Below are positions 1-64,000 of a stretch of DNA of 64,000 bases, piece after piece. The notes beneath the pieces were generated by a model. That model saw only the letters and a list, made by a program, of their open reading frames with translations, made no database searches and was not told the origin of the DNA. The translations under genes were made by a program, and so were the position numbers. The DNA comes from Gemmatimonadota bacterium. GTDB lineage: Bacteria > Latescibacterota > UBA2968 > GCA-2709665. Within the stretch, counting starts at the first letter, position 1. Each line of letters opens with the position of its first letter. Location: positions 6,526 to 70,525 of the forward strand of contig JAPPJY010000013.1 in the NCBI GenBank assembly GCA_028874335.1. The letters run 5' to 3'.

Positions 1-232
1 TGTCGCCTTTCCGTTTTTTTGTCGTTTCGTGTTTTCCGCCTTTTTTATCGTATTCTCGCCGTTTCGCTCTTCACGGTTTCGCCTTTCGCCTTTTTTTCGT
101 GTCTATTCGCGTTTTTCGCAGTTTCGTCTTTTCGTAGTTATGTTGTTGCCCTTCGTTTGTTCGTATTCTCGTATTCTCGCCTATTCGTATTCTCGCCTAT
201 TCGTCTATTCGCATTCTCGCCTATTCGCCATC
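1..232. repeat. A-poor pyrimidine-rich low-complexity tract; 163-226 is eight tandem 8-nt units (GTATTCTC / GCCTATTC variants)
   Basis: Direct reading: units GTATTCTC, GTATTCTC, GCCTATTC, GTATTCTC, GCCTATTC, GTCTATTC, GCATTCTC, GCCTATTC at 163-226. Upstream 1-162 is a looser TTTCG/TTCGC-rich tract. It abuts the stop codon (221-223) of the minus-strand gene and the window edge. Confidence 0.8.
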
Positions 233-1156
233 GTAGTAATACGCGGGTTCTTCAACTTCAATTCGGCTCTTCTCGGTCAGGTGGATCGGACTCGACAACT
301 TCTGAATGACTTCCTGCTGAACGAGCCATTCACAGGCCGCTTCAAGGCCGCCGCCTTGGATCTTTTTTTCGAAATAATCGCTGATTTCCGAGAGTCTACG
401 CACTTCAGACGATTCCTCCAGGTAATTCAGCAGCGGGCGAAAGAGATCCGGCGTCCCTTCCTCCAGAAAATTGTTGACCAGATCGAGTACGCGTTTGACG
501 GACTCGCGCGTCTTGGACTGACTCACGAAGTCCGTGTAGACCGCGTCGAATAGCTGTGGATTGTATTTCAGCGCCTGATGGACCACTTCCCGGCCGGGCG
601 CTTCGTTGTGCAGGATCACCTGGATCGATGCCAGGTCGCGCACAACCTGCATGAGCCACCAGAAGCTGTATTCGTAGTCCATTTTCAGGTAGAAGTACTT
701 TTCGGCTTTGTTGAGCGACGGTATCAGAAAGCTTGCGTGTCTCAACAGTTGGTATGCCCGGTCTCTCGCTCCGATTTGATCGATGGCGTCGTACCATCTC
801 GCCACGGAATCGTCTTTCGTGAAAAGAAGGGTACTCGTCGAAAACGTAAAGTCCAGCCACCCTCCGGCGAGGTCGCCCTCGATCCGTCGTTTGAAAACGC
901 TGCGGGGAATGCGTTGCGCGTGGATGTTGACTTCGTCTTCACAGAGCGTTACATGTCCTTCTTTCACCCCATCCTGCATGATGATCCACAGATCGATGTC
1001 CGAATTCACCCAGACTTCGTCGTAGGACAGACTGCCAAACAGAATCGCAGCCAGTACCGTCCGGTCCGTTTCGAGTTTTCCGGCCAGAGACGACAGCGCG
1101 CTCCGGTAGTGTTTCCGGATTTCATCCGGAGTGTCAGGAAGCATCGAAAACTCCAT
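221..1156 (-). CDS. Nucleotidyltransferase-domain protein (Pol-beta fold)
   Basis: ORF 221..1189(-). Motif FGSLSYDEVWVNSDIDLW (GS...DxD). The internal Met MEFSMLPD at 1156 is the more plausible start, but the start is uncertain. Confidence 0.7.
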   Translation of the reverse strand: MEFSMLPDTPDEIRKHYRSALSSLAGKLETDRTVLAAILFGSLSYDEVWVNSDIDLWIIMQDGVKEGHVTLCEDEVNIHAQRIPRSVFKRRIEGDLAGGWLDFTFSTSTLLFTKDDSVARWYDAIDQIGARDRAYQLLRHASFLIPSLNKAEKYFYLKMDYEYSFWWLMQVVRDLASIQVILHNEAPGREVVHQALKYNPQLFDAVYTDFVSQSKTRESVKRVLDLVNNFLEEGTPDLFRPLLNYLEESSEVRRLSEISDYFEKKIQGGGLEAACEWLVQQEVIQKLSSPIHLTEKSRIEVEEPAYYYDGE

Positions 1157-1283
1157 CGTCACTATATTAATGAACGCGAGGCAGCACATGATATACGCAG
1201 GTACGAATCAGGTGTCAAGGTCAATTCCCCGAAAGCACCGGACTCCCGCGGCCCGCTTTCCACAATTTCCCACGGAGGAGCCG

Positions 1284-3689
1284 ATGGTTCATCAAATCCA
1301 GTCATGGATGCCGACTGTCGTCCTGTTAATCTGTCTGCTTACGGCATCCGGCGCCGCGTCCGCCGGCGAGTTCAGGCTCACGATTCTGCACAACAACGAC
1401 GGCGAGTCCCAGTTGATAAACGCCGGAGAGGGCCTGGAAGACTTCGGCGGCGTGGACCGATTCAAGACCCTGGTAGATCAGCTCAGAGCCGAAGCGCGGT
1501 TGGACGGCGGCGTACTCATGGTTTCATCGGGCGACAACTTCCTTGCAGGCCCCGAATTCAACGTCAGCCTCAGGCGTGCGGATTCCGACCCCTTCTACGA
1601 CACCCTGGCGATGGACCTGATCGGGTACGACGCAGTATGCATCGGAAACCACGACCTGGACTTCGGACCGGACATCCTGGCCAGATTCATTTCCGGTTAC
1701 AGCCTCACGCGCCCGCCGTATCTCAGCGCCAATCTGGACTTCGGGGACGAACCGGAACTGGCGGATCTCGTCCATTCCGGCCGAATCGCGGGGAGCGCGG
1801 TCGTCAGAGTCGGCGGCGAACGTATCGGCATCGTAGGCGCCACCACCCCGGACCTGGCGTTCATCTCCAGTCCGCGAAATGTGAGGGTCGACGGCAGGCT
1901 GCGGGAAGCTATCCAGTCCGAAGTGAACGGGCTGGCGCTGCGTGGGGTGAGTATCATCGTTCTGATCAGCCACCTCCAGTCCATTGACGACGATCTGGAG
2001 CTCGCGCGAGAATTGCGGGGCGTGGACGTGGTGATTGCGGGCGGCGGCGACGACCTCCTGGCGAATCCTGGAACGCTTCTTGTTCCCGGCGACGAAACCG
2101 AGATCTCCAGACCGTACCCGATAGTCGAACAGGGCGCAGATGGAAACGACGTCCACGTTGTCACCACCGCGGGGAATTATCGCTACGTGGGCCGGTTCGT
2201 GGCCAGTTTCAATGCTGCCGGCGTCATTACGGCAGTCGACCGGGACGCCAGCGGTCCGGTGCGGGTGGCCGGGGGCGGCCAGCCGGATGCCGTGGCCCCC
2301 GACCCGGAGGTCCGGAACCGGATCGTGGCCCCGGTCATTGATGCCCTTGCGTCCCTGGCTTCCAATCCAGTGGGAACATCGGAAGTTGCGCTCGACGGCG
2401 TGAGAAGTCGAATTCGGACCCGGGAGACCAACGAAGGCAACCTGGTGGCCGATGCCCTCCGGTGGCAGAGCGCGCAACTTGCCTCGTCGTTCGGCGTTCC
2501 CGATCCACAGGTGGGCATCGCGAACGGAGGGGGAATACGCAACGCCAGCGAGATTCCCGCCGGCGTGATATCCGAACTCACGACCTTCGACATGCTGCCA
2601 TTCCCCAACTTCGTCACCGTCGTGCCCGCCGTTCCTGCGGCACAATTCAAGGAAATCATGGAGAACGCGGTCTCGAGGGTAGAACGCACCTCAGGGCGAT
2701 TCGCTCAGATATCGGGCTTTACGATGGTCTGGAATCCGGACGCCGTCGCTCAGGAACTGGATGAGCGTGGAAACGTCGCGCAACCCGGCAGCCGTATTGT
2801 GGAGATTACCCTCGATACGGGCGCCGGCATCGTCGAAAACGGAAACGTCGTATCCGGCGCGCCGGACATTCACGTGGCAACCGTCGACTTCCTTGCCAGG
2901 GGTGGTGACCAATACCCCTATCGGGGCGCCCGCTTCACGCGTCTGGGCGTCACCTACCAGCAGGCGCTTGTCAATTTCATCAGGAAAGCCCTCAAGGGCC
3001 GGATCACGGCGGCGGCCTATCCGGAAGGTGGACAGGACCGGATTACGACCGGACAACCGACGCCGGCAGACGAGCCGAATGTACGCAACCGCTCTGTCGT
3101 ACACGTTTTCCTGACGCGAGACGACGTGCCGGTCCCGGAAGCACGGGTTGAATTCTCACGTTCCGTCTCCGGCCGCTCGAGCGTCTACCTGTGGAGAGGC
3201 ACAACAGACGCCGAAGGCCGCGCCACCATAGAAATCCGACCTGAAAGCCGTCGAAGCATCTCCGGCTACTACGCCGTTCGCGCAGTGGACATCGCGGGCG
3301 ATAAGATCTCCAAATGGGGTAGCGTCCCGATCAACGGCGGGCGGGAAATCACGCTCCTCCTGCCGGTGGGTGGCGTCGCCCGCGTGGAGGACGATAGTTC
3401 GCTGGCTCCGGAGACGCTGGCGCTTTATCCGAATACACCCAACCCGTTCAACCCCTCAACCCGGATTGTTTACCGGATCCCTGAACCGGGGCAGGTCGAC
3501 CTCACGATCTACAATGTACTGGGTCAGCAGGTCCGGGTTCTGGTACGGGATCACCAGGGTCGGGGCCGGTACGAGATCCTGTGGGACGGAAGGGACGGGT
3601 TCGGGCGTACCGTTTCCAGCGGCGTCTATTTCTATCGGCTGGCGCATCCGGGCGGCGCGCTCACCAATCGCATGCTTCTGGTTAAATGA
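1284..3689 (+). CDS. Secreted bifunctional metallophosphatase/5'-nucleotidase with T9SS-type C-terminal sorting domain
   Basis: ORF 1131..3689. ATG at 1284 follows GGAGGAG (1274-1280) and opens a signal peptide MVHQIQSWMPTVVLLICLLTASGAASA. Motifs SSGDNF and IGNHDLDFG are present. The first motif reads HNNDGES rather than NDxH. The last ~80 aa (FNPSTRIVY...GVYFYRL...LLVK) resemble a Por/T9SS CTD. Confidence 0.85.
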   Translation: MVHQIQSWMPTVVLLICLLTASGAASAGEFRLTILHNNDGESQLINAGEGLEDFGGVDRFKTLVDQLRAEARLDGGVLMVSSGDNFLAGPEFNVSLRRADSDPFYDTLAMDLIGYDAVCIGNHDLDFGPDILARFISGYSLTRPPYLSANLDFGDEPELADLVHSGRIAGSAVVRVGGERIGIVGATTPDLAFISSPRNVRVDGRLREAIQSEVNGLALRGVSIIVLISHLQSIDDDLELARELRGVDVVIAGGGDDLLANPGTLLVPGDETEISRPYPIVEQGADGNDVHVVTTAGNYRYVGRFVASFNAAGVITAVDRDASGPVRVAGGGQPDAVAPDPEVRNRIVAPVIDALASLASNPVGTSEVALDGVRSRIRTRETNEGNLVADALRWQSAQLASSFGVPDPQVGIANGGGIRNASEIPAGVISELTTFDMLPFPNFVTVVPAVPAAQFKEIMENAVSRVERTSGRFAQISGFTMVWNPDAVAQELDERGNVAQPGSRIVEITLDTGAGIVENGNVVSGAPDIHVATVDFLARGGDQYPYRGARFTRLGVTYQQALVNFIRKALKGRITAAAYPEGGQDRITTGQPTPADEPNVRNRSVVHVFLTRDDVPVPEARVEFSRSVSGRSSVYLWRGTTDAEGRATIEIRPESRRSISGYYAVRAVDIAGDKISKWGSVPINGGREITLLLPVGGVARVEDDSSLAPETLALYPNTPNPFNPSTRIVYRIPEPGQVDLTIYNVLGQQVRVLVRDHQGRGRYEILWDGRDGFGRTVSSGVYFYRLAHPGGALTNRMLLVK

Positions 3690-3815
3690 CGTTCGGTACA
3701 GACCTGACTCGCATCGGCAGCTTTCCGCCTTCCGGTCACTTGACGAAGCCGACGGTTTCCGGTATATTTCCGTACGGATCCCGGTAAGTTCTGTACTCTT
3801 CCGGAGACGGTAGGG

Positions 3816-4091
3816 ATGTTTTTTTCCTGCAGACGGATTCATCCTTTTGTCGTTTTCGCTCTGACAATTTTCACGGGCTACCTTGCGTTATTTCTGCTTG
3901 CCGCCTTTCCCGGACATGAACACGACCATCAGTGTGATTTCTGTGCGTGGTTCAGCAATCTGAGTATCGGTCTGCCTGCAGTACTGGCGCTGCAAATCTG
4001 GTTTCTGTATTTCAGGCAGGGATTTTCCTCGTTCCGTTCCCCGCGCTCTTCCCTCCTTCTGCCAGAAGGACGCGCGCCTCCCGTGTCCTGA
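3816..4091 (+). CDS. Small two-TM membrane protein with His/Cys cluster (HEHDHQCDFC), hypothetical
   Basis: ATG at 3816. Two hydrophobic segments (FVVFALTIFTGYLALFLLAAF, LSIGLPAVLALQIWFLYF) flank GHEHDHQCDFCAW. No recognisable family. Confidence 0.4.
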   Translation: MFFSCRRIHPFVVFALTIFTGYLALFLLAAFPGHEHDHQCDFCAWFSNLSIGLPAVLALQIWFLYFRQGFSSFRSPRSSLLLPEGRAPPVS

Positions 4092-4405
4092 TCCATCCTC
4101 ACGTGTCTTCCTGACACGTCCTTCGTACTTCCAGGTTTTTTCAAACAGGTCGTTCCAGGTCGGCCCTGGCTCGAATCCGCGCATGTAGGAACGTGGATCG
4201 GTTCTGCACGCGGATACACTCTCGGGACCGCGTATAGCGCAGTCCCGCCCCCCCGGGTTAGGCTACATCCGCAATGGCGGAAAACCAGCCCGGCGATTTG
4301 GCATTTCGCCAGCATGCCGGCAAATCCGCAGTTCGTCTACCGTGCCGGCGGATGCTCACGCGAGAATCGGGGCGAAGTGAGATTCCGGTACACAGGAGGA
4401 TGTTA

Positions 4406-5659
4406 ATGTTCAGCATGTTGAAGATGAAAACACCCCTGCACTGGATTACAGCGGCGGCGGTTCTTGCCGTGGTCGCGTCCGGTTGTGGAAAAGAAGACCC
4501 CATCACGCCACAGGAAGAGCATTACGAAGCCGAAGGCCTCGTCCTCCTCGACGGAGGACAGCGATTCTTCCGTTATTTCCAGGGCAGGATCGACTCGGGC
4601 GACGGCCGGGCGGAAGCCCTGGAAGTCCATCACGGCGAAGTCACCAGCAAGTGGAGCATCCGCTTCCTGGACAAAGACGGAAACGAAATGGCGCCCCCCA
4701 CCGGCGAGGGCTTCAGTTTCACGTGGGAAATCGCGGATAAGGATATTGTGGAAGTCGTCCAGGACGCGGGCGAAGCGGGCAAATTCGTCTTCGCCCTGCG
4801 TGGCCTCGAAGATGGCGAAACCACCATCAAGCTTCAGATCTCGCACGAAGGGCACGTGGACTTCACCACACAGCCGCTCCCGGTGCACGTAGTGGGCGAG
4901 TTCGAGGCGGAAGGGCTCGTCATCATCGAATCCGGCGTTCGATTCTTCCGCTATTTCCAGGGCGAGATCGACTCGGGCGAAGGTCGGGTATCTGAACTTA
5001 CGGCGCCGATTGGCCTGACGCCTCACTGGCGCATCATGTTTCTGGATGATCACGGAGAGGAAATAGACCCGCCGGACGATCCGGAATTCTCGTTCGCCTG
5101 GATCATTGCCGACTCCGACGTGCTCGAAGTCCACCAGGACGAGGGCGACGAGGGTTCATTCGAGTTCCACCTGCGCGGCTTGCAGGAGGGCGAAACCACC
5201 ATTGTATTTGGAGTCAGACACGAAGGCCACATTGACTTCCGCACACAACCCATTCCCGTACACGTGGAGTCACAGGAGGGCCAGCACGAGGAACCCGTGG
5301 GCGTTCGTCTCAAAGAGGAAGACAGCGGTGAGTTGCTCACACAGGCGCCCCTGAAGGGAGAAGGCGAAGCCACCGAGGCCCTGACCGTTGCTGCAGGCGA
5401 TACGACCGATCACATTGCGGCGTTCTTTTTCGACGAGCACGACGTGGAATTCCAGCCGGAAGCACCCGACGAGACGCTTGGGATTGCGGTGGCCGACACG
5501 TCGTTGCTCGCCATCGATCCACCGGTAGCGCCCGAATACTGGGCCTTCAGACTCATCGGCAAGAAGGCCGGCACCACCACCATAACCCTTTCCATTCTCC
5601 ACGACGGCGAGGCGGAAGACGAATTCGCGCCGATTTCGGTGGCGATCACCGCACCGTAG
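4406..5659 (+). CDS. Lipoprotein with three tandem ~120-aa repeats (HEGH-containing), hypothetical
   Basis: ORF 4274..5659. AGGAGG (4394-4399) lies 6 nt before the ATG at 4406. Lipobox LAVVASGC. Repeats at about 4526-4894, 4904-5266 and 5294-5656 share EAEGLV..FFRYFQG.IDSG.GR...F.F.W.IAD.D..EV.QD.G..G.F.F.LRGL..GETTI......HEGH.DF.TQP.PVHV. Confidence 0.8.
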   Translation: MFSMLKMKTPLHWITAAAVLAVVASGCGKEDPITPQEEHYEAEGLVLLDGGQRFFRYFQGRIDSGDGRAEALEVHHGEVTSKWSIRFLDKDGNEMAPPTGEGFSFTWEIADKDIVEVVQDAGEAGKFVFALRGLEDGETTIKLQISHEGHVDFTTQPLPVHVVGEFEAEGLVIIESGVRFFRYFQGEIDSGEGRVSELTAPIGLTPHWRIMFLDDHGEEIDPPDDPEFSFAWIIADSDVLEVHQDEGDEGSFEFHLRGLQEGETTIVFGVRHEGHIDFRTQPIPVHVESQEGQHEEPVGVRLKEEDSGELLTQAPLKGEGEATEALTVAAGDTTDHIAAFFFDEHDVEFQPEAPDETLGIAVADTSLLAIDPPVAPEYWAFRLIGKKAGTTTITLSILHDGEAEDEFAPISVAITAP

Positions 5660-5724
5660 CAGGAAACGCGGCGGGAGGGTTGTTCTCGCCCTCCCGCCAT
5701 CTGCAACGTCGGAGCACATTCCAG

Positions 5725-8001
5725 ATGGCTCACTTGTTCAGGATAACGTATCTGCACCCGGGTGACGGCTCCAGCCACCGTTTCGCCATCCGGATATCCT
5801 TCATCCTGTCGGCGCTCACGTTGCTGTTTCTGGGCTTTCCGGCGGGTATCAGTTCGGCAAATCGGGCCGCTTTAATCGAAGGGTACGTCTTCGACGGCGT
5901 GACCGGACTGCCCGTTTGGAACGTGAACGTGCAAACCCTGAATCACGCCACCGGCGCGTCGACGGACGAAAAAGGCCGATTCGTGCTCCACCTGTCGCCG
6001 GGCGACTATCGGTTGTCACTTACGCACGTCGGCTATCAGGAAACGCGCCACGAACTGAATGTCTCGGGAGCGAAGCATCCCGTTGTCTATCTGGAACTGG
6101 CGCGGCTGGACCACCGGCTGGACCCCATCGACGTTGTGGCCGAACGCGCTGAAACCCGATTTGAAGAACTGCATGAGGCCACCCGTGTGCTTTCGGGCGA
6201 CGAACTCAGGAAGAAATACAGCATCACGTTGGCCGAGACCATGAAGAATGAACTCGGCGTTGCCATCCAGAGCATGGGCCCGGCGCCGGCCCGCCCCGTC
6301 ATCCGCGGGCTCAGCGGCGACCGTGTACAGATCAACGTCGACGGCATTCAGTCTCAGGACCTCTCCGCAACGTCGGCTGACCATGCGGTAACGGTCGAAA
6401 CCTTCAACGCGGAACGCCTGGAAATCATCCGTGGGCCCCGCACGCTGCTGCACACGTCCACTGCCGGCGGCGGCGTGATCAACGTCGTCAAGCACAGGAT
6501 CCCCGAAACCCGGCCGGAGCGCTTCTTCGGGAGCGTGGGCGCCTACGGGGAAACGGCGAACCGGGGTTATTTCTCGTCCGCCGCTCTTACCACGCCCGTG
6601 GGGCCGCTCGCGTTGCACGCCGAGTCCACCTACCGGGATACCCGAGACATCCAGACCCCGGTCGGCCGGCTTGCCAATACGCCCATCAACACCAGAACCT
6701 ATGCCATCGGCGTGTCCTACGCGGGCGACCGGGGATACGTCGGCGCTTCTTTCGATGAATTCGACACTCAGTATGGCATTCCGGGCGGATTCATCGGCGC
6801 GCATCCCAACGGCGCGGACCTCGATATCGTTCGTCGGGTCTTCGACGGGAAGGCGGTCTATCGGTTCGACGGAGGAACGACGGACAGGTTTGAAGCGGGC
6901 TTCACAAAGGCCTATTACTACCACGTCGAGTACGAATCAAGCGGCAGGATCGGGTCCGAGTTCCTCTTTCACGACTACAGCGGCGATCTCAAACTCTACC
7001 TGAACACGGGAAACCAGGAGCAAAACACCGTTCTCACGGCCGGCTTCGAACATCGCAATCTCAAGCTGGGCGCTTTTGTCTTCACCCCGCCCACGCGGAA
7101 ACAGAACGTCAACTTCGGGCTGTACCACGAAACAACCTGGCGCAATATCGAACTGCAGGCCGCGGGCCGTTACGCCTATGCCACCTTTGACCCGCGCCTC
7201 CAGGCGATCTCCAGCACGAGTCTGGACGTTAACCGCACGTTCCATACATGGTCCGCGGCTTTCAGCCCGCTCGTGCCGCTTACCGACCAGCTGACCGCGG
7301 GCCTCAGCCTCAGCCGCTCCCAGCGCGCGCCCACCATCGAGGAACTCTACAACGAGGGACCGCACCTGGCCGCTTACACCTTCGAGAAGGGCAACGTCGA
7401 GCTCAATGCTGAACGCAGTCTCGGCGCGGAAGCATTCATCCACTACCTGCAGCCGGGATTCGACCTGGTCTTCACGGGATTCTGGAACGAATTCGACAAT
7501 TACATCGCGCCGCGAAATACGGGAGAAATCTACTATGCTCAGTTGCTTCCCATCTACGCCGCGGAGGGTATAGACGCGAGAATGATGGGCGTGGAATCCC
7601 ACCTGAAATGGCGTCCGAACGCGCGCCTGGAACTGGAGATTAACCTGAGCCACGTGCGCGGCGAAAACCGGGACGACCGTATGCCCCTGCCCGAAATGCC
7701 GCCGCTCAAGTTAGTGGGCAGCGCAACCTACAGGCACCCGTGGCTTACCTGTGGCGGAACGATGGAGTGGGCCGCAGGGCAGGAACGGGTGGATACCTAC
7801 GAAGACCCCACCGACGGTTATTCGGTCTTCGGCGTCTACGTACAGCGGGATTTCCTCACGAATCAGGCCCGCCACAGCTTTGTCCTTTCCCTTGAGAATC
7901 TGTTCGACACGGAATACCGCAACCACCTGTCGCGCATCCGATCCGTGATGCCCGAAACCGGCCGCAGCCTTAAACTGAACTACAAGATGTATTTCTTTTA
8001 G
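5725..8001 (+). CDS. TonB-dependent receptor with N-terminal carboxypeptidase-regulatory-like domain
   Basis: ORF 5680..8001. CarbopepD_reg-like segment GYVFDGVTGLPVWNVNVQ...GRFVLHLSPGDYRLSLTHVGYQ. Plug region IRGLSGDRVQINVDGIQ. Barrel ends in the terminal aromatic LNYKMYFF. Start at Met 5725 is uncertain. Confidence 0.9.
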   Translation: MAHLFRITYLHPGDGSSHRFAIRISFILSALTLLFLGFPAGISSANRAALIEGYVFDGVTGLPVWNVNVQTLNHATGASTDEKGRFVLHLSPGDYRLSLTHVGYQETRHELNVSGAKHPVVYLELARLDHRLDPIDVVAERAETRFEELHEATRVLSGDELRKKYSITLAETMKNELGVAIQSMGPAPARPVIRGLSGDRVQINVDGIQSQDLSATSADHAVTVETFNAERLEIIRGPRTLLHTSTAGGGVINVVKHRIPETRPERFFGSVGAYGETANRGYFSSAALTTPVGPLALHAESTYRDTRDIQTPVGRLANTPINTRTYAIGVSYAGDRGYVGASFDEFDTQYGIPGGFIGAHPNGADLDIVRRVFDGKAVYRFDGGTTDRFEAGFTKAYYYHVEYESSGRIGSEFLFHDYSGDLKLYLNTGNQEQNTVLTAGFEHRNLKLGAFVFTPPTRKQNVNFGLYHETTWRNIELQAAGRYAYATFDPRLQAISSTSLDVNRTFHTWSAAFSPLVPLTDQLTAGLSLSRSQRAPTIEELYNEGPHLAAYTFEKGNVELNAERSLGAEAFIHYLQPGFDLVFTGFWNEFDNYIAPRNTGEIYYAQLLPIYAAEGIDARMMGVESHLKWRPNARLELEINLSHVRGENRDDRMPLPEMPPLKLVGSATYRHPWLTCGGTMEWAAGQERVDTYEDPTDGYSVFGVYVQRDFLTNQARHSFVLSLENLFDTEYRNHLSRIRSVMPETGRSLKLNYKMYFF

Positions 8002-8077
8002 TTTCCACCTGGCGTCGCCCGCGAATGCGCCAGCGCTTGGCGTGCCGTCTTCCCAAAGTTGGACGATCGCTTGCAAC

Positions 8078-8109
8078 ACTAAGCCCCGAATCCAAAAATG
8101 GATCCGGGG
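8078..8109 (+). terminator. Hairpin downstream of the TonB receptor, flanked by 8-bp direct repeats CTTGCAAC
   Basis: CCCCGAATCC-AAAAAT-GGATCCGGGG (one mismatch). CTTGCAAC occurs at 8070-8077 and 8110-8117. There is no clear T-run, so terminator function is uncertain. Confidence 0.3.
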
Positions 8110-8210
8110 CTTGCAACTTTGCAGGCTTCACTTTATCTTAGAGGTTGAGAATCACAACAATTTCGGGGCCGAAGGAATTCACTCCGCATAGAAATCAGAG
8201 GAGGCCCTCC

Positions 8211-8453
8211 ATGGCTGAAACAAGGATTGATGAAGATGGCCATCTCCTGTTGCCGAGGGAAGTACTGGAGTATCTGCATCTGAATCCGGGAGACCGATTG
8301 AATCTTGTCATTCAGGACAATGGGGATGTGGTCTTAAGATCGAACCTGCGAGACGTTAGAGATTTGAAGGGAATTCTGCCACGTACGTCAAAGCGGGTCT
8401 CTGTTGCGGATATGAATCGGGCGATTCGGTTGCGAGGTAGCAAGACGAAATGA
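8211..8453 (+). CDS. vapB: AbrB/SpoVT-family antitoxin (VapB-like)
   Basis: ATG 8211 follows AGAGGAGG. MAETRIDEDGHLLLPREVLEYLHLNPGDRL is a swapped-hairpin AbrB-type N-terminus. Its stop overlaps the PIN gene start (ATGA). Confidence 0.8.
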   Translation: MAETRIDEDGHLLLPREVLEYLHLNPGDRLNLVIQDNGDVVLRSNLRDVRDLKGILPRTSKRVSVADMNRAIRLRGSKTK

Positions 8454-8836
8454 TGGGTTTGGATACCAACGTACTCGTTCGATATCTTACGCAAGATGAC
8501 CCCGAACAGTCGAGTATCGCAACACGACACATCGAAACGGATAACGAGTCATTTTTCATCACATCGACTGGCTTGTGCGAGCTTGTCTGGGTTCTGGAAA
8601 CGGCCTATGACTATGATCGATCGACAATTTCAGACACGCTAGGGGATATACTTCAGACGCGCCAATTCACCTTTGACGATAAGTTGTCGTTGGAAAAAGC
8701 ACTGTACGATTATCGAAATAGTAAAGGTGATTTTTCTGACTACGTACTCGGCCATAAGAGCAGACTGGCGGGATGTAACAAGACATTCACATTTGACCGT
8801 GCACTGAAAAACCACCCTCTATTCCAGTTACTTTGA
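8450..8836 (+). CDS. vapC: PIN-domain ribonuclease toxin (VapC-like)
   Basis: MMGLDTNVLVRYLTQDD carries the N-terminal acidic PIN signature. 128 aa. 4-nt overlap with the upstream antitoxin. Confidence 0.85.
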   Translation: MMGLDTNVLVRYLTQDDPEQSSIATRHIETDNESFFITSTGLCELVWVLETAYDYDRSTISDTLGDILQTRQFTFDDKLSLEKALYDYRNSKGDFSDYVLGHKSRLAGCNKTFTFDRALKNHPLFQLL

Positions 8837-8979
8837 ATAACGGAAACCCGTCGACATGCATCTTTCCTCAGGACTAAATACCCACCAACTTTACCGAACG
8901 TCCGGAACTTCCATACTACAGGGAAGCTCGGTGCCTTGATTCGCATGTGTTTCGATTCTGTCCGGCCCCGATCCCATCC

Positions 8980-9726
8980 TTAGTTCTTTTCCAACATCGC
9001 CCTCCGCATCACCCGTTCCACAACCCGTGGACACCAGGCGCCCAGGAAGGCCGCCGTTCGGTTTCCGAAGCCCGGAACGAGCAGACGTCTTCGCTTCTCA
9101 ATGCCACGAAGGATGGCCTCCGCCAGGTCTTCCGGCGGCATGCGTTTTTCCTCTCGCGAGTTGTCCGGGCTGTACCGGCGGGCATGAGCCGTGCGAGTGG
9201 GACCCGGAAAGACCGTCATAACGTGAATCTCGCGCGGGGCGAGCGCGACGGAGAGACTTCGCGCGTAGGACGCCAGCCCGCTCTTGGTTGCCGCGTACGC
9301 CGCTGCCCCTGGATAGCTCACGTAGTGCGAGAGTGAGGAGACGAAGACCAGGGATCCGCCGGGCGCAATGCGGTCGGCCTCCAGCAGCCCCGCCGTCAAC
9401 ACCATGGGCGCCTGGAAGTTTATCGCAACCACCTTCTCCTGATCCGTCATACCCACGTGGGGAAACCGCCGCACGGCGTTGATCCCCGCATTGTGAATGA
9501 GTACGTCGATCGTATCCATCGAGGCCAGTCGATCGTTTACGCGTACGACGCCCGAATCGGTACTCAGATCGGCAATGACAAACCGCGCGCCCAGCTCCGG
9601 CTCGAGATCCGCGGCCCGGTTTGCGTCCACGTCAACGCCGGTTACGGAATACCCGGCGCGAACAAGCCTGCGCGCGAGCGCCTCGCCGATTCCATTGGCC
9701 GCGCCCGTTATGACCGCGTGTTTCAT
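8980..9726 (-). CDS. SDR-family oxidoreductase
   Basis: MKHAVITGAANGIGEALARRL (TGxxxGIG), NAG and YxxxK (YAATKSG) motifs. The ATG at 9726 overlaps the stop of the upstream SDR (ATGA). Confidence 0.85.
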   Translation of the reverse strand: MKHAVITGAANGIGEALARRLVRAGYSVTGVDVDANRAADLEPELGARFVIADLSTDSGVVRVNDRLASMDTIDVLIHNAGINAVRRFPHVGMTDQEKVVAINFQAPMVLTAGLLEADRIAPGGSLVFVSSLSHYVSYPGAAAYAATKSGLASYARSLSVALAPREIHVMTVFPGPTRTAHARRYSPDNSREEKRMPPEDLAEAILRGIEKRRRLLVPGFGNRTAAFLGAWCPRVVERVMRRAMLEKN

Positions 9727-10466
9727 TTCGCCCGCCATCGCATCACGGCTTCGATCGCGCCGTCGAAATAGCGTCCGCAGAGCCGCAGCCATCTGTTTCT
9801 CAAGCCGATTGTCACCACCGATCCATGTCCGTCGATCGCCCGCGCAATCCGCCGGGCGACGCGTTCCGCCGGCGGGAAGGCTCTGGAACGATCGTCCTGC
9901 CATCCGGACTTGCGATGAATGCCCGTTTGCGTTGCCCCCGGGTGTATGACCTGGACGTTCACGTCGCCCTCGACGCGCAGATTGCGCCCGAAGACGTCAA
10001 GCGCCTCTTTGGCTGCCGCATAAACCGCGAATTCCGGACACGGGAACGCATGGGCGATGGACCCGATGAGTACGTGTTTGCCTCGTGCATTGTTTACATA
10101 GGGTACCAGCGCATGGGTCAGTCGTAACGGCGCCAGAAGATTGACGGCTACGATCTCATGAATGCTGGAGACGGGCTGATCGGCCACGGTACCGTAGTAT
10201 CCCACTGCCGCGTTCTGAATCGCGAGGTCCAGTGAAATGATCTCCCGCGAACTCAAAAACGATCGCACCTGATCCGTGCAATCCTCCCTGGACAGATCCG
10301 CCTCGCAATAGGTCTCTTCGCTGTAGAGTGCTCCTTTGAGCGAATCCAGCGGTCGCCTGCCCACCAGTACCAGCCTGACGTCGCGCGCACGGTAGATTTC
10401 CGCAAGCGCGTGGCCGATGCCGTCCGTGGCGCCGGTAATCAGCACGGTTTTCCTATCGCCCGTCAT
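9723..10466 (-). CDS. SDR-family oxidoreductase
   Basis: MTGDRKTVLITGATDGIGHALAEIY, NAA, YAAAKEAL motifs. Confidence 0.85.
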   Translation of the reverse strand: MTGDRKTVLITGATDGIGHALAEIYRARDVRLVLVGRRPLDSLKGALYSEETYCEADLSREDCTDQVRSFLSSREIISLDLAIQNAAVGYYGTVADQPVSSIHEIVAVNLLAPLRLTHALVPYVNNARGKHVLIGSIAHAFPCPEFAVYAAAKEALDVFGRNLRVEGDVNVQVIHPGATQTGIHRKSGWQDDRSRAFPPAERVARRIARAIDGHGSVVTIGLRNRWLRLCGRYFDGAIEAVMRWRAK

Positions 10467-10639
10467 GACATATACATCCTTCGTCGCGTCTGTAAACGAG
10501 CCGCAGTTCCGCGAACACCTCCGGCTCGGACCTGTACATTATCGACCGTCATCTCCAGGGCTTGCCCCGCGACCGTCGAAATCCTATCTTTACCTGGTGT
10601 TCCGGATCCCGCAGTTAATGTTTTTGTTTCGATCACGAA

Positions 10640-11665
10640 ATGACAGAAAGGAGGCGTCCGGGCGGCTTATGCGTCATGGTCGACCTGGAGCAAAAAGAAC
10701 AGACAATGAATGATTCGCAGATGTTGACCGAGGAAGTGAACGACGAGCGGGCCTGGCGGGCGGGCAGTATCGATGATTCCGCAGCCTGGAACTACCCGCT
10801 GTCCGGGGATTATCTCTCCGGCTGTGAGCGCATCGTACGCGAAGTGCGGGGTCGCGACCTGCCTGTTACGGAGATTTCCCGCCAGGGCATGTCGTTGACT
10901 GATGGCGGAGATTGCCTTCAACCGGTACTCGACGCTCTCAGGTCCGGGCGTGGATTTGCCATCGTCAATCGCGTACCGGTCAACGGGTATGCATCTGAAG
11001 AAGCGCAGTCGATGTACTGGATGACCGGCGAGTGCATTGGCGCCCCTATGGAGCAAAATATAGAGGGAACGCTATTGTACGACGTCCGTGATACGGGGAA
11101 GAATGTGACACAGGGAGCCAGGTTTTCTGTGACCAATGCGGAGAGTACGTTTCACAATGACAATGCCTTCGGTTCACGGCTGCCCGACATCGTGGGACTG
11201 CTCTGCCTGCGTACGGCGAAGTCCGGTGGACAGAGTCAGTTGATCAGCGGTTACGCCCTCCACAATGAACTCCTGGAAAATCACCCGGACGCCCTCGAAA
11301 CGCTCTATCAGCGATTCTATTTCGATCGTCGGGGACAGTTCAGGTCCGGGGACTTACCCACGTCTCGTTTCCCGGTTTTTCGATGGAGCCAGGGTGAATT
11401 GACGCTCCGATACCTGTATTATTACATCCTGGTGGGTCACGAGCGCGCCGGCGAACCGCTGACCGTCGAACAGAGAGGCGCACTGGAAGTTGTAGAAGCG
11501 TTGCTTCGCCGCGCGGAATTCAGGGTGGAGTTCAGTCTGCAACCCGGGCAGATGCTTTTTACGAACAACCGCTGGATACTTCACAATCGCACCGCATTCG
11601 AGGACGATGCCGACCCTGCGCGTCGACGGCACTATGTGCGACTCTGGCTACGGTACCGGAACTGA
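10640..11665 (+). CDS. TauD/TfdA-family Fe(II)/2-oxoglutarate dioxygenase
   Basis: TFHNDNAF (HxD facial-triad motif), distal His in RWILHNRTAF. Start is uncertain (alternatives at 10676 and 10706). Confidence 0.75.
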   Translation: MTERRRPGGLCVMVDLEQKEQTMNDSQMLTEEVNDERAWRAGSIDDSAAWNYPLSGDYLSGCERIVREVRGRDLPVTEISRQGMSLTDGGDCLQPVLDALRSGRGFAIVNRVPVNGYASEEAQSMYWMTGECIGAPMEQNIEGTLLYDVRDTGKNVTQGARFSVTNAESTFHNDNAFGSRLPDIVGLLCLRTAKSGGQSQLISGYALHNELLENHPDALETLYQRFYFDRRGQFRSGDLPTSRFPVFRWSQGELTLRYLYYYILVGHERAGEPLTVEQRGALEVVEALLRRAEFRVEFSLQPGQMLFTNNRWILHNRTAFEDDADPARRRHYVRLWLRYRN

Positions 11666-11721
11666 CGGCTCCGAATCACGATAATCGGTCGCTCGTTACG
11701 ACCGCGCGTTCACGCCGTTCG

Positions 11722-12177
11722 CTAATCTACAATCTCGTAAGCCCCTGAATTGTTCATATTCTCCCGCGTCTCCACCCGGTAGACCCAACAACGCCCGTCC
11801 GTCTTTTCGCGTATCATCCGATCGGCATAGTCGAACACGAATTTGGAGGATGCCTCCATCCCGACGTTGGGAATCACGCGCAAGTCGACGATCCCCCTGC
11901 GGTGCATCTCCTCGAACAGCACCCGCTCGGGGTCGTTTTCGTTGATCAGCATCGTGTGGTCGAACATGTGTTCCAGCCAAGCCTTCAGGTCCTTGAGCTT
12001 GCCGAAATCCACCACAAAGTGATTCTCGTCCAACTCGTCGCAGGTAAAATGGAACGTAATGTCCCGGTTGTAACCGTGGATAAACTGACAGTGCCCGTCG
12101 TGATGCGCCTGTCGGTGCGAACACGGCAGGTTGTGAAACGTCTTGGTGGACGAAAACCGTCCTTTTCCCCTGGCCAT
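11722..12177 (-). CDS. queD: 6-carboxytetrahydropterin synthase / 6-pyruvoyl-tetrahydropterin synthase family (QueD-like)
   Basis: FSSTKTFHNLPCSHRQAHHDGHCQFIHGYN...VVDFGKLK...DHTMLIN is a typical PTPS/QueD core. Start Met at 12177 was chosen within ORF 11722..12249. Confidence 0.8.
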   Translation of the reverse strand: MARGKGRFSSTKTFHNLPCSHRQAHHDGHCQFIHGYNRDITFHFTCDELDENHFVVDFGKLKDLKAWLEHMFDHTMLINENDPERVLFEEMHRRGIVDLRVIPNVGMEASSKFVFDYADRMIREKTDGRCWVYRVETRENMNNSGAYEIVD

Positions 12178-12256
12178 GATGCTCGTCTCTCTTTTCGGCT
12201 CATCGCTGACAGATGCCATAGAAAATACGCAATCCACCTTCTCTGTCAAGGATTCA

Positions 12257-12447
12257 CCTCAATTCCGCAAAAGCCGTAACGCGGCACCGCGACGAAACCT
12301 TTCGAAACGGGCCAAAATGGTCATCATGAAGCACGTTTTTTCCGTTCACGTCCAGTGTCCTGGTGTATCCTGGTAATCAGCAGTCTAATCGCCGTTATTA
12401 ACTCGCACATATTCGAACTAACATCCCCGAAAAATGACGAATCAAGG
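12257..12447 (+). mobile_element. MITE-like element, family A, copy 1
   Basis: ~90% identical by manual alignment (about 20 mismatches in ~190 nt) to 48426-48615. Imperfect TIR CCTCAATTCC...GGAATCAAGG. Flanked by the direct repeat TTCA (12253-12256 and 12448-12451). Confidence 0.85.
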
Positions 12448-12479
12448 TTCAGCATTGGAAAAACACAAGGAGCGCGAGG

Positions 12480-13319
12480 ATGATCATCGATACCCATACC
12501 CATTTCTACGATCCATACCGCCCCAAAGGCGTACCCTGGCCGCCGCACGACGACAACCTGCTGTACCGGTGTGTGCTTCCTGATGACTATAAGGCCGTGG
12601 CCGTTCCCGAGGGCGTCACCGGCACCGTGGTCGTGGAAGCCAGTGAATGGGTTGAAGACAACCGCTGGATCCTCGATCTGGCCGAAACGGAACCCTTCAT
12701 CGTCGGCTTCGTGGGTAATCTCGACCCGGAATCGGACGACTTTGAGAATCGGCTTGTGAGTCTGTCAGGGAATCCCCTCTTCCGCGGCATCCGCCTTCAC
12801 CGGAACGAAGTTCAAACTGTCAGCGACGCGCTGTTTTCCAGACTCGAGTTGCTTGCCCGGTCCGATCTGTCGCTGGACCTTCTGATCGACGTCGACCAGC
12901 TTCCCTCTGCCGTCCGCATTGCCGAGGGGCTGCCGGACTTACGCATCGTACTCAACCACGTTATCCATGTCCCTGTCGACGGCAAGACGCCGGACCCCGA
13001 TTGGATCGACGGCCTTCACAATGTCTCGCGGTACCCAAACGTCTACTGCAAGGTCTCCGGCCTGGTTGAAACCGCCGTGCAGAAACCCGCGCCTCCCGAG
13101 TTGATCTACTACGCGCCGACCCTGGACCACCTCTGGGAAATACTCGGCGTGGATCGGCTCATCTATGCCAGCAACTGGCCCGTATGCGAACACGGCGCGG
13201 ACTACGCGACTGTACAACGCATCCCCATGGAGTACTTCAGCGCCATTGGAAAGGAAGCGGTCGAGAAGGTCTTCTGGAGGAACGCGAAAGCGGCCTACAA
13301 GTGGCCCGACCGGAAGTAA
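12480..13319 (+). CDS. Amidohydrolase-2 family metal-dependent hydrolase (TIM barrel)
   Basis: MIIDTHTHFYDP N-terminal HxH motif; 279 aa. Confidence 0.8.
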   Translation: MIIDTHTHFYDPYRPKGVPWPPHDDNLLYRCVLPDDYKAVAVPEGVTGTVVVEASEWVEDNRWILDLAETEPFIVGFVGNLDPESDDFENRLVSLSGNPLFRGIRLHRNEVQTVSDALFSRLELLARSDLSLDLLIDVDQLPSAVRIAEGLPDLRIVLNHVIHVPVDGKTPDPDWIDGLHNVSRYPNVYCKVSGLVETAVQKPAPPELIYYAPTLDHLWEILGVDRLIYASNWPVCEHGADYATVQRIPMEYFSAIGKEAVEKVFWRNAKAAYKWPDRK

Positions 13320-13422
13320 TGGCGATCCGGCGGGCAATGGGAACGCGCCGCCGGAACTGTCCCACCGGTTGTGAGACCCTTGACACGCAGCCAACCCGAT
13401 CCCGCCGGGCCGCGGTCGGCGC

Positions 13423-13779
13423 TTATCGCCGCGGGGCGAGCATGGGCCCAAGCGGCCGGCCGCCGAGCAGATGCATATGCAGGTGATAGACCTCCTGGCC
13501 GCCGTGGTCCCGGCAATTCACGATCAACCGGTACCCGTCCTCGGAAAGCCCTTCGGCTTCCGCGAGCCGGGCCGCCACGCTGAACAACCGACCGAGTGCG
13601 GCCTCGTCCTCTCCTGACACATCACTGACGGTGGGAATCACCCTGTTGGGCACAATCAGAATGTGAGTCGGCGCCTGAGGGTTGATATCTCGAAACGCCG
13701 TGACCAGTTCGTCCTGGTAGGTGATTTCCGAAGGGATCTCCTTCCGGATTATCTTGCTGAAGATTGTCTCTTCCGCCAT
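13423..13779 (-). CDS. HIT-family (histidine triad) nucleotide hydrolase
   Basis: Met at 13779 follows [20 protein letters not shown]...HLHMHLLGG histidine-triad motif. Confidence 0.9.
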
Positions 13780-13911
13780 GAATTCTCCTTTCGGTAATTG
13801 CTTCATTTTGCTATCTTTTCCTGCCCTTGTGGACCAAGAAGCTGTCTTAAAGACATTCCTTCATCTGCAAATAGAGCCAGTCCCGACTCCCGTTCGAAGG
13901 TTCGGCGGAAC

Positions 13912-14175
13912 ATGCTTTCTTTCATCGACCGCATTCTGGCCGGTTCAGCAATAGTCCTGCTGCGGATCTACCGTGGGCTTGTCTCTCCTTTTCTCCAGGT
14001 CGTTTTCGGCCCCGGCAGCGGGTGCCGGTTTCATCCCACCTGCGCCAGGTACGCCCGCGATTGCTTTCGACAACATCGCTTTCCGTTCGCGCTCTACCTG
14101 TCGGTCTTGCGAATTCTCAAGTGCCATCCCTACCATCCCGGCGGGATTGATCCCGTCCCGCCGCAAAGTCGTTAG
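13912..14175 (+). CDS. yidD: Membrane protein insertion efficiency factor YidD
   Basis: LLRIYRGLVSPFL...CRFHPTCARYA...HPGGIDPVP is the typical YidD core. Confidence 0.85.
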   Translation: MLSFIDRILAGSAIVLLRIYRGLVSPFLQVVFGPGSGCRFHPTCARYARDCFRQHRFPFALYLSVLRILKCHPYHPGGIDPVPPQSR

Positions 14176-14996
14176 TGCAAACCTCCATGTTCGGAATCGC
14201 CCAGATCCATTGGAGCGCCGACCCCGAGATCTTCCGCATCGGTCCGGTCGTCCTGCGCTGGTACAGCCTGTGCTTTCTGGTTACCTTCGTCCTCGGCTAC
14301 TTCATTATGCGCCGGATGTTCCGGTTCGAGGGAAAATCCGCGAAGGACCTCGACAGCCTGGTGAATTATATGGTTCTCGGCACCCTCATCGGCGCGCGCC
14401 TGGGGCATTGTCTGTTCTACGATCCTGCATTCTACATTTCAAATCCAATTGAGATCTTCAAGATCTGGCGAGGCGGCCTTGCGAGCCACGGCGCAGCCAT
14501 CGGCATTTTTGGCGCGCTCTATCTGTACGCCCGAAACCGGACGGATCAGTCCTACATCTGGACCCTCGATCGCATCGTCGTTACGGTAGCCCTTGGCGGT
14601 TTCTTCATCCGAATTGGAAACTTCTTCAATTCCGAGATTTACGGCACCCCGACCGACCTCCCCTGGGCAATTGTCTTTTCGCACGTGGATACCGTCCCCA
14701 GGCATCCGGCGCAACTCTATGAATCCCTCGCCTACGGACTGATCTTCCTTCTCCTCTATACGGTCTGGTCAATAAAGCGCAACCGGACGCCATCGGGATT
14801 GCTTCTCGGCATGTTCCTCGTTTCCGTCTTCTCGTTCCGGGTGGTCGTCGAATTCGTCAAAGTCCGTCAGGCCGCTTACGGCCACGGCTTCCCTCTCAGC
14901 GTGGGACAATGGCTCAGCGTCCCCCTTGTCATCCTGGGCATCGCCCTGCTCGTAAACGCTTCACGGAAAAATCCCTCGACAGCCTCGACGTCGTAA
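14175..14996 (+). CDS. lgt: Prolipoprotein diacylglyceryl transferase
   Basis: GPVVLRWYSL..., WRGGLASHGAAIG, GNFFNSEIYG, HPAQLYES motifs. The GTG start overlaps the yidD stop (TAGTG). An alternative ATG is at 14187. Confidence 0.9.
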   Translation: MQTSMFGIAQIHWSADPEIFRIGPVVLRWYSLCFLVTFVLGYFIMRRMFRFEGKSAKDLDSLVNYMVLGTLIGARLGHCLFYDPAFYISNPIEIFKIWRGGLASHGAAIGIFGALYLYARNRTDQSYIWTLDRIVVTVALGGFFIRIGNFFNSEIYGTPTDLPWAIVFSHVDTVPRHPAQLYESLAYGLIFLLLYTVWSIKRNRTPSGLLLGMFLVSVFSFRVVVEFVKVRQAAYGHGFPLSVGQWLSVPLVILGIALLVNASRKNPSTASTS

Positions 14997-15050
14997 GCAC
15001 GAAGAGGCAGTCACCGCTGTTCCCATTTGTACACAGAAAGGCGGGATCCC

Positions 15051-15806
15051 ATGAACTCGTATGCGGCCGTTGCCGGCGCGTTGCAGGAATCACTCAACCT
15101 TGCCCTCCCTCCCATTGCCGTCTGCATATCGGACGAGGTTCCCGACGGTGTGCCCGAATACGACGGCCGGGCGCCCGCCGGCTGCCTGTTCTGGCAGGAA
15201 GCGGCGAAGGGTCCCTTTGCCACCCGGACCGCGCACCACGAACTGTGCGCCATCGGCGTACATACACACCATATGGCCAACCCTCCTGCTTCGTACCAGG
15301 TCGAACTGGGCGACGTCCTGAAGACGATGGCCGGCATGGAGTACGTTCGTGAACGGGACGTCATGGAGATCCCGGTGCTGGAGAACGAAACCAGATACGT
15401 AATTTACGCCCCGCTGGGTAAAACGCCACTCGAACCGACCGTGGTTCTGCTCTTCGCGCATTCCACGCAGAGCCTGATCATTACCGAAGCCGTCCAGCAG
15501 GTAGAACCCGCCGTTCCGCCCGCAATGGGCAGACCGGCGTGCGCAGTGGTTCCCCATGCCGTCAGAACAGGCGGGGCCGCGCTCAGCCTGGGCTGCTGCG
15601 GCGCACGGGCATACCTGGATGCCCTCACGGACGACATCGCGATATGGGCGCTGCCCGGCGACAAGGTGAACCAGTACGCAGCACGCATCGAAATTCTCGC
15701 CAGAGCCAACGCCGTCCTGGGAGAATTCCATTCCCTGCGCCGAAGCGACGTCGAAGCCGGTCTTGAACCCACGGTTGCAGAGTCTCTTGCAAGGCTGGAA
15801 GACTGA
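15051..15806 (+). CDS. DUF169-domain protein
   Basis: MNSYAAVAGALQESLNLALPPIAVCISDEVP...CLFWQEA...HELCAIGVHTH has DUF169-like organisation. ATG at 15051. Confidence 0.6.
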   Translation: MNSYAAVAGALQESLNLALPPIAVCISDEVPDGVPEYDGRAPAGCLFWQEAAKGPFATRTAHHELCAIGVHTHHMANPPASYQVELGDVLKTMAGMEYVRERDVMEIPVLENETRYVIYAPLGKTPLEPTVVLLFAHSTQSLIITEAVQQVEPAVPPAMGRPACAVVPHAVRTGGAALSLGCCGARAYLDALTDDIAIWALPGDKVNQYAARIEILARANAVLGEFHSLRRSDVEAGLEPTVAESLARLED

Positions 15807-15844
15807 GCCCTTACCGTCAATTTCGATGCGTTCACATCTTTCGC

Positions 15845-15872
15845 TTGAAACAGCACCGGTGCGTGGTATATT
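15845..15872 (+). promoter_or_regulatory. Candidate sigma-70 promoter (TTGAAA-N16-TGgTATATT)
   Basis: -35 TTGAAA at 15845-15850; extended -10 TGGTATATT ends at 15872; about 50 nt upstream of the Cld-like gene. Confidence 0.45.
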
Positions 15873-15923
15873 GAAGAAAATGCGCCGTCCTCAGACTCAT
15901 CTTCACATCAGACGGATTCATCG

Positions 15924-16646
15924 ATGCGTCCCGCTTCAAAAGAACAGACGCTGGACCTGCGTGAAAAAGGCAAACCCATTAGCGGACAGATACAGGCCAG
16001 CAACCGGCGGCTTTTCATGCAGTTGCACGTCTATGAAAACTGCCCGCGCCCGGACACGCTTGCGGACGCACTCCGCGAATCCGGGATCGACGCCGTCCTG
16101 TACGCGGACCTGAACAATCCATCCGGCGTTGGCATTCTTGCGCTATCCGAATCTCCCGATGCGTTCGCGGGGCAAATCCGCACATTGCTGAATGCCGGTC
16201 CGTTCGCTGAACTTCAACGCAATCCCCACCTCACCATGTTCGGGAGAACCTACGCCCACGGTTACGAGCCCGATCTTTTGGAAACGCTGTTGCGAAAGCC
16301 ACGCAGTAAGGTCCTTAACCCGGACTGGCCCTGGGCCGTATGGTATCCGTTGCGCCGCAAGCCCGAGTTCGGACTGCTGCCTGGTGAGGATCTGCGCGGG
16401 ATTATGGGTGAACATGCCAGAATCGGGCGGGCATACGCCGAGGCAGGTTTTGCCCAGGACATCCGCCTGGCCTGCTATGGCCTGGACCGCAACGACAACG
16501 ACTTCGTCATCGGACTGCTGGGGCCCGAGTTGCACCCGCTCTCGCACGTCGTGCAGGAAATGCGAAAGACCCGGCAGACCGCGCAATACGTGCAATCTCT
16601 CGGACCGTTCTTCGTTGGTAAAGCTGTCTGGCAGACGCCTCTCTAA
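15924..16646 (+). CDS. Chlorite dismutase-family (Cld/HemQ-like) protein
   Basis: WAVWYPLRRKPEF..L...DLRGIMGEHARIG......DIRLACYGLD.NDNDFV.GLLG.EL..LSHVVQEMRKT....Y....GPFFVG is the Cld-family C-terminal domain pattern. Confidence 0.7.
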   Translation: MRPASKEQTLDLREKGKPISGQIQASNRRLFMQLHVYENCPRPDTLADALRESGIDAVLYADLNNPSGVGILALSESPDAFAGQIRTLLNAGPFAELQRNPHLTMFGRTYAHGYEPDLLETLLRKPRSKVLNPDWPWAVWYPLRRKPEFGLLPGEDLRGIMGEHARIGRAYAEAGFAQDIRLACYGLDRNDNDFVIGLLGPELHPLSHVVQEMRKTRQTAQYVQSLGPFFVGKAVWQTPL

Positions 16647-16803
16647 CAGCCCGTTGAAAAAGTCCATCCTGGCTACGGCCGGCCCTTGCGGTCGAAATAC
16701 TGCGTTGCGGTCCCTCGCCGAATCGCAGCCGAATCGCAGGATGGGACTCGGTCGCGCGTCCTGTCTTCGACCTCGCCTGCAGAGCGACTTTATCAACGGA
16801 CTG
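16647..16803 (+). mobile_element. MITE-like element, family C, copy 1
   Basis: TIR CAGCCCGTTGAAAAAGTC...GACTTTATCAACGGACTG. Flanked by CTAA (16643-16646, containing the TAA stop of the Cld-like gene) and CTAA (16804-16807). An inverted full-length copy lies at 37824-37983. Confidence 0.85.
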
Positions 16804-16846
16804 CTAACACCTGGGAAGAAGGACAACAAGGTTACCCGACATTGCC

Positions 16847-18100
16847 ATGATTCGTAAAGTCGAAGCCCTCCGCTACGGCTGCCTGCGCTTCATCAGCCGA
16901 CCGCTGGATGCGTTCCACATACTGGTTGGACCCAATGCGAGCGGAAAAACGACCTTTCTGGACGCCATTGCCTTTCTAGGCGACCTCGTTTCCGACGGTC
17001 TGGAGGAGGCCGTCGGAAAACGGGCTGCGGATCTGCGCGATCTGGTCTGGCGTCGTACGTTCGATCCTTTCGAAGTCGCCATCGAACTGAGCATACCGTC
17101 GCAGAAGGCAGACCTTTTCGAAAACCGGCAATACGTTCGATGCCGGTACGAAGTCACCATCGGGACGACATCCGATACCGGTGAGACCGCCATTCTCGCC
17201 GAACGTGTTCTGCTTCTTCCGGACGATTCCCGTAGAGACCCCGAGTCCGAACAGCAGACGCTCTTCCCCATGGACCGCCCGATGCCGGACACGCTCGCCC
17301 TGCCCCGCCTCAGGGGCGCAAGGACCATCGTACACAAGGTTCACGGGAGCAACGACAACTTCTACTACGAAACCGGCACCGGATGGGACCACTCTTTCAT
17401 GCTGGGTCCCAGGCGGTCCGCTCTGGCCAATCTGCCCGAAGACGAAACCCGATATCCGGTAGCGACCTGGCTGAAAGGCGTACTCAACAGGGGAATCCAG
17501 CGCCTGGTACTGAACAGCGCACACATGCGCCGTCCCAGCCCGCCCGGTCGTCCCGCGGCGTTTCAGCCTGACGGCTCCAATCTGCCCTGGGTCCTCTCCT
17601 CACTGCAGTCTGGCGCGCCCGACCGATTCGCGGCATGGGTCACAGCCCTGCAATCTGTTCTACCCGACCTGAAATCCATCCGCACAGTGGAACGTCCTGA
17701 AGATCGTCACTGTTATCTGGTTTTCCAGGATCGAAACGGACTGGAAGCGCCCTCCTGGAAGATTTCAGACGGTACCCTCCGCCTTATGGCGCTTACTCTC
17801 CCTGCATACCTGCCTGACTCTGGAGGCGCTTTCCTCGTTGAAGAGCCTGAAAACGGAATCCATCCCCGGGCCCTCGAAACGGTTTTCAGGGCGCTCTCGT
17901 CCGTTGAAGACGTCCAGATCCTCTTGACCACGCACTCGCCCGTCATTGTGAGTCTGGCGGAGGGCAGTCAGGTCATCTGCTTCTCCAGGACCGAAACCGG
18001 CGCCACCGACCTGGTCCTAAGCACCGAAAATCCCGCGCTGCGCGAATGGCAGGGTGAAACCGATCTGGGTTCACTGTTTGCCGACGGAGTATTGGGTTAG
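16847..18100 (+). CDS. ABC/SMC-like AAA ATPase (AAA_15/AAA_21-type), orphan
   Basis: Walker A GPNASGKTT, signature-like SDGTLRLMAL, Walker B/D-loop FLVEEPENGIHP, H-loop LLTTHSP. Confidence 0.8.
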   Translation: MIRKVEALRYGCLRFISRPLDAFHILVGPNASGKTTFLDAIAFLGDLVSDGLEEAVGKRAADLRDLVWRRTFDPFEVAIELSIPSQKADLFENRQYVRCRYEVTIGTTSDTGETAILAERVLLLPDDSRRDPESEQQTLFPMDRPMPDTLALPRLRGARTIVHKVHGSNDNFYYETGTGWDHSFMLGPRRSALANLPEDETRYPVATWLKGVLNRGIQRLVLNSAHMRRPSPPGRPAAFQPDGSNLPWVLSSLQSGAPDRFAAWVTALQSVLPDLKSIRTVERPEDRHCYLVFQDRNGLEAPSWKISDGTLRLMALTLPAYLPDSGGAFLVEEPENGIHPRALETVFRALSSVEDVQILLTTHSPVIVSLAEGSQVICFSRTETGATDLVLSTENPALREWQGETDLGSLFADGVLG

Positions 18101-18174
18101 AACCGGGCTCGACGCTCTAAGGTTCCCCGACTCGAAGCGTCGTGGAATTCAGGAGACATGTGAGGACGTTCATC

Positions 18175-19344
18175 ATGGATGAACTCGCTCTGAAATACGG
18201 ATGTAACCCGCACCAGAAACCCGCAAGGATATTCAACCGGCACGGTCCGCTTCCCTTCAGCGTCCTCAACGGTGCGCCCGGGTATATCAATCTGCTGGAT
18301 GCGTTCAATTCCTGGCAGCTGGTGAAGGAACTGAGGGAGACGCTCGACACACCCGCCGCGGCTTCGTTCAAACACGTCAGTCCCGCGGGCGCCGCCATAG
18401 GCGTGCCACTGAACGACGATCTCAAGAAGGCATATTTTGTGGAGGGCATGGACCTTTCGCCCCTGGCCGTCGCGTACGCCCGCGCCAGGGGCGCCGACCG
18501 GCTTTCTTCGTACGGGGATTGGGCGGCCCTGAGCGACCCGGTTGACGTGGCCACCGCCAGACTCCTTCGCCGCGAAGTATCCGACGGGGTCATTGCGCCG
18601 GGCTATCATCCGGAAGCGCTGGATATACTGAGAAAGAAAAAAGGAGGCGCCTACCCGGTCCTTGAAGTCGATCCCGATTACAAGCCCATGGAAACAGAAT
18701 GTCGTGAGGTATTCGGACTCACCTTTGAACAGCAATGCAATGACCTGGATGCCGGCCCGGAGATGCTCGGGAACGTCGTTACCCGACGAAAGGAAATCCC
18801 CCCGGACAAAGCCCGGGATATGCTGGTGGCCACCATAACGCTCAAGTTCACCCAGTCGAATTCCATCTGTTTCGCATTGCAGGGCCAGGCCATCGGCGTG
18901 GGGGCCGGGCAGCAGAATCGGCTTGCGTGTACGGATATTGCCGCCGGCAAAGCCGAAGCCTGGTTTCTGCGCCAGCACCCTGCCGTGCTGAATCTGGATT
19001 TCAGAAAAGGCGCGCGGCGGCCGGAAAAGATAAACGCCATCGAACTGTATCTCAAAGGAGACATGACTCCCGAAGAACAACGTGCATGGCGCGTTTCGTT
19101 CCGCAAGGCGCCGCCGCCCTTCGGCGATGCGCCCAGAAGGGAGTGGCTGCAGCGTCTCGGGGGTGTAACACTGGGCTCCGACGCGTATATCCCCTTCCGT
19201 GACAACATCGACCGCGCCGCCCGTACCGGCGTGGAATACGTCATCCAGACCGGCGGTTCCGTACAGGACGACGTCGTGACCGCGGCCGCGGATCAATACG
19301 GCATGGTCATGGTCAATACCGGGATCAGGCTCTTCCATCATTAG
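18175..19344 (+). CDS. AICAR transformylase-domain protein (PurH C-terminal half only)
   Basis: MDELALKYGCNPHQ...FKHVSPAGAA...ICFALQGQAIGVGAGQQNR...GSDAYIPFRDNID...QTGGSVQD matches the AICARFT core. No MGS/IMP-cyclohydrolase N-domain is present. Confidence 0.8.
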   Translation: MDELALKYGCNPHQKPARIFNRHGPLPFSVLNGAPGYINLLDAFNSWQLVKELRETLDTPAAASFKHVSPAGAAIGVPLNDDLKKAYFVEGMDLSPLAVAYARARGADRLSSYGDWAALSDPVDVATARLLRREVSDGVIAPGYHPEALDILRKKKGGAYPVLEVDPDYKPMETECREVFGLTFEQQCNDLDAGPEMLGNVVTRRKEIPPDKARDMLVATITLKFTQSNSICFALQGQAIGVGAGQQNRLACTDIAAGKAEAWFLRQHPAVLNLDFRKGARRPEKINAIELYLKGDMTPEEQRAWRVSFRKAPPPFGDAPRREWLQRLGGVTLGSDAYIPFRDNIDRAARTGVEYVIQTGGSVQDDVVTAAADQYGMVMVNTGIRLFHH

Positions 19345-19465
19345 CCGGGCGCCCATTTTCCATGAGAGACTTTTTTCAATTTTCTGCCGCCGGACGGAAG
19401 CCAGTCTATCCGAAGGCGACTTCAGCGTATCACGACGAATTGTCGCAAAATGCGACGGTTTTCCA

Positions 19466-19494
19466 TTGACCGCCGCGCGAACGGGCATTATATT
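19466..19494 (+). promoter_or_regulatory. Candidate sigma-70 promoter (TTGACC-N17-TATATT)
   Basis: -35 at 19466-19471, -10 at 19489-19494, upstream of the sigma factor gene. Confidence 0.4.
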
Positions 19495-19634
19495 AACCGC
19501 TCGACGCGGTTGTTTTTTTGCAGTATAGGGCGACCCATTTGCGGACTCCCGGCGTCGAATACCATCGACAGGCTTCCTGTTGAGAGAACGGGTGTACCTG
19601 AGGCACACACCATCGCATATGGAGAACTGGGGAC

Positions 19635-20462
19635 ATGAAAGCCAGGATTTCGGACGGCGACGCGGACATCTATCTGCGCGACATCCGAAAATTCACGCCG
19701 CTGAGCAAAGAAGACGAAGCGGACGTGATCGCGGACGCTCAGAGGGGTAACCGCAGAGCCCTCGATCGTCTCATCACCGCCAACCTGCGATTCGTGGTCC
19801 GAATCGCCCGCGAATACAGCGGACGGGGGCTGCCGCTGTCCGACCTGATTGCAGAGGGCAATCTGGGCCTGATCCGGGCCACACGGACATTCGATCTTGC
19901 GCGTGGGCACAAATTCATCACCTACGCGGTCTGGTGGATCCGGCAGGCCATTCTGTCGGCGCTCAATCGGTGTGTACATCCTGTTGTGTTCCCTGTAAAT
20001 CAAATCGACGATCTCGACGTAATCAACAGGGCCAAAAACGCCCTTTCGCAGTCGCTGGGCCGGATTCCCGATCTGGGCGAACTGGTCGAGAAAACCGGCA
20101 TGCCCCTCAGAAGGCTGCGACGCGCCCTCGAGGCCAACCGAACCACCGTGTCTCTCGACAGTCCCACGCACGACGGTTCCTCGGGAGTATACGCCGATAC
20201 ACTGCCGGCACAGGATTCCCGACCAGACGAGCAGTTTGAGGATGCCCGCATCAAGAAGCTGCTCAAGGAATGCCTGAACCGATTGCCCCAGCGCGAAGCA
20301 AGGATATTGAGTCTGTATTTCGGTCTTGACTCGGATAAGCCGGAGCCACTCGAACGTATCGGGAAGCGCCTGCAGATCAGCAGGGAGCGGGTCCGGCAAC
20401 TCAAAGACAGGGCGCTTGGCAGACTCCGGCTCAATTTTGTACAGGAAAACGTGATTTCGTAG
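19635..20462 (+). CDS. Sigma-70 family RNA polymerase sigma factor (short, group 2/3-like)
   Basis: Region 2 [12 protein letters not shown]...[12 protein letters not shown]...[13 protein letters not shown]. Region 4.2 [18 protein letters not shown]. Confidence 0.9.
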
Positions 20463-20483
20463 ACAGAAAAAGCGGCACCAACA

Positions 20484-20524
20484 AATAAAGCGGGCGGCCT
20501 GCATGGCCGCCCGCTTTATTTGTA
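20484..20524. terminator. Bidirectional rho-independent terminator
   Basis: AATAAAGCGGGCGGCC-TGCA-TGGCCGCCCGCTTTATTT between the convergent sigma factor and protease genes. Confidence 0.85.
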
Positions 20525-20558
20525 CGGAATCTAACCGCTTACTCTCCGTGGATCCGGC

Positions 20559-21731
20559 TCATTTCTTTGCCGATTGCTGCTTCAACAACTGAATCTCCCG
20601 CTGGAGACGAAGAAACTCCCGATACAGGACCTGGTTGCCATCCTGCATGGAAAGCTGTGACGAGACTGACAACGCGTCATAACCGGCCGCTGGAAATTGA
20701 CCGTGTTCAACAGAAAGTTTGCCCACCTCGACACGCGGCGTATCCGGTTGTTCACCTCGTTTGATCTTCATCCGGACCTCGGTTCCGGGAGTTGTGGAAA
20801 GGACCAGGCTCTGTAGATGCTCGGCGCTTTGAATCTGTTGCTCCTGGAACGAAATGATCAGGTCCCCCCGCACGATCCCGCTGCTCGCCGCGGGGCCGTT
20901 CGGCGCAATGCTGTCGACGCGTACGCCGTGATAGTCGGCATCGTATTCTCCGGTTACGCCCAGCCATCCGTATACCGTCTGTGAACCGTCCAAGAGGCGT
21001 TGGGCAACACGAACTACGCGGTTGACAGGTACCACGAATACGAAGTTTGTCTCCTGCATCATTCGGGAGTCCGGTGCCCCTTCGGGCAGAATACCGGACC
21101 ATGGATCGAGCAGCGCCCAGACCAGGCCGAGAATCTTACCAGTACTGCAGAATACCGGTGCGCCGCCAAAACTGAGATGCACGGGTGCCTCAACGTGTAT
21201 CAGGTCCTGGGCGCGGTCGACCTTGTTAACAACACCAAACGAAGGGGTCAGGTTTCCGAAACTGTTGCCCAGGATAAACGCATAGTGGCCCATGCGGACC
21301 CTGTCGGAATCGCCGATTGCAATCGGTTCCAGGCCCTCGGCTTCAACGCGGATTACCGCCACCTCGGATACCGGATCCGAAGCGACGAATCGGGCAGGGA
21401 GACGACGTCCCGTATGCAGGGTTACCCAGATTTCCTCGGCATCTTTTACGGCACGATGGACGGTTACAATGGTGCCCCGGTCATCCAGGACAAATCCGGT
21501 GCCGTGCATGAATCCCTTGCCGTACTGAAGCCCATCCACGGCCCCTGTCTGGGTATAGCTGGCATGAATGCGGACAACGCCGGCCCGGTTCTTTTCCAGA
21601 ATCTCGGCTCTTTCTTCTTCGATTCCCTTGAGTACGCTCCCTGGACGAGAATACGCCGCACCCGGAACTGACAACAGTATCCCCATTGCTATGGGAAGCG
21701 TCCACAGCATTTTAAACCGTTTTGCTCTCAT
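20559..21731 (-). CDS. HtrA/DegP-like trypsin-fold + PDZ protein with non-canonical catalytic positions
   Basis: Signal peptide, then GTGFVLDDRGTIVTVHRAV (His present). SEVAVIRV sits where HtrA has SD(L/I)A(L/V). LSFGGAPVF sits where HtrA has PGNSGGPL. PDZ segment GWLGVTGE...GIVRGDLIISF. C-terminal coiled coil. Confidence 0.8.
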   Translation of the reverse strand: MRAKRFKMLWTLPIAMGILLSVPGAAYSRPGSVLKGIEEERAEILEKNRAGVVRIHASYTQTGAVDGLQYGKGFMHGTGFVLDDRGTIVTVHRAVKDAEEIWVTLHTGRRLPARFVASDPVSEVAVIRVEAEGLEPIAIGDSDRVRMGHYAFILGNSFGNLTPSFGVVNKVDRAQDLIHVEAPVHLSFGGAPVFCSTGKILGLVWALLDPWSGILPEGAPDSRMMQETNFVFVVPVNRVVRVAQRLLDGSQTVYGWLGVTGEYDADYHGVRVDSIAPNGPAASSGIVRGDLIISFQEQQIQSAEHLQSLVLSTTPGTEVRMKIKRGEQPDTPRVEVGKLSVEHGQFPAAGYDALSVSSQLSMQDGNQVLYREFLRLQREIQLLKQQSAKK

Positions 21732-21764
21732 TGTTCTCGTAGGCTTTCTCTCCCGCTACATTCA

Positions 21765-22367
21765 CTAAAAGGACACCCGGCGTACGTTGGCCATGCGCCT
21801 GCCCGGGCGCTTGCGAACCATCGACGCGGCCTTTGCGGAATCCGCCCGCCCGGCGCGATAGACCTGGCGCGAAACCGGATAGGACGTATTACGGGGCAGC
21901 ATTTTCAGCGCCCCGCGCAGGTCCGCGGCCGGAAACGTCGAAGACGCCGGCGCAACGATCGTCATCTGGTGAACGCGGTCCATGTTGACCGCGCGTGTTG
22001 AAGACGCCTCGTCCAGCCCCGTGGTCATGCCCAGTGCGATCAGCACGACTGCCGCGCACGTTGCCAGCGCTCTCGGCAGCGTCGGGATAAACACATCCGG
22101 CAGCCTGTTCCAGAACGAGGTCTTTTGCGCCGCTTCCATCATCAGGCGGCTGCGAAGCGCAAAATCGAACCCCGCGGACGGCCGTACGCGCGACATCCGC
22201 GCCAGCCGACCCGTAAGGCTCATGACCCCTTCCAGCGAATCGGCGCAGGTGGAGCACTCTTCCCTGTGGCGATCCATCTGCGCCTTCTTTACGCCTGCTA
22301 CCTCGTCTTCGAGATAGGCCGATAATCGGGCCGCAAACTCACCGCAAGTTATGTGACCCTTACCCAT
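21765..22367 (-). CDS. Anti-sigma factor (zf-HC2), single-pass membrane
   Basis: Met at 22367 follows GGAGGAG. HREECSTCADSL (Hx3Cx2C). TM ALATCAAVVLIALGMTTGL. Confidence 0.8.
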   Translation of the reverse strand: MGKGHITCGEFAARLSAYLEDEVAGVKKAQMDRHREECSTCADSLEGVMSLTGRLARMSRVRPSAGFDFALRSRLMMEAAQKTSFWNRLPDVFIPTLPRALATCAAVVLIALGMTTGLDEASSTRAVNMDRVHQMTIVAPASSTFPAADLRGALKMLPRNTSYPVSRQVYRAGRADSAKAASMVRKRPGRRMANVRRVSF

Positions 22368-22434
22368 GAATCTCCTCCGTTGGTCCCATTTCAATTGCAA
22401 ATTCCCGTGTGGTCCGCAAGACGGCGTAACGCTG

Positions 22435-23040
22435 TCAGATCGCCAGCCCCACGTCTCTTCCCTCATTCTTCAGCTTCTGCTGCAGTTTCAGGCGGGCCCT
22501 GTTCACGCGAGACTTGACCGTACCCACCGGACACCGGCTGATCTCTGCTATCTCCTGGTAGGAAAGCCCTTCAACGTCTCGAAGCAGGATGACCTGCCGG
22601 TAGTTTTCCGAAAGCGACATGATCGCCTGATGAATCTGTACATCCGCGATAGCAGATTCCGTGATTCTATCGGGCCGGTAGGACTCGTCCGGCAATTCCA
22701 GCCCCGTATCGCTCTCTTCATCCCGGTGAAGCGGAAACAGCCGCCAGCGTTTACGACGTCTTAACTCACTTTTCGCCAGGTTGCCGGCAATTGTAAACAG
22801 CCAGGTGGAGAAATTCGCGATCGCGCGATATTCATTCCGCTTTCTGTAAGCCCTGAGAAAAGCCTCCTGAACGATATCCTCGGCTGTTTCCCTGTCTCCG
22901 ACAAATCGAAATACAAAGTTGTAAAGCCTTCCTCTGTAACGATTTACAATCTTTCCATACGCTTCGATGTCGCCGTTGGCAACATCAGTTAAAATTTCGA
23001 CATCCGACGCTGCTCCGTTTTCCGTGTTCACCATGAGCAT
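22435..23040 (-). CDS. ECF (sigma-24/RpoE-like) sigma factor
   Basis: Region 2 YRGRLYNFVFRFVGDRETAEDIVQEAFLRAY and region 4 LSYQEIAEISRCPVGTVKSRVNRARLKL. Confidence 0.9.
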   Translation of the reverse strand: MLMVNTENGAASDVEILTDVANGDIEAYGKIVNRYRGRLYNFVFRFVGDRETAEDIVQEAFLRAYRKRNEYRAIANFSTWLFTIAGNLAKSELRRRKRWRLFPLHRDEESDTGLELPDESYRPDRITESAIADVQIHQAIMSLSENYRQVILLRDVEGLSYQEIAEISRCPVGTVKSRVNRARLKLQQKLKNEGRDVGLAI

Positions 23041-23121
23041 GGTCTTTCCCCCCTTTCACCTGCTACATCCTCGGGAATGGGGCATACGAAACCCGCAATC
23101 CGGACAACCTCCTAACGCCAA

Positions 23122-23149
23122 TTAAACCCTCTGGTCTTGGAAAAGTTCC
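23122..23149 (-). promoter_or_regulatory. Possible ECF-type autoregulated promoter (GGAAC-N17-GTTTAA)
   Basis: The minus strand reads GGGAACTTTTCCAAGACCAGAGGGTTTAA about 85-110 nt upstream of the ECF sigma start. Confidence 0.3.
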
Positions 23150-23202
23150 CGAAAAGCGAAAAATCAGCACCGGTAACCACGCTTTCGATCCGGTTTCTCC
23201 GC

Positions 23203-23230
23203 TTGACAACCGCTTTTGATGTGGTATAAT
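23203..23230 (+). promoter_or_regulatory. Near-consensus sigma-70 promoter (TTGACA-N16-TGgTATAAT)
   Basis: -35 TTGACA at 23203-23208, extended -10 TGGTATAAT at 23222-23230. It points toward acs (ATG 23542). Confidence 0.6.
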
Positions 23231-23301
23231 TATAGCCGCTCCATCCAGGAATTGCAAGACCGGCTTTTACCGGCATCGAACGTACCTTTTCATCCGTTTA
23301 A

Positions 23302-23516
23302 CCTCGATTCGCAATTATCCGGGGACAAGAATGTCGAATATATACTGAAGAACAAGGGCGAATTGGCGTCAAGCGTCCCAGATAATTGAGGTCACTGGAC
23401 GTCAAGGGAAATTTCATCCATTCGAACGACCTCAATGCCCGGTTTCGCACCGACACCTTCTGTGCCTTTTGTGCTTTTTGTGGTAAATTCAGCGGTTGTT
23501 TTATTTCGAATTGAGG
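23302..23516 (-). mobile_element. MITE-like element, family A, copy 4 (diverged)
   Basis: Alignable end to end with 58072-58272 (shared blocks ACCxxGATTCG, GGTCACTGGACGT, CTTTTTGxGG.AATT). Ends CCTCGATTCG...CGAATTGAGG. Flanked by TTAA (23298-23301) and TTAA (23517-23520). Confidence 0.65.
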
Positions 23517-23541
23517 TTAATTCCGAGATAAGGGGTTTTCA

Positions 23542-25542
<2,001 letters not shown>

Positions 25543-25562
25543 AATTCAGACTCGATTGCGTA

Positions 25563-25602
25563 AAGTCAAGAGGGAGCCTTGCGGCTCCCTCTTGACTTTT
25601 GT
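25563..25602 (+). terminator. Rho-independent terminator after acs
   Basis: AAGTCAAGAGGGAGCC-TTGC-GGCTCCCTCTTGACTT followed by TTGT. Confidence 0.8.
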
Positions 25603-25624
25603 ATAGAAAGGTCCCGCCCTGAAT

Positions 25625-26326
25625 ATGACCGCGCCGCCCCGGAAATCCGTGCTCCTGCTCTCTGGCGGCATGGATTCCACCACACTTCTCTGGTGGATGC
25701 GAGACCGTGAACTTTCAGAGATCCACACCGTTTCGATCGACTATGGCCAGCGCCACGCGGTTGAACTCGAATCCAGCTCACGGCTCTCCCGGCTGGCGGG
25801 CGCTGACTCCCACCGCTGCCTCAAAGTCGATCTCCGGCAGATCGGCGGGAATCCGCTCACGGACATCGCGCGGCCCGTTCCGGTGGCGGAACAGGACCGC
25901 CAGGCGCTGACCGTTGTGCCTTTCCGAAACATGCTCTTCGTCACGCTGGCAGCCGCCTGGGCGGAGACGAGGGGTTGCACCGATCTCTTTCTCTCGCCTG
26001 TACGGGACGACTTTCAGATCTACCGGGACTGCCGCCGCGAGTTTTACGACATGCTGGAGAAGGCCCTGTGCCTGGGCGCTACACGGCCCAACGACTACCG
26101 TATCCACACCCCGTTCGTGGAAAAATGGAAAGACGAAATCGTGAGGCTGGGCCTGAACCTTGAGGTGCCGTACGCCGAGACCCACACCTGCTATGCGGGC
26201 AAACGCCCCGCCTGCGGCCGCTGCGACGCCTGCGTGGAACGTATCAGCGCCTTTCGCGCCAATCGCGCCGTCGATCCTCTGGCTTACGAGATCGACATCG
26301 ACTGGACGAAATCCGGGACGCGCTAG
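25625..26326 (+). CDS. queC: 7-cyano-7-deazaguanine synthase
   Basis: SVLLLSGGMDSTT PP-loop, IDYGQRH, C-terminal Cys cluster CYAGKRPACGRCDACVER. Confidence 0.9.
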   Translation: MTAPPRKSVLLLSGGMDSTTLLWWMRDRELSEIHTVSIDYGQRHAVELESSSRLSRLAGADSHRCLKVDLRQIGGNPLTDIARPVPVAEQDRQALTVVPFRNMLFVTLAAAWAETRGCTDLFLSPVRDDFQIYRDCRREFYDMLEKALCLGATRPNDYRIHTPFVEKWKDEIVRLGLNLEVPYAETHTCYAGKRPACGRCDACVERISAFRANRAVDPLAYEIDIDWTKSGTR

Positions 26327-27363
26327 GCGTTTTTCAATGCCGTCACAGCCTCGATCAGACGCCGGTCCGCATTGTATCGGAGTTCGAGAATCTGAACGAG
26401 TTTCTCGGGACTCGCGCCCCTTGAGGTTAACCGATAGACTTCAAGCCTGTCCGCCAGCGCGTTCATTACCATATCGAGCAGGATGAGATCCGACGCATCG
26501 TCCTCCACCATACACTCGTCCGCCAGAACGCGGCGGATCACCTTCAGGCGTTCACGCAGCGCCTCTTCGTCTATCTCCTCGACCTTTCCCCGGCTGACCA
26601 ATCGGGTGGATAGCGTCGCAAGGAATCCTTCGCTGAGGTATTTGCGGGCTTTTTCTTCCGTCCACGAGTCTGAAAGGATGTCCGCAACGGAATGCGGGAT
26701 CTGGTCGGCCCTACCCCGATTATCGGCCGAGCCCGCGCCGTCGTTCTGGCGGCGGGGCTGCCGGCGCCGTCTATTTCGGCGTTGGTCCTGCGAAGCGCCC
26801 CTGGCGGGAGCCTCCTGCGTCCTTTCAGCCGCGGCTTCCACGGGCGCGCCCGCGGGAGAATCGGATGGTGGAGCCCCTGCGGCCTCCGTGGTTTCCGCAA
26901 CCGGCTCCGTAGCGGATTCACCGGCGTTCACCGGCTCGGGCGCTACTGTTGCAGTCGTTGACGAATCCGCGGTTTCTTCAGCCTCATTCCCGGTTTGATT
27001 CTGTTGCTCGTCTGTGACTTTGGCCCGTGTCGAGCGCGCCGCGGGCTTTGCAGATGCCCGCGACCGTTTCCCGGGCCGTCGCGATATCACGCGCTTTTCC
27101 GGGACCTCCGCTGTCTTTCCGGTTGGCTCACCTGCATCTTCCGGGGCGTCGGCTTCGGGCTTCTCCTTCTTTTCATCCGCCGATGCGGCCCGGCTTCGAG
27201 TTGTCCTTGCCGGCTTCTTGCTGCCGGTCCGGGTACGCTTGGCGGGCCGCCGCGACACCACGCGCCTTTCGGAGTCTTTTCCTTCTTCCTTCTTCTCCCC
27301 GCCCGGGGCATCGGAGCCGGGTTGATCGTTCTCCTCGGATGGGGAATCTAGAATAACGTCCAT
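26323..27363 (-). CDS. Hypothetical protein: long basic/acidic disordered N-region with repeated RRV(V/I)SRRP(A/G)KR(T/S)R motif plus ~130-aa helical C-domain
   Basis: Met at 27363 follows GGGAGG. Repeats ERRVVSRRPAKRTRTGSKKPARTTRSR and EKRVISRRPGKRSRASAKPAARSTRAK. No recognisable family. Its stop overlaps the queC stop on the palindromic CTAG (26323-26326). Confidence 0.6.
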   Translation of the reverse strand: MDVILDSPSEENDQPGSDAPGGEKKEEGKDSERRVVSRRPAKRTRTGSKKPARTTRSRAASADEKKEKPEADAPEDAGEPTGKTAEVPEKRVISRRPGKRSRASAKPAARSTRAKVTDEQQNQTGNEAEETADSSTTATVAPEPVNAGESATEPVAETTEAAGAPPSDSPAGAPVEAAAERTQEAPARGASQDQRRNRRRRQPRRQNDGAGSADNRGRADQIPHSVADILSDSWTEEKARKYLSEGFLATLSTRLVSRGKVEEIDEEALRERLKVIRRVLADECMVEDDASDLILLDMVMNALADRLEVYRLTSRGASPEKLVQILELRYNADRRLIEAVTALKNA

Positions 27364-27493
27364 ATACCTCCCTTCGAGCCGCAGACGAAACACGACCGGT
27401 CGTTTCGTCTCCAATCCGCTTCACCATTGAACCTGTCCGAAAACATTAAGACGACGCACTAATATAAGCAAATGTGATGACGATTAACCAGAC

Positions 27494-27522
27494 GAAAAAA
27501 GGCCGGCCAGTAAAGGCCGACC
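27494..27522 (-). terminator. Rho-independent terminator after groEL
   Basis: The minus strand reads GGTCGGCC-TTTACT-GGCCGGCC followed by TTTTTT. Confidence 0.7.
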
Positions 27523-27550
27523 CTTGTACTCCCGGCCGATGTTTCGGACA

Positions 27551-29179
27551 CTAATAGTGGTCGTGACCGTGGCCGTGACCCTGTGGCTCTTTTTCCTCTT
27601 CCGGAACTTCCGTTACCAGCGTCTCCGTTGTCAGCAAGAGCCCGGCAATGCTGGCCGCATTCTCAACTGCGGAACGCACGACCTTCGTGGGATCCGCCAC
27701 ACCGGATTCGATCAGGTCTTCGTAGGTTTCGGTAAGCGCGTTGAAACCGAAGGCGCCGTCTCCATCTTTCACCCGCTGAACGACCAGGCTGCCTTCGTGA
27801 CCCGCGTTGTCGGCGATCTTCCTCAGCGGCGCCTCCAGTGCCTTGTTCAAAAGGTCCACGCCGGTCTTCTGATCTCCGCGAACCCTGCTGCGCACCGTGT
27901 CCAGTGACGCCATACAACGCACGAGGGCCACGCCGCCGCCAGGGACGATGCCTTCCTCCACCGCCGCGCGGGTCGCGTGCAGGGCGTCTTCCACCCTCGC
28001 CTTCTTCTCCTTCATCTCTGTTTCGGTTGCGGCGCCGACGTTCACCACGGCCACGCCGCCGGCCAGCTTGGCGAGCCGCTCCTGGAGTTTCTCCCTGTCG
28101 TAGTCCGAGGTCGTTTCCTCGATCTGCATGCGAATCTGGCTGACGCGTCCCTGTATGTCGTCGGTAGAGCCGGCGCCTTCCACGATTGTGGTATTGTCCT
28201 TGTCGATGACGATCCGCTTGGCCTGTCCGAGGTCGTCGAGCTGGATATTCTCCAGCTTGATGCCCAGATCTTCCGAAATCACCCTGCCCCCGGTGAGAAT
28301 GGCGATATCCTCAAGCATCTCCTTCCGGCGGTCTCCGTATCCGGGAGCTTTCACCGCCGCCGCCTTAATGGTCCCCCGGACCTTGTTTACGACAAAGGTC
28401 GCCAGCGCCTCACCCTCAACGTCTTCGGCGATCACCAGCAGCGCCTTTCCCGTCTGCGCCGTTTTTTCCAGCAAGGGGAGCAGATCCTTCATGTTGGACA
28501 GTTTTTTCTCGTGGATGAGGAGGTAGGCGTCTTCCAGATTCGCTTCCATGTCGTCCTGGTCGGTCACGAAGTACGGTGAAATATATCCCCGGTCGAACTG
28601 CATGCCTTCCACAACGTCGAGCGTCGTCTCGATCGACTTGGCCTCCTCGACCGTAATGGTGCCGTCCTTACCCACCTTTTCCATGGAATCCGCGATTATA
28701 TCGCCAATCCCGCTGTCGTTGTTGGCCGAGATTGACGCAACCTGTGCGATCTCCTTGCGGCCCGTGACCTCCTGTGACTGATTCTTCAGAGCCGCGGTCA
28801 CGGCGGACACACCCTGATCGATGCCCCGCTTGATATCCATTGGGTTGGCGCCGGCGGTCACATTCTTAAGGCCCTCGCGGTAGATGGCCTCCGCCAGCAC
28901 CGTTGCGGTGGTCGTGCCGTCGCCCGCCACGTCGGAGGTCTTGGAGGCGACCTCCTTCACCATCTGAGCGCCCATATTCTCATACGGATCGGGCAGTTCG
29001 ATCTCTTTGGCCACCGTTACCCCGTCTTTGGTTACCGTGGGCGAACCCCATTTCTTGCCCAGAACGACATTTCGCCCGCGCGGTCCCAGTGTCGCCTTGA
29101 CTGCCTTGCTCAGAATGTCCACGCCGTCCAGAACCTTTGATCGGGCTTCTATCCCGTAGCTCAATTGCTTGGCTGGCAT
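27551..29179 (-). CDS. groEL: Chaperonin GroEL
   Basis: 542 aa. [13 protein letters not shown]..., [28 protein letters not shown]-terminal Gly/His-rich tail. Confidence 0.98.
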
Positions 29180-29307
29180 AATTGTCCTCCTGTAAACCCC
29201 AGTGAAAGAAAACCCGTTGGTTCCGGATCCACGGGCGATGTTTCCGGTTCACTATCGCCCATCCCTGCAACGGGATTGAATCACGACTTCCAACTGTACT
29301 GTATCTC

Positions 29308-29598
29308 TTATTCGAGAATACCCAGAATGTCGTCTTCAGAAGCGATCACCAGTTCGTCTCCATCGACCTCGACCTCTGTACCTGCATACTGGCCGATCAA
29401 AACGCGGTTGCCCGCGTTTACAGACACCGGTACGGGATCGCCCGTCTTGTCGTTGACTTTCCCGGGCCCCACAGCGATGACTTCGGCTTCCAGAGGTTTT
29501 TCTTTGGCGGTATCGGGAATGATGATGCCGCCATGGACCTGATCGTCGGCTTCAATCCGCCGGAGAAGAACCCGGTCGGCCAGAGGCTTCACCGTCAT
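29308..29598 (-). CDS. groES: Co-chaperonin GroES
   Basis: 96 aa. MTVKPLADRVLLRRIE...GGIIIPDTAKEKP..., typical GroES. Confidence 0.97.
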   Translation of the reverse strand: MTVKPLADRVLLRRIEADDQVHGGIIIPDTAKEKPLEAEVIAVGPGKVNDKTGDPVPVSVNAGNRVLIGQYAGTEVEVDGDELVIASEDDILGILE

Positions 29599-29665
29599 AA
29601 GCCCCTCCTTCGAATAGAATGGATTCTACGTTAACCCGTTTAATAATAAATATTTTTTCTGACAA

Positions 29666-29692
29666 TTAGCACTCGTTGTAATCGAGTGCTAA
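29666..29692. promoter_or_regulatory. CIRCE operator (HrcA binding site), perfect consensus
   Basis: TTAGCACTC-GTTGTAATC-GAGTGCTAA equals TTAGCACTC-N9-GAGTGCTAA, located 68 nt upstream of the groES start. Confidence 0.9.
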
Positions 29693-29699
29693 CGGGACC

Positions 29700-29728
29700 A
29701 ATATAAAAGCTTTGGCTTCCGGGCGCAA
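29700..29728 (-). promoter_or_regulatory. Candidate groESL sigma-70 promoter (TTGCGC-N17-TATATT)
   Basis: On the minus strand, -35 is TTGCGC (29723-29728) and -10 is TATATT (29700-29705), immediately upstream of CIRCE. Confidence 0.5.
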
Positions 29729-29756
29729 GGACAAATTCCAGCATTCGACAAAAAAG

Positions 29757-29786
29757 CGCATTACGAATCGTAATGCGCCTCCGGCT
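29757..29786 (-). terminator. Rho-independent terminator after the rhodanese gene
   Basis: The minus strand reads GCGCATTAC-GATTC-GTAATGCGC followed by TTTTTT. Confidence 0.75.
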
Positions 29787-29827
29787 ATATCAACCGCGTC
29801 GACCCGTGTTCCGTCCGCGACAATTGG

Positions 29828-30307
29828 CTATTGTTTCGAACGCTTCAATTGCTGTTTCTTCCGCGAGATCCGATTCTCCAGGTGCTCTATTTCGGCTTCC
29901 AACAGTTCAGGACGATCCAGGTCGTCGGATTCCTCCGGAGGCGGCGGCTGTTCCGAAGGCAGGTCCGCGTCCGCCCAGTCTTCGTACCCGCCGGCCATGG
30001 AAATCACCCGCTCATAACCCAATTCCTTCAATGAGTCGGCAGCCAGCAGCGAACGAACCCCGCCAGCGCAATACACCACCACTTCCCTGGACTTGTCCGG
30101 AATGCGGGATTCAGCCTCAGCTTCGAGGCGGCCGCGTGGAACGTGAACCGCTCCCCGAAGATGTCCCGATTCCCATTCTTCCTGTTCGCGCACATCCAGC
30201 AGGACCGGACTCGCACCGCATTCCAGATGATCGTGCACCTCCTGCACGGTCATCTCCGGTATCTCGCTGCGGGCCTCGCTCAAGAGGTCATCTCGGGATT
30301 TCATCAA
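29828..30307 (-). CDS. Rhodanese-domain sulfurtransferase with acidic/coiled-coil C-tail
   Basis: LLDVREQEEWESGHLRGAVHVP and active-site loop VVYCAGGVRS. Confidence 0.85.
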   Translation of the reverse strand: MMKSRDDLLSEARSEIPEMTVQEVHDHLECGASPVLLDVREQEEWESGHLRGAVHVPRGRLEAEAESRIPDKSREVVVYCAGGVRSLLAADSLKELGYERVISMAGGYEDWADADLPSEQPPPPEESDDLDRPELLEAEIEHLENRISRKKQQLKRSKQ

Positions 30308-30367
30308 TCCGGAACTCCTTTTCGTCGCGTCGGCCGGGTTTCACGTTGAGTCGACCGGCGTGTTTGT

Positions 30368-33300
30368 TCACGCCGGCACCCGGCCCGCAAGACCATGGCA
30401 TTTCTTGTACTTTTTTCCGCTGCCGCACGGACACGGGTCGTTTCTGCCCACCTTCTGCACCCGAATCGGGCGCTGCCGGGGCGGCCCACCTTCCGAAGTG
30501 GCTGCGACGGTATCCGAGGTCGGCGACGCTTCGACGCCGGGGGCGAACCCCATGCCGGTGGCATCCTGGTGCGTGAGCGAGACCCGCTGAGGCTGCCGGC
30601 CTCTCGGGCTGGAAAGGTCCTCTTCCACCGGAATGCGAAAAAGGGTCTTCAATGTTTCGCGGTTGATCTCGTCGAGCAGGTCGACGAACATCTGAAATCC
30701 TTCGCGCTTGTATTCGATCAGCGGGTCCTTTTGTCCATATCCCCGCAGGCCGATGCCCTCCTTGAGGTCGTCCATCTCCCTGAGGTGGTCCTTCCACTTC
30801 TCGTCGGTCACCCCCAGATAGACCATTCGCTCGATGTCCCGCATCCTTCCCGCGCCAATCAGGCTCTCCCGGCGTCTGTAGGCTGACCGGATTCCATCGA
30901 ACAACTCGTCCCGGAATCCGTCCTCTTTCAGTTCGGGCAGCGACTCGGGGGGCACTTCCGGAACCTGGAGGAAGATCTGTCGCAGGTCGCGGTAGAGTCC
31001 GTCCAGGTTCCAGTCCTCCTGGGTGCCTTCATCCGGCAGGTGGCTCTGGAACGAAGCGTTCACCACCTCCTCCATCTCTTCTTCGATCTGCTCGTAGATA
31101 TTGTGCTGCTCCAGCCCGTGGCGGCGACGGTCGTATACGACTTCCCGCTGCTGGTTCATCACGTCGTCGTATTCAAGCAGATGCTTCCGCACCTCGAAAT
31201 TCCGGGCTTCCACGCGTTTCTGCGCCCGTTCGATGGATCGGGTAACCATCCGGTGTTCGATCACCTCACCCTCTTCGGCGCCCAGACGATCCATGATCCG
31301 GGCAATCCTTTCGGAGCCGAAGAGCCGCATGAGATCGTCTTCCAGCGAGATGAAAAACCGGGAATTTCCCGGGTCGCCCTGCCGGCCGGCCCGTCCGCGA
31401 AGCTGCCGGTCTATCCGCCTTGCCTCGTGCCGCTCGGTACCGATGATATGCAATCCGCAAGGCACCTCTTCCTCGCAACGGTATTCCTCCAGGTGCGGGC
31501 ACTGGGGGCGACCGCCGTCGGCGCCGGGTATCAGCGCGCATTGATGGTCCTGCGGCGCTTTGACAACCCCGTCCCCCAGCTTGATATCCGTACCACGACC
31601 CGCCATATTGGTGGCGATGGTCACGGCGCCCGGTTGTCCGGCTCTGGCAACGATCTGGGCTTCCTGCTGGTTGTGACGCGCGTTGAGCACCGAGTGTTTA
31701 ATTCCCTTCCGCTTCAGCATTCGGGATAGCAACTCCGACACTTCGACGCTGATGGTACCCACGAGAACCGGCAGGCCCCTGTCGTTCAACCGTTCTATCT
31801 CGTCCACGATGGCGTTGTACTTCTCCCGCTTGGTCCTGAAGATCAGATCCTCCGAATCGACCCGCCGCACGGGTTCGTTCGTAGGCATTACGACAACGTC
31901 CAGCTTGTAGATCTGAAACAGTTCCGCAGCCTCGGTTTCGGCGGTTCCCGTCATCCCCGCCAGCTTGTGATACAATCGGAAGTAGTTCTGCAGCGTAATC
32001 GTGGCAATCGTCTGGGTGTCCCGTTCCACCTTGACGCGCTCTTTTGCTTCCAGAGCCTGGTGCAGGCCGTCCGCAAATCGCCGACCCGGCTGGGGACGCC
32101 CCGTGAATTCGTCGACGATAATCACCTGGCCGCCGTCCACGATATACCTTACGTCCTTCTCATAAAGCGTATGGGCGACCAGAAGCTGTTGCACGCTGTG
32201 AATCGCCTCGCTCTTGCGGGCGTAGTCCTGGTACGCGTCGTCCTGGGCTCTGGCCTTTTCGTCAGGCGCCAGCGCATCGTCCGCTTCGATTTCGTGCAGG
32301 ACTTCATCCAGGTCCTGCAGCACGAAATCGTCCGGCCTCCGGCTGATCTCAACCCTCCCCTTATCGGTCAGGTCGATAACGTGGCTCTTCTCGTCCACGC
32401 TGAAGTAGAGGTCTTCGTCGATCTCGGCCATTCGTTTGTCGCGCAGGTAATCGGCCTCAACCCGGCCGATCAGACGTTTGGTCCCCTCTTCCTGAAGCAA
32501 TTTCATGAACCGGCGGTTCTTGGGCATCCCCCGCTGGACCTGGAGCAGCCGGATACCCGCCTCGTATTCGTCCTTTTCGAGGAGTTCCTCCGCTTCGTTC
32601 AAAGTCCCGGTGACCACCCGGGTTTGCGCCCTGACCAACCGCTCCACCAGCGGCCGCATTTCATCGTACCTCTGATTGTCGGCCTCCGCCACCGCGCCGG
32701 AAATGATCAGGGGGGTCCTCGCCTCGTCGATCAGTATGCTGTCGGCTTCGTCGATGATCGCAAAATAGTGTTCGCGCTGCATGAGGTCGTCCGGACGAAC
32801 CGCCATATTGTCGTAGAGATAATCGAACCCGAACTGGTCCTTCGTGCCATAGACGACGTCGGCCCTGTATGCCTCCTGATGATCGCACTCCCGCAAACGG
32901 TACACGCCCTCCCGGTCTTCCTCCAGGAGATATGCCTCCGCCTCCATGGACCGGTCCTGGATGATGCCGACGCTCATCCCGAGAAAGAGATAGACGGGGC
33001 CCAACCACATGGCGTCCCGCTTTGCGAGATAGGAGTTCACCGTGACGAGGTGAACACCCCGTCCCGTCAGTCCATTCAGATAGAGCGGCATTCCCGCCAC
33101 CAGCGTCTTGCCCTCGCCGGTGGCCATCTCGGCGATTTTTCCCTGGTGTAAGACGATGCCGCCGAGCAACTGCACGTCGTAGGGCACCATATCCCACACG
33201 ATGGACTCACCGGCGCGCTCCCACTGCTTCCCTTCCGCTTTGAACCGGCGGCAAGTCTCCTTGTAGATCGCGTATGCCTCGGGCAGAATCTCCTCCAGAG

Positions 33301-33598
33301 CCTCCGCCTCGACCTCCCTGACCTCGCCCTCCAGTTCCGTGATTTCGTCCAGCAGCGAGGAGCGGTCCATCTCCTCCTCGCTCTTCAGCGCCTCCCGCAT
33401 CTCATCGAGCTGTTCCGTGTATTCGGCTGTCGCGTCCCGCAACCTCTGCCTGAATTCGGTCGTCTTGCCGCGAAGGTCCACTTCGGAGAGCGAAGCAAAC
33501 GACTCGCATAGCCCGTTTATTCTTTCGACCGTCGGCCAGAGTTTCTTCAGATCCCGATCGTATTTGGTCCCGAATACTTTCTTGATCACACCCATCAT
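30368..33598 (-). CDS. secA: Preprotein translocase ATPase SecA
   Basis: 1076 aa. [11 protein letters not shown] Walker [62 protein letters not shown]-terminal zinc motif [14 protein letters not shown]. Confidence 0.98.
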
Positions 33599-33633
33599 AA
33601 GCGCGTATCCACCGATTATCGCCGAAACCTTAA

Positions 33634-33703
33634 CAGTCCGTTGACAATGCGGATCTGCAGGCGAGGCAGTGTCCCGTCCCGGATCGGCTCTCTCAACCCA
33701 TTG
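33634..33703 (-). mobile_element. MITE-like element, family C, copy 4 (short, diverged)
   Basis: CAGTCCGTTGACAATGCGGATCTGCAGGCGAGG...GGCTCTCTCAACCCATTG aligns with both ends of 37824-37983. Flanks are TTAA (33630-33633) and TCAA (33704-33707). The latter contains the nusB stop codon. Confidence 0.6.
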
Positions 33704-34132
33704 TCAATCCGCGGCTTCCGCAAGGATTCCTTTCTGTCTGACCAGCGCATCCAGGATTCCGTTGATGAACGTCGGCGCCTTCTCCACGCTGTACCGCCTG
33801 GCGAGCTCGATCGCTTCGTTCATCGATACCTTGACCGGAATATTGTCGAATGCGAGCATTTCCGTAAGCGCCATCCAGAGCAGGATCCGGTCGATCCTCG
33901 AGATCCGTTCCAGCGCCCAGTTCCGTGAAATCCCTTCTACCAGACCGTCCAGTTCGTCTTTGCGCGTCCAGGTTTCCCGACCAAGCGCGTGGGCGAATTC
34001 CGCGGCTTCATCCGTCAAACCGGCGCGAAGCGCCATGGCATGGAGCGTCTGCTGTACGGGGTCTCCCGAACTCTCGCTCCAATACAGCGCCTGCAGCGCA
34101 ACTTCGCGGGCTTTTCGTCGCGAACCCGTCAT
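33704..34132 (-). CDS. nusB: Transcription antitermination factor NusB
   Basis: [13 protein letters not shown]...; start Met at 34132 overlaps the ribH stop (ATGA). Confidence 0.9.
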
Positions 34133-34608
34133 GCCTCTTCCGCGTCCAGGGATGCCACCAGATTCACCATCTCGACAGCGGCAAGGGCGACCTCCCATCC
34201 CTTGTTTCCGGCCTTGGTTCCCGCCCTTTCGAACGCCTGTTCAATCGTATCGGTTGTCAATACGCCAAACAGGCACGGCACGCCCGACTCAAGTCCGACC
34301 GATGCAATCCCCTTGGAGACTTCGTTGGCCACATAGTCGAAGTGGGGCGTACTTCCGCGAATCACGGCCCCCAGGCAGATCACCGCGTCGTAACGTCCGC
34401 TGCGCGCCATCTTGTCGGCCACCAGTGGAATCTCGAACGAACCCGGAACCCAGGCCACATCGACGTCTTCCGGTTCGCCTCCATGTCGTTTCAGGCAATC
34501 CTCGGCGCCATCAAGCAACTGCTTGCTGACCGGACTGTTGAATCGACTTACCACGATACCGAAGCGTTTGCCTTCCGCGCGCAGTCCACCTTCAATCACT
34601 CTGGCCAT
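34129..34608 (-). CDS. ribH: 6,7-dimethyl-8-ribityllumazine synthase
   Basis: FGIVVSRFN...VPGSFEIP...[19 protein letters not shown]. Confidence 0.95.
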
Positions 34609-35866
34609 ACGTCTCCTCCGGGGAGCCATCCACCAGCTTCAGATCTTCATCGTCGAAAATGTGTCCCATCTTCTTTTGTTTGGTACGCAGATACCGGAGA
34701 TTCCACGGCGTGGGTACAATCTTGACGGGGACCCGCTCCACAATTTCGATTCCGTACGCCTCCAGCCCCACGCGCTTGGCGGGGTTGTTGGTGATCAGCC
34801 GGGCTTTCCTGACGCCAAGGTCCAACAGAATCTGCGCGCCGATGCCGTAATCCCGCTCGTCCATCTTGAAACCGAGCTTCAGATTCGCCTCTACCGTATC
34901 GTAGCCTTCTTCCTGAAGCTGGTAGGCGTTGATCTTTGCACGCAAGCCGATGCCGCGGCCCTCCTGCCGCATGTAGACAACGGCGCCGCGGCCTTCCCGC
35001 TCGATCATCTCGATCGCCGAATGCAGATTGGTGCAGCAGTCGCACCTCAGAGACCCGAATGCGTCGCCCGTGAGACACTCGGAGTGCATTCGCACCAACA
35101 CCGGATCGCCGGCCGTGAGGTCTCCCTTGGTCAGCGCCACGTGATCCCGCCTGTCGACTTCGCTGTCGTAGAGATGAAGCTTGAACTCCCCGAACCGGGT
35201 GGGGAGGCGGACCGTCTCCAGACACTCGACCAGCTTTTCCGAACGCCGCCGGTACGCGATCAGATCGCGGATCGTAATGATCCTCAGGCTGAACTTCCTG
35301 GCCATTTCCATGAGCTGCGGCAGCCGTGCCATCGTCCCGTCGGGATTCAGGATTTCGCACAGGACGCCTGCAGGATAGAGGCCCGCAAGCCGCGCCAGGT
35401 CCACCGTCGCCTCCGTATGCCCTGCCCGCCTCAACACGCCTCCCGGACGAGCGGATAAAGGAAAGACGTGGCCGGGTCTGGCAAAATCGGGAGGGCGGGC
35501 GTCCGGATCCGCAAATCGCTGAATTGTCACCGCACGATCCTGCGCCGAGATTCCGGTTGTTGTGCCCTCAACCGCGTCGATGCTGACCGTGAAGGGGGTT
35601 CCATGCAACGCGGTATTCTTGCCCACCATCATCTCCAGTTCCAACTCCTGCAACCGTTCCGGCATTGCCGGCAGGCAGACCAGCCCGCGCCCGTGAAGGG
35701 CCATGAAGTTGATGATCTCAGGCGTGACTTTTTCCGCCGCCGTGATCAGGTCTCCCTCGTTTTCCCGATCCTCATCGTCCACGACGATCACAAGCTTGCC
35801 CGCACGGATGTCGTTCAGTGCTTCCTCGATGGACGCGATATGGAGCCCGACGTCGACTTCAGACAT
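34592..35866 (-). CDS. ribBA: Bifunctional 3,4-dihydroxy-2-butanone-4-phosphate synthase / GTP cyclohydrolase II
   Basis: [16 protein letters not shown], and GCH-II Cys cluster [28 protein letters not shown]. Confidence 0.95.
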
Positions 35867-35926
35867 GAGATGCCGCTCCCGGCAAAGTGGAGGGTTGAAA
35901 CGAACTGATCGCGGCTTGCGCGATTC

Positions 35927-36583
35927 TCACGAAACCCCTTCTCTTTCACTTCCAATACCGACGTTTCGCAACGTCCCCGGATTTCCGTTATCCGTACATC
36001 CGCCGGTCAGCCTTTCCAGGTACCGCGCCACCAGATCGACCTCCAGGTTGACCGCGTCGCCGACCCGGCGTTCACCGATCGTCGTGGCTTCCGCCGTATG
36101 CGGAATGACCGTCACCGTGAAGTCTCGTGCGCCCGCTGCCACAACCGTCAGGCTGATCCCGTCCACGGCGATCGATCCCTTGGCGGCCAGATACGCGGAC
36201 AGTTCCTCAGGCATTACAATCCGGAATGTCATGTTGTCGGCCCATCGCCGGCGTTCCATCACCCTGCCCATCCCATCCACGTGACCGGCCACCAGATGGC
36301 CGCCCAGGCGGTCCGACAGCTTCACCGAACGTTCCAGGTTCACCCTGTGTCCCGTTTCAAGTCTCCCAAGGGTGGTTCGTTCGAGGGTCTCCGAGACGGA
36401 CTCGAACGAGAACGCATGACGCTCCGCTTCGACAACGGTGTGGCAGGCGCCGTCGATCGATATGCTGTCGCCAACAGAGACATCCTCCAGCACGCGCGTC
36501 GCTTCAACCGTCGTGCGCTGATACCCCGTCCGCCTCTGAACCGCACGCACCAGCCCCACTTCCTCGACAATCCCCGTAAACAT
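35927..36583 (-). CDS. ribE: Riboflavin synthase (alpha chain)
   Basis: [10 protein letters not shown]...[13 protein letters not shown]...[12 protein letters not shown] duplicated lumazine-binding repeats. Met at 36583 within ORF 35927..36739. Confidence 0.93.
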
Positions 36584-36669
36584 CGTGCATATCCTTTCGC
36601 GGGCCCCGCGGAATGGAGAATCAGAGACCGCCGGACAATGGACCCGGCTCCGCCGTCCCGGTCCCGGGT

Positions 36670-37770
36670 TCACGCCTTCCGTGCAGGAACTGCCGCGTCC
36701 TTCATCCGTGCCGTGTAGAACAAGTCGGGGCCGGTCCAATCCACGTCGACCTGATTCAGGTGAATCGCATCGGCCATTCTCGTTATTCCCAGGTCGCCAA
36801 CCGAATCAACCCCTCTTCCCAGAATCGCCGGCGCGATAAACACCGCGAGCCGGTCGATCAACCGCTCGCGCATCGCGGAAGCAGCCACTGCGCCTCCGCC
36901 TTCGATCAACACATGGGTAAACCCTTCGGCGCCGGCACGGGAAAGCACGTCCCGGAGCATGGGCCTTCCATCCCTTGGCGGACTGACCCATACGCGCGCG
37001 CCGCGCGTCTCCATCGCTTCGACTTTTTTTTTTGAGACGCCTTGCGCTGCGGCGAGAATCAACGCCGCCCCGTTGAATACCTTTGCGTCCCGTGAGATCT
37101 CGAGGCGACTGTCCAGCACGATCTTGGCCGGATCCGGACCGTCGAGATGCCGCACTGTCAGCGCAGGATCGTCCGCGTCTACAGTCCCCCTTCCGACCAT
37201 GACCGCGGACGCTTCAGCACGCAGCCCGTGCGCCTTAACCCTGGACGCGTGGGAGGAAATCCATCTCGACTCGCCCGAAGCCGTCGCAATGCGGCCGTCG
37301 AGGGTCTGCGCCAGCTTCAGGGTGACGAAAGGAAGGCCCGTGGTCCGGTGTTTTACGAATATTTCGTTCAGTCGACGCGCCTCTTCCTCGAGTACGCCAA
37401 CCTCCACCCGCACACCTGCCTCCCGCAACCGGTCGATGCCTCTGCCGGAAACCCGTCTGTCCGGGTCCGTCATGCCGCAAACGACCCGCGCAACCCCTTT
37501 CCTGATCAACAAATCCACACACGGCGGCGTACGGCCGGTATGTGCGCATGGTTCGAGGGTCACGTACAATGTTACGCCGGGGGTTCCGTCGGCCATTCCT
37601 TCAAGCGCGTAGACCTCCGCGTGCGGCATTCCGGATTCAGGGTAGTAACCTTTTCCGATAATCTGGCCTTCACGAACCGCCACCGCACCCACAAGCGCAC
37701 CGTCCCGTACCCGACCGCGCCCCTTCTCGGCCAGCGACAACGCCAGCCGCATATAATCCGCATCCGTCAT
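36670..37770 (-). CDS. ribD: Bifunctional riboflavin deaminase/reductase
   Basis: HAEVYAL...TLEPCAHTGRTPPC deaminase zinc motif plus a RibD C-terminal reductase domain. Start Met at 37770. The ORF upstream extension runs into the MITE. Confidence 0.93.
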   Translation of the reverse strand: MTDADYMRLALSLAEKGRGRVRDGALVGAVAVREGQIIGKGYYPESGMPHAEVYALEGMADGTPGVTLYVTLEPCAHTGRTPPCVDLLIRKGVARVVCGMTDPDRRVSGRGIDRLREAGVRVEVGVLEEEARRLNEIFVKHRTTGLPFVTLKLAQTLDGRIATASGESRWISSHASRVKAHGLRAEASAVMVGRGTVDADDPALTVRHLDGPDPAKIVLDSRLEISRDAKVFNGAALILAAAQGVSKKKVEAMETRGARVWVSPPRDGRPMLRDVLSRAGAEGFTHVLIEGGGAVAASAMRERLIDRLAVFIAPAILGRGVDSVGDLGITRMADAIHLNQVDVDWTGPDLFYTARMKDAAVPARKA

Positions 37771-37823
37771 AAACCGCCCTGTATCGCCGGGAAGATGAAT
37801 GGCCAGGCGTGGACGAGGCTTAG

Positions 37824-37983
37824 CAGTCCGTTGGAAAAGTCGCTCTGCAGGCGAGGCCGAGCCATTGTGGTCGAAGACAAGGCGCGCAACCGAGTCCCAT
37901 CCTGCGATTCGGCGAGGGCGCGCAACGCAGTATTTCGACCGCAAGGGCCGGCCGTAGCCCGGATGGGCTTTTTCAACGGGCTG
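37824..37983 (-). mobile_element. MITE-like element, family C, copy 2
   Basis: Reverse complement of 16647-16803 along its whole length. Flanks are TTAG (37820-37823) and TTAC (37984-37987). The latter contains the TAA stop of the upstream minus-strand gene. Confidence 0.85.
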
Positions 37984-40053
37984 TTACTTGAGGTCGACCG
38001 TCGCTGTGCCTACCCCCACGTTGCCCAGCGCATCGGTCGCACGGACGACGACCGTGTATTCCCCCGCCGCCAGATCCTGAATTTCGAAACGCAAGGATTC
38101 CGTTCTGGAGTCGAATATACGATCGACTGGAAAGACCACCTTCCACGCTCCTGAATTCACCGCATAGGCCGCTTTCCAGAGCGGGCTCGCGGCGTCGTTC
38201 AGCGATCCCTCGATACGTACCCCGCCTGCAACCTGCCGTATCTGCAGCGCGACGGAGGGTGGTGTGTGGTCAAGATCGAACGGCCGGCTGACCATCTCGC
38301 CTGCCAGCGCGGTCTCCTCCGGATTGGTCAACCTGTCCGACGCCACCAACCGGACCAGCATCGTACCCTCGGGCGCGGACTCCGTGTGCCAATCGAAGGA
38401 ATTCGAACGCAGGTTTTCTTCCAGGAGTTTCCATCTTTTCTCGGACAGACCCCGATAGTACAACGCATATACCAGCCCGTCGTTATTCGCGTCTTCCGCT
38501 TTCCATGAGATCCGCCAGACGCCCCTCTGGTTATCTGGCGCCTTTCGGCCCTTTCCGGGGTCCTTAGGCGCAGCGCCGTTGCCCTGCGCCTCGATGGGTG
38601 AGACGACGAGTGCGAGGACCCGCGGGCCCAGATTTTCCTGAAGTCCCACCAGACTCACTTCGCGAATCGTCGGAGTGGTCGTACCCGCCACGGATCTCAA
38701 CTCGGCCCGATACTGGAGGAATCTCGCAGGCGGACTGGATACCTGTCCTCCCTGGGAGACCGAAGACCATTCACTCCAGGTGTTGTCCGGTTTTACGCTG
38801 TTTCCCGAACGGGTCTGGAATTGAACGGACGCATCCGGGGCAGGTTCGGCATTCCACCTGATTTTACCCCATCTGGACACGAGGTGGAAATCTCTCACCC
38901 TGGATTCCAGCCTGCCTTCGCGCGCGAACGCCTTTCCCAACCGATACACTTTTCCGGCTCCAGCGGTTCCCAACCAGAAGTCCCCGGAGTTTGACCGGCA
39001 GAACACCCATGGTTGAACGTCTTTCAGCCGGGTCAGCAGCGTCGCCCTGCCGGACAGGTCCACGCGATAGATGCTCCCCCTGTCTCCAGTCAGCACCGTA
39101 ATCTCCCGATCGTCCGCATGCAATGCCAGAAGCATCGGCTCGTCCACCGTCCATAGACGAACCGCCGCACCCGAAGGGCGTATCGCATACAGCACGGAAG
39201 CCTGCCGGGAGGAAGCGGACCCCTGGCCCTTGGCGGATTGTTGAGACGCGCCCTTTCCGCCCCCCTTCGAACGTTTGGACATTGCGCCCGCGAACAGGGT
39301 CCCATCCGTTCCCATCGCCAGCGCGTGGATTTCATCTTCCGCGGCGTCGTACAATACTTCCACCCTTCCCGCAACGTTGACACGGTAGACCAGTCCGCTC
39401 TGGTCCGTGCCGGCGTACACCCTGCCGCCGGCGTCCCGGATCAGCGACACCACATTGTGGTCTTCGCTTTTATATACCTCGTCGACCTCTCCCGCCGCGG
39501 AGATGCGCAGGATTCGTCCGTGTCTGCCGCCGGTGGCCGCGTACAGGCCTCCGTTTCCATCCACAACCAACGCCCAGACGTGTTCGTCTCCGGTTCGACA
39601 AAACGTCTCGGGTTCTTTGCCCTGAACGATCCTGTATACAATACCGTCCGGGGAGGAGCCGGCATAGAGTGTCCCGTCCGTTCCCACCGCGAGACTGAAA
39701 ATGGCCACTTCGGGCGAATCGAAGAGGAGCGTCGGCTCTCCCGCGCCATCAAAGGCGAAAATCTTCCCGCCGTTGCCCGTTGCAATAAACAGGCGACCGC
39801 CTCGCCCCTCCGCGAGTGCCCAGACGAATTCCTCTCCCGTATTCGCCGCGACCTGCAACTCGGGCGCCAGCAACACCGCGCCGTCTCTGGTTATTGAGAC
39901 ACCGTCGGCTTCGCCCCTGGCGAAGGCCTTCTGCGTGTGGTCGCGCCATACGACAGGCTCAACGCCGTCCGTTGGAATCAGAAGGCAGTTGAGCAGAAAG
40001 CACAGGCTCATCAGCAATATACGATAAACGGCATGTCGATTTTCTCGATCCAA
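37984..40053 (-). CDS. Secreted beta-propeller protein with C-terminal Fn3/Ig-like domains, hypothetical
   Basis: N-terminal hydrophobic signal/anchor. About 7 repeats of the L(Y/F)AG(T/S)..G.(I/V)YR(I/V) type. C-terminal Ig-like segment ...YTVVVRATDALGNVG. Confidence 0.7.
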   Translation of the reverse strand: MDRENRHAVYRILLMSLCFLLNCLLIPTDGVEPVVWRDHTQKAFARGEADGVSITRDGAVLLAPELQVAANTGEEFVWALAEGRGGRLFIATGNGGKIFAFDGAGEPTLLFDSPEVAIFSLAVGTDGTLYAGSSPDGIVYRIVQGKEPETFCRTGDEHVWALVVDGNGGLYAATGGRHGRILRISAAGEVDEVYKSEDHNVVSLIRDAGGRVYAGTDQSGLVYRVNVAGRVEVLYDAAEDEIHALAMGTDGTLFAGAMSKRSKGGGKGASQQSAKGQGSASSRQASVLYAIRPSGAAVRLWTVDEPMLLALHADDREITVLTGDRGSIYRVDLSGRATLLTRLKDVQPWVFCRSNSGDFWLGTAGAGKVYRLGKAFAREGRLESRVRDFHLVSRWGKIRWNAEPAPDASVQFQTRSGNSVKPDNTWSEWSSVSQGGQVSSPPARFLQYRAELRSVAGTTTPTIREVSLVGLQENLGPRVLALVVSPIEAQGNGAAPKDPGKGRKAPDNQRGVWRISWKAEDANNDGLVYALYYRGLSEKRWKLLEENLRSNSFDWHTESAPEGTMLVRLVASDRLTNPEETALAGEMVSRPFDLDHTPPSVALQIRQVAGGVRIEGSLNDAASPLWKAAYAVNSGAWKVVFPVDRIFDSRTESLRFEIQDLAAGEYTVVVRATDALGNVGVGTATVDLK

Positions 40054-40144
40054 CAGCCCGGTCTCCTATTATTCCGGAACGTCCGCCGTTTCCGCGACGT
40101 GTTCCCGTGGCCCGAGAGTCCGAAGACGGCGTTGTCGGGATGAC

Positions 40145-41950
40145 CTACTTCCCCTTACCGCCTGCGCCCCCACCCTCGGCGAAAATTACGCCGTTCCGTT
40201 TCCGGTTCACATTCAGTACAACGATCTGACTTCCGGACAGCACATAGTCCGTGGGAATACGCGCCCTCTGAACGACGGTCTGCCGAACCTGTTTTACCGC
40301 ATCCGACGAGCGGGAATACTGAAGCGCCGAAAGCACCGACGACGGCAGCCTTGACACCTCTCGTCCCTCAATTGTCACGCCCGGGGCGCCGGACAGCAAT
40401 TCAACAACCATTTCGTTGTTCCGGCCGGCGCGCCCCAACAGGTGAATGAGATGATCCAGATCTCTGGCGTTGTATTCACCCGGCGCCCGCTTGGCCTCCT
40501 GCTTCACGTGGTCGGATGCGCTGGAAACCCTGAGAATCAGCCGGCCGCCCGGCGTCTGATTTGGTATGACCATGGCCTCATCCACATGCCGCAGTCCCCC
40601 CCGGTAGGTCCTTAATGAAACCGTGACGCGCACCGTATCGCCCGGCTGGAACGATGTCTTCTGTAAGCCGATGGACTTGATGTGGGCGGTATGCGCCCGT
40701 TCGGCTTCCACGTCCAGGTCGAAGGTGACCTTCTCGATCCTGATCGGCTGGAACGGATTCCGGATCAGGCTCGCAAACGGCGTGGTGACACCCAGTACCG
40801 CATTTCCCAGCCCAAGCGTGCCGGCATAGACGTTTTCCGCCTCCACCGAGGGACGTCCGTTCAGGTCGATTCTCACACGGGACTTCACCGTTACCTCTCC
40901 CGTCAGTTTCTCGGACGAAACCATCGCGCTGAAAACCGCGATTCGCAAGAGCGTCGGGCTGAGGTTGCGGTCTCGCAGGACCTCCATACCGAAGTGCGCC
41001 TCCTTCCCCGGAGAACGCAGGTTGATACTCACCGGCATCATGTCAACGTCGAGACCGATGGTGCCGGCAATGCCGGGGGCACGGTCCTGAACGATGGCGC
41101 CCACGGTCTGCCCGGCGACACCCAGCTTGAACGACGCAAATTGACTTGGCAAGACCTCGTGAATGTAGGCTCCCGTCATCGGCAGCGCGGTAGCACCGCC
41201 AAAAATCATGGAATGACCGAACCCGACCACCCGGTCCCCTTCGCGATGGGTAAGCGTTCCGATTCCCGTAACGCTGAGGTCGCCACGGACCAGCTGCACG
41301 CCAAGCGCTGCGCCCGGTTCGAACGCACCGGCAGACAGGCCCCGGTCCTCGCCACCACCGCCCTGGACCGGCGTCCAACCTGTATTCGAAAACGCCTGTC
41401 GGAAATCGGCGACCGCCTGCGGCGCAAAACCGGAAATCACGATCGGCAGGCTGATCGGCGTCAGCTCAGCCGCATCCATCCCGGTAAGATCGATCAGACG
41501 GCGTGCGCCGGCTTGCGTCAGACGGGCCGCCGAACTGACGCCTTCCGTCGCCGGCGGCCGGTTGAAGAGATCAACCATTGCCGCAATTGGCGTAATCCCG
41601 GCGATGGGTTCCTTGGCAAAAGCGCCAATGCGATACGATACGGCGCCGATCAGCTTACCATCAACATAGACCGGACTTCCACTCATCCCCGAAATCACTC
41701 CAGTGCTGGACAGGGGACCGCCGGACAGCCTGGCCAGAATCAGGTCGCTCCCCGGACCGATCGCGTTGTGCAGTACACCCAGGATTTCAACGTGAAACGT
41801 ATCGATTCGCGTACCCTGGAAGACCGTCCGGCCGATGCCCCGCATCCCTCTCCGGAGTTCCTCGACGGGCATCGTCTCCACGGTCGCCCTGGCATTGCCG
41901 GCAACTGTGCACCACAGCAAAGCGGTCAGTGAGATTTTCAGCAGACGCAT
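40145..41950 (-). CDS. Secreted S55 (SpoIVB-type) serine peptidase family protein
   Basis: Met at 41950 opens the signal peptide MRLLKISLTALLWCTVAGNARA. GVISGMSGSPVYVDGKLIGAVS active-site region. The ORF's upstream 198 codons overlap rlmH and were rejected. Confidence 0.75.
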   Translation of the reverse strand: MRLLKISLTALLWCTVAGNARATVETMPVEELRRGMRGIGRTVFQGTRIDTFHVEILGVLHNAIGPGSDLILARLSGGPLSSTGVISGMSGSPVYVDGKLIGAVSYRIGAFAKEPIAGITPIAAMVDLFNRPPATEGVSSAARLTQAGARRLIDLTGMDAAELTPISLPIVISGFAPQAVADFRQAFSNTGWTPVQGGGGEDRGLSAGAFEPGAALGVQLVRGDLSVTGIGTLTHREGDRVVGFGHSMIFGGATALPMTGAYIHEVLPSQFASFKLGVAGQTVGAIVQDRAPGIAGTIGLDVDMMPVSINLRSPGKEAHFGMEVLRDRNLSPTLLRIAVFSAMVSSEKLTGEVTVKSRVRIDLNGRPSVEAENVYAGTLGLGNAVLGVTTPFASLIRNPFQPIRIEKVTFDLDVEAERAHTAHIKSIGLQKTSFQPGDTVRVTVSLRTYRGGLRHVDEAMVIPNQTPGGRLILRVSSASDHVKQEAKRAPGEYNARDLDHLIHLLGRAGRNNEMVVELLSGAPGVTIEGREVSRLPSSVLSALQYSRSSDAVKQVRQTVVQRARIPTDYVLSGSQIVVLNVNRKRNGVIFAEGGGAGGKGK

Positions 41951-42151
41951 CACGACGCAGATCCTTTCTCGTCGATCGGTACGGGAGCCTCGAAATCTAC
42001 GGCGCGACCTCGGAAAAGTCAAGCTCTGCAACGTTCTAAGTACTTGCAAATCAATATCAGACCTTGCTTTATCTACCCAGATATTATACCCGTTTTCGCA
42101 GGTTGGAACAAGCCCCTTGTGCAAATCCGATCTTGTCCTTATCATATTCCA

Positions 42152-42622
42152 ATGCAAATCACGCTGCTGGCGGTTGGCAAATGCCGAAAGCCGTACCTGA
42201 GGGAAGGGGTATCGGATTACATCGATCGCATCCGGAGATACGCCAGCCTGGAGCATATCGAAGTCAGAGAAGAACCCGCGCCACGTAAGGGCGCCGCTGC
42301 CGATAGCCTTTGCAGGGAAGGCGAACGCATCCTTCGGCGCCTTCCGCAAAACGCATTTATGGTCGCCCTGGATCCGAGCGGAGAGTCCTGCGGTTCGGAT
42401 GGCCTCGCCAGGCGCATCCTGAAAATCGGGCTGGAAGGCATTGGCCGAATCGCGTTCGTCGTTGGCGGTCCATCCGGTCTGTCCACCCGGGTCATCCGGC
42501 GCGCCGACTGGCGTCTTTCGCTCTCTTCGTTCACTTTTCCGCACGAGATCGCGCGTCTGGTTCTACTGGAGCAGATCTACAGAGCGTTTACCATCATGTG
42601 CCGCGAGCCGTATCACAGGTAG
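42152..42622 (+). CDS. rlmH: 23S rRNA (pseudouridine1915-N3)-methyltransferase
   Basis: MQITLLAVGK...YI.RI..Y...........ALD..G...............FVVGGP.GL........LSLS..TFPH...R..L.EQIYRA, SPOUT RlmH pattern. 156 aa. Confidence 0.9.
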   Translation: MQITLLAVGKCRKPYLREGVSDYIDRIRRYASLEHIEVREEPAPRKGAAADSLCREGERILRRLPQNAFMVALDPSGESCGSDGLARRILKIGLEGIGRIAFVVGGPSGLSTRVIRRADWRLSLSSFTFPHEIARLVLLEQIYRAFTIMCREPYHR

Positions 42623-42694
42623 ACGCTGCCGCACCCGGTCACGCAACACTCTGGCAAATCCCGAAGGCGCGCTTATCCGGCGACTCCGCGGAAG

Positions 42695-42790
42695 AAAAAG
42701 CCCGGAAAACAGGTTCATACGACAGCCGTGGAGAGATGATTCCGCCACTGGAATCCGGCTGCCGGGCACGTCTCCTGTTTCCGGGCTTTT
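42695..42790 (+). other. Long nested hairpin (candidate structured RNA, terminator or palindromic element)
   Basis: AAAAGCCCGGAAAACAGG (42696-42713) pairs perfectly with CCTGTTTCCGGGCTTTT (42774-42790). Inside it are nested helices CAGCCG/CGGCTG and GATTCC-GCCACT-GGAATC. Confidence 0.5.
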
Positions 42791-43119
42791 AAATGCGGAC
42801 CGAAATGTCAGGATATACAGTTTCGGGGGAACGGAGGATTTCCGGATCCGGCAACCCCGGAGAACGGCCGGAGGGGTATCGGCCACGGGGTTCCGAAAGA
42901 AGGGATGTCTCAATCGTATACGTGTTGAGAGCAATTGAAAGATAAGCCAATGTTTTTTTATAGTCAAGGGGAAGTTTGCTCTAATATACTGTTTTACATT
43001 ATCTTGTGGTCCATCGGTGGTGTTATACATTATATAGATTTACGTGAGACGATCCATCGGAATCCGCATCTTCTGCCATTCGCCGCGCGCGGTTTTGCTT
43101 TTTCCAACGGTGTCGACCC

Positions 43120-44472
43120 ATGCCGCATACGCTTACCATAACCCAGGCGGCGGAACTGATCCGGTCCGGCCGTCTCTCTCCCGTGGATCTTCTTCACGCC
43201 TGTTTTTCGCAGATCGAAGCCCTGGACGGCAGCCTTCACGCCTGGGTCCACGTTGACCGGGAAGGCGCCGAGCGTTCCGCCCGGGGTCTTCAGGAGGAAC
43301 TCGCCCGCGGATTATACCGCGGCCCCCTGCACGGAATCCCGGTTGGGATAAAGGACATCATCGAAGTGAAGGGCCTGCCCACGGCCGCTGGAGCAAACCA
43401 TCTCTACAACCGGGTACCGGATGAAGATGCAGCGGTGGTCGCCCGGCTGCGGAGGTCCGGCGCGGTCATCCCCGGCAAAACGGTCACCACGCCGTTTGCA
43501 TGTTTCGATCCGGCGGAAACCAGGAACCCCTGGAACCCCGACCATACGCCCGGCGGTTCCAGCAGCGGTTCGGCCGCCGCCGTCGCGGCGAGGATGTGTC
43601 CCGCGGCCCTGGGGTCCCAGACAGGCGGATCCATCAGCAGGCCCGCCGCGTATTGCGGCCTGGTGGGACTCAAGCCCACATTCGGCAGGATCAGCCTGCG
43701 CGGGATCCTGCCCGTCAGCTACGAACTGGACCATCCGGGTCCGTTCACACGTTCAGTCGCCGATGCTGCCGCCATACTCCAGTGCCTGGCGGGTCGAGAC
43801 CCGCTGGACCCGCTAAGCGCCGAGGTTCCTGTCGATACCTGCCGGATCGAACCCCTGGCGCGTCTCCCCCGCGTCGGCGTCATTCGCACGTACTTTCCGG
43901 ATAAAGCCGACGCAACCATGCGTGAGGCAACCGGCGACGCCATTGAGCGCCTCGCCTCAGCGGGCGCTCAATTCACCGACGTGCATATGCCCGGATCCTT
44001 TGCTGATGTACACGACAATCACGCGCTACTGCTCGCCGTCGGCGCGGCAAGCGTCCACCGGGAACGATATGACGCCCAGCCGGACGCCTTCCCCACCGGC
44101 CTTCGGGAGATCATGGAGAGGGGACGCGCCGCAGCCGCGGTCGACTACGCCATGGCGCGACGCCACCAGATTGCGTTCAAGTCGGAGATCCTCGCTGCAT
44201 TCGAAGGCGTGGACCTGCTCCTCACCCCTGCAACGCCATCGCCGGCGCCTTCGGGACTGGCATCCACCGGCAACCCCGCCTTCAACAGCCCCTGGAGCTA
44301 CGCCGGCCTTCCCACGATCGTCCTGCCGGCCGTCTGTTCGTCCGACGGACTGCCCGCCGGCATCCAGCTCGTCGCTCGCCCCTTCGCCGAGAGCCGGCTG
44401 CTCTCCATCTCAGCCTGGTGCGAATCCCGTCTCGAGTGGAACCTCACCCCGTCGATTCTCTCCGCCGATTAG
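43120..44472 (+). CDS. Amidase-signature family amidase (GatA-like)
   Basis: GIPVGIKD, GGSSSGSAAAV, GSQTGGSISRPAAYCG, the amidase signature. Confidence 0.88.
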   Translation: MPHTLTITQAAELIRSGRLSPVDLLHACFSQIEALDGSLHAWVHVDREGAERSARGLQEELARGLYRGPLHGIPVGIKDIIEVKGLPTAAGANHLYNRVPDEDAAVVARLRRSGAVIPGKTVTTPFACFDPAETRNPWNPDHTPGGSSSGSAAAVAARMCPAALGSQTGGSISRPAAYCGLVGLKPTFGRISLRGILPVSYELDHPGPFTRSVADAAAILQCLAGRDPLDPLSAEVPVDTCRIEPLARLPRVGVIRTYFPDKADATMREATGDAIERLASAGAQFTDVHMPGSFADVHDNHALLLAVGAASVHRERYDAQPDAFPTGLREIMERGRAAAAVDYAMARRHQIAFKSEILAAFEGVDLLLTPATPSPAPSGLASTGNPAFNSPWSYAGLPTIVLPAVCSSDGLPAGIQLVARPFAESRLLSISAWCESRLEWNLTPSILSAD

Positions 44473-44476
44473 CGCT

Positions 44477-45694
44477 ATGTCTCCGCGTCCGGTCTTCAAA
44501 ATTCTGAAATGGACGATGCTATTTCTCAATCTCTGCGGCGTCGTCCACGCTTCCCGCGCGCATACCCCCAGGCAGCATGCCGTCCGACAGGGGATCGACT
44601 ACATGCTCGACGAACGCTATGCCCGCTCCCACGCCGTTTTCGATTCACTCATCTCCGTAGAGCCTGAAAGACCCGAGGGCTATCTGGGCAAGGCGCTTTC
44701 TTACTGGAACGAAAGCATGCTTCTCGCGGACGGCGAACGCTTTGTCGATTCGGTCGATCGCCTGACCGGACGGGCTATCAAACTTTCCGAACGCGCTCTC
44801 AAGAACGACAACAACGACGCGGAGATGGTCTTCCTTCTTGGAAAAGCCTACGGCCTGCGCGCGGGCCTGGCGCTCATCCACGGCAGTCCCCTGGACGGCG
44901 TACTCCACGGACTGAAATGCCGGGACTTCCTCGAGGAAACCATACGATTGAAACCAGACCTCGCTGACGCCCAATTCGGACTGGGCCTGGCAGAGTACGT
45001 GGCCGCCCGCCAGCCCCGTTTCCTCAGGATGGTCAGCCGGCTCCTTTCGCTTCCCGACGGCGACCGGAAACGCGGTCTCGAACGCCTTGAACGCGTTGCA
45101 AGAGAGGGCATCTACACCCAACGGCACGCCGTCTCCAGCCGTGCCTACATCGCCCTTTATTACGAGAAGGACTATGACGACGCGCGGCGTCGTTTTGCAC
45201 ACCTGCACCTGCGCTATCCCCACAGCCTGGACTACCGGATCCGTTACCTGGACGCGCTCTTCGGGCTTACCATCCAGGGCAGGAAGGATCACCGCGAGGC
45301 CCTGATCGACTCCGCGCGATCGATCCGTTTCCTGGCTGAAGAACGAAACTGGAACCTGAACCGCTGGTCGCGTACGAAGTTGGACTTTATCGAAGGCTTT
45401 GGCCTCTATCTCACCGGTAACGCGGACGCGGCGGTCGAACGTCTGGAAATCTATGCCGCGGAAGCCACAAAAAGGAGCTGGCTGCTTGGACCCACACATC
45501 TCATTCTGGGCAAACTGGCGGACCTGCGGAACGATCGCGAACGTGCAGTCGGCCATTACCGCCGCGTGCGAAAATATGAAAACGTCTGGGGCGTCCACGA
45601 AGAAGCTGACGCCTATATCGGGCAACCGTTCAGCGGTGAGGAGCCCGTCCGGCGCCCTCCGGACACGGTGCGGCGTTACCCGGAGAAACCTTGA
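44477..45694 (+). CDS. Secreted TPR-like helical-repeat protein, hypothetical
   Basis: ATG at 44477 (in frame in ORF 43922..45694) gives the signal peptide MSPRPVFKILKWTMLFLNLCGVVHA. Helical repeat composition. Confidence 0.65.
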   Translation: MSPRPVFKILKWTMLFLNLCGVVHASRAHTPRQHAVRQGIDYMLDERYARSHAVFDSLISVEPERPEGYLGKALSYWNESMLLADGERFVDSVDRLTGRAIKLSERALKNDNNDAEMVFLLGKAYGLRAGLALIHGSPLDGVLHGLKCRDFLEETIRLKPDLADAQFGLGLAEYVAARQPRFLRMVSRLLSLPDGDRKRGLERLERVAREGIYTQRHAVSSRAYIALYYEKDYDDARRRFAHLHLRYPHSLDYRIRYLDALFGLTIQGRKDHREALIDSARSIRFLAEERNWNLNRWSRTKLDFIEGFGLYLTGNADAAVERLEIYAAEATKRSWLLGPTHLILGKLADLRNDRERAVGHYRRVRKYENVWGVHEEADAYIGQPFSGEEPVRRPPDTVRRYPEKP

Positions 45695-45755
45695 CGCGGG
45701 TCGCGGAGGTTCGCCCAATAAAGGGAGCCGTTCGTTGACTGCCCGGCAAAGCCGG

Positions 45756-45784
45756 TTGCGCGTTCAGGATCGATTCCGTATATT
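45756..45784 (+). promoter_or_regulatory. Candidate sigma-70 promoter (TTGCGC-N17-TATATT)
   Basis: Same hexamers and spacing as the groES candidate promoter; about 70 nt upstream of the ATG at 45854. Confidence 0.35.
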
Positions 45785-45853
45785 TTATCAGGCGCATTCA
45801 ACGACGCACTGGTACGCCGTGTCGATACCTACCTTTCGATCGAGTGCGGGAAT

Positions 45854-46105
45854 ATGGCCGAATCGACCGATCCTCAAGCTGCTCCGGCCCCGGATAACAC
45901 CCATTGGGGAGTCGCATATCTGCGCGAAGATCTGCAGGACCTGCGACTCCAATTGCGCGAAGACGTCAAAGACCTCCGCCAGCAGATCGCCGAGACCAAT
46001 AAGCGCATTGACCGGACAAATGAGCTCATTGGATCCCGATTCGCCTGGCTCATTACGACCATGGTGGCGCTGGCGGGCATTCTCGCCGCCCTCATCAAGC
46101 TGTGA
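45854..46105 (+). CDS. Small coiled-coil protein with C-terminal TM anchor, hypothetical
   Basis: LREDLQDLRLQLREDVKDLRQQIAETNKRIDRTNE heptad-like segment, then FAWLITTMVALAGILAALI. Confidence 0.5.
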   Translation: MAESTDPQAAPAPDNTHWGVAYLREDLQDLRLQLREDVKDLRQQIAETNKRIDRTNELIGSRFAWLITTMVALAGILAALIKL

Positions 46106-46297
46106 GACCTGTCCCTGCCGGGCGCTCGCCTGGTCGGCATGCGTCTCCCTGCCGGTTACTTCAGGCCTGCCTGGCTGGAGTGACGTTTCTCAAACGGGAC
46201 TGACGGTGGAAGCACGGTCAACATCAGGAAGACAGGAAAATCCCGGCCGTGTTCCGCACGCGAACATGCCGGAATTTTTGATATTTAGGAAATCGGT

Positions 46298-47104
46298 ATG
46301 GCGTCCGCGTCCTCGATATCCTGGCACCGCTCGAGACTCGGTCATCTCCGGGCGGGTATCCGTTATCCGGCCCCTTCCGCGCCGCCGTGGATCGTCCCCG
46401 CCGTAGTCCGTTTCAAATACCCTGCAGCAGACCTGAAACGCGACTACCCGAAGATTTTCTGCGCCTCGGTTGTCCTCTCCTCAATACTCCTCACCTCAAT
46501 TTGCATTCTCTTTCCTGCGTTCGAGTTTCGCAGCTATCCATCCTACGCCACGCCGGTGATCATCTCACTCGAAGACATTCCCGAAACCCGGCAGGCGCAG
46601 CTGCCTGAAACCGAAGAGGTAATCCTTGGCGCAGGCGACACGGATGGCGTAGCCGTCCTTGACACCGTGGAAGACGAGGCATCCGAAATCGACTTTCTTG
46701 CCAATCTTCAAATCGATGACACGCTTGGCAATATGGACCGGACGCTCAACGAGGAAGCCGTCGATTTCTGGGCCGTGTCGAAGGAACCCGTACTGGTGCA
46801 CGAGGTCCTGCCCATCTATCCCAAGGACGCCCACGATTTAGGCCTGGAAGGGGTTGTGTTCGTCAAATTCGCGGTCGGCACGGACGGGCGAGTCAAAGAG
46901 GCCTCCGTTCAGAAGGGCCCCCGGATCTTTCATGCTTCCGCACTGGGGGCCGTCTACCAGTTTGTGTTCAAGCCCGCTCTCCAGAACGACAAGCCCGTCG
47001 CGGTCTGGATGACCCGTCCCATCCGTTTTCGAATTGTGGACAATCTGCTCGAAGCACGGCCCGTATCACGAATCGAGAATCTGCCTTCGCCGGAATCACC
47101 CTGA
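46298..47104 (+). CDS. TonB-family energy transducer (C-terminal domain protein)
   Basis: N-terminal TM SVVLSSILLTSICILF. C-terminal TonB domain P.YP..A...GLEGVVFVKF.V..DG.V......KG...F..SAL.AV....FKPA.....PV.VW...PI.F. Confidence 0.8.
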   Translation: MASASSISWHRSRLGHLRAGIRYPAPSAPPWIVPAVVRFKYPAADLKRDYPKIFCASVVLSSILLTSICILFPAFEFRSYPSYATPVIISLEDIPETRQAQLPETEEVILGAGDTDGVAVLDTVEDEASEIDFLANLQIDDTLGNMDRTLNEEAVDFWAVSKEPVLVHEVLPIYPKDAHDLGLEGVVFVKFAVGTDGRVKEASVQKGPRIFHASALGAVYQFVFKPALQNDKPVAVWMTRPIRFRIVDNLLEARPVSRIENLPSPESP

Positions 47105-47117
47105 ACGACTCCGTACC

Positions 47118-48122
47118 TCAATCCCTTTGATTGCGATTAACCGCCCCACCTGAATAGATCACTTCCTTCAATCGATTTTGTTCGTCAAGTTCAACACGAA
47201 GGGTAAACGCCCGCCGGTTCAGGAATTGAGGATTGTGATCGAGCGCCGTTTGCAAGGCCAGCGAACCCAGCCATCCCAGCGCGTCGGACCGAATCCCGAA
47301 CCGCAGATCGTGAATCAGAAACGCCCGCCCGTCGTCCCCGGGCTTCTCCAGTGCGGGGAAACGCGCGAACCAGCGATAGATCCGACCGTCGCGCCGTTCC
47401 CACAGGCGTTCAAGACCGGGTTCGGCAAGGGCCGAGCGGTAGGTATTGGGCGAGTCTGCAACCCCTTGATACAACGACACGGGCACCTCGTACCACTCTT
47501 CCTCCCCGACCGCGATTCCACGCCGATGCAGAGGTGAAAAAGGCACAGGAACCGCCGCTGCAGGCGTCAACCCCCGTTCCGATGCCCAGCGATCCAGGTA
47601 CAGGTAGGTTATACCCGAAACGGCGACATTGAACGTCATGTACGCCACAAGCGCCGCCACACCCAGGCGGTACCCATCCGGCCGCCAGACCTTCCAGCCG
47701 AGAACCAGTCCGCTGATAAGAATCAGATCCAGGTACGGGTCGATAACGAACAGCACGTCGAACAACGCCCGGTACCTGGAAAACGGCATGAAGACCATCG
47801 TCCCGTACGAGGTCACCAGGTCGAACAGAATGTGCAGCAACAACCCGGAAAGGGCGACCGCATATAGCTTTGTAAACGGGACGTCCCTGAGTATGAATCG
47901 CCGGACGACCCACGCCACGGCGACGGCGCCAATTGCGGCACCGAAAAACGAATGTGTCATCCCACGGTGCGTCTGCAGGCTTTCGAGTGCGTCACCGGGC
48001 AGGAACACATCCAGGTCCGGCAATACGCTGGTAACCGTCACCAGATTCACAAACCCCCGGTTCCGCGGCCACACGGACCGCGCAACCAGTCGGCCAACCA
48101 GGCCGTGTGTCGGGGTATCCAT
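47118..48122 (-). CDS. Membrane-bound metal-dependent hydrolase (DUF457/YdjM-like)
   Basis: MDTPTHGLVG...HRGMTHSFFGA..., multiple TM segments, extended C-terminal domain. Confidence 0.7.
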   Translation of the reverse strand: MDTPTHGLVGRLVARSVWPRNRGFVNLVTVTSVLPDLDVFLPGDALESLQTHRGMTHSFFGAAIGAVAVAWVVRRFILRDVPFTKLYAVALSGLLLHILFDLVTSYGTMVFMPFSRYRALFDVLFVIDPYLDLILISGLVLGWKVWRPDGYRLGVAALVAYMTFNVAVSGITYLYLDRWASERGLTPAAAVPVPFSPLHRRGIAVGEEEWYEVPVSLYQGVADSPNTYRSALAEPGLERLWERRDGRIYRWFARFPALEKPGDDGRAFLIHDLRFGIRSDALGWLGSLALQTALDHNPQFLNRRAFTLRVELDEQNRLKEVIYSGGAVNRNQRD

Positions 48123-48425
48123 CCCTTTACCCTCAATGAATGAGACCGCGATCGGCGGCAGCGTATGGAATCAGTCCTTGCCCGCCCTGCCCCGCCCGGC
48201 GTGATCCGGCGCCTCCTGACGCCGTCAGTGCCTGAACCGCGGGACACACAGAATATACCCAATGCTCCGGCTGAATCAACCCCGCGCAAACCCAACTTGA
48301 CATTACGGTGTTCCGTCCCATAAATTCCTCACCATTCTTGGGCCGATGTAACACAGGAACACAAACCCGGGACAGGCGGCCAATCTCCGATCCCTTACCC
48401 GTGACGGGTTTCCGGGAGGCATTAG

Positions 48426-48615
48426 CCTCAATTCCGCAAAAGCCGCAACGCGGCACCGCGACGAAACCCTTCGAAACAGGCCGAAATGGTCGTCATGAAG
48501 GACATTCTTTCAGTTCACGTACAGTGTCCCGGTGTATCCTGGTAATCAGCAGTTTAATCGCCTTTTTAACTGACACATATTCGAATTAACGTCCTCGAAA
48601 AATGAGGAATCAAGG
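48426..48615 (+). mobile_element. MITE-like element, family A, copy 2
   Basis: See copy 1. Flanked by TTAG (48422-48425) and TTAG (48616-48619). It ends 6 nt before the SDR start codon. Confidence 0.85.
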
Positions 48616-48621
48616 TTAGAT

Positions 48622-49353
48622 ATGTCGAAGCTCGAAGGGAAAGTCGCGGTGGTAACCGGTGGGAACCAGGGCATCGGGAAGGGAATTGCGCGCGCGCTGG
48701 CCAAAGAGGGCGCGAATCTGGTGTTGACGGCCAGAACGGTCGGAAAACTCGAATCAGCGGCCGAAGAAATAAGGGCGGAGGGCGTGGAGGCGATCGCCGC
48801 CGCCGCAGACGTTACCGACGAATCGCAGGTGCAGGCGGTGTTCGCGAAGACGATGGATCGATTCGGGAGGGTGGATGTGCTGGTGAACAACGCTGCGGCC
48901 TTTGACGGGGGACGAATCGACGAACTCTCCCTGTCAGAATGGGACTGGGCGATGGCGGTGAACCTGCGCGGACCCTTTCTCTGCACGCGGGCGGCTTTCC
49001 GCATCATGAAGGCACAGGGCGGAGGCCGGATCATCAACATCGGCAGCATTTCCGCACAGCGCGTCCGCCCGAATTCCGCTCCCTACAGCACCAGCAAATT
49101 CGGGATTACCGGCCTTACGCATGCCACCGCGCTGGACGGACGGGACTTCGGGATTGTCTGCTCCTGCCTGCACCCCGGCAACACGCTGGTGGAACGCCGC
49201 GAGGAATCGGACGCGCCCACGGACGACGAACCGATGATGACCGTGGATGAATTGGCTCAGGCCGCGGTAACCATGGCGACGCTGCCGCTCCACGTGAATA
49301 TGCTGGAGGCGATCGTGTTGCCCGTCGGACAGCTGTACGTTGGTAGAGGTTGA
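48622..49353 (+). CDS. SDR-family oxidoreductase
   Basis: KVAVVTGGNQGIGKGIA, NNAA, YSTSKFG motifs. Confidence 0.88.
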   Translation: MSKLEGKVAVVTGGNQGIGKGIARALAKEGANLVLTARTVGKLESAAEEIRAEGVEAIAAAADVTDESQVQAVFAKTMDRFGRVDVLVNNAAAFDGGRIDELSLSEWDWAMAVNLRGPFLCTRAAFRIMKAQGGGRIINIGSISAQRVRPNSAPYSTSKFGITGLTHATALDGRDFGIVCSCLHPGNTLVERREESDAPTDDEPMMTVDELAQAAVTMATLPLHVNMLEAIVLPVGQLYVGRG

Positions 49354-49483
49354 ATGACAACCGAAATGTCTCGAAGACCACGAGGATCCGCGACCGGCTT
49401 TCAGACATGATGCGTTCCTTCCGGCTTTCCGGATCTTTTCCTGTTCATCCATGTTTCTGAATTGATCCGGATATGGAATTTCC

Positions 49484-49512
49484 TTGACACTCTCGATGTG
49501 ATTGTTTAATGT
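49484..49512 (+). promoter_or_regulatory. Candidate sigma-70 promoter of the aromatic operon (TTGACA-N17-TAATGT)
   Basis: -35 at 49484-49489 and -10 at 49507-49512, about 70 nt upstream of the leader ORF. Confidence 0.55.
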
Positions 49513-49585
49513 TAGAACGTTCCTGTCGGAGCGGCTGATTGCCGTCGCCAGGTTCGAAACCGGCAGGACACTGGATCGTGGAGGA

Positions 49586-49699
49586 ATGAACGTGACAGAT
49601 CGTGATCGAAACGGGTTTTCCTGGCGTGGGTATTTTTATCGCTCCTACCGGTGGTATTACCGGGAGGTCTCGGATTGTTGTGTCTGCCCACGCGAATAA
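49586..49699 (+). CDS. Candidate leader peptide rich in Trp/Tyr/Phe (37 aa)
   Basis: GGAGGA (49580-49585), then ATG 49586 (or GTG 49592 with better spacing). MNVTDRDRNGFSWRGYFYRSYRWYYREVSDCCVCPRE has 9 aromatic residues (2 W, 5 Y, 2 F) in the 15-residue window at 49616-49660. The stop is at 49697-49699. Confidence 0.65.
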   Translation: MNVTDRDRNGFSWRGYFYRSYRWYYREVSDCCVCPRE

Positions 49700-49733
49700 G
49701 CTGCTGAAAAAGACGTAAACCGGGCCGTGGGCA
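49624..49733 (+). promoter_or_regulatory. Attenuator alternative pairings (segments 1:2 and 2:3)
   Basis: Segment 1 GCGTGGG (49624-49630, over the first Trp codon) is complementary to CCCACGC (49687-49693). Segment 2 TGCCCACG (49685-49692) is complementary to segment 3 CGTGGGCA (49726-49733), which is the 5' arm of the terminator. Confidence 0.65.
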
Positions 49734-49753
49734 TCTGCTCACGGTTTTTTTTT
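49725..49753 (+). terminator. Attenuator terminator (3:4 hairpin + T9) 34 nt upstream of trpE
   Basis: CCGTGGGC-ATCT-GCTCACGG (8 bp including one G-T pair) followed by nine T (49745-49753). Confidence 0.8.
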
Positions 49754-49786
49754 GATTCGGCCGACTCAGGACGCCGGTACCGCGAA

Positions 49787-51304
49787 ATGGCGGCACAACC
49801 GGCCAACTGCCTGGTGAAACTCGTGAACACACCCGATTTGGAGACGACAAAAACGTTGGCCAGGGACCGGGGAATCGTTCCGATCTCCCGCGAAATCCTG
49901 GGGGATACGGAAACCCCGGTTTCCGCCTATTTGAAGCTGCGGCCCGGGAGTCCCTACAGCTTTCTCTTCGAAAGCGTGGAAGGAGGCGAGAAGATCGGCC
50001 GTTATTCCTTCCTGGGCGTGGAGCCGTTCCTTGCCTTTCGGTCGTGGAAATCCCGGATTGAGATAGAGGATCTGAAGCGGGGCGGCGTGAGGGCGTTCGA
50101 GGGATCGCCCATCGCCGAGCTCAGGCGTCTGCTGGGGAAATACCGTTCGGCGCAGCTGGAGGGGCTGCCCCGGTTTACCGGCGGAGCCGTGGGTTACGTG
50201 TCCTACGATGCAATCCGGCTGGTTGAGAACATCCCGGACCGGACGCGCGACGACCACGGTCTGCCCGACGTCGTATTACTCTTCTACGATACGCTACTTG
50301 GCTTCGACAACGTCAGGCAGAAGATCCATCTGATATCCAACGTGCATACCGATGGAGATATCGAGCGGAATTACCGGGAGGCGAAAGCGCGAATCGATGC
50401 GCTGGAAACGGCATTGCGGGGGCCGATTCCCGCCAATGGCGTCCCGGCGGAAACGTCCCGCAGCCGCGCGAGCGAAATCCGGTCGAACACGGAACGGTCG
50501 GTTTTTCTGGACAAGGTGCGCCGCTGCAAGGAATACATCGTCGCGGGCGATATTTTCCAGGTTGTACTCTCGCAGCGCTTCGAGACCGAGATTACCGTGG
50601 GATCTCTGGACATATACCGTGCGCTGCGCACGGTGAATCCGTCGCCGTACATGTTTCATCTGGACCTCAGGGACGTGCAACTCGTAGGCGCGTCGCCGGA
50701 ACTGCTGGTGCGTGTCGAAAACGGCGTCGTGCAGGTGCGTCCCATTGCGGGCACACGCTGGAGAGGGGCTACGGAAGAAGAGGATTCCACCCTCGCGGCG
50801 GACCTGCTGGCGGACGAAAAGGAACGTGCGGAGCATATAATGCTGCTGGACCTGGGTCGGAACGACGTCGGTCGGGTATCCAGATACGATACCGTACGTG
50901 TGACCGAACAGATGGCAATTGAGCGTTATTCTCACGTGATGCATATCGTCTCGAACGTTCGGGGTCGCCTCAGGGACGGCGTGGATGCACTGGATGCGCT
51001 GTATGCCTGTTATCCGGCAGGTACGGTTTCCGGCGCGCCCAAGATCCGGGCGATGGAAATTATCGACGAACTGGAGCCGACCCGCCGCGGGCCTTATTCG
51101 GGGGCCGTGGGTTATATAGATTTTTCGGGCAATATGGATACGTGCATCGCCATACGTACGATGGTGCTGCAGGGACGGAGAGCGTACGTCCAGGCCGGCG
51201 GTGGGATTGTGTTCGATTCCGTACCGGAAAACGAACACCTGGAAACGGTAAATAAAGCGAAGGCGCTGTTCAGGGCGGTGGAACTGGCGGAGGGTGCGGT
51301 TTAG
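49787..51304 (+). CDS. trpE: Anthranilate synthase component I
   Basis: 505 aa from Met 49787. LGDTETPVSAY, ...GAVGY.SYD, AGTVSGAPK, GPYSGAVGY, conserved chorismate-binding domain. Confidence 0.95.
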   Translation: MAAQPANCLVKLVNTPDLETTKTLARDRGIVPISREILGDTETPVSAYLKLRPGSPYSFLFESVEGGEKIGRYSFLGVEPFLAFRSWKSRIEIEDLKRGGVRAFEGSPIAELRRLLGKYRSAQLEGLPRFTGGAVGYVSYDAIRLVENIPDRTRDDHGLPDVVLLFYDTLLGFDNVRQKIHLISNVHTDGDIERNYREAKARIDALETALRGPIPANGVPAETSRSRASEIRSNTERSVFLDKVRRCKEYIVAGDIFQVVLSQRFETEITVGSLDIYRALRTVNPSPYMFHLDLRDVQLVGASPELLVRVENGVVQVRPIAGTRWRGATEEEDSTLAADLLADEKERAEHIMLLDLGRNDVGRVSRYDTVRVTEQMAIERYSHVMHIVSNVRGRLRDGVDALDALYACYPAGTVSGAPKIRAMEIIDELEPTRRGPYSGAVGYIDFSGNMDTCIAIRTMVLQGRRAYVQAGGGIVFDSVPENEHLETVNKAKALFRAVELAEGAV

Positions 51305-51352
51305 CGCCAGCATTGTACGTTGCCACTCTTAACTACAATGTCGGGTTGACTC

Positions 51353-51916
51353 ATGATCCTGGTAATCGACAATTACGATTCGTTCACGTACAATCTGGTC
51401 CAGTATCTGGGCGAGTTGGGCGCACGGATGGATGTGTTCCGGAATGATCAGATCGAACTTGACCGGATCGACGCAACTCAGCCGGAGAAGGTGGTGATTT
51501 CGCCCGGTCCCTGCACACCGAACGAGGCGGGTGTCTCCGTGGATCTTATCCGGCGATTCAGCGGGCGGATTCCAATGCTGGGAGTCTGTCTCGGGCACCA
51601 GTGCATCGGACAGGCCTTTGGCGGCAAGGTTGTGAGGGCGCCGGCAATTCTTCACGGGAAGGTGTCCGAGATTCATCACGACGGACGTACGATTTTCCGG
51701 GATATGTCCCATCCCTTCATCGCAACGCGATACCATTCGCTGATGGTCGAAAGGGGGAGCCTTCCGGACTGCCTCGAAGTGTCCGCGCAGACAGACGATG
51801 GTATAATCATGGGTCTGCGGCACAGGAAATACCCGGTTGAAGGCGTTCAGTTTCATCCCGAGTCCATATTGACGGCCGAGGGTAAAGTGTTGTTGAGGAA
51901 TTTTCTGGAAGGCTGA
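51353..51916 (+). CDS. trpG: Anthranilate synthase component II (glutamine amidotransferase)
   Basis: [30 protein letters not shown] triad motifs. Confidence 0.95.
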
Positions 51917-51971
51917 AATCCAGGGATTGAAAACCCGTCCCATTCTCAGCTTGCATGATGGGGAGACGGCT

Positions 51972-52985
51972 ATGTCGATACAGGATGCGATCGCGAAACT
52001 GATTGAGGGTGAGAACCTGACGCGCGACCGGATGATCGGGGCGATGAACCAGATCATGTCGGGTGGGGCCACGGACGCGCAGATCGGCGCCTTCCTTGTG
52101 GCGCTCCGGGTCAAGGGCGAGACAGTGGAGGAGATCGCCGGCGCCGCCGACGTGATGAGGGAAAAGGCCACGCGTGTCGGCACGCGGCACGCGACGGTGG
52201 TCGATACGTGCGGTACCGGTGGCGACGGTTCGGGAACGTTCAATATCTCCACGGCGGCGGCGTTTGTCGTGGCCGGCGCCGGATTGTGTGTAGCAAAACA
52301 CGGAAACCGCGCCGCGTCCAGCCTCTGTGGAAGCGCCGACGTTCTGAAGGCACTGGGGGTGAACATCGAAGCGTCGCCGGAAACGATGGGGCGGTGTCTG
52401 GACGAGGCAGGCATCGGGTTTCTGTTTGCTCCGGCTCTGCACGGCGCCATGAAGTATGCGATCGGACCCAGACGCGAGCTTGGTGCGCGCACGGTTTTCA
52501 ACGCCCTGGGGCCGCTGACCAATCCGGCAGGCGCCGCCCGGCACCTGATCGGGGTATACAGCCGGTCTCTGACCCACACGCTCGCGGAGGTATTGCGGAC
52601 ATTGAAATCGGAACGCGCGTTTGTGGTACACGGGCTGGACGGACTTGATGAGATCACCACGACCGGACCAACGCAGGTGAGCGAGCTGAACGACGGGACG
52701 GTTTCCACGTACGAAATCACGCCCGAGGAGCTGGGCATCTCGAGGGCGTCGCCAGGCGACCTGGCGGGAGGAAGCGCCGAGACCAATGCGGCGATCCTGC
52801 GCAGGGTGCTGCACGGCGAGCCTGGTCCGCGGCTTGACATCGTTCTGCTGAACGCGGCGGCCGCGATTGTCGCGGGCGGCGCGGCGGATGATCTGCCGGC
52901 GGCTATGGAACTGGCCAGAGACGCCGTGGATTCCGGGCGAGCAATGGATAAACTGGAAGAACTCAAACTGGTTTCGAACGGATAA
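51972..52985 (+). CDS. trpD: Anthranilate phosphoribosyltransferase
   Basis: ATG 51972 follows GGGGAG. VDTCGTGGDG, NISTAAAFV, GPLTNPA motifs. Confidence 0.95.
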   Translation: MSIQDAIAKLIEGENLTRDRMIGAMNQIMSGGATDAQIGAFLVALRVKGETVEEIAGAADVMREKATRVGTRHATVVDTCGTGGDGSGTFNISTAAAFVVAGAGLCVAKHGNRAASSLCGSADVLKALGVNIEASPETMGRCLDEAGIGFLFAPALHGAMKYAIGPRRELGARTVFNALGPLTNPAGAARHLIGVYSRSLTHTLAEVLRTLKSERAFVVHGLDGLDEITTTGPTQVSELNDGTVSTYEITPEELGISRASPGDLAGGSAETNAAILRRVLHGEPGPRLDIVLLNAAAAIVAGGAADDLPAAMELARDAVDSGRAMDKLEELKLVSNG

Positions 52986-52986
52986 A

Positions 52987-53778
52987 ATGGCTACCATCCT
53001 GGATGAGATCATCGCATACAAGCGGCGCGTTGTGGCCGAGGCAAAACAACGGGTCTCGCCCGGGGTTTTGTGGGAAAGGGCGGGCCAGACGCGGGCGCCG
53101 GGCTCCCTGACGAAAAGCCTGACCGCCGGAGAGGATATCGCGCTCATTGCGGAAATAAAAAAGGCATCTCCATCGAAAGGGGTAATCAGGGAAGATTTCG
53201 ATCCGGTTGCAATCGGCCGGGCCTACGAGAAGAACGGCGCGGCGGCAATTTCCGTGCTTACGGACGATAAGTATTTCCAGGGCTCCGACGCGAGTCTGAG
53301 CGCCGTAAGCGAAGCCGTACAACTGCCGGTGCTCCGCAAGGATTTTGTGATCGATCCGTATCAGATCCACGAAGCCAGGACAATCGGTGCGGCCGCGGTT
53401 CTGCTGATTGTCTCAGCGCTCTCGAAACGTGAACTTCCGGAGATGCTCACCGTCTGCAGGGAGTCGGACCTGGACGCCCTGGTGGAAGTACACACCAGGG
53501 AGGAAGCGAGCATGGCGCTGGACGCGGGCGCAGACCTTGTCGGGGTGAATAACCGCAACCTGAAGACGTTCGAAACCGATTTGCGAACCACGTTCGAACT
53601 GATTGAACATCTTCAGGGAGGTCCGGTCATTGTAAGCGAGAGCGGGATCGAGACCAGGGACGACGTCGTCCGGTTGAGGGATGCCGGCGTGGATGGGGTG
53701 CTGGTTGGGGAGCATCTGATGCGCCATCCCGACGTCGGCCGGAAGCTTCGAACGCTGCTGGGCAGGGAAGGCGGTTGA
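52987..53778 (+). CDS. trpC: Indole-3-glycerol-phosphate synthase
   Basis: MATILDEIIAYKRRVV, IAEIKKASPSKG, RKDFVIDPYQI, LVEVH, NNRNL motifs. Confidence 0.95.
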   Translation: MATILDEIIAYKRRVVAEAKQRVSPGVLWERAGQTRAPGSLTKSLTAGEDIALIAEIKKASPSKGVIREDFDPVAIGRAYEKNGAAAISVLTDDKYFQGSDASLSAVSEAVQLPVLRKDFVIDPYQIHEARTIGAAAVLLIVSALSKRELPEMLTVCRESDLDALVEVHTREEASMALDAGADLVGVNNRNLKTFETDLRTTFELIEHLQGGPVIVSESGIETRDDVVRLRDAGVDGVLVGEHLMRHPDVGRKLRTLLGREGG

Positions 53779-53786
53779 TCCGACGC

Positions 53787-54419
53787 ATGGTTCGCGTGAA
53801 GATTTGCGGAATTACAAATCCGGAAGATGCGCTCTTTTCTGTCGCACACGGCGTGGACGCGCTCGGTTTCATCTTCTACAAGCCCAGTCCGCGATACGTA
53901 CACCCGGAACGCGTGAGCAATATTGTCTCGGCGTTACCGCCGTTCGTGACGCCCGTAGGGGTTTTCGTGAACAAGGCCAGGGAGGAGATCGTGGAAACCG
54001 TGCGGTCCACCGGGATTCGGGCGGTCCAGTTGCACGGCGACGAGACACCGGCCGACTGTCTGGGTTATCCGACTCCGGTCATCCGGGCATTGCGGGTCGG
54101 CGACGGATTCAACCCTGCTTCCCTGAGCGACTATCCGGTAAACACGTTTCTGCTGGATACGGACAAAAAGGGACGGTACGGCGGCACCGGAGAGACCTTT
54201 GACTGGCGGTTCGCAAGGGCAGCGACCGCACACGGGCGGATCATCCTCTCGGGGGGAATGGATCCTTCGAACGTGGCCGATGCTGTCCGAACGGTGAAAC
54301 CGTACGCCGTAGACTGCGGCAGCGGCGTTGAAGCCGCGCCCGGCCGGAAGGACCACGCCAGAATCCGCGAGTTTTTGAGGGCGCTCCGCTTTGCGAATCG
54401 CCGCCAACAGCATGTCTGA
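53787..54419 (+). CDS. trpF: Phosphoribosylanthranilate isomerase
   Basis: MVRVKICGITN...DALGFIF...QLHGDE. A TTG at 53775 is an alternative start. Confidence 0.92.
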   Translation: MVRVKICGITNPEDALFSVAHGVDALGFIFYKPSPRYVHPERVSNIVSALPPFVTPVGVFVNKAREEIVETVRSTGIRAVQLHGDETPADCLGYPTPVIRALRVGDGFNPASLSDYPVNTFLLDTDKKGRYGGTGETFDWRFARAATAHGRIILSGGMDPSNVADAVRTVKPYAVDCGSGVEAAPGRKDHARIREFLRALRFANRRQQHV

Positions 54420-54442
54420 ACCCACTATCGGAGCCCAATACA

Positions 54443-55705
54443 GTGGACATCTTGAAAGATCTGGATTTTCGGGGGTACCTCTTTCAGGTAACCGATCCCG
54501 ACGGACTCGAAGCGCGGCTGGCCGGCGGGCCCATAACGCTTTATTCAGGGTTCGACCCCACGGCCGACAGTTTGCACGTGGGCAACCTGATACCCATTCT
54601 CGGATTGCGGCGGTTTCAACTGGCCGGGCATCATGCGATCGGGCTTATCGGGGGAGGCACGGGTCTGATAGGCGATCCGAGCGGCAGCAAGGAAGAACGT
54701 CCGTTGAACCCGCCCGAGTTGATCGCGGAATATACGGGAAGACTCGCAGAGCAACTCGCCAGGTTTCTCGATTTTGAGACCGGAGCCAATCCCGCCCGGG
54801 TGGTCAGCAATCTGGGATGGCTCTCCGAACTGAAGGCGATCGACTTCCTGAGGGACACGGGCAAGCACTTCTCCATGGGCTATATGCTGGCGAAAGAGTC
54901 CGTGGCTTCCCGGCTGGAAACCGGAATCTCATTCACCGAGTTCAGCTATATGGTCATTCAGGCCTATGATTTCATGGAGTTGTTTCAGGCGCACGGATGC
55001 GAGCTCCAGATTGGCGGGAGCGATCAATGGGGCAATATTACAGCGGGAATCGAACTGATCCGGCGCCGGCTGGGCGGACAGGCGCACGGCCTGACGTTTC
55101 CACTGCTTGAGAAGGCAGACGGCTCCAAGTTCGGAAAGACGGCATCCGGCACCGTCTGGCTCGACGCTGGAAAAACGACGCCCTACCAGTTTTACCAGCA
55201 TTGGATCAATACGGACGACCGGGACGTCGTGTCGTTTCTGAAGCTGTTTACCTTTCTCTCCGGGAATGAAATCAGGAATCTGGAAACGGAAGTGACAGAA
55301 CATCCCGAAAAGCGAGAGGCGCAGCGGGTGCTGGCCGAGGAAGTCACCACGCTCGTACATGACAGATCCGCCACCGAAAGGGCGCGGCGGATTTCCGACG
55401 CGTTGTTCTACGGGGAACTGAGGGACCTGAGTGCGCGAGAGATCGAGGAAGGGTTCAGCGACGTGCCGTCTCAGGCGCTCAATGGCGTTTCAGGCGTGGG
55501 ACTGATGGATCTGCTGGTCAACGTCGGCATTTCATCTTCCATGCGCCAGGCGCGGGAAGATATCCGGTCCGGCGCGATATACGTCAATGGCCGGCGTTGC
55601 GCCGATACGGGCATGATGCTTGAACCCTCGGACAGAATCGCCGGCAGATACGTGGTCGTGCGCCGGGGCAAACGCCGCTACTTTCTCGTGCGCTGGAATC
55701 TCTGA
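54443..55705 (+). CDS. tyrS: Tyrosine--tRNA ligase
   Basis: GTG start. GFDPTADSLHVGNL (HIGH), KFGKTASG (KMSKS-like), C-terminal S4 domain. Confidence 0.95.
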   Translation: MDILKDLDFRGYLFQVTDPDGLEARLAGGPITLYSGFDPTADSLHVGNLIPILGLRRFQLAGHHAIGLIGGGTGLIGDPSGSKEERPLNPPELIAEYTGRLAEQLARFLDFETGANPARVVSNLGWLSELKAIDFLRDTGKHFSMGYMLAKESVASRLETGISFTEFSYMVIQAYDFMELFQAHGCELQIGGSDQWGNITAGIELIRRRLGGQAHGLTFPLLEKADGSKFGKTASGTVWLDAGKTTPYQFYQHWINTDDRDVVSFLKLFTFLSGNEIRNLETEVTEHPEKREAQRVLAEEVTTLVHDRSATERARRISDALFYGELRDLSAREIEEGFSDVPSQALNGVSGVGLMDLLVNVGISSSMRQAREDIRSGAIYVNGRRCADTGMMLEPSDRIAGRYVVVRRGKRRYFLVRWNL

Positions 55706-55711
55706 CCTGAG

Positions 55712-55793
55712 AAGCTGTCTTTAAATTCCCCGCGGTCTTCGCGCGGCTGCGAAAGCGGCGGTCGGGAACTCACCGGTAATTTTAAAACAGCTT
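55712..55793 (+). mobile_element. MITE-like element, family B, copy 1 (internal-deletion derivative)
   Basis: AAGCTGTCTTTAAATTCCCCGCGG...GGTAATTTTAAAACAGCTT. It contains only the two ends of the 186-nt copy at 59413-59598. Flanked by the perfect 5-bp direct repeat CTGAG (55707-55711 and 55794-55798). Confidence 0.9.
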
Positions 55794-55888
55794 CTGAGGA
55801 CGCGCGGCCGCGGATGCGTATCGAAGAGCGGTGCAGATGATTAACAGCCGAAACCCATCGTGAATGTCATCAGGAGAGGAACCTTTCA

Positions 55889-56866
55889 ATGAAAGCACCC
55901 TGGATCACCTATCGGCCGGAACTCAAGGTATTGGACTGTACGATTCGAGACGGCGGATTGATGAACGACCACCAGTTTTCCAATGATTTCGTAAAGGCCG
56001 TTTATGAGACCTGCGTCGACGCGGGCGTCGACTATATGGAAATCGGGTACCGGAACTCCAAAGAGATGTTTCCGAAAAAGCAATTCGGAGCCTTCCGGCA
56101 CAGCGACGAAGAAGATATCCGCAGGATCACGGGGGACCACGACCCTGAAACCACCGGCCTGAAGCTTGCCATCATGGCCGATGCCGGCAAAAGCGACTGG
56201 GCGGAAGATATCCTGCCGGCCAGCGAAAGCGTGGTCAGCATGGTACGGGTGGCCTGCTACGTCGAGCAGATTCCCGAGACCGTTGAAATGCTCTGCGACG
56301 CCCACGAGAAAGGATATGAAACCAGCTGCAACATCATGGCCATTTCGACCGTGCAGGAAGTGGAGATCGATCAGGCGCTGGAGGTCCTTGTCGAAACGCC
56401 GGTGGGTACAATATGTGTCGTCGACAGCTTCGGCGCATTGTACCGCGAGCAGGTGGATATGCTCATCCGGAAGTATATGGATGCCGTCGAAGGAATGGGA
56501 AAGGAAGTGGGCATTCACGCGCACAACAACCAGCAACTGGCATTCGCCAATACCATCGAAGCGCTTATCCTGGGCGCCAACCGCGTTGATGCCACGGTGG
56601 ACGGACTTGGCCGCGGCGCCGGGAATTGCCCGCTCGAACTGCTGCTCGGCTTCCTTCGCAATCCAAAATTCAAGATTCGACCCGTCTACAAGCTGCTGGA
56701 AGCCCACTTTGTCGGATTGCGCGAGCAATTGACGTGGGGGCCTCTGGTGCCGTACAACATCACGGGACAGCACAACCAGCATCCCCGCTCGGCGATGGCG
56801 CTTCTGGACGGGGACGACCGCGACCGCTATCTGGCGTTCTACGATCAGGTGATGAGGGATATCTAG
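55889..56866 (+). CDS. DRE-TIM metallolyase (HMGL-like/pyruvate carboxyltransferase-domain aldolase), function unknown
   Basis: AGGAGAGGA precedes the ATG at 55889. [10 protein letters not shown]..., [32 protein letters not shown] are HMGL-like metal-binding motifs. Its stop TAG overlaps the trpB GTG (TAGTG). Confidence 0.8.
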
Positions 56867-58071
56867 TGCTCAACAGAGATGAAGCCGCACGGACGTGGCC
56901 CGATGCCAGGGGACACTTCGGACCCTACGGCGGGCGCTATGTGCCGGAGACGTTGATGCCGTTGCTCGAGGACCTGGAATCAGCCTACCGCGACGCGAGT
57001 GACCGTCCGGATTTCCGCGAGGAACTGGACCGTTATCTCAGGGAATTTGTCGGAAGGCCCACGTCACTCTATTTCGCACAGCGACTGACCGAAGAACTGG
57101 GCGGGGCCAGAATCTATCTGAAACGGGAGGACCTCGCCCACACCGGCGCGCACAAGATAAACAACACGATGGGGCAGATTCTGCTTGCCAGGCGCATGGG
57201 AAAAACACGGATCATCGCCGAAACGGGCGCCGGGCAGCACGGTGTGGCGACGGCGACCGTAGCTGCGATGTTCGGACTGAAGTGCGAGATTTACATGGGC
57301 ACCGAGGACATGGACCGGCAGGCGTTGAATGTGTTCCGGATGCGGCTCCTGGGCGCCAAAGTAACCGGCGTGGAATCGGGAAGCAGGACGCTCAAGGATG
57401 CGATCAACGAGGCAATCCGGGACTGGGTGACGAACGTGGACGATACGTTCTATATTTTCGGATCCGTCCTGGGACCTCACCCGTATCCGATGATCGTACG
57501 GGATTTTCAACGGGTGATCGGGGTGGAGACCCGCGCGCAGATCCTGCGGGCCGAAGGCCGGTTGCCGGACTGTCTGATCGCATGTGTCGGCGGCGGCAGC
57601 AATTCGATGGGGCTGTTTCACGCGTTTCTGGACGATGCGGACGTGCGCATGATCGGCGTCGAAGCGGGAGGCCATGGCATTGCCTCCGGCGACCACGCCG
57701 CCCGGTTTCAGGGAGGAGATCTCGGCGTGTTGCACGGGGCGAGGATCTACCTCCTGCAGGACGAGGACGGGCAGATCGCACTGACCCATTCGGTATCGGC
57801 AGGCCTGGACTATTCCGGCGTGGGCCCCGAGCACTGTCTCCTGCGGGATGAGGGCCGGATCGAGTATGCGTATGCAACCGACGACGAAGCCCTGAAGGGG
57901 TTTCAACTGTTGAGTCGCACGGAGGGTATCATTCCAGCACTGGAAAGCGCGCACGCGATCGCGCACGTGTCGAAAGCGGCGCCGGCAATGGACAGGGATG
58001 CTATAATCGTGGCGAATCTCTCAGGCCGCGGCGACAAGGACGTACAGCAGGCGGCGAAGTACCTGGACTGA
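56866..58071 (+). CDS. trpB: Tryptophan synthase beta chain
   Basis: GTG at 56866 in ORF 56626..58071. [24 protein letters not shown] (PLP Lys), [21 protein letters not shown]. Confidence 0.95.
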
Positions 58072-58272
58072 CCATGATTCGTATGTTTTCGGGTACGTTA
58101 ATTCGTATATGTGCAAGTAGATAAAGGCGATTAAACTGCGGATTACCAGGATAAACCTGGTCACTGGACGTGAACGGAAGAAATGGCCTACCTGACAACC
58201 ATTTCGGCCCGTTTCGGAAAGTTTCGTCGCGGTGCCGCGTTGCGGTTTTTGCGGAATTAAGGCTAACAGCCC
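58072..58272 (-). mobile_element. MITE-like element, family A, copy 3
   Basis: Reverse complement aligns end to end with copies 1 and 2. Flanks are CTGA (58068-58071, containing the trpB TGA stop) and CTAA (58273-58276). Confidence 0.85.
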
Positions 58273-58313
58273 GTTTGGTTTACCGGGCCGGGTCGAATCA
58301 CGGAGTTGTACTG

Positions 58314-59126
58314 ATGACGAGGATCGGGAGACGGTTCGAAGCGTTGAAGAAAGCGGGAACGACCGGGTTCGTCGCCTATATCACGGCCGGAGACCCGGAT
58401 ATGGCAACCACCCGGAAATTCGTACCGGAGCTGGAAAGGCGCGGGGTGGACATACTTGAGCTGGGCGTTCCGTTCTCCGATCCGCTGGCGGACGGACCTG
58501 AGATCCAGGCGGCCTCGCAGCGGGCGCTGAGGCATCGCGTTTCCATCGGCGACGTCATGGACCTGGTGGCGGTTCTGCGGCAGGAGTCCGAGATACCCAT
58601 TGTCCTGTTTACGTATTTCAATCCGATGCACCGCTTCGGTCTCAAACGGCTTGTCGACAGAGCGGCCGAAGCGGGGGTGGACGGCATTCTGGCGCTGGAT
58701 CTTCCACCGGAAGAGGCGGGGGAGTACAAGGGTCTGATGGAGAAACGGGGACTGGATACGATTTTTCTCATCGCGCCCACCAGCCGCGAGGACCGCATTC
58801 GACGAATCGCGTCTCACACCAGCGGATTCGTGTATTACGTGTCCCGCACCGGCGTGACCGGGGAGCGGGACCGCCTGGAGGAAACACTGGGCGAAAGGGT
58901 GGCGGCAATCCGGCGACACACCTCGCAACCGGTAGCTGTCGGATTCGGGATTTCGACGCCCGAACAGTCCGGTGAGGTTGCGGGTTACGCGGATGCGGTT
59001 GTGGTTGGCAGCGCAATCGTGCGACGGATCGCACAGCGGCAGTCCGACCCGGATCTCGTTTCCCACATCGGGGATTTCGTCGAAGAACTGGTGCAACCGC
59101 TGAAGGGAGCATCCGATGGATCTTGA
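58314..59126 (+). CDS. trpA: Tryptophan synthase alpha chain
   Basis: Met 58314. FVAYITAGDPD, LELGVPFSDPLADGP, GFVYYVS..GVTG, GFGIS. Confidence 0.95.
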   Translation: MTRIGRRFEALKKAGTTGFVAYITAGDPDMATTRKFVPELERRGVDILELGVPFSDPLADGPEIQAASQRALRHRVSIGDVMDLVAVLRQESEIPIVLFTYFNPMHRFGLKRLVDRAAEAGVDGILALDLPPEEAGEYKGLMEKRGLDTIFLIAPTSREDRIRRIASHTSGFVYYVSRTGVTGERDRLEETLGERVAAIRRHTSQPVAVGFGISTPEQSGEVAGYADAVVVGSAIVRRIAQRQSDPDLVSHIGDFVEELVQPLKGASDGS

Positions 59127-59385
59127 AGACTGGCGCAGGGAAATCGACATCCTGGACCAGAAGCTGCTGGAGCTTCTGAATCGACGAGCCGAATGCGCCA
59201 TGGAAATCGGCAGGATCAAGCAGGCTATCGAACAACCGATCTTCGTGCCGGAACGTGAGAAGTCGATCCTGAACCGGATACTTGAACTGAACGAGGGGCC
59301 CACGGACGACGAGGCGGTGCGACGGATCTTTCAGCAGATCATCGATGAGTCCAGGCGCCTCATGCAGAAGAATCAGGAAAGCTAA
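59116..59385 (+). CDS. AroQ-class chorismate mutase
   Basis: AAGGGAG precedes the ATG at 59116. LEDWRREIDILDQKLLELLNRRAECAMEIGRIK......P.RE..IL is the CM type 2 helix pattern. 11-nt overlap with trpA. Confidence 0.85.
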   Translation: MDLEDWRREIDILDQKLLELLNRRAECAMEIGRIKQAIEQPIFVPEREKSILNRILELNEGPTDDEAVRRIFQQIIDESRRLMQKNQES

Positions 59386-59412
59386 TCAGGGGCGAACCTT
59401 TCTAAACCTTAG

Positions 59413-59598
59413 AAGCTGTCTTAAAATTCCCAGCGGTCTTCGCACGGCTGCAAAAGCGCCGGTCGGCGTTGGGCAAATCCACCCAAGAGTGGCGAGGGGC
59501 GCGCAGCCACGATACATTGAATATGGGCGGATTCTCCCGCCTTGACCGCCGCTTTTTCGCTCGTGCTCGGGAACTCACCGGTAATATTAAAACAGCTT
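59413..59598 (+). mobile_element. MITE-like element, family B, copy 2 (full length)
   Basis: TIR AAGCTGTCTTAAAATTCC...GGTAATATTAAAACAGCTT. Flanked by the perfect 5-bp direct repeat CTTAG (59408-59412 and 59599-59603). Confidence 0.9.
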
Positions 59599-59668
59599 CT
59601 TAGCTCGAGATCGGTCGGGACGTTTCGTCACGTTTGAAGAACGAGGTTAGTCACGGAGTCGGCAGCGC

Positions 59669-60697
59669 ATGGCATTCACGAAAAACATGAAGATACCCAC
59701 GCCGGAAGCCGTTCTGGACAAGATGCCGCTTCCGAAGAACCTGAAGGGTATAAAGGAGCAGCGGGATGCGGAAATCAGCGACGTCTTCGCGCGCAGGAGC
59801 CGGAAGTTTCTCCTTGTGATCGGCCCCTGCTCCGCGCACAATGAAGACGCCGTGTGTGAATACGTCTCCCGGTTGGCGAAACTGCAGGAGGCCGTCCGGG
59901 AGACGCTGATTCTCGTGCCCCGACTCTATACCAACAAACCCCGCACAACCGGCGAGGGATACAAAGGCATGGGACATCAGCCGGACCCGCGAAAGGCGCC
60001 AGACATGTCCGAGGGCATCTACGCGGTCCGTCAGATGCACATCCGGGCGGTCCGGGAATCCCACCTGACGGCGGCCGACGAAATGCTCTATCCGGGCAAT
60101 CTGCCGTACGTCGAGGACCTGCTGAGCTATATAGCCGTGGGCGCCCGGTCGGTAGAAAACCAGCAACACCGATTGACCTGCAGCGGCGTAGACGTACCCG
60201 TTGGAATGAAGAACCCGACGGGAGGAGATCTTTCGGTTATGCTGAACGCGATTCATGCCTCCCAGATCCCGCACGTCTTCATCTATAACGGCTGGGAGGT
60301 ACGCACCGACGGCAATCCCATGACGCACGCCGTGCTTCGCGGCGCCGTGGACGTAACCGGGCGCAGCATACCGAACTACCATTTCGAGGACCTCATGTAC
60401 GCGGCGGAACTGTATCGGCAGCGGCCGCTCGCCAACGCCGCGATCGTCGTGGATACGAATCACAATAACTCGGGCAAGCAGTTCAGTGAACAGCCGCGGA
60501 TCGGGTTGGAAGTGATACGCAGCCGGCAGAATTCGGCGTTCCTGAACGACATGATCCGCGGATTGATGGTGGAGAGCCATCTGGTTGAGGGGGCGCAAGA
60601 CGTCAATGACGGCGTGTACGGCAAATCCATTACCGATCCATGCCTGGGGTGGGAAGATACCGAGGCGTTCGTAAAGGAACTGGCCGAGGGGATATGA
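59669..60697 (+). CDS. aroG: 3-deoxy-7-phosphoheptulonate (DAHP) synthase, class I-alpha type
   Basis: LLVIGPCSAHN, KPRTT, GARSVENQQHR, VGMKNP, DTNHNNSGKQ, MVESHLVEGAQ, YGKSITDPCLGWEDT. The motifs match the E. coli AroG-type pattern from memory. Confidence 0.9.
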   Translation: MAFTKNMKIPTPEAVLDKMPLPKNLKGIKEQRDAEISDVFARRSRKFLLVIGPCSAHNEDAVCEYVSRLAKLQEAVRETLILVPRLYTNKPRTTGEGYKGMGHQPDPRKAPDMSEGIYAVRQMHIRAVRESHLTAADEMLYPGNLPYVEDLLSYIAVGARSVENQQHRLTCSGVDVPVGMKNPTGGDLSVMLNAIHASQIPHVFIYNGWEVRTDGNPMTHAVLRGAVDVTGRSIPNYHFEDLMYAAELYRQRPLANAAIVVDTNHNNSGKQFSEQPRIGLEVIRSRQNSAFLNDMIRGLMVESHLVEGAQDVNDGVYGKSITDPCLGWEDTEAFVKELAEGI

Positions 60698-60775
60698 TCG
60701 CGAACGGGACCGGAAGGCAGGAACCGACCCGAACGTCCCGCGGGAGCTTTCGCCTCCGCCTCCGAGGATGACCGC

Positions 60776-61888
60776 ATGGCCAACGATCCTCCTTTTGCGC
60801 GCGATGCGATTGCAGTTGTCGGGGTGGGGCTGATTGGCGGTTCGCTCGGGCTGGCGCTCAAGGGTCTGGGCATCGGAAGTCGTATCGTCGGCATCAGCCG
60901 GCAGGAGACCCTGGACGCGGCCTTCGCGCTGGATGTTATCGACGCGGGCTATCGCTATGAGGACCTCGAATCCGGGATTCGCGATGCGGCGCTGGTTTTC
61001 CTGTGCACGCCCATCGTCCGTATTCTGGACATGCTGCCTGAGGTGCTGGGAGCGGCGCGGCAGGATGCGCTCGTGACGGATGTCGGCAGCACCAAGCATG
61101 CGATTGTCTCCACGGCGACGGCCCACGCACGGGATGGCGTGCATTTCGTCGGCGGGCACCCGATGGCCGGTTCCGAGCATCGCGGGGTGGGCGCGGCGGA
61201 CCCGTTCCTTTTTCAGAATGCGATTTATGTGTTGACGCCGTCGCCGGACACGCCCGATATCGTGGTTGAAAAGCTCGCGCGTCTCGTAAGGGCGTTCGGG
61301 GCCAGACCGATGAAGATGACGCCCCGGGAACACGACCGCGCGGCGGCGGCGGTAAGCCACCTGCCGCAGATGATGGCCACAAGCCTGGTGTCCATGGTCG
61401 GAAGGATGACGGAAGACGAAGGGCTGCCGATTCGAATGGCGGCGGGGGGGTTTCGGGACCTGACGCGCATTGCTTCCAGTCCATATGAAATGTGGCGGGA
61501 CATCTGCCATACGAACGCGGCCCCGATCCGGGAGATGATCGATCTTTATATAGAGTCGCTTTCGGCAATTCGCTCGGCCGTGGACCGCGAACGCCTGGAA
61601 CAGGCATTTGCCTATGCGAATCGAATACGCGGACAGATCCCGAAGGACTCCAAGGGATTCCTGCATCCACTGCACGAAATCCTCCTCCTGGCGGAGGACA
61701 GGCCGGGCGTGATCGCCCACGTCGCCAGGACACTGGCCGGAGAGAATATCAACATAAACGACATCGAGGTGCTGAACGTGCGCGAGGGGGAAGGGGGCAC
61801 GATTCGGATGGGGTTCGATTCACGTTCGTGCGCGGAACGAGCCGTTGACGTACTGGCGAAAGCGGGCTACAGCGTGAGATTGAGATAA
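60776..61888 (+). CDS. tyrA: Prephenate dehydrogenase with C-terminal ACT domain
   Basis: IAVVGVGLIGGSLG Rossmann motif, GGHPMAGSE, C-terminal ACT-like LLLAEDRPGVIAHVARTLAGENINI. Confidence 0.9.
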   Translation: MANDPPFARDAIAVVGVGLIGGSLGLALKGLGIGSRIVGISRQETLDAAFALDVIDAGYRYEDLESGIRDAALVFLCTPIVRILDMLPEVLGAARQDALVTDVGSTKHAIVSTATAHARDGVHFVGGHPMAGSEHRGVGAADPFLFQNAIYVLTPSPDTPDIVVEKLARLVRAFGARPMKMTPREHDRAAAAVSHLPQMMATSLVSMVGRMTEDEGLPIRMAAGGFRDLTRIASSPYEMWRDICHTNAAPIREMIDLYIESLSAIRSAVDRERLEQAFAYANRIRGQIPKDSKGFLHPLHEILLLAEDRPGVIAHVARTLAGENININDIEVLNVREGEGGTIRMGFDSRSCAERAVDVLAKAGYSVRLR

Positions 61889-61889
61889 G

Positions 61890-62048
61890 AAGCTGTTTTA
61901 AAATTCCTGGTGAGTCCCGAGCGCGAGCGAAAATGTGTCGGTCAAGGCGGGCAAAGGCGCCCATATTTGGGTATACGGGTGCTTTTGACCAACGCAGACC
62001 GACGGGTTTGCAGCCGCGCGAAGACCGCTGGGGGTTTTAAGACAGCTT
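61890..62048 (-). mobile_element. MITE-like element, family B, copy 3 (inverted)
   Basis: Aligns with the reverse complement of 59413-59598 at both ends; the centre is partly diverged or deleted. Flanks are ATAAG (61885-61889, containing the tyrA TAA stop) and CTAAA (62049-62053). Confidence 0.85.
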
Positions 62049-62131
62049 CTAAAGCGTAAGATCCGGAGACGATTGAACCGGAAAGATCGCTTTCCCTCCG
62101 CTGGCGACCGCATTATAAAGAAGGCCTCGTA

Positions 62132-63430
62132 TTGGAACTCACGGCGTCGGGAATCTCCGAAGATAGCATCAAACCATCGCCCGGGCTCAAGGGGGTTACC
62201 GACCTCCCCGGCGATGCTGAACTTTCGATAATCGCCCTCGCCCTTGCGTCCACGGCCGACGGGATTTCCGAAGTGCGCAGGTGTTCGCGAAGACGCGACG
62301 TCGAGCGAACCGGTGAGTTGCTGTCGGAACTCGGGATTATGGTGGCGCGGGACGGTGAGACCGCTACGGTAACCGGCGCGCCGTTCCGGGCGACGGACAA
62401 TGTGCTGAATGTGGACGGTTCCCTTATCCTGTTTTCCTGTCTGGCGGGATTGCTGTCGAGCGCCCCATTTGTAACGAGGCTCTCCGGGGTTCAGACGGAA
62501 GACGGCGTCGACCGGGTTGCCAAGGCGCTTCGATCGCTGGGCGCGCACGTGAATATTTCGGTTACGGACGGGATATCGGCCGGTGTTGGCGGGTCAAGGT
62601 TGGCGCCCGGATCCTACCGCGTCGGACGTCCCGACCTGGCGGTGAAATGCGGCGTACTGATGGCAGGGCTGGGTGTGGACGGGCCGGTTGAACTCCTTCA
62701 GGACACCGGCGGGGACGACGATCTGGAAGTGTTGCTCCGGGCCGCGGGATGCGATCTGAAGAAGAAGCGGATCAAGGAGGACGGAGGTTATCAGTTGTTG
62801 ATGGAAGGACCCGCGCGGCTCCGCGCCGCTACCCATGAGCTGCCGGGAAGTCCGGACGCCGGGTTGTTTCTCGCCCTGGCTGCGGCGATGCTGAATCAGT
62901 CCGATCTGACGTTAAGCCATTTCGGAATGGACTCGAGAAGCCGCAGGATCGTGGACATACTGCGCAGGATGAACGTGGCTATGGATGTGACCCATTTCCG
63001 GACGGATTCCGGTTTCCCTGCCCGGAACTTACGGATCAGGGGGTCCGACCTGCGCGGCATAAGAATCGCGGGCGCGAACGCGCGACTGATGCGGGACGTG
63101 CTCCCACTCGTGGCGGTCGCAGGCGCCGTTTCCCGGGGCGAAACCATAATTCGGGATGCCGGGGCATTGAGGAATGGACCGGTTGACTGTATTTCGGTTC
63201 TCGTGGAGAACCTGAGGAAGATGGACATTCAAGTGGGAGAGATGCCGGACGGGCTGGTTGTGAAGGGGGGACAACCTCAAGGCGACGAGCTCGATGCCGC
63301 CGGCGACGCCCGCGTGTCCATGGCGCTCCGGCTGGCAGCGCTGGCCAGCGAGGGGGACACGCTCGTCAGGAATCCCGGGCCCGTGGATCAGGGGATGATG
63401 GACCGGCTGGCGTCAGTACAGAAAGCGTAG
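62132..63430 (+). CDS. EPSP synthase-fold protein with most canonical active-site motifs substituted
   Basis: Homology to 3-phosphoshikimate 1-carboxyvinyltransferase is clear along its length (LPGD...,  LRSLGA, LPGSPDAGLFLALAAAM, GDARVSMAL). However, PGDKSISHR reads PGDAELSII, GNSGTTxR reads DGSLILFS, KVKExDR reads RNGPVDC, and DHR reads DAR. TTG start is uncertain. Confidence 0.7.
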   Translation: MELTASGISEDSIKPSPGLKGVTDLPGDAELSIIALALASTADGISEVRRCSRRRDVERTGELLSELGIMVARDGETATVTGAPFRATDNVLNVDGSLILFSCLAGLLSSAPFVTRLSGVQTEDGVDRVAKALRSLGAHVNISVTDGISAGVGGSRLAPGSYRVGRPDLAVKCGVLMAGLGVDGPVELLQDTGGDDDLEVLLRAAGCDLKKKRIKEDGGYQLLMEGPARLRAATHELPGSPDAGLFLALAAAMLNQSDLTLSHFGMDSRSRRIVDILRRMNVAMDVTHFRTDSGFPARNLRIRGSDLRGIRIAGANARLMRDVLPLVAVAGAVSRGETIIRDAGALRNGPVDCISVLVENLRKMDIQVGEMPDGLVVKGGQPQGDELDAAGDARVSMALRLAALASEGDTLVRNPGPVDQGMMDRLASVQKA

Positions 63431-63523
63431 TTCCTGCGCAACATTCAGATGCCCGCCTTGCGCTGCGGCGGCAGCCGGCCGTTGCAGGCGGCGCGGGTCA
63501 ATCTTCGGTACGAGGAGAGCCTT

Positions 63524-63664
63524 ATGAGACTGGTTGTCAGGTTATTCCTTCTGGCGCTGCTGGTGTTCCTGGGAGGCGTGGTCTTCATTCGGTACACCTA
63601 CAACTGTTCGTGGAAAGAGAGTTTCGCCATTGCCGACCAGTTTGTGTCGGACCTGACCCGTTGA
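63524..63664 (+). CDS. Small single-TM protein (46 aa), hypothetical
   Basis: GAGGAGAG (63511-63518) precedes the ATG at 63524. MRLVVRLFLLALLVFLGGVVFIRYTYN... Confidence 0.4.
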   Translation: MRLVVRLFLLALLVFLGGVVFIRYTYNCSWKESFAIADQFVSDLTR

Positions 63665-63711
63665 TAACGTCGCTCCGCAGGCGAGGCCGGTTGGGCTTTT
63701 TCGACGGGCTG
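63654..63711 (-). mobile_element. MITE-like element, family C, copy 3 (mini, internal deletion)
   Basis: GACCCGTTGATAACGTCGCTCCGCAGGCGAGGCCGG|TTGGGCTTTTTCGACGGGCTG joins the two ends of 37824-37983. No clean target duplication is visible. Confidence 0.6.
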
Positions 63712-63802
63712 ACGAGCAACGCGTTGCCAGTTTCGGTTTGGAGGAACTCCGGCTGGCAATGCGCGATAACCGGAACAGAGCACCAGGCCAGAGGAGTCTG
63801 TT

Positions 63803-64000
63803 TTGGGTATTGTCTCGACCACGCGATTGCTGGGCGTGATAGGCGACCCCATCGCCCACTCGTTTTCTCCGGACATGCACAATGCAGCCATAGGCGTTCT
63901 TGAGATCGATTACTGTTACGTCGCCTTTCACGTCTTGCCGGACGGGATTGAACCGGCGCTTGAAGGTATGCGCGCACTGCAGATCCGGGGATTAAACGTT
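63803..64000 (+). CDS. aroE: Shikimate dehydrogenase, 5' part (runs off the window)
   Basis: Not in the ORF track because it is open-ended. GAGGAG (63791-63796) precedes a TTG at 63803. My translation is GIVSTTRLLGVIGDPIAHSFSPDMHNAAIGVLEIDYCYVAFHV...LQIRGLNV, which matches the AroE N-terminal signature G(V/L)IG.PI.HS.SP..HN...GxNVT. Confidence 0.8.
   Translation, partial: MGIVSTTRLLGVIGDPIAHSFSPDMHNAAIGVLEIDYCYVAFHVLPDGIEPALEGMRALQIRGLNV

Follow-up and report, generated by a model that had tools for sequence, protein, structure and literature searches.

Family A, a 191-bp non-coding repeat of an uncultured member of the Latescibacterota, is very probably a non-autonomous transposon (MITE) that bears IS1380-type ends, is mobilised in trans at TTAR sites and arose within a single genus of this phylum. 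Its copies lie between duplications of a 4-bp target and are present or absent at orthologous loci of related genomes, and their ends match those of IS elements that encode a transposase of the IS1380 family. From sequence comparison, we infer that this transposase mobilises family A. The window, i.e., the whole stretch of 64,000 nucleotides that was analysed, corresponds to C84:6526-70525 of a 5.43-Mb metagenome bin of 96 contigs with 59% G+C (assembly label G000).

The repeat family, its targets and its gene context

The window carries four copies of family A, one of them followed by a short additional segment:

12253..12451, + strand: copy 1, minor subfamily; core 12257-12447 (nhmmer), TTCA duplication at 12253-12256 and 12448-12451
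23298..23520, - strand: copy 4, long variant of 215 bp; core 23302-23516, TTAA/TTAA duplication
48422..48619, + strand: copy 2, minor subfamily; core 48426-48615 (nhmmer), TTAG/TTAG duplication
58068..58266, - strand: copy 3; core 58072-58262 (nhmmer), 191 bp, + strand flanks CTGA and CTAA
58267..58297, + strand: additional ~30 nt that separate copy 3 from the ancestral trpA leader, beginning CAGCCCGTT

A sequence-only reading of the window had described these four repeats, and the profile search recovered all of them where it had placed them, except that its upper limit for copy 3 (58272) was 10 nt too high and made a 201-bp copy of a 191-bp one. The flanking 4-mers listed above are those that it gave. 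The window copies could be aligned end to end, and its estimate of ~20 differences between copies 1 and 2 agrees with their 89.6% identity over 193 nt. Copy 4 corresponds to the 191-bp form only over the 3′ 147 model positions (23302-23449) and has a different 5′ module (CCACAAAAAGCACAAAAGGCACAGAAGG); the ~215-bp variant to which it belongs has this 3′ module in common with the 191-bp form.

All four copies sit close to a start codon, as had been claimed, at distances that range from 6 to 51 nt and not from 6 to 41 nt. Copy 1 occupies the divergent spacer upstream of an amidohydrolase-like gene (start 12480), the insertion point being 29 nt from the ATG. A gap of 6 nt separates the core of copy 2 from the ATG (48622) of a short-chain dehydrogenase gene, and copy 4 lies 25 nt from the ATG of acs at 23542. 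Copy 3 is found between trpB and trpA, 51 nt (not 41) from the trpA ATG at 58314, and the TGA stop codon of trpB (58069-58071) lies within its duplicated target (the CTGA flank); the corresponding codon of relatives is TAG, TAA or TGA. The extra ~30 nt beside copy 3 start with CAGCCCGTT, as does the window's “family C” element at its left end, and this segment is probably the remnant of an earlier insertion into the trpB-trpA spacer, judging from its sequence. The spacer (window 58263-58313) is a repeated landing site: it received family A and the ~30 nt with a family C end here, and in G010 (C5:113100-113640) it holds a different insert of ~370 bp with a family C end (CAGTCCGTTGATAAAGTCGC), finishing GAATCGAGG. 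The trpB-trpA spacers of the other sampled relatives measure only ~10-60 nt.

The sequence-only reading had proposed to count the repeat genome-wide, and further copies are indeed present: blastn returned 194 matches and nhmmer 196 in the assembly, i.e., ~0.6% of the genome. Among the latter, 144 are full length (176-192 bp; 69 in + and 75 in - orientation) and 41 are limited to the 3′ part. The unit runs over 191 bp from CCTCAAT to GAATCAAGG between two TTAR sites, with terminal sequences CCTCAAT(T/C)C... and ...CGAATCAAGG. When 135 copies were aligned with 40 nt of flank on either side, conservation started and stopped sharply at the TTAR-CCTCAAT junction on the left and at the AATCAAGG-TTAR junction on the right. 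The terminal inverted repeats are imperfect, CCTCAATTC... and ...GAATCAAGG matching at 8 of 10 positions, and no ORF conserved across subfamilies was found. Two main subfamilies, of 82 and 32 members, are accompanied by several minor ones; copies 1 and 2 of the window fall into the smaller main subfamily.

Five 5′-truncated copies (C78:~69634, C36:~30747, C50:~79351, C26:~54579, and C34:~7912 of G000) are all preceded by ...GGGGCCGGGGGGAGAGGTC, a sequence that often follows CTACCGTCT-like repeats and that also flanks an IS1380 element on C90 (L031:2603-2640); it looks like another repeat family interrupting, or targeted by, these elements. Tandem or nested arrangements of family A occur in the same assembly at C39:30495-30886, C87:33885-34273, C95:165950-166270, C54:218102-218488, and C80:71926-72306, either as two units head to tail or as a copy ending GAATCCTGG followed directly by a partial unit.

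The preferred landing sites are TTAA and TTAG (TTAR), and the 4-bp flanks are true target-site duplications. The 4-mers on the two sides agree completely in 84 of the 135 aligned copies, against 38 ± 4.5 (maximum 57) after shuffling. The fourth base of the target agrees on both sides in 118/135 copies (G/G 63, A/A 55) and disagrees in 17, ten of which are G/A or A/G, and the rare targets TTCA, TACA, and TCCG are likewise duplicated. The attribution of these repeats to a non-autonomous transposon, made from four copies, is thus confirmed for the 4-bp duplications, the occurrence of both orientations and the lack of coding capacity alike.

Family A is restricted to one genus in the genomes sampled: it was detected in 15/15 genomes of the genus and in 0/26 genomes of the rest of the family and order, and across the phylum in 15/168 genomes (1 of 49 genera), the 153 others being without it. 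First-look counts of candidates per genome extend from ~11-19 (G011, G007, G013) to 118-189 (G004, G002, G010, G000). Among the matches listed for an exact 20-mer of the core, only metagenome bins labelled Candidatus Latescibacterota, Gemmatimonadota or “uncultured bacterium” appeared, the Gemmatimonadota-labelled ones among them being RHO1_bin_28 and RHO3_bin_7.

Gene context was evaluated with our own gene call (4042 genes, 85% coding). Between co-directional genes the orientation of the copies is random (39 with the genes, 45 against), and 25 further copies lie between divergent and 20 between convergent genes. Of 129 copies, 45 have the stop codon of a neighbouring gene within their duplicated target, 19 of them at the CCTCAAT end and 26 at the CAAGG end. 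Copies can sit on stop codons because TTAR includes TAA or TAG on one strand and TAA on its complement, and the duplication regenerates the stop. The stop-bearing share is 35% of copies vs. 9.6% of “tolerable” TTAR sites genome-wide, the latter being a crude null, and selection could produce such an excess without any targeting; within MITE-bearing spacers, which offer only ~2 TTAR sites each, 38 stop-codon cases were counted vs. 35 expected.

Some copies might have been co-opted, the TTCACG-N15-TATCCT block or the purine-rich ends (GAGG/AAGG) acting as a portable promoter or ribosome-binding site, or the element as an insulator between genes, which we regard as improbable. The block TTCACGTCCAGTGACCTGGTGTATCC is the best-conserved part of the element and is common to all subfamilies, copy 2 brings an AAGG to 6 nt before an ATG, and copy 1 parts its gene from any ancestral promoter, which makes read-through or a start of its own necessary. 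However, the copies show no orientation bias, a spacer of 15 nt is poor for sigma-70, no promoter match extends across the copies, and recent amplification from few source copies can explain the conservation. A search for sigma-70-type promoters and terminators, based on an E. coli-type consensus that may not suit this phylum, found none inside copy 1 and no site common across copies. Copy 1 having been inserted 29 nt ahead of the ATG, a promoter that the amidohydrolase-like gene had before the insertion must lie upstream of the copy, and the simplest reading would be that the whole MITE is read through as a 5′ UTR from such a promoter. The analysis yielded no positive evidence of function; we infer that the copies are functionally neutral, although single loci may show a regulatory side-effect.

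Probable IS1380-family partner elements

Members of the IS1380 family are ~1.5-2 kb in size, contain one ORF, begin their inverted repeats with CC and duplicate 4-5 bp of target. The partner of family A was traced through its transposase. Only two proteins of the assembly match PF01609, and both belong to the IS1380 family, with NF033539 scores of 211.3 and 382.4 bits (cut-off 180) and PF13701 scores of 107 and 509 bits; the Pfam domains on the IS1380 transposase are DDE_Tnp_1_4 and DDE_Tnp_1, not the piggyBac domain. The sequence-only reading had suggested looking for an IS with the same termini, and one was found on C27: an IS1380-family element of 1552 bp whose single intact ORF encodes a 482-aa transposase (211 bits, NF033539) and which extends from CCTTATTTCCGCAAAAA to TTTGATGAATCAAGG between two TTAA copies, with CCTT.../...AAGG ends. 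Its right end has also been given as GATGAATCAAGG or TGATGAATCAAGG, then TTAA. In size, single ORF, CC-starting repeats and duplication, the C27 element agrees with the IS1380 family. Its flanks (C27:128013-130464) have no orthologue in 13 of the 14 genus relatives, which places the IS in a strain-specific region.

The ends of the MITE (CCTCAATTCCGCAAAAG...TGACGAATCAAGG, window copy 1) match those of the C27 IS at 14 of 16 positions on the left and 12 of 13 on the right. No likeness was detected beyond the ends; it is confined to the 9-17 terminal bases, and the interior is unrelated, from which it follows that the MITE is not a simple deletion derivative of the IS, its putative mobiliser; this limited match counts against the partnership. 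Pairs of exact end 9-mers lying 0.3-4 kb apart had been considered as a route to the partner and gave chance pairs only, because the IS ends differ slightly.

A second intact IS1380 element lies at C90:~18860-20505 of G000 (L031:959-2602); it encodes a transposase of 451 aa (382 bits, NF033539), has different ends (CCTGAATAATTCAT) and is flanked by a TTAG/TTAG duplication. Only a handful of C90-type ends occur in the genome, hence no obvious MITE of this element. The IS elements of relatives, present in up to 7 copies, have ends of the CCTCAAT or the CCTTGATTCCGCAAAAA type: that of G001 has a perfect 17-bp repeat, CCTTGATTCCGCAAAAA, and a CTAA duplication, and those of G007 (7 copies) and G012 (5 copies) have ends CCTCAATG(C/T)GAAA and TTAG-type flanks. 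Each end of the MITE matches a variant of the IS inverted repeats, the left end being of the CCTCAAT and the right end of the CCTTGAT type, both from one inverted-repeat family; that the two ends correspond to different IS variants counts against the partnership. Transposase genes were found in 9 of the 15 genus genomes and none was detected in the MITE-rich G004, G008, G010, and G014, whose MITEs are therefore orphans. Across the genus, the copy numbers of IS and MITE are not correlated, G007 combining 7 IS copies with few MITEs, which likewise counts against the partnership.

These elements also bear on the transposase that the sequence-only reading had pointed to. IS5-group elements make 4-bp duplications at YTAR, and the 4-bp TTAR duplication of family A would fit mobilisation by an IS5-family transposase. 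However, proteins with the IS5-type domains PF13586 or PF13359 are absent from the assembly (a draft bin of 96 contigs, from which further transposases may be absent), PF01609 is represented there by the transposases of IS1380 elements alone, and the ends of the MITE match IS1380 elements of the genus that themselves make TTAA and TTAG duplications. The IS5 attribution is accordingly abandoned as very unlikely.

According to the IS1380-based model that we prefer, the ends of the MITE are variants of the 17-bp inverted repeats of IS1380-family elements of the same genus, and the DDE transposase encoded by the latter would bind them in trans. Insertion at TTAR would proceed by a 4-bp staggered cut, the repair of which would leave the 4-bp duplication. 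The family would have originated in one genus, diversified into subfamilies with a common 3′ module and been amplified to very different extents by species, with recent movement in the genome of the window. Copies would survive only where they are harmless, i.e., in short intergenic spacers, and an insertion exactly on a stop codon would regenerate the stop, such that about one third of the copies abut a stop codon. The IS1380 family is known for loose end recognition and mobilises flanking DNA through sequences that resemble its inverted repeats (PMC9330008), which makes the mobilisation of an element that shares only its termini plausible.

Presence and absence at orthologous loci

Comparison with relatives of the same genus revealed clean presence/absence polymorphism at orthologous loci, and not the universal presence with compensatory changes that had been named as the alternative when the repeats were first described. 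Judged by the geometry of BLAST gaps, the site of copy 1 is empty in 13 of 14 relatives and filled only in G005, and residue-level alignment of four relatives (G008, G002, G006, and G011) shows a single TTCA at the empty site. Copy 3 is an insertion unique to this genome, the trpB-trpA spacers of all 14 other genus genomes being without it. In the reverse direction, the flanks of 83 elements at loci of relatives were mapped to this genome, which yielded 34 informative sites. Eighteen of these are empty here, 15 of them with a flank overlap of exactly 4 bp, as expected from a duplicated target. Ten are filled here, and the identity of the element (89-99.5%) is about that of its flanks, which indicates inherited, ancient insertions.

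Some movement was recent, as near-identical copies occur in unrelated flanks: five copies are at least 99% identical (99.5-100% for some) in such settings. The median nearest-neighbour identity among the copies of this genome is 96%. Two copies of G000 that are 100% identical, at C32:134797 and C19:147281, have flanks that are 86-94% identical, a pair probably due to duplication of the region or to a contig from a variant strain, the bin having an estimated contamination of 7%.

The TTCA site of copy 1 is occupied by different subfamilies in the two genomes in which it is filled. In G005 (C113:46400-46800), it holds a major-subfamily element with 94% identity to the major consensus, and in this genome a minor-subfamily element with 93% identity to the minor consensus; identity is 80% between the two elements and ~91% between their flanks. 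Independent insertions into a hot spot, or the replacement of one copy by another, would both fit. The empty site reads GTCAAGG-A-TTCA, which resembles the right end of the element itself followed by its target. Compared with G008, the representative of a different species, the 3′ 470 nt of trpB (window 57600-58070; C1:2075476-2075945 in G008) are 100% identical, the neighbouring trpA is 96% identical, and the two sides of the copy 1 region are 97% and 92% identical. Species of the genus may have recombined recently to give this pattern.

Signs of a conserved RNA structure were sought in several ways. An Rfam search of the copy 1 region with E-values up to 1 returned no match. When folded singly, neither the consensus nor copy 1 on either strand was more stable than its shuffled counterparts (z of 0.29, 0.68, and -0.54). 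Joint folding of 55 non-redundant copies produced only two trivial hairpins for the + strand and no structure for the - strand, and an all-pairs search for conserved helices gave only short chance complementarity. One candidate, a GGACGT-N11-ACGTCC hairpin, was rejected, being intact in only 47 of 135 copies and bearing uncompensated A.C and G.A changes in the rest. That family A is an immobile structured cis-regulatory RNA or 5′ leader (riboswitch or attenuator) conserved upstream of genes, as the position of all four window copies 6-51 nt from a start codon might suggest, can hardly be true in view of the clean empty sites with target duplication, which refute it, the random orientation, the many copies at stop codons or between convergent genes, and the lack of an Rfam match, a fold signal or compensated stem changes.

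Relation to known elements and significance

Family A is a textbook MITE in every feature tested and belongs to an ordinary kind of mobile DNA. Its partners resemble the known members of the IS1380 family (ISEcp1, IS1247, ISPme1, and IS1380) in their single DDE transposase matching NF033539 and PF13701, their length of ~1.55 kb, their inverted repeats of ~17 bp starting with CC and their 4-bp duplications. On the other hand, the MITE itself contains no transposase and has an unrelated interior, and the named members duplicate 4-5 bp; IS1247, for instance, is 1672 bp long, with inverted repeats of 16/13 and a direct repeat of 5 bp (PMC3281130). Like Correia/NEMIS of Neisseria, RUP of Streptococcus, ERIC, Nezha, and TIMEs, family A is short (100-400 bp), non-coding, intergenic and multicopy. 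It shares with classical MITEs the terminal inverted repeats, the target duplications, the lineage-restricted bursts and the probable use of a transposase in trans, and differs from them in that its repeats are short and imperfect, it has no long hairpin or detectable regulatory signal, its partner is IS1380 and its host an uncultured lineage of Latescibacterota. Our literature search found no paper on IS1380-derived MITEs, on a strict TTAR target for IS1380 or on repeats in Latescibacterota.

The likeness extends to eukaryotic piggyBac, which also makes 4-bp duplications at TTAA-type sites and has ends starting with CC; IS1380 transposases have served as its prokaryotic outgroup (PMC10813416), and duplication of TTAA is the hallmark of piggyBac. 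In contrast to piggyBac, family A targets TTAR and not strictly TTAA. It is conceivable, if rather unlikely, that the IS1380 elements of this genus, together with their MITEs, form a prokaryotic counterpart of piggyBac in mechanism too, with strict TTAA/TTAG insertion, a 4-bp stagger and precise excision. If so, the perfectly clean empty sites would be explained, and the TTCA site with two subfamilies could reflect excision with subsequent re-insertion, or homing to a site (GTCAAGG-A-TTCA) that looks like the end of the element.

Our general understanding of transposons is unchanged by these results. They constitute a well-supported case in which IS1380 transposases, bacterial relatives of piggyBac, would drive bursts of MITEs at TTAA-like sites. 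They also illustrate how insertions into a target with a built-in stop codon can occupy gene ends harmlessly. A single element accounts for ~0.6% of this genome and for a large part of its short intergenic spacers, which matters for the prediction of promoters, leaders and operons in the genus: the trpB-trpA spacer and the regions upstream of acs and of the amidohydrolase-like gene are mostly MITE. The insertions also provide markers for separating strains and species of this uncultured lineage.

Follow-up and report, generated by a model that had tools for sequence, protein, structure and literature searches.

MITEs in a Candidatus Latescibacterota genome often end exactly on stop codons, probably through target composition and selection

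Using genome-wide repeat searches, gene calls and the empty sites of a close relative, we found that MITEs of three families (A, B and C) in a Candidatus Latescibacterota genome often end exactly on the stop codon of a neighboring gene, which then belongs to the short target duplication (TSD) of the element. In total, 120 genes (2.7% of the genes) carry a MITE exactly on their stop, and 115 of these 120 are strong gene calls. This coincidence is largely as target composition predicts, with a reproducible extra of about 1.6-fold for family B only. From these data and the following lines of evidence we consider it quite probable that MITEs targeting YTAR, TTAR or TNA come to lie on stops through composition and a selection filter, without any dedicated homing to stop codons.

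The MITE families and their copies in the window

The window (64,000 nucleotides; contig C84, positions 6526-70525) belongs to a MAG of 5.43 Mb (G000; 96 contigs, 59.3% GC), in which a home-made dicodon log-odds caller recognized 4372 genes (85% coding). MITE loci were found across this genome by blastn and nhmmer, with profiles made from full-length copies. They number 113 for family A, 200 for family B and 153 for family C (about 466 together); in the earlier note on this DNA, these families were called C, A and B, respectively. The elements are non-coding, measure 160-191 bp and are accompanied by many mini derivatives (family A has 282 TIR matches in the genome, 114 of which lie outside the nhmmer loci).

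In all three families the termini are almost invariant between copies. The TIRs of family A (CAGYCCGTTGA.../...TCAACGGRCTG) go with a 4-bp YTAR duplication, those of family B (CCTCAATTCC.../...GAATCAAGG) with a 4-bp TTAR duplication, and those of family C (GAAGCTGTYTTAAAA at both ends) with a 3-bp TNA duplication. Read from the flank into the TIR, the logos give Y-T-A-R followed by CAG... for family A; T-T-A-R followed by CCTCAATTCC at the 5' end and Y-T-A-A followed by CCTTGATTC at the 3' end for family B, the target of which is TTAR on either side in element orientation; and (C)-T-N-A followed by GAAGCTGT for family C, the target of which is often CTNAG. The TSD pairs are identical in 15 of 53 (A), 76 of 133 (B) and 47 of 85 (C) elements. 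The family B pairs are TTAG/TTAG (38), TTAA/TTAA (30) or mixed (6), and since the fourth base of one flank changes with that of the other, the duplication comprises 4 bp. A TA-only (IS630-like) duplication is ruled out for families A and B by this co-varying fourth base and by TSDs such as TACA/TACA and TTCA/TTCA. The orientation of family B is fixed relative to TTAG (CTAA/CTAA does not figure among the commonest pairs tabulated), and the family C TSDs are TTA (28), TAA (9), TGA (7) or TCA (2). Based on the TIR and TSD logos, the copy number and the empty sites described below, these three repeats are genuine MITEs.

A repeat search combined with direct reading revealed 11 copies from the three families in the window (Table 1), next to genes with Pfam matches to chlorite-dismutase-like (Cld-like), Reg_prop beta-propeller, NusB, TrpB, prephenate dehydrogenase (TyrA), TyrS, SecA and TrpA proteins. 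In five of the 11 the stop codon of the neighboring gene (Cld-like, beta-propeller, nusB, trpB and tyrA) lies inside the TSD, and in a sixth it did so ancestrally. The earlier note had counted six genes with the stop in the duplicated target or the first flanking bases, and had proposed that the elements home to TTAR/CTNAG sites. The first statement stands for the five genes above; the tyrS stop (TGA 55703-55705) is separated by 2 nt from the TSD downstream of it (TGA 55708-55710) and does not coincide with this TSD. The second statement is borne out by the flank logos of all three families.

Table 1. MITE copies and adjoining features of the window (window positions), and IS1380-family IS on other contigs of the MAG (contig:positions)
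Feature	Position	Strand	Details
Family B copy	12253-12451	+	element 12257-12447; TSD TTCA/TTCA; between divergent genes; no stop codon
Cld-like gene	15924-16646	plus	stop TAA 16644-16646, in TSD CTAA
Cld-like locus, family A	16643-16807	+	element 16647-16803; TSD CTAA/CTAA
Diverged family B copy	23302-23453	-	found by nhmmer; leader of gene starting at 23542; no stop codon
secA start	33598	minus	neighbor of nusB locus
nusB locus, decayed 70-bp family A	33630-33707	+	TSD TTAA 33630-33633; element 33634-33703; TSD TCAA 33704-33707
nusB stop	33704-33706	minus	TCA (= TGA), within TSD TCAA
Beta-propeller locus, family A	37820-37987	-	element 37824-37983; TSD TTAG/TTAC
Beta-propeller gene	37984-40017	minus	stop TAA (= TTA 37984-37986), in TSD TTAC
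Family B copy	48422-48619	+	element 48426-48615; TSD TTAG/TTAG; no stop codon; 3' end 6 nt before ATG (48622) of SDR gene
tyrS locus, 84-bp family C deletion derivative	55708-55797	+	element 55711-55794; TSD TGA/TGA
trpB locus, family B	58068-58266	-	element 58072-58262; TSD CTGA/CTAA, far copy CTAA 58263-58266
trpB stop	58069-58071		TGA, in TSD CTGA
Family-A-like fragment, 31 nt	58267-~58297		next to trpB MITE
trpA start	58275		9 nt after right-hand TSD of trpB MITE
Family C copy	59409-59602	+	element 59412-59599; TSD TTA/TTA; 24 nt downstream of stop of 89-aa gene ending at 59385
tyrA locus, family C	61886-62052	-	element 61889-62049; TSD TAA/TAA
tyrA stop	61886-61888		TAA, the TSD itself
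Mini family A derivative, 58 bp	63653-63715	+	60-aa ORF 63482-63664 ends at TGA in remnant TIR
Partner IS of family B	C27:128463-130014		1552 bp; single 482-aa ORF; TTAA/TTAA flanks
Second IS1380-family IS	C90:18862-20505		TTAG/TTAG flanks

Gene ends at the empty sites of a close relative

Its TrpB marks the source of the window as a Candidatus Latescibacterota MAG. The closest genome (OZ220733.1, or G001; 95% amino-acid identity in TrpB) was compared over its first 2.8 Mb (51% of this genome). It carries the same MITE families, with copies 95-100% identical to the consensus; in more distant relatives, families A, B and C were not found. When mapped by their flanks onto this relative, 111 MITE sites of the MAG proved to be empty (84), occupied (10) or rearranged (17), and the alignments of the empty sites display a single target copy. 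With 84 of the 111 sites lacking the element in a 95%-identical relative, most insertions are recent and specific to the lineage.

An empty orthologous site was available for 24 flush elements (those ending exactly on a stop). Here the single target copy serves as the stop codon of the orthologous gene (examples being GTAA/GTAA, TTAG/TTAG, CTAA/CTGA and TTAA/GTAA), and the called gene end of the orthologue falls on the identical base in 21 of 24 cases (one is at +6 and two are unalignable). The reverse comparison (insertion in the relative, empty site in the MAG) yielded the same base in 9 of 10 cases. From these identical gene ends (30 of 34 in both directions) it follows that the stops pre-dated the insertions.

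The window provides several examples. The nusB site is empty in the relative, where it reads ...GAC TGT TAA on the nusB strand, the TTAA target being the nusB stop. The beta-propeller site (e14) is also empty, reads CTCAAGTAAG and has the stop TAA at the same base, and TAG occupies the same codon of trpB (e141, with no MITE) and the same position at the empty tyrA site (e379). The 60-aa ORF that runs into the mini family A derivative ends with CGT TAA in the relative, where the TTAA corresponds to the TSD of the mini copy, flush with the stop. The Cld-like site is occupied in both genomes, which points to an older, common insertion; the family B site at 12253-12451 is empty; and the tyrS-side target TGA of the MAG is GGA in the relative.

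In seven of these 24 comparisons, a TAA of the occupied genome faces a TGA in the empty one, an observation that fits with genes ending in TGA being poor targets. After insertion, the gene-side copy can also drift between TAA and TGA, as with CTGA/CTAA at trpB and GTGA/ATAA at e158. The earlier note had viewed the persistence of stops in both diverged TSD copies as a product of purifying selection. This argument is weak: the far-side copy plays no part in ending translation, TAA<->TGA changes are the most frequent kind of transition, and constraint acts on the gene-side TSD copy alone.

Stop codons among the available targets

We measured how far each MITE end lies from the closest stop codon that is read in the direction of the element, counting from the end of that codon. 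Over all MITE ends, these distances show a single sharp spike at zero. The flush ends are 35 of 166 (A), 64 of 331 (B) and 21 of 238 (C); those lying 1-30 nt from a stop are 20, 19 and 19, and those with the stop inside the element are 3, 12 and 9, respectively. Among the elements with both ends defined, 18 of 53 (A) and 45 of 133 (B) are flush, i.e. 34% in each family, as are 15 of 85 (18%) in family C. The finding was replicated in the relative, where the flush elements are 6 of 22 (A), 8 of 33 (B) and 8 of 39 (C). The share of genes carrying a flush MITE depends on the gene ending; it is 11.8% for Y-TAR, 22% for CTAA and 0.8% for TGA.

The YTAR tetramers are rare in the 5.4 Mb (TTAA, 3600; TTAG, 2083; CTAA, 2000; CTAG, 802). 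We regarded as tolerated each k-mer copy spanned by no gene, a space that is only approximate as it depends on our home-made gene caller. Stop codons make up 8-22% of the tolerated TTAA, TTAG, CTAA and CTAG sites and 6-8% of the tolerated TNA sites, and of the YTAR sites located at 0-30 nt after a gene, about 59% coincide with its stop codon (463 vs 316). These rare targets are therefore concentrated at gene ends, as the earlier note had suggested. Against the null of all tolerated k-mers, the flush elements are in about 3-fold excess (18 vs 5.8 expected, z = 5.4, for A; 45 vs 13.4, z = 9.2, for B; 15 vs 5.4, z = 4.3, for C), an enrichment over tetramer availability, the absence of which would have refuted the earlier note. 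Much of this excess comes from a depletion of the MITEs (ratio 0.25-0.4) in long (>400 bp) "non-coding" stretches, which account for 40% of the tolerated sites and could include genes missed by our caller. With these stretches removed, an excess of about 2-fold at stops remains in all three families, a point against the scenario proposed below.

A local null, comparing the same k-mers at 0 and at 1-30 nt downstream of stops with stratification by exact k-mer, left no significant excess for family A (33 observed vs 28.2 expected, z = 1.5) and family C (odds ratios 1.7 and 2.9), and an excess of about 1.6-fold for family B (49 vs 31.4, z = 4.7). In the relative, the corresponding values are z = 1.3 (A), 2.4 (B; 13 vs 8.3) and 1.6 (C). 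When the null was made conditional on the intergenic region that was hit, the flush elements were 7 vs 7.0 expected (A), 33 vs 29.0 (B, z = 2.9) and 10 vs 9.4 (C), the median hit region of families A and B offering one candidate site only. Since the excess is gone for families A and C within the intergenic region or within 30 nt of the stop, and is about 1.6-fold for family B, homing is to the k-mer and not to stop codons as such. The excess of family B is not accounted for by pure k-mer availability.

We propose the following scenario. DDE transposases would move the A, B and C elements in trans, cutting and duplicating short AT-rich targets, each of which spells a stop codon, YTAR on both strands and TNA on one. 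The YTAR, TTAR and TNA k-mers are rare at 59% GC, and those located within genes would be intolerant of insertion, so that the stop would often be the sole usable target near a gene end. Where the target is the stop, an intact duplicate remains on the gene side, and with the protein unchanged the insertion would be nearly neutral. Insertion may occur at the k-mer anywhere, selection then purging the genic hits and many of the regulatory and long non-coding ones, which would leave the survivors enriched at stops. A selection filter, and not an insertion bias, would then shape the distribution that we observe, with the proviso that surviving insertions alone do not formally separate the two.

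The main alternative is a true homing to stop codons or gene ends, in which a transposase or a host factor would read a feature of termination sites beyond the 3-4 bp, stops being an evolved safe harbor. The 1.6-fold local excess of family B in the MAG and its counterpart in the relative argue for such a mechanism, as do the same trend of families A and C in both genomes (z = 1.3-1.6), the flush MITEs on 22% of the CTAA-ending genes, and the independent arrival of separate families at one stop (the B copy by the A fragment at trpB; the e192 stop, occupied by family B in the MAG and by family A in the relative). However, the excess falls to zero (A and C) or to four elements (B) when conditioned on the intergenic region, the flank logos hold no strong signal outside the TSD, most copies (66-82%) are away from stops, and about 20-37% of the copies lie at most 60 nt upstream of starts, a share equal to or above expectation. 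The family B excess is also equally attributable to selection against the splitting of short operon spacers. Taken together, these data make homing unlikely in our opinion. We are just as doubtful of its more specific version, that the IS1380-family element described below and family B have evolved a preference for TTAR in a gene-end context as a safe harbor, the stop being rebuilt by the 4-bp duplication. If true, it would make this element a piggyBac-related prokaryotic transposon with punctuation-level targeting, and could explain how such elements come to number in the hundreds within a compact genome.

Two further explanations have less in their favor than homing. MITEs could be used by the host at gene ends, as terminators, mRNA stabilizers or donors of ribosome-binding sites (RBS), their placement being set by positive selection. 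Some copies do end a few nt before the next start (48616-48622; trpA), and the 3' end of family B (..AAGG) abuts stops more often than its 5' end (45 vs 19, p = 0.04). By contrast, the orientation of families A and C is unbiased, shuffled sequences fold as well as the B copy that separates trpB from trpA (z = 0), an Rfam search of the window matched no family, and most insertions are lineage-specific and recent. As nothing here points to a host function under selection, we hold this explanation to be very improbable. Still further down in probability, and barely credible to us, is the proposal that the stops were created by the insertions, MITEs landing in 3' coding ends, truncating the proteins and producing the coincidence as an artifact of ORF calling. 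It is true that any ORF entering a YTAR or TNA duplication in the right frame ends there, and that a few ORFs do run into elements (24 ends). Random frames, however, predict about twice as many read-in as flush ORFs, where 24 and 120 were observed, and this scarcity of read-in ORFs, along with the orthologous gene ends found at the same base of the empty sites, leads us to reject truncation for the majority of the cases. Composition and a selection filter remain our preferred reading.

Transposase partners, related systems and significance

A PF01609 search of the MAG returned two transposase genes, both of the IS1380 family (NF033539, 211 and 382 bits, cut-off 180; PF13701). The one on contig C27 (NF033539, 211.3 bits, cut-off 180; PF13701 DDE_Tnp_1_4, 107.5 bits, cut-off 34.7) belongs to an IS, the ends of which (CCTTATTTCCGCAAAAA and CCTTGATTCATCAAAAAA) match those of family B at 14 of 17 and 12 of 14 bases. 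Judging from these ends, family B is a deletion derivative of this resident IS1380-family IS, its autonomous partner, the transposase of which probably mobilizes family B. IS1380-family elements (ISfinder) measure about 1.5-2 kb and have a single ORF and direct repeats of 4-5 bp, a format that the partner fits (1552 bp, one ORF, 4-bp duplication). The IS1380 transposases are distant prokaryotic relatives of those of eukaryotic piggyBac elements (PMC10140906), and IS1247 has a 5-bp DR (PMC3281130). The family B target (TTAA/TTAG) resembles the TTAA of piggyBac, but it is TTAR and not strictly TTAA, TTAG being as common. This TTAR specificity fits with the IS1380-piggyBac kinship; the element chooses its target much as piggyBac does, but given TTAR and an IS1380-type transposase it is not itself a piggyBac member. 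The literature we searched holds no evidence for or against a shared TTAR specificity in other IS1380 members.

As to families A and C, no autonomous partner with their ends was found in the MAG, in the 2.8 Mb of the relative or among the 14 DDE_Tnp_1 hits of the relative, and the long A or C TIR pairs of both genomes enclose ordinary genes. These DDE_Tnp_1 hits are IS1380-like ORFs of 449-539 aa and one IS5-like ORF of 325 aa, with ends unrelated to those of A and C; the IS5-like IS was rejected as the source of A and C on account of its different ends (GGAAKSTCTGAT). Similarly, no IS5-type transposase bounded by A or C TIRs was found, the PF01609 search of the MAG yielding IS1380-like ORFs only. 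The IS5 group generates YTAR duplications and the IS1031 and ISL2 groups TNA duplications, while PIF/Harbinger elements use TWA targets. The 4-bp YTAR and 3-bp TNA duplications of families A and C resemble this IS5-family behavior, and their TIRs (CAGCCCGTTGAAAAAG and GAAGCTGTCTTAAAAT) presumably look IS5-like. As the likeness to IS5 is one of TSD type alone, we do not claim IS5 membership for A and C.

Like the three families presented here, the well-known bacterial MITEs, such as Correia/NEMIS, RUP and MITEAba12 (reviewed in PMC2229807), are small, non-coding and mostly intergenic, have TIRs and TSDs, reach many copies and share the TIRs of resident IS (here family B). Most of them, however, duplicate TA or longer unspecific targets, whereas here the 3-4 bp target is the stop codon; our elements also differ in their uncultured Latescibacterota host and in their numbers (about 466 loci, three families). 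Other dispersed small repeats end on gene punctuation with no obvious damage to the proteins: in Streptococcus pneumoniae, 36 CDSs take their stop codon from a BOX repeat (PMC3049150), and start codons are the insertion sites of MIRUs, which target start/stop overlaps and carry a coupled ORF (PMC12548453). The BOX stop lies within the repeat, whereas our elements duplicate the stop as their target and leave the gene with its original one. A similar safe-site logic, with the gene end duplicated or spared, operates in 3'-end integrative elements, but these use long specific sites and dedicated targeting proteins, whereas here a compositional target of 3-4 bp suffices. Such elements include those with tRNA- or tmRNA-targeting integrases and Tn7, which inserts downstream of glmS, the 3' end of the gene being preserved upon insertion. 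The literature searched yielded no paper on MITEs of Latescibacterota and none in which the target duplications of MITEs fall on stop codons genome-wide, and the Halobacterium and Haloquadratum papers contain nothing on stop-codon target duplications.

Collectively, these are new MITE families, one of them tied to an IS1380-family IS, which behave like known MITEs, and the mechanism is not new. Our findings indicate a TTAR specificity for an IS1380-family element, and provide insertion polymorphisms usable as strain markers in Latescibacterota. They also matter for MAG annotation, as gene ends, operon spacers (trpB-trpA) and leaders are remodeled by these elements, a TGA stop conferring near-immunity. 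More generally, our data show in quantitative terms how transposons can multiply to hundreds of copies in a GC-rich genome packed with genes, and leave these genes unbroken, by virtue of an AT-rich target of 3-4 bp that happens to be a stop codon.

Repeated use of single stop sites

The stop codon of the gene bordered by the element e192 is a hot spot for these MITEs, with independent insertions in the source genome (G000) and in its closest relative (G001, OZ220733.1): in G000 the element at this gene end is of family B, and the orthologous site of G001 holds one of family A. At trpB, the family-B copy on the stop codon is immediately followed by a family-A-like fragment (see the table), so a single CTAA stop site has served two different MITE families. 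The trpB and trpA genes, which are adjacent in G001, are now separated by about 200 nt in G000. In addition, six tandem MITE pairs have a target-site duplication (TSD) that is common to both members.

At nusB (window 33596-33730 compared with G001 1395280-1395345), the G001 protein has one additional C-terminal codon (Cys), followed by a TAA stop located inside TTAA, whereas the G000 gene stops at TGA, next to a decayed MITE copy whose nusB-facing side is short of three nucleotides (CAG).

MITE copies, fragments and IS1380-family insertion sequences (ISs)
Feature	Genome	Position	Sequence or context
Family-B copy, 3' end	G000	window 48607-48624	..GAATCAAGG, then TSD TTAG; 6 nt from the ATG (48622) of a short-chain dehydrogenase gene
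Family-A-like fragment, 31 nt	G000	within window 58263-58300	CAGCCCGTTTGG...; immediately preceded by the family-B copy that abuts the trpB stop
IS1380-family IS	G000	C27:128463-130014	
IS1380-family IS	G000	C90:18862-20505	
IS1380-family IS copies	G001	near 590254, 2062734 and 511401	

All the IS1380-family ISs listed, in both genomes, are flanked by 4-bp YTAR-type duplications (TTAA, TTAG, CTAG, CTAT), which resemble the TTAA target of piggyBac, a distant relative of IS1380.

Leaders and starts of neighbouring genes

The terminal AAGG of the family-B copy upstream of the short-chain dehydrogenase gene could serve as the Shine-Dalgarno sequence of this gene. The rib operon (ribD...nusB) has a leader (window 37771-37987) that consists mostly of a family-A MITE, and neither an FMN riboswitch nor any other Rfam family was detected in the whole window at gathering thresholds. 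Close to the window start (153-235) lies a tandem array of about 8-10 copies of an 8-bp unit (TCGTATTC/TCGCCTATTC-like).

Stop-codon identity and exposure to MITEs

Genome-wide, MITEs ending exactly on the stop codon (flush) occur at 7% of the TAA-ending genes versus 0.8% of the TGA-ending ones, and 7 of the 24 polymorphic flush sites have TAA in the occupied genome and TGA in the empty one. Stop-codon choice may therefore modulate the exposure of genes to MITEs.

Follow-up and report, generated by a model that had tools for sequence, protein, structure and literature searches.

The element described here resembles the leader attenuators of enterobacterial amino acid operons (E. coli trpL as well as pheL/pheA, pheST, his, thr, and ilv). 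These share with it, in the same order, a promoter, a Shine-Dalgarno (SD) sequence and a short open reading frame (ORF) with clustered regulatory codons, mutually exclusive RNA pairings of segments 1:2 and 3:4 versus 2:3, a stop codon beside segment 2, and an intrinsic terminator shortly ahead of the first structural gene. As in the element described here, several amino acids may be encoded in the regulatory run: the thr leader contains Thr and Ile codons, and the ilvGMEDA leader contains codons for Ile, Leu, and Val. The aromatic supraoperon of Bacillus subtilis (aroFBH-trpEDCFBA-hisC-tyrA-aroE) has a terminator/antiterminator switch before trpE, which is set by TRAP on (G/U)AG repeats and responds to Trp only; TRAP-regulated trp leaders of the Bacillus type carry approximately 9–11 such triplets at a spacing of 2–3 nt, overlapping the antiterminator. 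The Bacteroid-trp motif lies 5' of trp genes and is regarded as a candidate leader-peptide attenuator. It has been introduced as a cis-regulatory RNA candidate (RF01692) from the Bacteroidetes, a phylum of the FCB group (PMC2864571). Summaries are available for the E. coli trp, pheA, and pheST leader attenuators (PMC11802643) and for the aroR leader of Corynebacterium glutamicum, which lies 5' of aroF, carries Phe-Tyr-Phe codons, and acts by ribosome stalling on a DAHP-synthase operon (Neshat et al., 2014, as summarised in PMC11802643). According to the same summary, transcription at aroR is affected by limitation of Phe only and not of Tyr. Attenuators also precede aminoacyl-tRNA synthetase genes, as in the case of pheST in E. 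coli and of trpS and leuS in Streptomyces (PMC1262725, PMC11802643).

The element is located directly upstream of trpE in the window (the whole 64,000-nt stretch of DNA that was analysed; Table 1), whose host belongs to the FCB group and is probably a member of the Latescibacterota. A preliminary description had read it from the letters as a classical attenuator. All defining parts are present in the window, and they occur in the same order 5' of trpE in 12 relatives, with the place of segment 1 varying among them; the element therefore likely belongs with E. coli trpL among the ribosome-mediated (leader-peptide) transcription attenuators. At 35 codons, its leader exceeds that of trpL in length and contains nine dispersed regulatory codons of three kinds in place of two Trp codons side by side, and there is no sequence or covariance-model similarity to the E. 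coli trp leader and its enterobacterial counterparts. The target operon, unlike the enterobacterial ones, joins Trp genes with tyrS, tyrA, aroA, and the genes of chorismate mutase and DAHP synthase. Mixed aromatic regulatory codons in the leader peptide are a feature shared with aroR, but aroR has three of them, none for Trp, and belongs to an aroF operon, whereas nine codons including Trp precede trpE here, in another phylum and in a predicted attenuator. Like the synthetase attenuators, the element has a synthetase gene (tyrS) under a leader rich in codons for the respective amino acid; in those systems the synthetase is the direct target, whereas tyrS occupies the sixth place in a biosynthetic operon. 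In the B. subtilis supraoperon, Trp genes are likewise grouped into a single transcription unit with tyrA and genes of the common pathway, but the switch there is set by TRAP, whereas the element described here lacks such repeats and its translated leader is the likely sensor. The Bacteroid-trp motif is also a cis-regulatory candidate from the FCB group; up to an E-value of 10, its covariance model matched neither the window nor two relatives, and the two represent different sequence families.

Table 1. Features of the trpE leader region and of the downstream aromatic supraoperon (positions refer to the window).
Feature	Start	End	Strand	Description
Promoter P1 (predicted)	49484	49512	+	-35 TTGACA 49484–49489, 17-nt spacer, -10 TAATGT 49507–49512
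5' hairpin of leader RNA	49522	49567	+	CCTGTCGG 49522–49529 pairs with CCGGCAGG 49560–49567
Shine-Dalgarno sequence	49580	49585	+	GGAGGA, 6 nt 5' of GTG 49592
Leader ORF	49592	49699	+	35 codons plus stop: VTDRDRNGFSWRGYFYRSYRWYYREVSDCCVCPRE; stop TAA 49697–49699
Regulatory codon run	49616	49660	+	FSWRGYFYRSYRWYY; 2 Trp (49622, 49652), 5 Tyr (49631, 49637, 49646, 49655, 49658), 2 Phe (49616, 49634)
Segment 1	49624	49632	+	GCGTGGGTA; pairs with segment 2 (49685–49693); anti-antiterminator, possibly also pause hairpin
Segment 2	49685	49693	+	TGCCCACGC; last leader codons TGC CCA CGC; partner of segment 1 or segment 3
Segment 3	49726	49733	+	CGTGGGCA; antiterminator 3' arm, pairs with TGCCCACG of segment 2 (49685–49692); overlaps terminator 5' arm
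Intrinsic terminator	49725	49753	+	CCGTGGGC 49725–49732, loop ATCT, segment 4 GCTCACGG 49737–49744, T9 49745–49753; hairpin 49725–49744 detected by terminator scan
Aromatic supraoperon	49787	63430	+	13 genes, Pfam-confirmed
trpE	49787	51304	+	ATG at 49787; Pfam
trpG	51353	51916	+	Pfam
trpD	51927	52985	+	Pfam
trpC		53778	+	Pfam
trpF	53775	54419	+	Pfam
tyrS	54443	55705	+	Pfam
HMGL-like gene	55889	56866	+	Pfam
trpB		58071	+	Pfam
trpA		59126	+	Pfam
Chorismate mutase	59116	59385	+	Pfam
DAHP synthase	59669	60697	+	Pfam
tyrA	60776	61888	+	With ACT domain; Pfam
aroA	62132	63430	+	Pfam

The leader frame is open from either ATG 49586 or GTG 49592 as far as the stop codon. The preliminary description had counted 37 codons from the ATG, but this codon adjoins GGAGGA with zero spacer and is replaced by ATC in the relatives L081 and L083, whereas the GTG is conserved. 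The start was therefore moved to the GTG, which shortens the leader to 35 codons. The SD-like site itself was found as proposed, and purine-rich stretches of this type also occur 6–10 nt 5' of the start codon in the members of the family that were read. The aromatic content originally assigned to residues 11–25 (two Trp, five Tyr, and two Phe) was likewise recovered. With nine of 15 residues being aromatic, this run surpasses every other stretch of 15 codons in the six frames of the window (binomial P = 3.9e-8 per window against a background of 6.05% aromatic residues in the operon proteins). A second aromatic-rich stretch at approximately position 697 on the minus strand was rejected as a leader, as it lies inside long ORFs. 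Four leader peptides of the family were searched against Pfam and NCBIfam at E-values up to 10 and had no match.

Transcription is predicted to start near 49519. The putative promoter P1 was not flagged by a consensus-based promoter scan, because its -10 hexamer fits TATAAT at only three of six positions. Of the promoter initially proposed, the coordinates and the spacing stand, and the pattern TTGACA/TTGACT-N17-TAnnnT recurs at the same place, with a variable spacer sequence, in the relatives read, but the -10 element is weak. The 5' hairpin of the leader RNA, which the attenuator model does not need, is kept in L081; CCTGCTGG in L083 and L085 still pairs via U.G, and the hairpin differs in L084 and in distant relatives.

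The alternative pairings of the leader RNA agree with those first read. Segments 1 and 2 form a helix of 9 bp with one G.U (-12.2 kcal/mol for the helix alone), segments 2 and 3 pair perfectly over 8 bp (-11.2 kcal/mol for this helix alone), and segment 3 also contributes to the 5' arm of the terminator stem, which has 8 bp with one G.U (hairpin energy -16.1 kcal/mol) and is followed by nine T. Apart from this T tract, the window has only one further T/A run of at least 8 nt. The RNAfold minimum-energy structure holds the 1:2 and 3:4 helices together, and the stability of the whole leader is not unusual when compared with shuffled sequences (z = -0.20). When the full-length leader was folded at equilibrium with a ribosome mask, the terminator always won; equilibrium folding of the full leader is therefore silent on the switch, which must be kinetic if it operates as modelled. 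In transcripts cut just after segment 3, with pairs spanning the ribosome disallowed, the probability of the antiterminator was 0–0.2 for a ribosome at codons 1–7, 0.5–0.9 at codons 8–28, and 0 at the last eight codons and the stop codon, and in each of the 12 sequences modelled only a ribosome at the end of the ORF blocked the antiterminator. The comparison of constrained folds proposed earlier hence yields the classical logic for cut transcripts, but invariably the terminator for the full-length leader at equilibrium. The cut transcripts also reproduced the postulated effect of ribosome position, namely that a ribosome at the stop codon covers segment 2 and one stalled in the aromatic run frees it.

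The same arrangement of promoter, leader ORF, antiterminator, and terminator was found directly 5' of trpE in a further 12 distinct relatives (L081, L083, L085, L084, L108, L086, L087, L001, L133, L135, L136, and L138). Eleven of these were reached via the TrpE protein and not via the leader, the exception being L108. Their TrpE proteins are 64–92% identical, and one relative is named Latescibacteria UBA2968. A TrpE scan of genome contigs gave at least 80 loci, mostly of other phyla, which served as outgroups; L001 was the only family member among the matches listed. Metagenome contigs were additionally scanned with a pattern consisting of segment 2, a gap, and the terminator. Three of the 43 matches were real, of which L094 equals L082, L102 has the same leader as L001, and L108 was new; the remaining 40 lacked the ORF and the T tract and were rejected. 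The gene order recurs in relatives, with the genes tightly packed, and L140 possesses the same supraoperon without any leader.

In all 13 sequences including the window, the leader has 28–35 codons, among which 5–12 clustered aromatic ones represent Trp, Tyr, and Phe, TGCCC (segment 2) and TGGGC (segment 3) are kept, segment 2 is complementary to the 5' arm of the terminator, and the stop codon lies 11–15 nt after the start of segment 2 (12 nt in the window). TGCCCA and TGGGC are invariant in an alignment of 12 sequences with a mean column identity of 62%, and TGCCC is also present in L138. Translation of segment 2 gives Cys-Pro in some relatives, but Met-Pro-Thr (A TGC CCA C) in L086 and L087. 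This use in two reading frames indicates conservation at the RNA level. In L138, an A of the other sequences is replaced by G both in segment 2 (TGCCCGC) and in segment 4 (GCCCGCGG), and the two positions face one and the same U in segment 3. Codons 12–25 show only synonymous or Tyr/Phe exchanges in close relatives, whereas their flanks change freely and non-synonymously; across all leaders, the peptide sequence is otherwise poorly conserved while its composition is kept.

Across 12 sequences, 96.7% of the terminator cells are paired; there are one compensatory change from CG to UA (L135) and several changes from G.U to G-C, and every member has a T tract after the hairpin. The antiterminator has 6–8 bp in the aligned relatives, with 92.7% of the cells paired and no pair changed on both sides. 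Covariation statistics for terminator and antiterminator in these 12 sequences were not significant because most pairs never vary, and the case for the structure thus rests on conservation. The expectation that relatives would share the leader and terminator was borne out in 12 of them, but formal support by covariation is weak. Segment 1 is kept in L081, L083, L085, and L001 and has lost one pair in L084. In the other relatives, segment 2 pairs with different upstream stretches of the ORF in a register that is not conserved, and the 2:3 pairing often wins at equilibrium.

Pfam confirmed the content of the downstream operon as named in the preliminary description (trp genes, tyrS, tyrA, chorismate mutase, and DAHP synthase). 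No strong internal terminator was found within the supraoperon, which is probably transcribed as a single unit. Three long gaps of 180–280 nt inside the operon are filled by MITE-like repeat copies, and no further attenuator was seen in these gaps.

From this anatomy we infer the following mode of action. A ribosome would translate the leader behind the RNA polymerase advancing from P1. With charged tRNA-Trp, tRNA-Tyr, and tRNA-Phe in plentiful supply, it would reach the last codons or the stop codon (49676–49699) and cover segment 2, so that the 3:4 hairpin and the U9 tract could form and transcription would end at approximately 49753, yielding a leader RNA of roughly 235 nt. Slow translation of any one of the nine aromatic codons would instead stall the ribosome upstream, which would mask or displace segment 1 and leave segment 2 free to pair with segment 3 on its emergence; the terminator would then not form, and the polymerase would enter trpE and the remaining operon. 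Without translation, the 1:2 helix would form first and the terminator thereafter (super-attenuation). Since the operon contains Trp-specific genes, tyrS, and tyrA as well as the shared chorismate mutase, DAHP synthase, and aroA, the mixture of codons would render the switch multivalent for the three aromatic amino acids, and most likely the operon would be turned on when any of Trp, Tyr, and Phe runs short.

The agreement between codon mix and operon content, as noted at the outset, was also found in a small comparison: in other phyla, the candidate leader ORFs ahead of trp-only operons carry WWW or WWWW and are almost free of Tyr and Phe, whereas the leaders of the supraoperons mix Trp, Tyr, and Phe codons. 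This bears on the alternative that the element is a classical attenuator that in practice senses only Trp, with Tyr and Phe codons that are incidental or merely slow the ribosome. That it precedes trpE, that the first five genes are Trp-specific, and that each leader has at least one TGG would all fit such sensing, as would the nearest outgroup with a leader, L002, which has WWW (WWWRFWSY) and whose operon also includes CM, tyrA, and aroA. However, six of the 13 leaders contain a single Trp codon, from which only weak Trp sensitivity is expected for an operon starting with Trp genes, and a tandem Trp pair occurs in L136 alone. Moreover, Tyr and Phe codons together outnumber Trp codons in every member and are held aromatic by the synonymous or Tyr/Phe exchanges of the close relatives, which makes sensing of Trp alone unlikely. 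L136, which has no tyrS, keeps its Tyr codons. A more far-reaching reading, which we regard as plausible but put forward tentatively, is that of a trivalent attenuator in which one leader sums the charging of tRNA-Trp, tRNA-Tyr, and tRNA-Phe for a 13-gene supraoperon including tyrS. It would constitute a clade-specific family in an uncultured lineage (of the FCB group, probably Latescibacterota), in which Tyr and Phe codons would have taken the place of part of the ancestral Trp-only codons while genes for Tyr and for the common pathway were added to the trp operon.

The unit of promoter, ORF, and terminator might instead be a separate gene, encoding a small aromatic-rich peptide and/or a trans-acting small RNA, rather than a cis switch for trpE. 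Besides having its own promoter and terminator, the unit is followed in several relatives by a near-consensus promoter-like element between the terminator and trpE, which matches 11 of 12 consensus positions in the scan of L087 and was read by eye in L086, L108, L001, L135, and L136; attenuation in these relatives would thus control only part of trpE transcription. As outlined in PMC6614838 and PMC7298713, attenuator-derived RNAs and leader peptides of Sinorhizobium have functions in trans. No second promoter is apparent at this place in the window, where 33 nt separate the end of the T tract from the trpE start codon, or in L081, L083, and L085. Furthermore, the unit always lies directly 5' of trpE on the same strand, its peptide is poorly conserved beyond composition, segment 2 is kept as RNA across the two frames, and the position of the stop codon is fixed relative to segment 2. 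A trans role could also accompany attenuation without replacing it. A separate gene in place of the attenuator is thus very improbable.

At the gathering score, no Rfam family matched anywhere in the window. Around the leader and the leaders of L086 and L136, nothing relevant appeared up to an E-value of 10 (Thr_leader reached 14.9 bits compared with a gathering score of 55). A T-box riboswitch was rejected based on the absence of an Rfam match and of a GGTGGNACC motif, and a TRAP-type leader because positions 49513–49790 hold four scattered (G/U)AG triplets with no run of three or more. A switch set by a protein or tRNA (TRAP-, T-box-, or PyrR-like) or by TnaC-like nascent-peptide arrest through a free amino acid, with a coincidental codon content, would have precedents in the control of trp and tyr genes in Firmicutes (T-boxes, PMC1262725) and of tna in E. 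coli, but is hardly credible given these results, the conservation of SD sequence, open frame, aromatic enrichment, and stop position in all members, and the variable residue order of the leader peptides, which an arrest peptide would need to conserve.

The mechanism itself is not new but classical, and the multi-amino-acid leaders of thr, ilv, and C. glutamicum aroR are precedents; the novelty is the unusual codon mix in a little-studied phylum. The contrast drawn at first between Proteobacteria, from which attenuation is best known, and an FCB-like genome holds as far as the host is concerned. Leader-peptide attenuation is already known from Actinobacteria, however, with candidates in the Bacteroidetes, and the phylum is therefore less surprising than first claimed. 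A literature search on attenuation in Latescibacteria returned nothing relevant, and we know of no cultured member of Candidatus Latescibacterota.

The ribosome-mediated attenuator proposed here would extend classical leader-peptide attenuation to a lineage of the FCB group, probably Candidatus Latescibacterota, and would imply coupled transcription and translation as well as working intrinsic terminators in these bacteria. Its 13 distinct sequences form a conserved family outside all Rfam, Pfam, and NCBIfam models, and current annotation thus for the most part overlooks the small ORF as well as the putative RNA switch. As its Trp, Tyr, and Phe codons precede an operon for the synthesis of Trp, Tyr, tyrosyl-tRNA synthetase, and shared precursors, the family would illustrate multivalent attenuation by a clear case from nature. 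If the WWW ORFs ahead of trp-only operons from other phyla are considered alongside it, the dependence of regulatory codon sets on operon content becomes open to testing. If the trivalent reading is true, the family would represent a natural record of regulatory codons co-evolving with the content of their operon.

The preliminary description had placed a trp-type attenuator with a mixed Trp/Tyr/Phe leader peptide in front of trpE, and direct reading of positions 49300–49960 revealed all of its elements, with small corrections. The hexamers of the predicted promoter (P1) are present at the described spacing, but P1 was not flagged by a consensus promoter scan because its –10 element matches only 3 of 6 positions. 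The Shine-Dalgarno (SD) sequence and the open frame stood as described, but the leader comprises 35 codons rather than 37, since GTG 49592 is conserved across the relatives (with a spacer of 6–8 nt from the SD) and ATG 49586, which directly adjoins the SD and reads ATC in the related loci L081 and L083, is not. Segments 1 and 2 pair over 9 bp, segment 2 (TGCCCACG) is perfectly complementary to segment 3, and the terminator hairpin with its tract of nine T (T9) ends 33 nt before trpE.

Features of the leader, its operon and related loci (positions of the window unless a locus is named)
Feature	Position	Strand	Detail	Basis
P1, –35	49484–49489	+	TTGACA	sequence reading
P1, –10	49507–49512	+	TAATGT, after 17 nt	sequence reading
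Leader-RNA hairpin	49522–49567		CCTGTCGG / CCGGCAGG	
Ribosome-binding site	49580–49585	+	GGAGGA	sequence reading
Leader open frame	to 49697–49699	+	through ATG 49586 and GTG 49592 to TAA	sequence reading
Aromatic run	49616–49660	+	FSWRGYFYRSYRWYY	sequence reading
Hairpin in aromatic run	49648–49663		CCGGTG GTAT TACCGG	
Segment 1	49624–49632	+	GCGTGGGTA	pairing with segment 2
Segment 2	49685–49693	+	TGCCCACGC	pairing with segment 1
Segment 3	49726–49733		CGTGGGCA	
Terminator hairpin	49725–49732 / 49737–49744	+	CCGTGGGC / GCTCACGG	terminator scan
T9	49745–49753	+		sequence reading
trpE start	49787		ATG	
HMGL-like gene	55889–56866		tyrS/trpB junction	
MITE-like repeat	55710–55795, 59411–59600, 61888–62050			
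Lone repeat end	13837–13852			
MITE-like repeat	L084, about 5259–5425		just upstream of leader promoter	
Restriction-modification pair	L086, 15848–17743		N6_N4_Mtase + RE_MjaI, tyrS/trpB junction	
Beta-lactamase-family gene	L135, 15856–17430; L138, 16090–18594		tyrS/trpB junction	
Defence genes	L087, 18281–21154; L131, 18534–21476; L132, 18527–21379		past chorismate mutase	
Second promoter-like element	L087, 9921–9950		TTGACA-18-TATTAT, 11/12	scan
Second promoter-like element	L086, about 9919; L108, about 1700; L001, about 3318; L135, about 9963; L136, about 9838			by eye
WWW/WWWW ORF	L002, 7690–7900; L023, about 7765–7824; L059, about 7779–7850			
WWW/WWWW ORF	L064, about 7690–7818; L067, about 667–783; L069, about 49–123			

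The aromatic run and T9 are not chance features. In six-frame translation of the 64 kb, the leader run is the most aromatic 15-codon window, with 9 of 15 residues (P = 3.9e-8 per window at the aromatic background of 6.05% in the operon proteins), and T9 is one of just two T or A runs of at least 8 nt. The sole other long homopolymer run, T10 at 37024–37033, is preceded by no obvious hairpin. An additional hairpin between the predicted transcription start and the SD is kept in L081, carries a U·G-compatible change in L083 and L085, and is lost in distant relatives. A small hairpin within the aromatic run, over the codons CGG TGG TAT TAC CGG, might act as a ribosome slow-down or pause signal; related CGG-TAY-TAC-CGG palindromes occur in L087 and L133.

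Relatives were gathered by a TrpE protein search (60–92% identity), and their contigs provided loci with the same gene order. The leader and terminator were found immediately upstream of trpE in 12 other distinct sequences, namely L081, L083, L085, L084, L108, L086, L087 (= L131, L132), L001 (leader = L102), L133 (= L134), L135, L136 (= L137), and L138 (= L139). L108 alone was found via a DNA pattern containing segments 2 and 3, so the match in these segments was built into the search; the 11 others are unbiased with respect to the leader. A regular expression for the segment 2/terminator core confined the element to the TrpE-close group among the 141 loci listed. The more distant L140 (TrpE 63%, same supraoperon; also L141) lacks both leader ORF and terminator over the 160 nt preceding trpE (9840–10000), so the attenuator is missing from part of the lineage. 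L001 is Latescibacteria bacterium UBA2968 (TrpE 73%), assigned by NCBI to the FCB group, phylum Candidatus Latescibacterota, which makes the earlier designation of the window's genome as FCB-like reasonable, TrpE similarity being the sole link. In several relatives a second promoter-like element stands after the terminator and before trpE. It leads into a 5' UTR of 60–100 nt that is conserved in part. This arrangement implies dual control in those genomes; the window has no such element.

In the relatives read, P1 retains TTGACA or TTGACT, the 17-nt distance and TAnnnT, and the spacer sequence varies. All 13 leader peptides (28–35 residues, 5–12 of them aromatic) are of mixed type, for example VTFAAYNSFFWRYFWYYRYYRQAQERCMPTL (L086), MVQKGAIFFDYFRAYWWERALEEDCPLH (L136), and MMHAGNSYYRQFGFRRFGYYWPGVQETRLPA (L138); among distant members the order and spacing of aromatic residues differ, and composition rather than a peptide motif is kept. 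Within codons 12–25 (RGYFYRSYRWYYRE) of the five closest sequences all differences are synonymous or Tyr/Phe exchanges, whereas the flanks change non-synonymously. The 12-sequence alignment, which omits L138 (mean column identity 62%), contains invariant TGCCCA in segment 2 and TGGGC in segment 3. Since TGCCCAC is read in two frames (Met-Pro-Thr in L086 and L087, Cys-Pro in the majority of members), its conservation points to a constraint on segment 2 at the RNA rather than the peptide level. In L138, segments 2 (TGCCCGC) and 4 (GCCCGCGG) both have G for the A of the others, facing the same U of segment 3. The stop codon starts 11–15 nt past the start of segment 2 in 13 of 13 leaders. Across the 12 sequences the terminator helix (3:4) is paired in 96.7% of cells, with one change on both sides (L135, C-G to U-A) and four pairs varying on one side, including G·U to G-C; the antiterminator (2:3) is paired in 92.7%, with no pair changed on both sides and 5 of 8 never varying. 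Covariation, proposed earlier as a check, did not exceed the shuffle control for either helix, and structural support thus consists of conservation and complementarity. Only close relatives and L001 keep the window's 1:2 helix in register; in the remaining members the partners of segment 2 are different upstream stretches of the ORF.

The minimum-energy RNAfold structure of 49575–49765 holds the 1:2 helix and the terminator together, and the folding energy of the leader is ordinary relative to shuffled sequence (z = –0.20). The terminator hairpin has –16.1 kcal/mol, 2:3 alone –11.2 and 1:2 alone –12.2. When the full leader was folded at equilibrium with a ribosome mask, the terminator formed at every ribosome position, as it does in known attenuators, and the termination decision must therefore be kinetic. 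For this reason the modelled transcript was ended just after segment 3, with a ribosome footprint masked from 15 nt upstream to 12 nt downstream of the A-site codon's first base, and no pair was allowed to span the ribosome. The antiterminator probability in the window was 0–0.2 with the A site at codons 1–7, 0.5–0.9 at codons 8–28, which cover all aromatic codons, and 0 at the last eight codons and the stop. Solely an end-of-ORF ribosome blocked the antiterminator in all 12 sequences modelled, matching the proposed logic that a ribosome at the stop codon covers segment 2 and one stalled in the aromatic run frees it.

Downstream, Pfam matches on the + strand identify, in order, trpE, trpG, trpD, trpC, trpF, tyrS, an HMGL-like gene, trpB, and trpA, followed by an 89-aa type II chorismate mutase (CM), DAHP synthase, prephenate dehydrogenase with an ACT domain, and EPSP synthase. 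A single long transcript is plausible because no strong internal terminator was found in the operon, the long gaps (tyrS/HMGL, CM/DAHPS, tyrA/aroA) each hold one copy of an inverted-end repeat (AGAAGCTGTYTTAAAA), and relatives lacking the repeat space the same genes by 10–60 nt. This MITE-like repeat is 85–190 nt long with ends AGAAGCTGTYTTAAAA ... TTTTAARACAGCTTCT, which have 7 matches in the window vs 0 expected. The tyrS/trpB junction is a hot spot of gene insertion, with the HMGL-like gene shared by the window's close relatives L081, L083, and L084. In one sub-lineage (L087, L131, L132) the genes past chorismate mutase, DAHP synthase and tyrA in other relatives, are swapped for AbiJ/Abi_C or SMODS + SLATT, then a type III RM methylase.

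Eighty outgroup loci among the matches listed were also scanned over the 700 nt preceding trpE. Candidate short leader ORFs with WWW or WWWW occur there in several phyla (L023, L059, L064, L067, L069). Counting L002, the hosts of such ORFs are MAGs of Gemmatimonadaceae, Thermodesulfobacteriota, Syntrophales, Armatimonadota, and Balneolaceae. Trp leader peptides seem widespread outside the Proteobacteria. The ORFs of L023, L059, and L067 precede plain trpEGDCF(B)(A) operons, whereas the supraoperons of the window's family have mixed leaders with 1–2 Trp codons. In L002 (Gemmatimonadaceae) the operon also holds CM, tyrA, and aroA, and the leader (RRWWWRFWSY) has a clear TTGACA-N17-TACTAT promoter and its own terminator. 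In this small sample the trend fits the suggestion that the codon set follows operon content.

T-box or TRAP control of the leader was rejected, as it has neither a T-box motif nor a TRAP-type triplet array. The earlier interpretation is supported, with small corrections: the window element most likely functions as a leader-peptide attenuator, with the same mechanism as E. coli trpL. Leaders mixing amino acids are known from thr and ilv. The aroR leader of Corynebacterium glutamicum (Phe-Tyr-Phe), likewise a mixed aromatic leader, controls the aroF operon and responds to limitation of Phe but not Tyr (PMC11802643). Classical attenuators outside the Proteobacteria precede trpS and leuS in Streptomyces (PMC1262725), and Bacteroid-trp is named as a candidate cis-regulatory motif of Bacteroidetes (PMC2864571). 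The leader matched no curated RNA (Rfam) or peptide family (Pfam, NCBIfam), and no paper on attenuation in Latescibacteria was found. Most likely it adds a new sequence family to a well-known kind of regulator; its interest lies in the mixing of all three aromatic amino acids in one regulatory run ahead of an aromatic supraoperon, in a phylum that is uncultured.

Follow-up and report, generated by a model that had tools for sequence, protein, structure and literature searches.

The window, i.e. the whole stretch of 64,000 nt that was analysed (C84:6526-70525), belongs to a 5.43-Mb assembly of 96 contigs and 59% G+C (genome G000). It contains an aromatic operon with all genes on the + strand, in the order TyrS, HMGL-like aldolase, TrpB, TrpA, chorismate mutase, DAHP synthase, prephenate dehydrogenase and EPSP-synthase-like protein. 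Three gaps of this operon are occupied by copies of one repeat, hereafter family B:

54443-55705, + strand: TyrS, stop codon TGA at 55703-55705, just upstream of the left triplet of copy 1
55711-55794, + strand: copy 1, 84 nt, internal-deletion derivative, between tyrS and the HMGL-like gene; target triplet TGA, read directly at 55708-55710 (left) and 55795-55797 (right)
59116-59385, + strand: chorismate mutase
59412-59599, + strand: copy 2, 188 nt, 162-nt core plus a loop module 'A' of ~26 nt, in the gap between chorismate mutase and DAHP synthase; target triplet TTA at 59409-59411 (left) and 59600-59602 (right)
60776-61888, + strand: prephenate dehydrogenase (tyrA)
61889-62049, - strand: copy 3, 161 nt, subfamily 2 (CCCCC variant), inverted, in the gap between tyrA and the EPSP-synthase-like gene; target triplet TAA at 61886-61888 (left) and 62050-62052 (right), the left one being the stop codon of tyrA

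An earlier note on this DNA had placed three copies after tyrS, chorismate mutase and tyrA within the aromatic operon. The copies are real, their places and strands were right and the gene coordinates agree, but each copy is one base longer per end (G...C) than was drawn, the true termini being GAAGCTGT...ACAGCTTC. The terminal inverted repeats (TIRs), given as perfect, are so only in the outer 8 nt; the 19-nt arms GAAGCTGTCTTAAAATTCC and GAAGCTGTTTTAAAATTAC differ at 2-3 positions. Allowing up to 3 mismatches, the 19-nt terminus GAAGCTGTYTTAAAATTCC was identified six times in the window against 0.01 expected, and the six matches form three convergent pairs, hence three elements; a repeat search of the window recovers the same pairs. 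Copy 1 joins the ~55 nt at the start of the long form to its last ~29 nt, with a TCGG microhomology at the junction, so that the description of the short copy as the joined ends of a long one holds for the full 84 nt.

Family B comprises ~130-150 copies in G000, and the possibility raised in the earlier note that the element might be absent elsewhere in the genome is set aside by 244 matching termini. From these, 90 complete copies of 43-213 nt were recovered in discrete size classes: 161-163 nt (49 copies), 185-189 nt (29 copies), 210-213 nt (4 copies), 84 nt (4 copies) and one copy each of 43, 69, 76 and 114 nt. Some 20 more copies are truncated. No transposase was found inward of the unpaired internal termini in G000, all of which are truncated copies. 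A further 36 termini are located at 180 nt or less from a contig end, so that 36 of the 192 contig ends in this MAG fall inside a copy (e.g. C13:1-117, C71:1-117 and C53:1-51). Family B thus breaks the assembly and is a main cause of its fragmentation.

The alignment of the copies shows a core of 162 nt, to which the longer forms add the GC-rich loop module of ~26 nt in either orientation and, in some cases, a second module of 24 nt. Two subfamilies are distinguished by the sequence that follows the TIR, TTCCCA or CCCCCA. The loop module CGAGGGGCGCGCAG was considered as an independent nested repeat and ruled out, being found only inside family B copies. Copies of the main subfamily have a mean divergence of 3.3% from the consensus and no two are identical. 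The four 84-nt copies of G000 are at different loci with one common junction (GGTCGG-GAACTC), and three of them have identical flanking triplets, which indicates that the miniature form itself transposed. A 43-nt element (C31:12329-12371) contains little beyond two joined terminal repeats (GAAGCTGTGTTAAAATTACCGGTGGGGATTTTAAGACAGCTTC), is flanked by TGA and TAA, and may represent family B in its minimal form.

When G...C is taken as the element boundary, 51 of the 90 complete copies have identical flanking 3-mers, 49 of them being TNA (TAA in 23, TTA in 15, TGA in 8 and TCA in 3, with two others outside this pattern). In 59 copies both flanks are TNA; their middle bases agree in 49 of these and are complementary in none, so the triplet is duplicated directly and does not belong to an extended TIR. 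Among the 39 copies without identical flanks most have TNA on both sides with one base of difference, which fits the age of the copies. Read in element orientation, position -4 is C in 58% of the copies and position +4 is G in 49%; in unoriented counts C precedes the triplet in 45 of 90 and G follows it in 51 of 90. The target preference is C-TNA-G. Element-oriented triplets are TTA 29 times and TAA 9 times, with CC favoured on the left, and since the copies have no bias relative to genes this skew would reflect an asymmetric recognition of the target.

The earlier note had proposed a MITE with termini AAGCTGT...ACAGCTT and 5-bp CTNAG duplications, implying a parent insertion sequence (IS) from a family that makes 5-bp duplications. 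The 5-mers that flank the three window copies read as it wrote them, two of the three copies have identical CTNAG 5-mers, and the empty site CTTAG in the related locus L018 agrees with both lengths. However, the note looked to additional copies for a check, and at most of them the 5-mers are not duplicated: identical 5-mers were identified at only 15 of the 90 complete copies, well below the count for 3-mers, and by this genome-wide count the 5-bp model is already refuted. Copy 3 and many others have neighbours different from C and G and yet perfect TNA repeats, as do the related IS copies described below, whose 3-bp TNA duplications have varied neighbours (e.g. atcTTA...TTAgag). At copy 3 the flanks ATAAG/CTAAA, described as decayed, contain an intact 3-bp TAA/TAA duplication. 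At copies 1 and 2 the C-TNA-G target and the element's own terminal G and C mimic a duplication of CTNAG. A parent making 5-bp duplications therefore has next to no credibility.

Related loci, labelled Candidatus Latescibacterota, were found via TyrS, and exact empty sites were identified at all three window positions; the insertion polymorphism between relatives that had been suggested as a check is thus seen. Site 1 is filled in L015/G008 with the orthologous 84-nt form and empty in L016, L045, L018, L019 and L024. Site 2 is filled in L015/G008 (212 nt) and in L019 (188 nt, inverted loop) and empty in L018/G014, where a single TTA is present (GAACC-TTA-GCTCGAG). Site 3 is filled only in the window and empty in L015, L017, L018, L024 and L045. 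The flanks of 12 further copies of G000 were joined into reconstructed empty sites and searched in four genomes of the genus. In G008, the closest, 5 sites are filled, 6 empty and 1 gave no match; in G002 none is filled, 11 are empty and 1 is interrupted by something else; G014 and G010 have 2 and 4 filled sites, respectively, most of the rest being empty and some ambiguous. In the reverse test several insertions of other genomes were found empty in G000. Together, these tests indicate that most insertions are younger than the split of these species.

Site 2 holds three internal forms in three species: 188 nt in the window (59412-59599), 212 nt with an extra hairpin module of 24 nt in L015 (10750-10961), and 188 nt with the central loop of ~40 nt reverse-complemented in L019 (11219-11406). 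They would be explained by an inversion of the loop or by in-place gene conversion, or else by repeated insertions at a single hot spot. The orthologous 84-nt copies (window 55711-55794 and L015 7269-7352) differ at 3 positions and their flanks of 400 nt are identical; the copy at site 2 is likewise more diverged than its own flanks. The palindrome itself may thus change faster or undergo conversion. The identity of the flanks between G000 and G008 is a mosaic at the 12 sampled loci, 93-99% at shared insertions and 83-96% at unshared ones, and suggests recombination between these species-level lineages.

The correction of the duplication from 5 to 3 bp altered the family assignment and led directly to a partner IS. 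A TNA triplet with C before and G after indicates the IS1031 group (IS5 family) rather than a maker of 5-bp duplications. Members of the IS1031 group are ~850-950 bp long. Among 11 relatives, two loci of G015, from the sister genus, contain the termini of family B around a DDE_Tnp_1 frame. This element is 929 or 956 bp long, starts with GAAGCCGTTTTAAAATT, ends with the reverse complement of GAAGCTGTTTTAAAAAG and is flanked by TTA/TTA at both copies. It codes for a single frame of 276-285 aa that matches NF033580 'IS5 family transposase' with 240.7 bits (cut-off 110) and comprises the domains DUF4096 (PF13340), DDE_Tnp_1 (PF01609) and DDE_Tnp_1_2 (PF13586). Homologues with 73-76% identity were identified in a neighbouring family (G029, G039 and G028), in elements of 927-929 bp with GAAG(C/T)TGTTTTAAAA at both ends and perfect TTA or TGA duplications in 5 of 5. 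The partner IS as a whole has the termini GAAGC(C/T)GTTTTAAAA at both ends, of which 15-17 nt are common to family B, and perfect TNA duplications (TTA or TGA) at 7 of 7 copies in genomes and 2 of 3 metagenome copies. The length is 927-929 bp in six copies and 956 bp in one, due to a 27-bp in-frame insert. On plasmids, the closest annotated relatives of the transposase reach only ~45% identity and have no more specific name than 'IS5 family transposase'. An IS with matching ends, which the earlier note had proposed to look for, therefore exists and makes TNA duplications; the expected 5-bp duplications are not its own, and it resides outside the genome and genus of family B. The likeness between MITE and IS is limited to the terminal 15-18 nt (26 at most), which means that a simple deletion within the IS now seen would not produce family B.

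The MITE is present in all 15 species genomes of the genus (G000-G014), with 19-163 first-look candidates each, and in the sister genus, with 63 and 219 candidates; none was found in three other genera of the family. The partner transposase was not identified (E <= 0.001) in any of the 15 genomes of the genus, about half of which are closed or nearly closed assemblies, and the same query matches G015 and other genomes as a positive control. In G000 neither tblastn nor blastn gave a DNA or protein trace of the partner IS, and DUF4096 (PF13340) and DDE_Tnp_4 (PF13359) had no match. The only two DDE_Tnp_1 (PF01609) frames of G000 (476 and 493 aa, IS4-like) were rejected as the partner because no matching termini lie nearby. 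Metagenome contigs with transposases of 87-96% identity were rejected as a source within the genus; their flanks are only 65-77% identical to G000 and they belong to other genera. The MITE was absent from viral contigs, and no close transposase was found on viral contigs or plasmids (nearest 45% identical or less). Family B was amplified separately in the lineages of the genus; in G000 and all 15 species it is an orphan and probably immobile now. The simplest reading is that the enzyme was lost after the bursts, with which the mean copy divergence agrees.

Across the genus (G000-G014) the MITE load and the IS load look inverse. The MITE-rich genomes have 0-2 DDE_Tnp_1 hits (G014 with 163 candidates and 0 hits, G008 with 133 and 1, G000 with 163 and 2), and the MITE-poor ones have many (G007 with 47 candidates and 39 hits, G013 with 46 and 34, G009 with 27 and 18).

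Family B is very probably a non-autonomous DNA transposon (MITE), mobilised in trans by a DDE transposase that an IS of the IS1031 group (IS5 family) encodes. The earlier note was right to read it as a MITE with an internal-deletion derivative produced by miniaturisation, as genome-wide abundance and exact empty sites indicate. The transposase would bind the terminal inverted repeats of 15-17 bp (GAAGCTGTYTTAAAA), and the element would be cut out and inserted at a TNA triplet, preferably C-TNA-G, via a staggered cut of 3 nt whose repair would duplicate the triplet. Only the ends seem to be needed, because the ends-only derivative of 84 nt, and possibly the single one of 43 nt, also spread. As the genome and the genus contain no cognate transposase, we infer mobilisation by the partner IS from the common termini and target. 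The copies now seen would be the leftover of lineage-specific bursts ~3% of sequence divergence ago, persisting where they are harmless: between genes, including the aromatic operon, and on stop codons regenerated by the duplication. Transcribed copies would add a long hairpin to the mRNA.

The structure of this hairpin is relevant to the question of a host function. The consensus folds as one full-length hairpin (-69.5 kcal/mol, z -6.3), as does copy 2 with its 188 nt (one long hairpin, -74 kcal/mol, z -3.3), and the 84-nt form gives -36.1 kcal/mol (z -3.9). When the MFE structure of a single sequence was tested across 49 copies, 95% of the cells pair; RNAalifold did not return the full-length hairpin. 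In these 49 copies changes on both sides affect 7 pairs, among them U6-A158 to C-G (4 copies), G34-C128 to A-U (7 copies) and a private A3-U161 to G-C; shuffles give 2.8 +/- 0.8 such pairs and slid controls 1-2. This is only a hint of covariation in the arms, since shared descent may produce much of it and mismatched intermediates are common. No Rfam covariance model matched in window positions 55000-63000 (E <= 1), and a scan for promoters and terminators found no such site inside any copy. Orientation relative to genes has no bias, with 24 same and 23 opposite in tandem gaps and 14 and 15, respectively, next to stop codons. The stop codon of a gene is targeted and regenerated by 13 of the 90 copies; a special preference for stop codons was rejected, 9-13% being expected among tolerated TNA sites (p = 0.10), and the coincidence follows from TNA targeting plus purifying selection.

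These data bear on the possibility that the host recruited the hairpin as a structural module of RNA or DNA in operons, i.e. an mRNA stabiliser or processing site comparable to REP/BIME or Correia elements, and kept by selection. The folding of the whole element and the two-sided changes, which a purely selfish element does not need, would be in line with it, as would the presence in one aromatic operon of three family B copies plus one of another family and the filling of site 2 in several species with different internal variants. On the other hand, orientation is unbiased, most sites are specific to one lineage and unoccupied in close relatives that have the same operon, the 84-nt derivative persists even though most of the hairpin is gone from it, and the covariation counts are inflated by subfamily descent, with mismatched intermediates such as A·C at pair 34-128 in 9 copies. 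Recruitment is thus improbable, and the copies are concluded to be tolerated passengers with no host function indicated; if the operon is transcribed through them, strong hairpins are added to its mRNA. Still less can be said for the view that family B is no transposon but a palindromic repeat, REP-like or of another type, dispersed by recombination or a Y1 (RAYT) transposase: it is indeed palindromic, intergenic and of high copy number, but REPs are 20-40 nt long, have no target duplications and are not bounded by TIRs of IS type, whereas family B duplicates TNA, has exact empty sites and ends in the same termini as a DDE IS, so that this origin is barely conceivable.

Within the reading as a MITE, it is unlikely that family B kept moving in the genus without a cognate transposase, as the ~20-160 copies per species at mostly private sites might suggest. 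Were it still moving, it would be mobilised in trans by a visiting enzyme (e.g. from a plasmid, a phage or a repeatedly purged, transient IS invasion), or else by a host activity on the extruded hairpin, in which case the excess of compensatory changes in the arms would mark a hairpin that is mechanistically required.

Among known systems, the closest is the IS1031 group (IS1031, ISLrh) with its derived MITEs, which like family B have a 3-bp TNA duplication. The group is described as having a TNA target and exclusively 3-bp repeats, and ISLrh is an element of 857 bp with the inverted repeat GAACCTGTCTAGTATCT (PMC12016507). Compared with GAAGCTGTCTTAAAATT of family B, this repeat is identical at 11 of 17 positions, both being terminal repeats of ~17 bp that begin with GAA.CTGT. 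The partner IS (~930 bp, IS5-family DDE transposase of ~270 aa) resembles the group and probably belongs to it, as judged from its size, its target and the general IS5 model. It differs in having a single open frame without an orfA/orfB frameshift. Unlike the MITEs derived from IS1031, family B resembles its partner IS over 15-18 nt only, and this partner is missing from the whole genus that carries family B.

The Tourist-like MITEs and PIF-Harbinger have in common with family B the TNA duplications of 3 bp (often TTA/TAA), short TIRs, high copy number, a fold-back structure and, at superfamily level, a relationship to IS5. They are eukaryotic, with a DDE_Tnp_4 transposase and a Myb-like partner, whereas the partner of family B is a bacterial DUF4096 plus DDE_Tnp_1 protein; a filing under PIF/Harbinger-Tourist was rejected because PF13359 has no match in G000 and the partner IS contains DDE_Tnp_1. 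The Correia elements of Neisseria are also TIR-bounded, ~100-160 nt long and often located in operons, form a hairpin when transcribed, exceed 100 copies, have size classes produced by internal deletion and have no cognate transposase in the host genome. Correia elements have a TA duplication, IHF sites and promoters; family B differs from them by its TNA duplication, the lack of any promoter-like site found and the presence of a matching IS in neighbouring genera. The REP/BIME of enterobacteria are intergenic palindromes in operons that can shape mRNA stability, a possible parallel if family B is co-transcribed, but they are much shorter, lack the anatomy of TIRs plus duplication and are spread by RAYT. 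A filing with REP/BIME was therefore rejected for a repeat of 84-213 nt with TIRs and TNA duplications. In every MITE feature that was tested family B agrees with the type, and the partner IS agrees with the IS1031 group in those features tested for it: this is a genuine but ordinary MITE, a new family of a well-known sort.

A search of one literature library for MITEs in Latescibacterota found no paper. Several intergenic gaps of the aromatic amino-acid operon are filled by family B and might otherwise be taken for regulatory RNAs, and the lineage-specific insertions of the family could be dated on a species tree. Across a whole genus, it offers a clean natural case of a MITE having outlived, or outrun, its own transposase. 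The one aspect that merits further attention is that the transposase is missing genus-wide although the insertions are lineage-specific.

Other repeats are present in the window. A second family of ~200 nt comprises copies at 12252-12449 and 48421-48617 on the + strand and 58068-58266 on the - strand, 84-90% identical, one of which fills the trpB/trpA gap. A third family of ~165 nt is represented by inverted copies at 16644-16807 and 37820-37986, 93-95% complementary, and by shorter partial copies at 33629-33669 and 63658-63711. Finally, a tandem array of 8-nt units (TCGTATTC / TCGCCTAT) is located near the window start, at 153-235.
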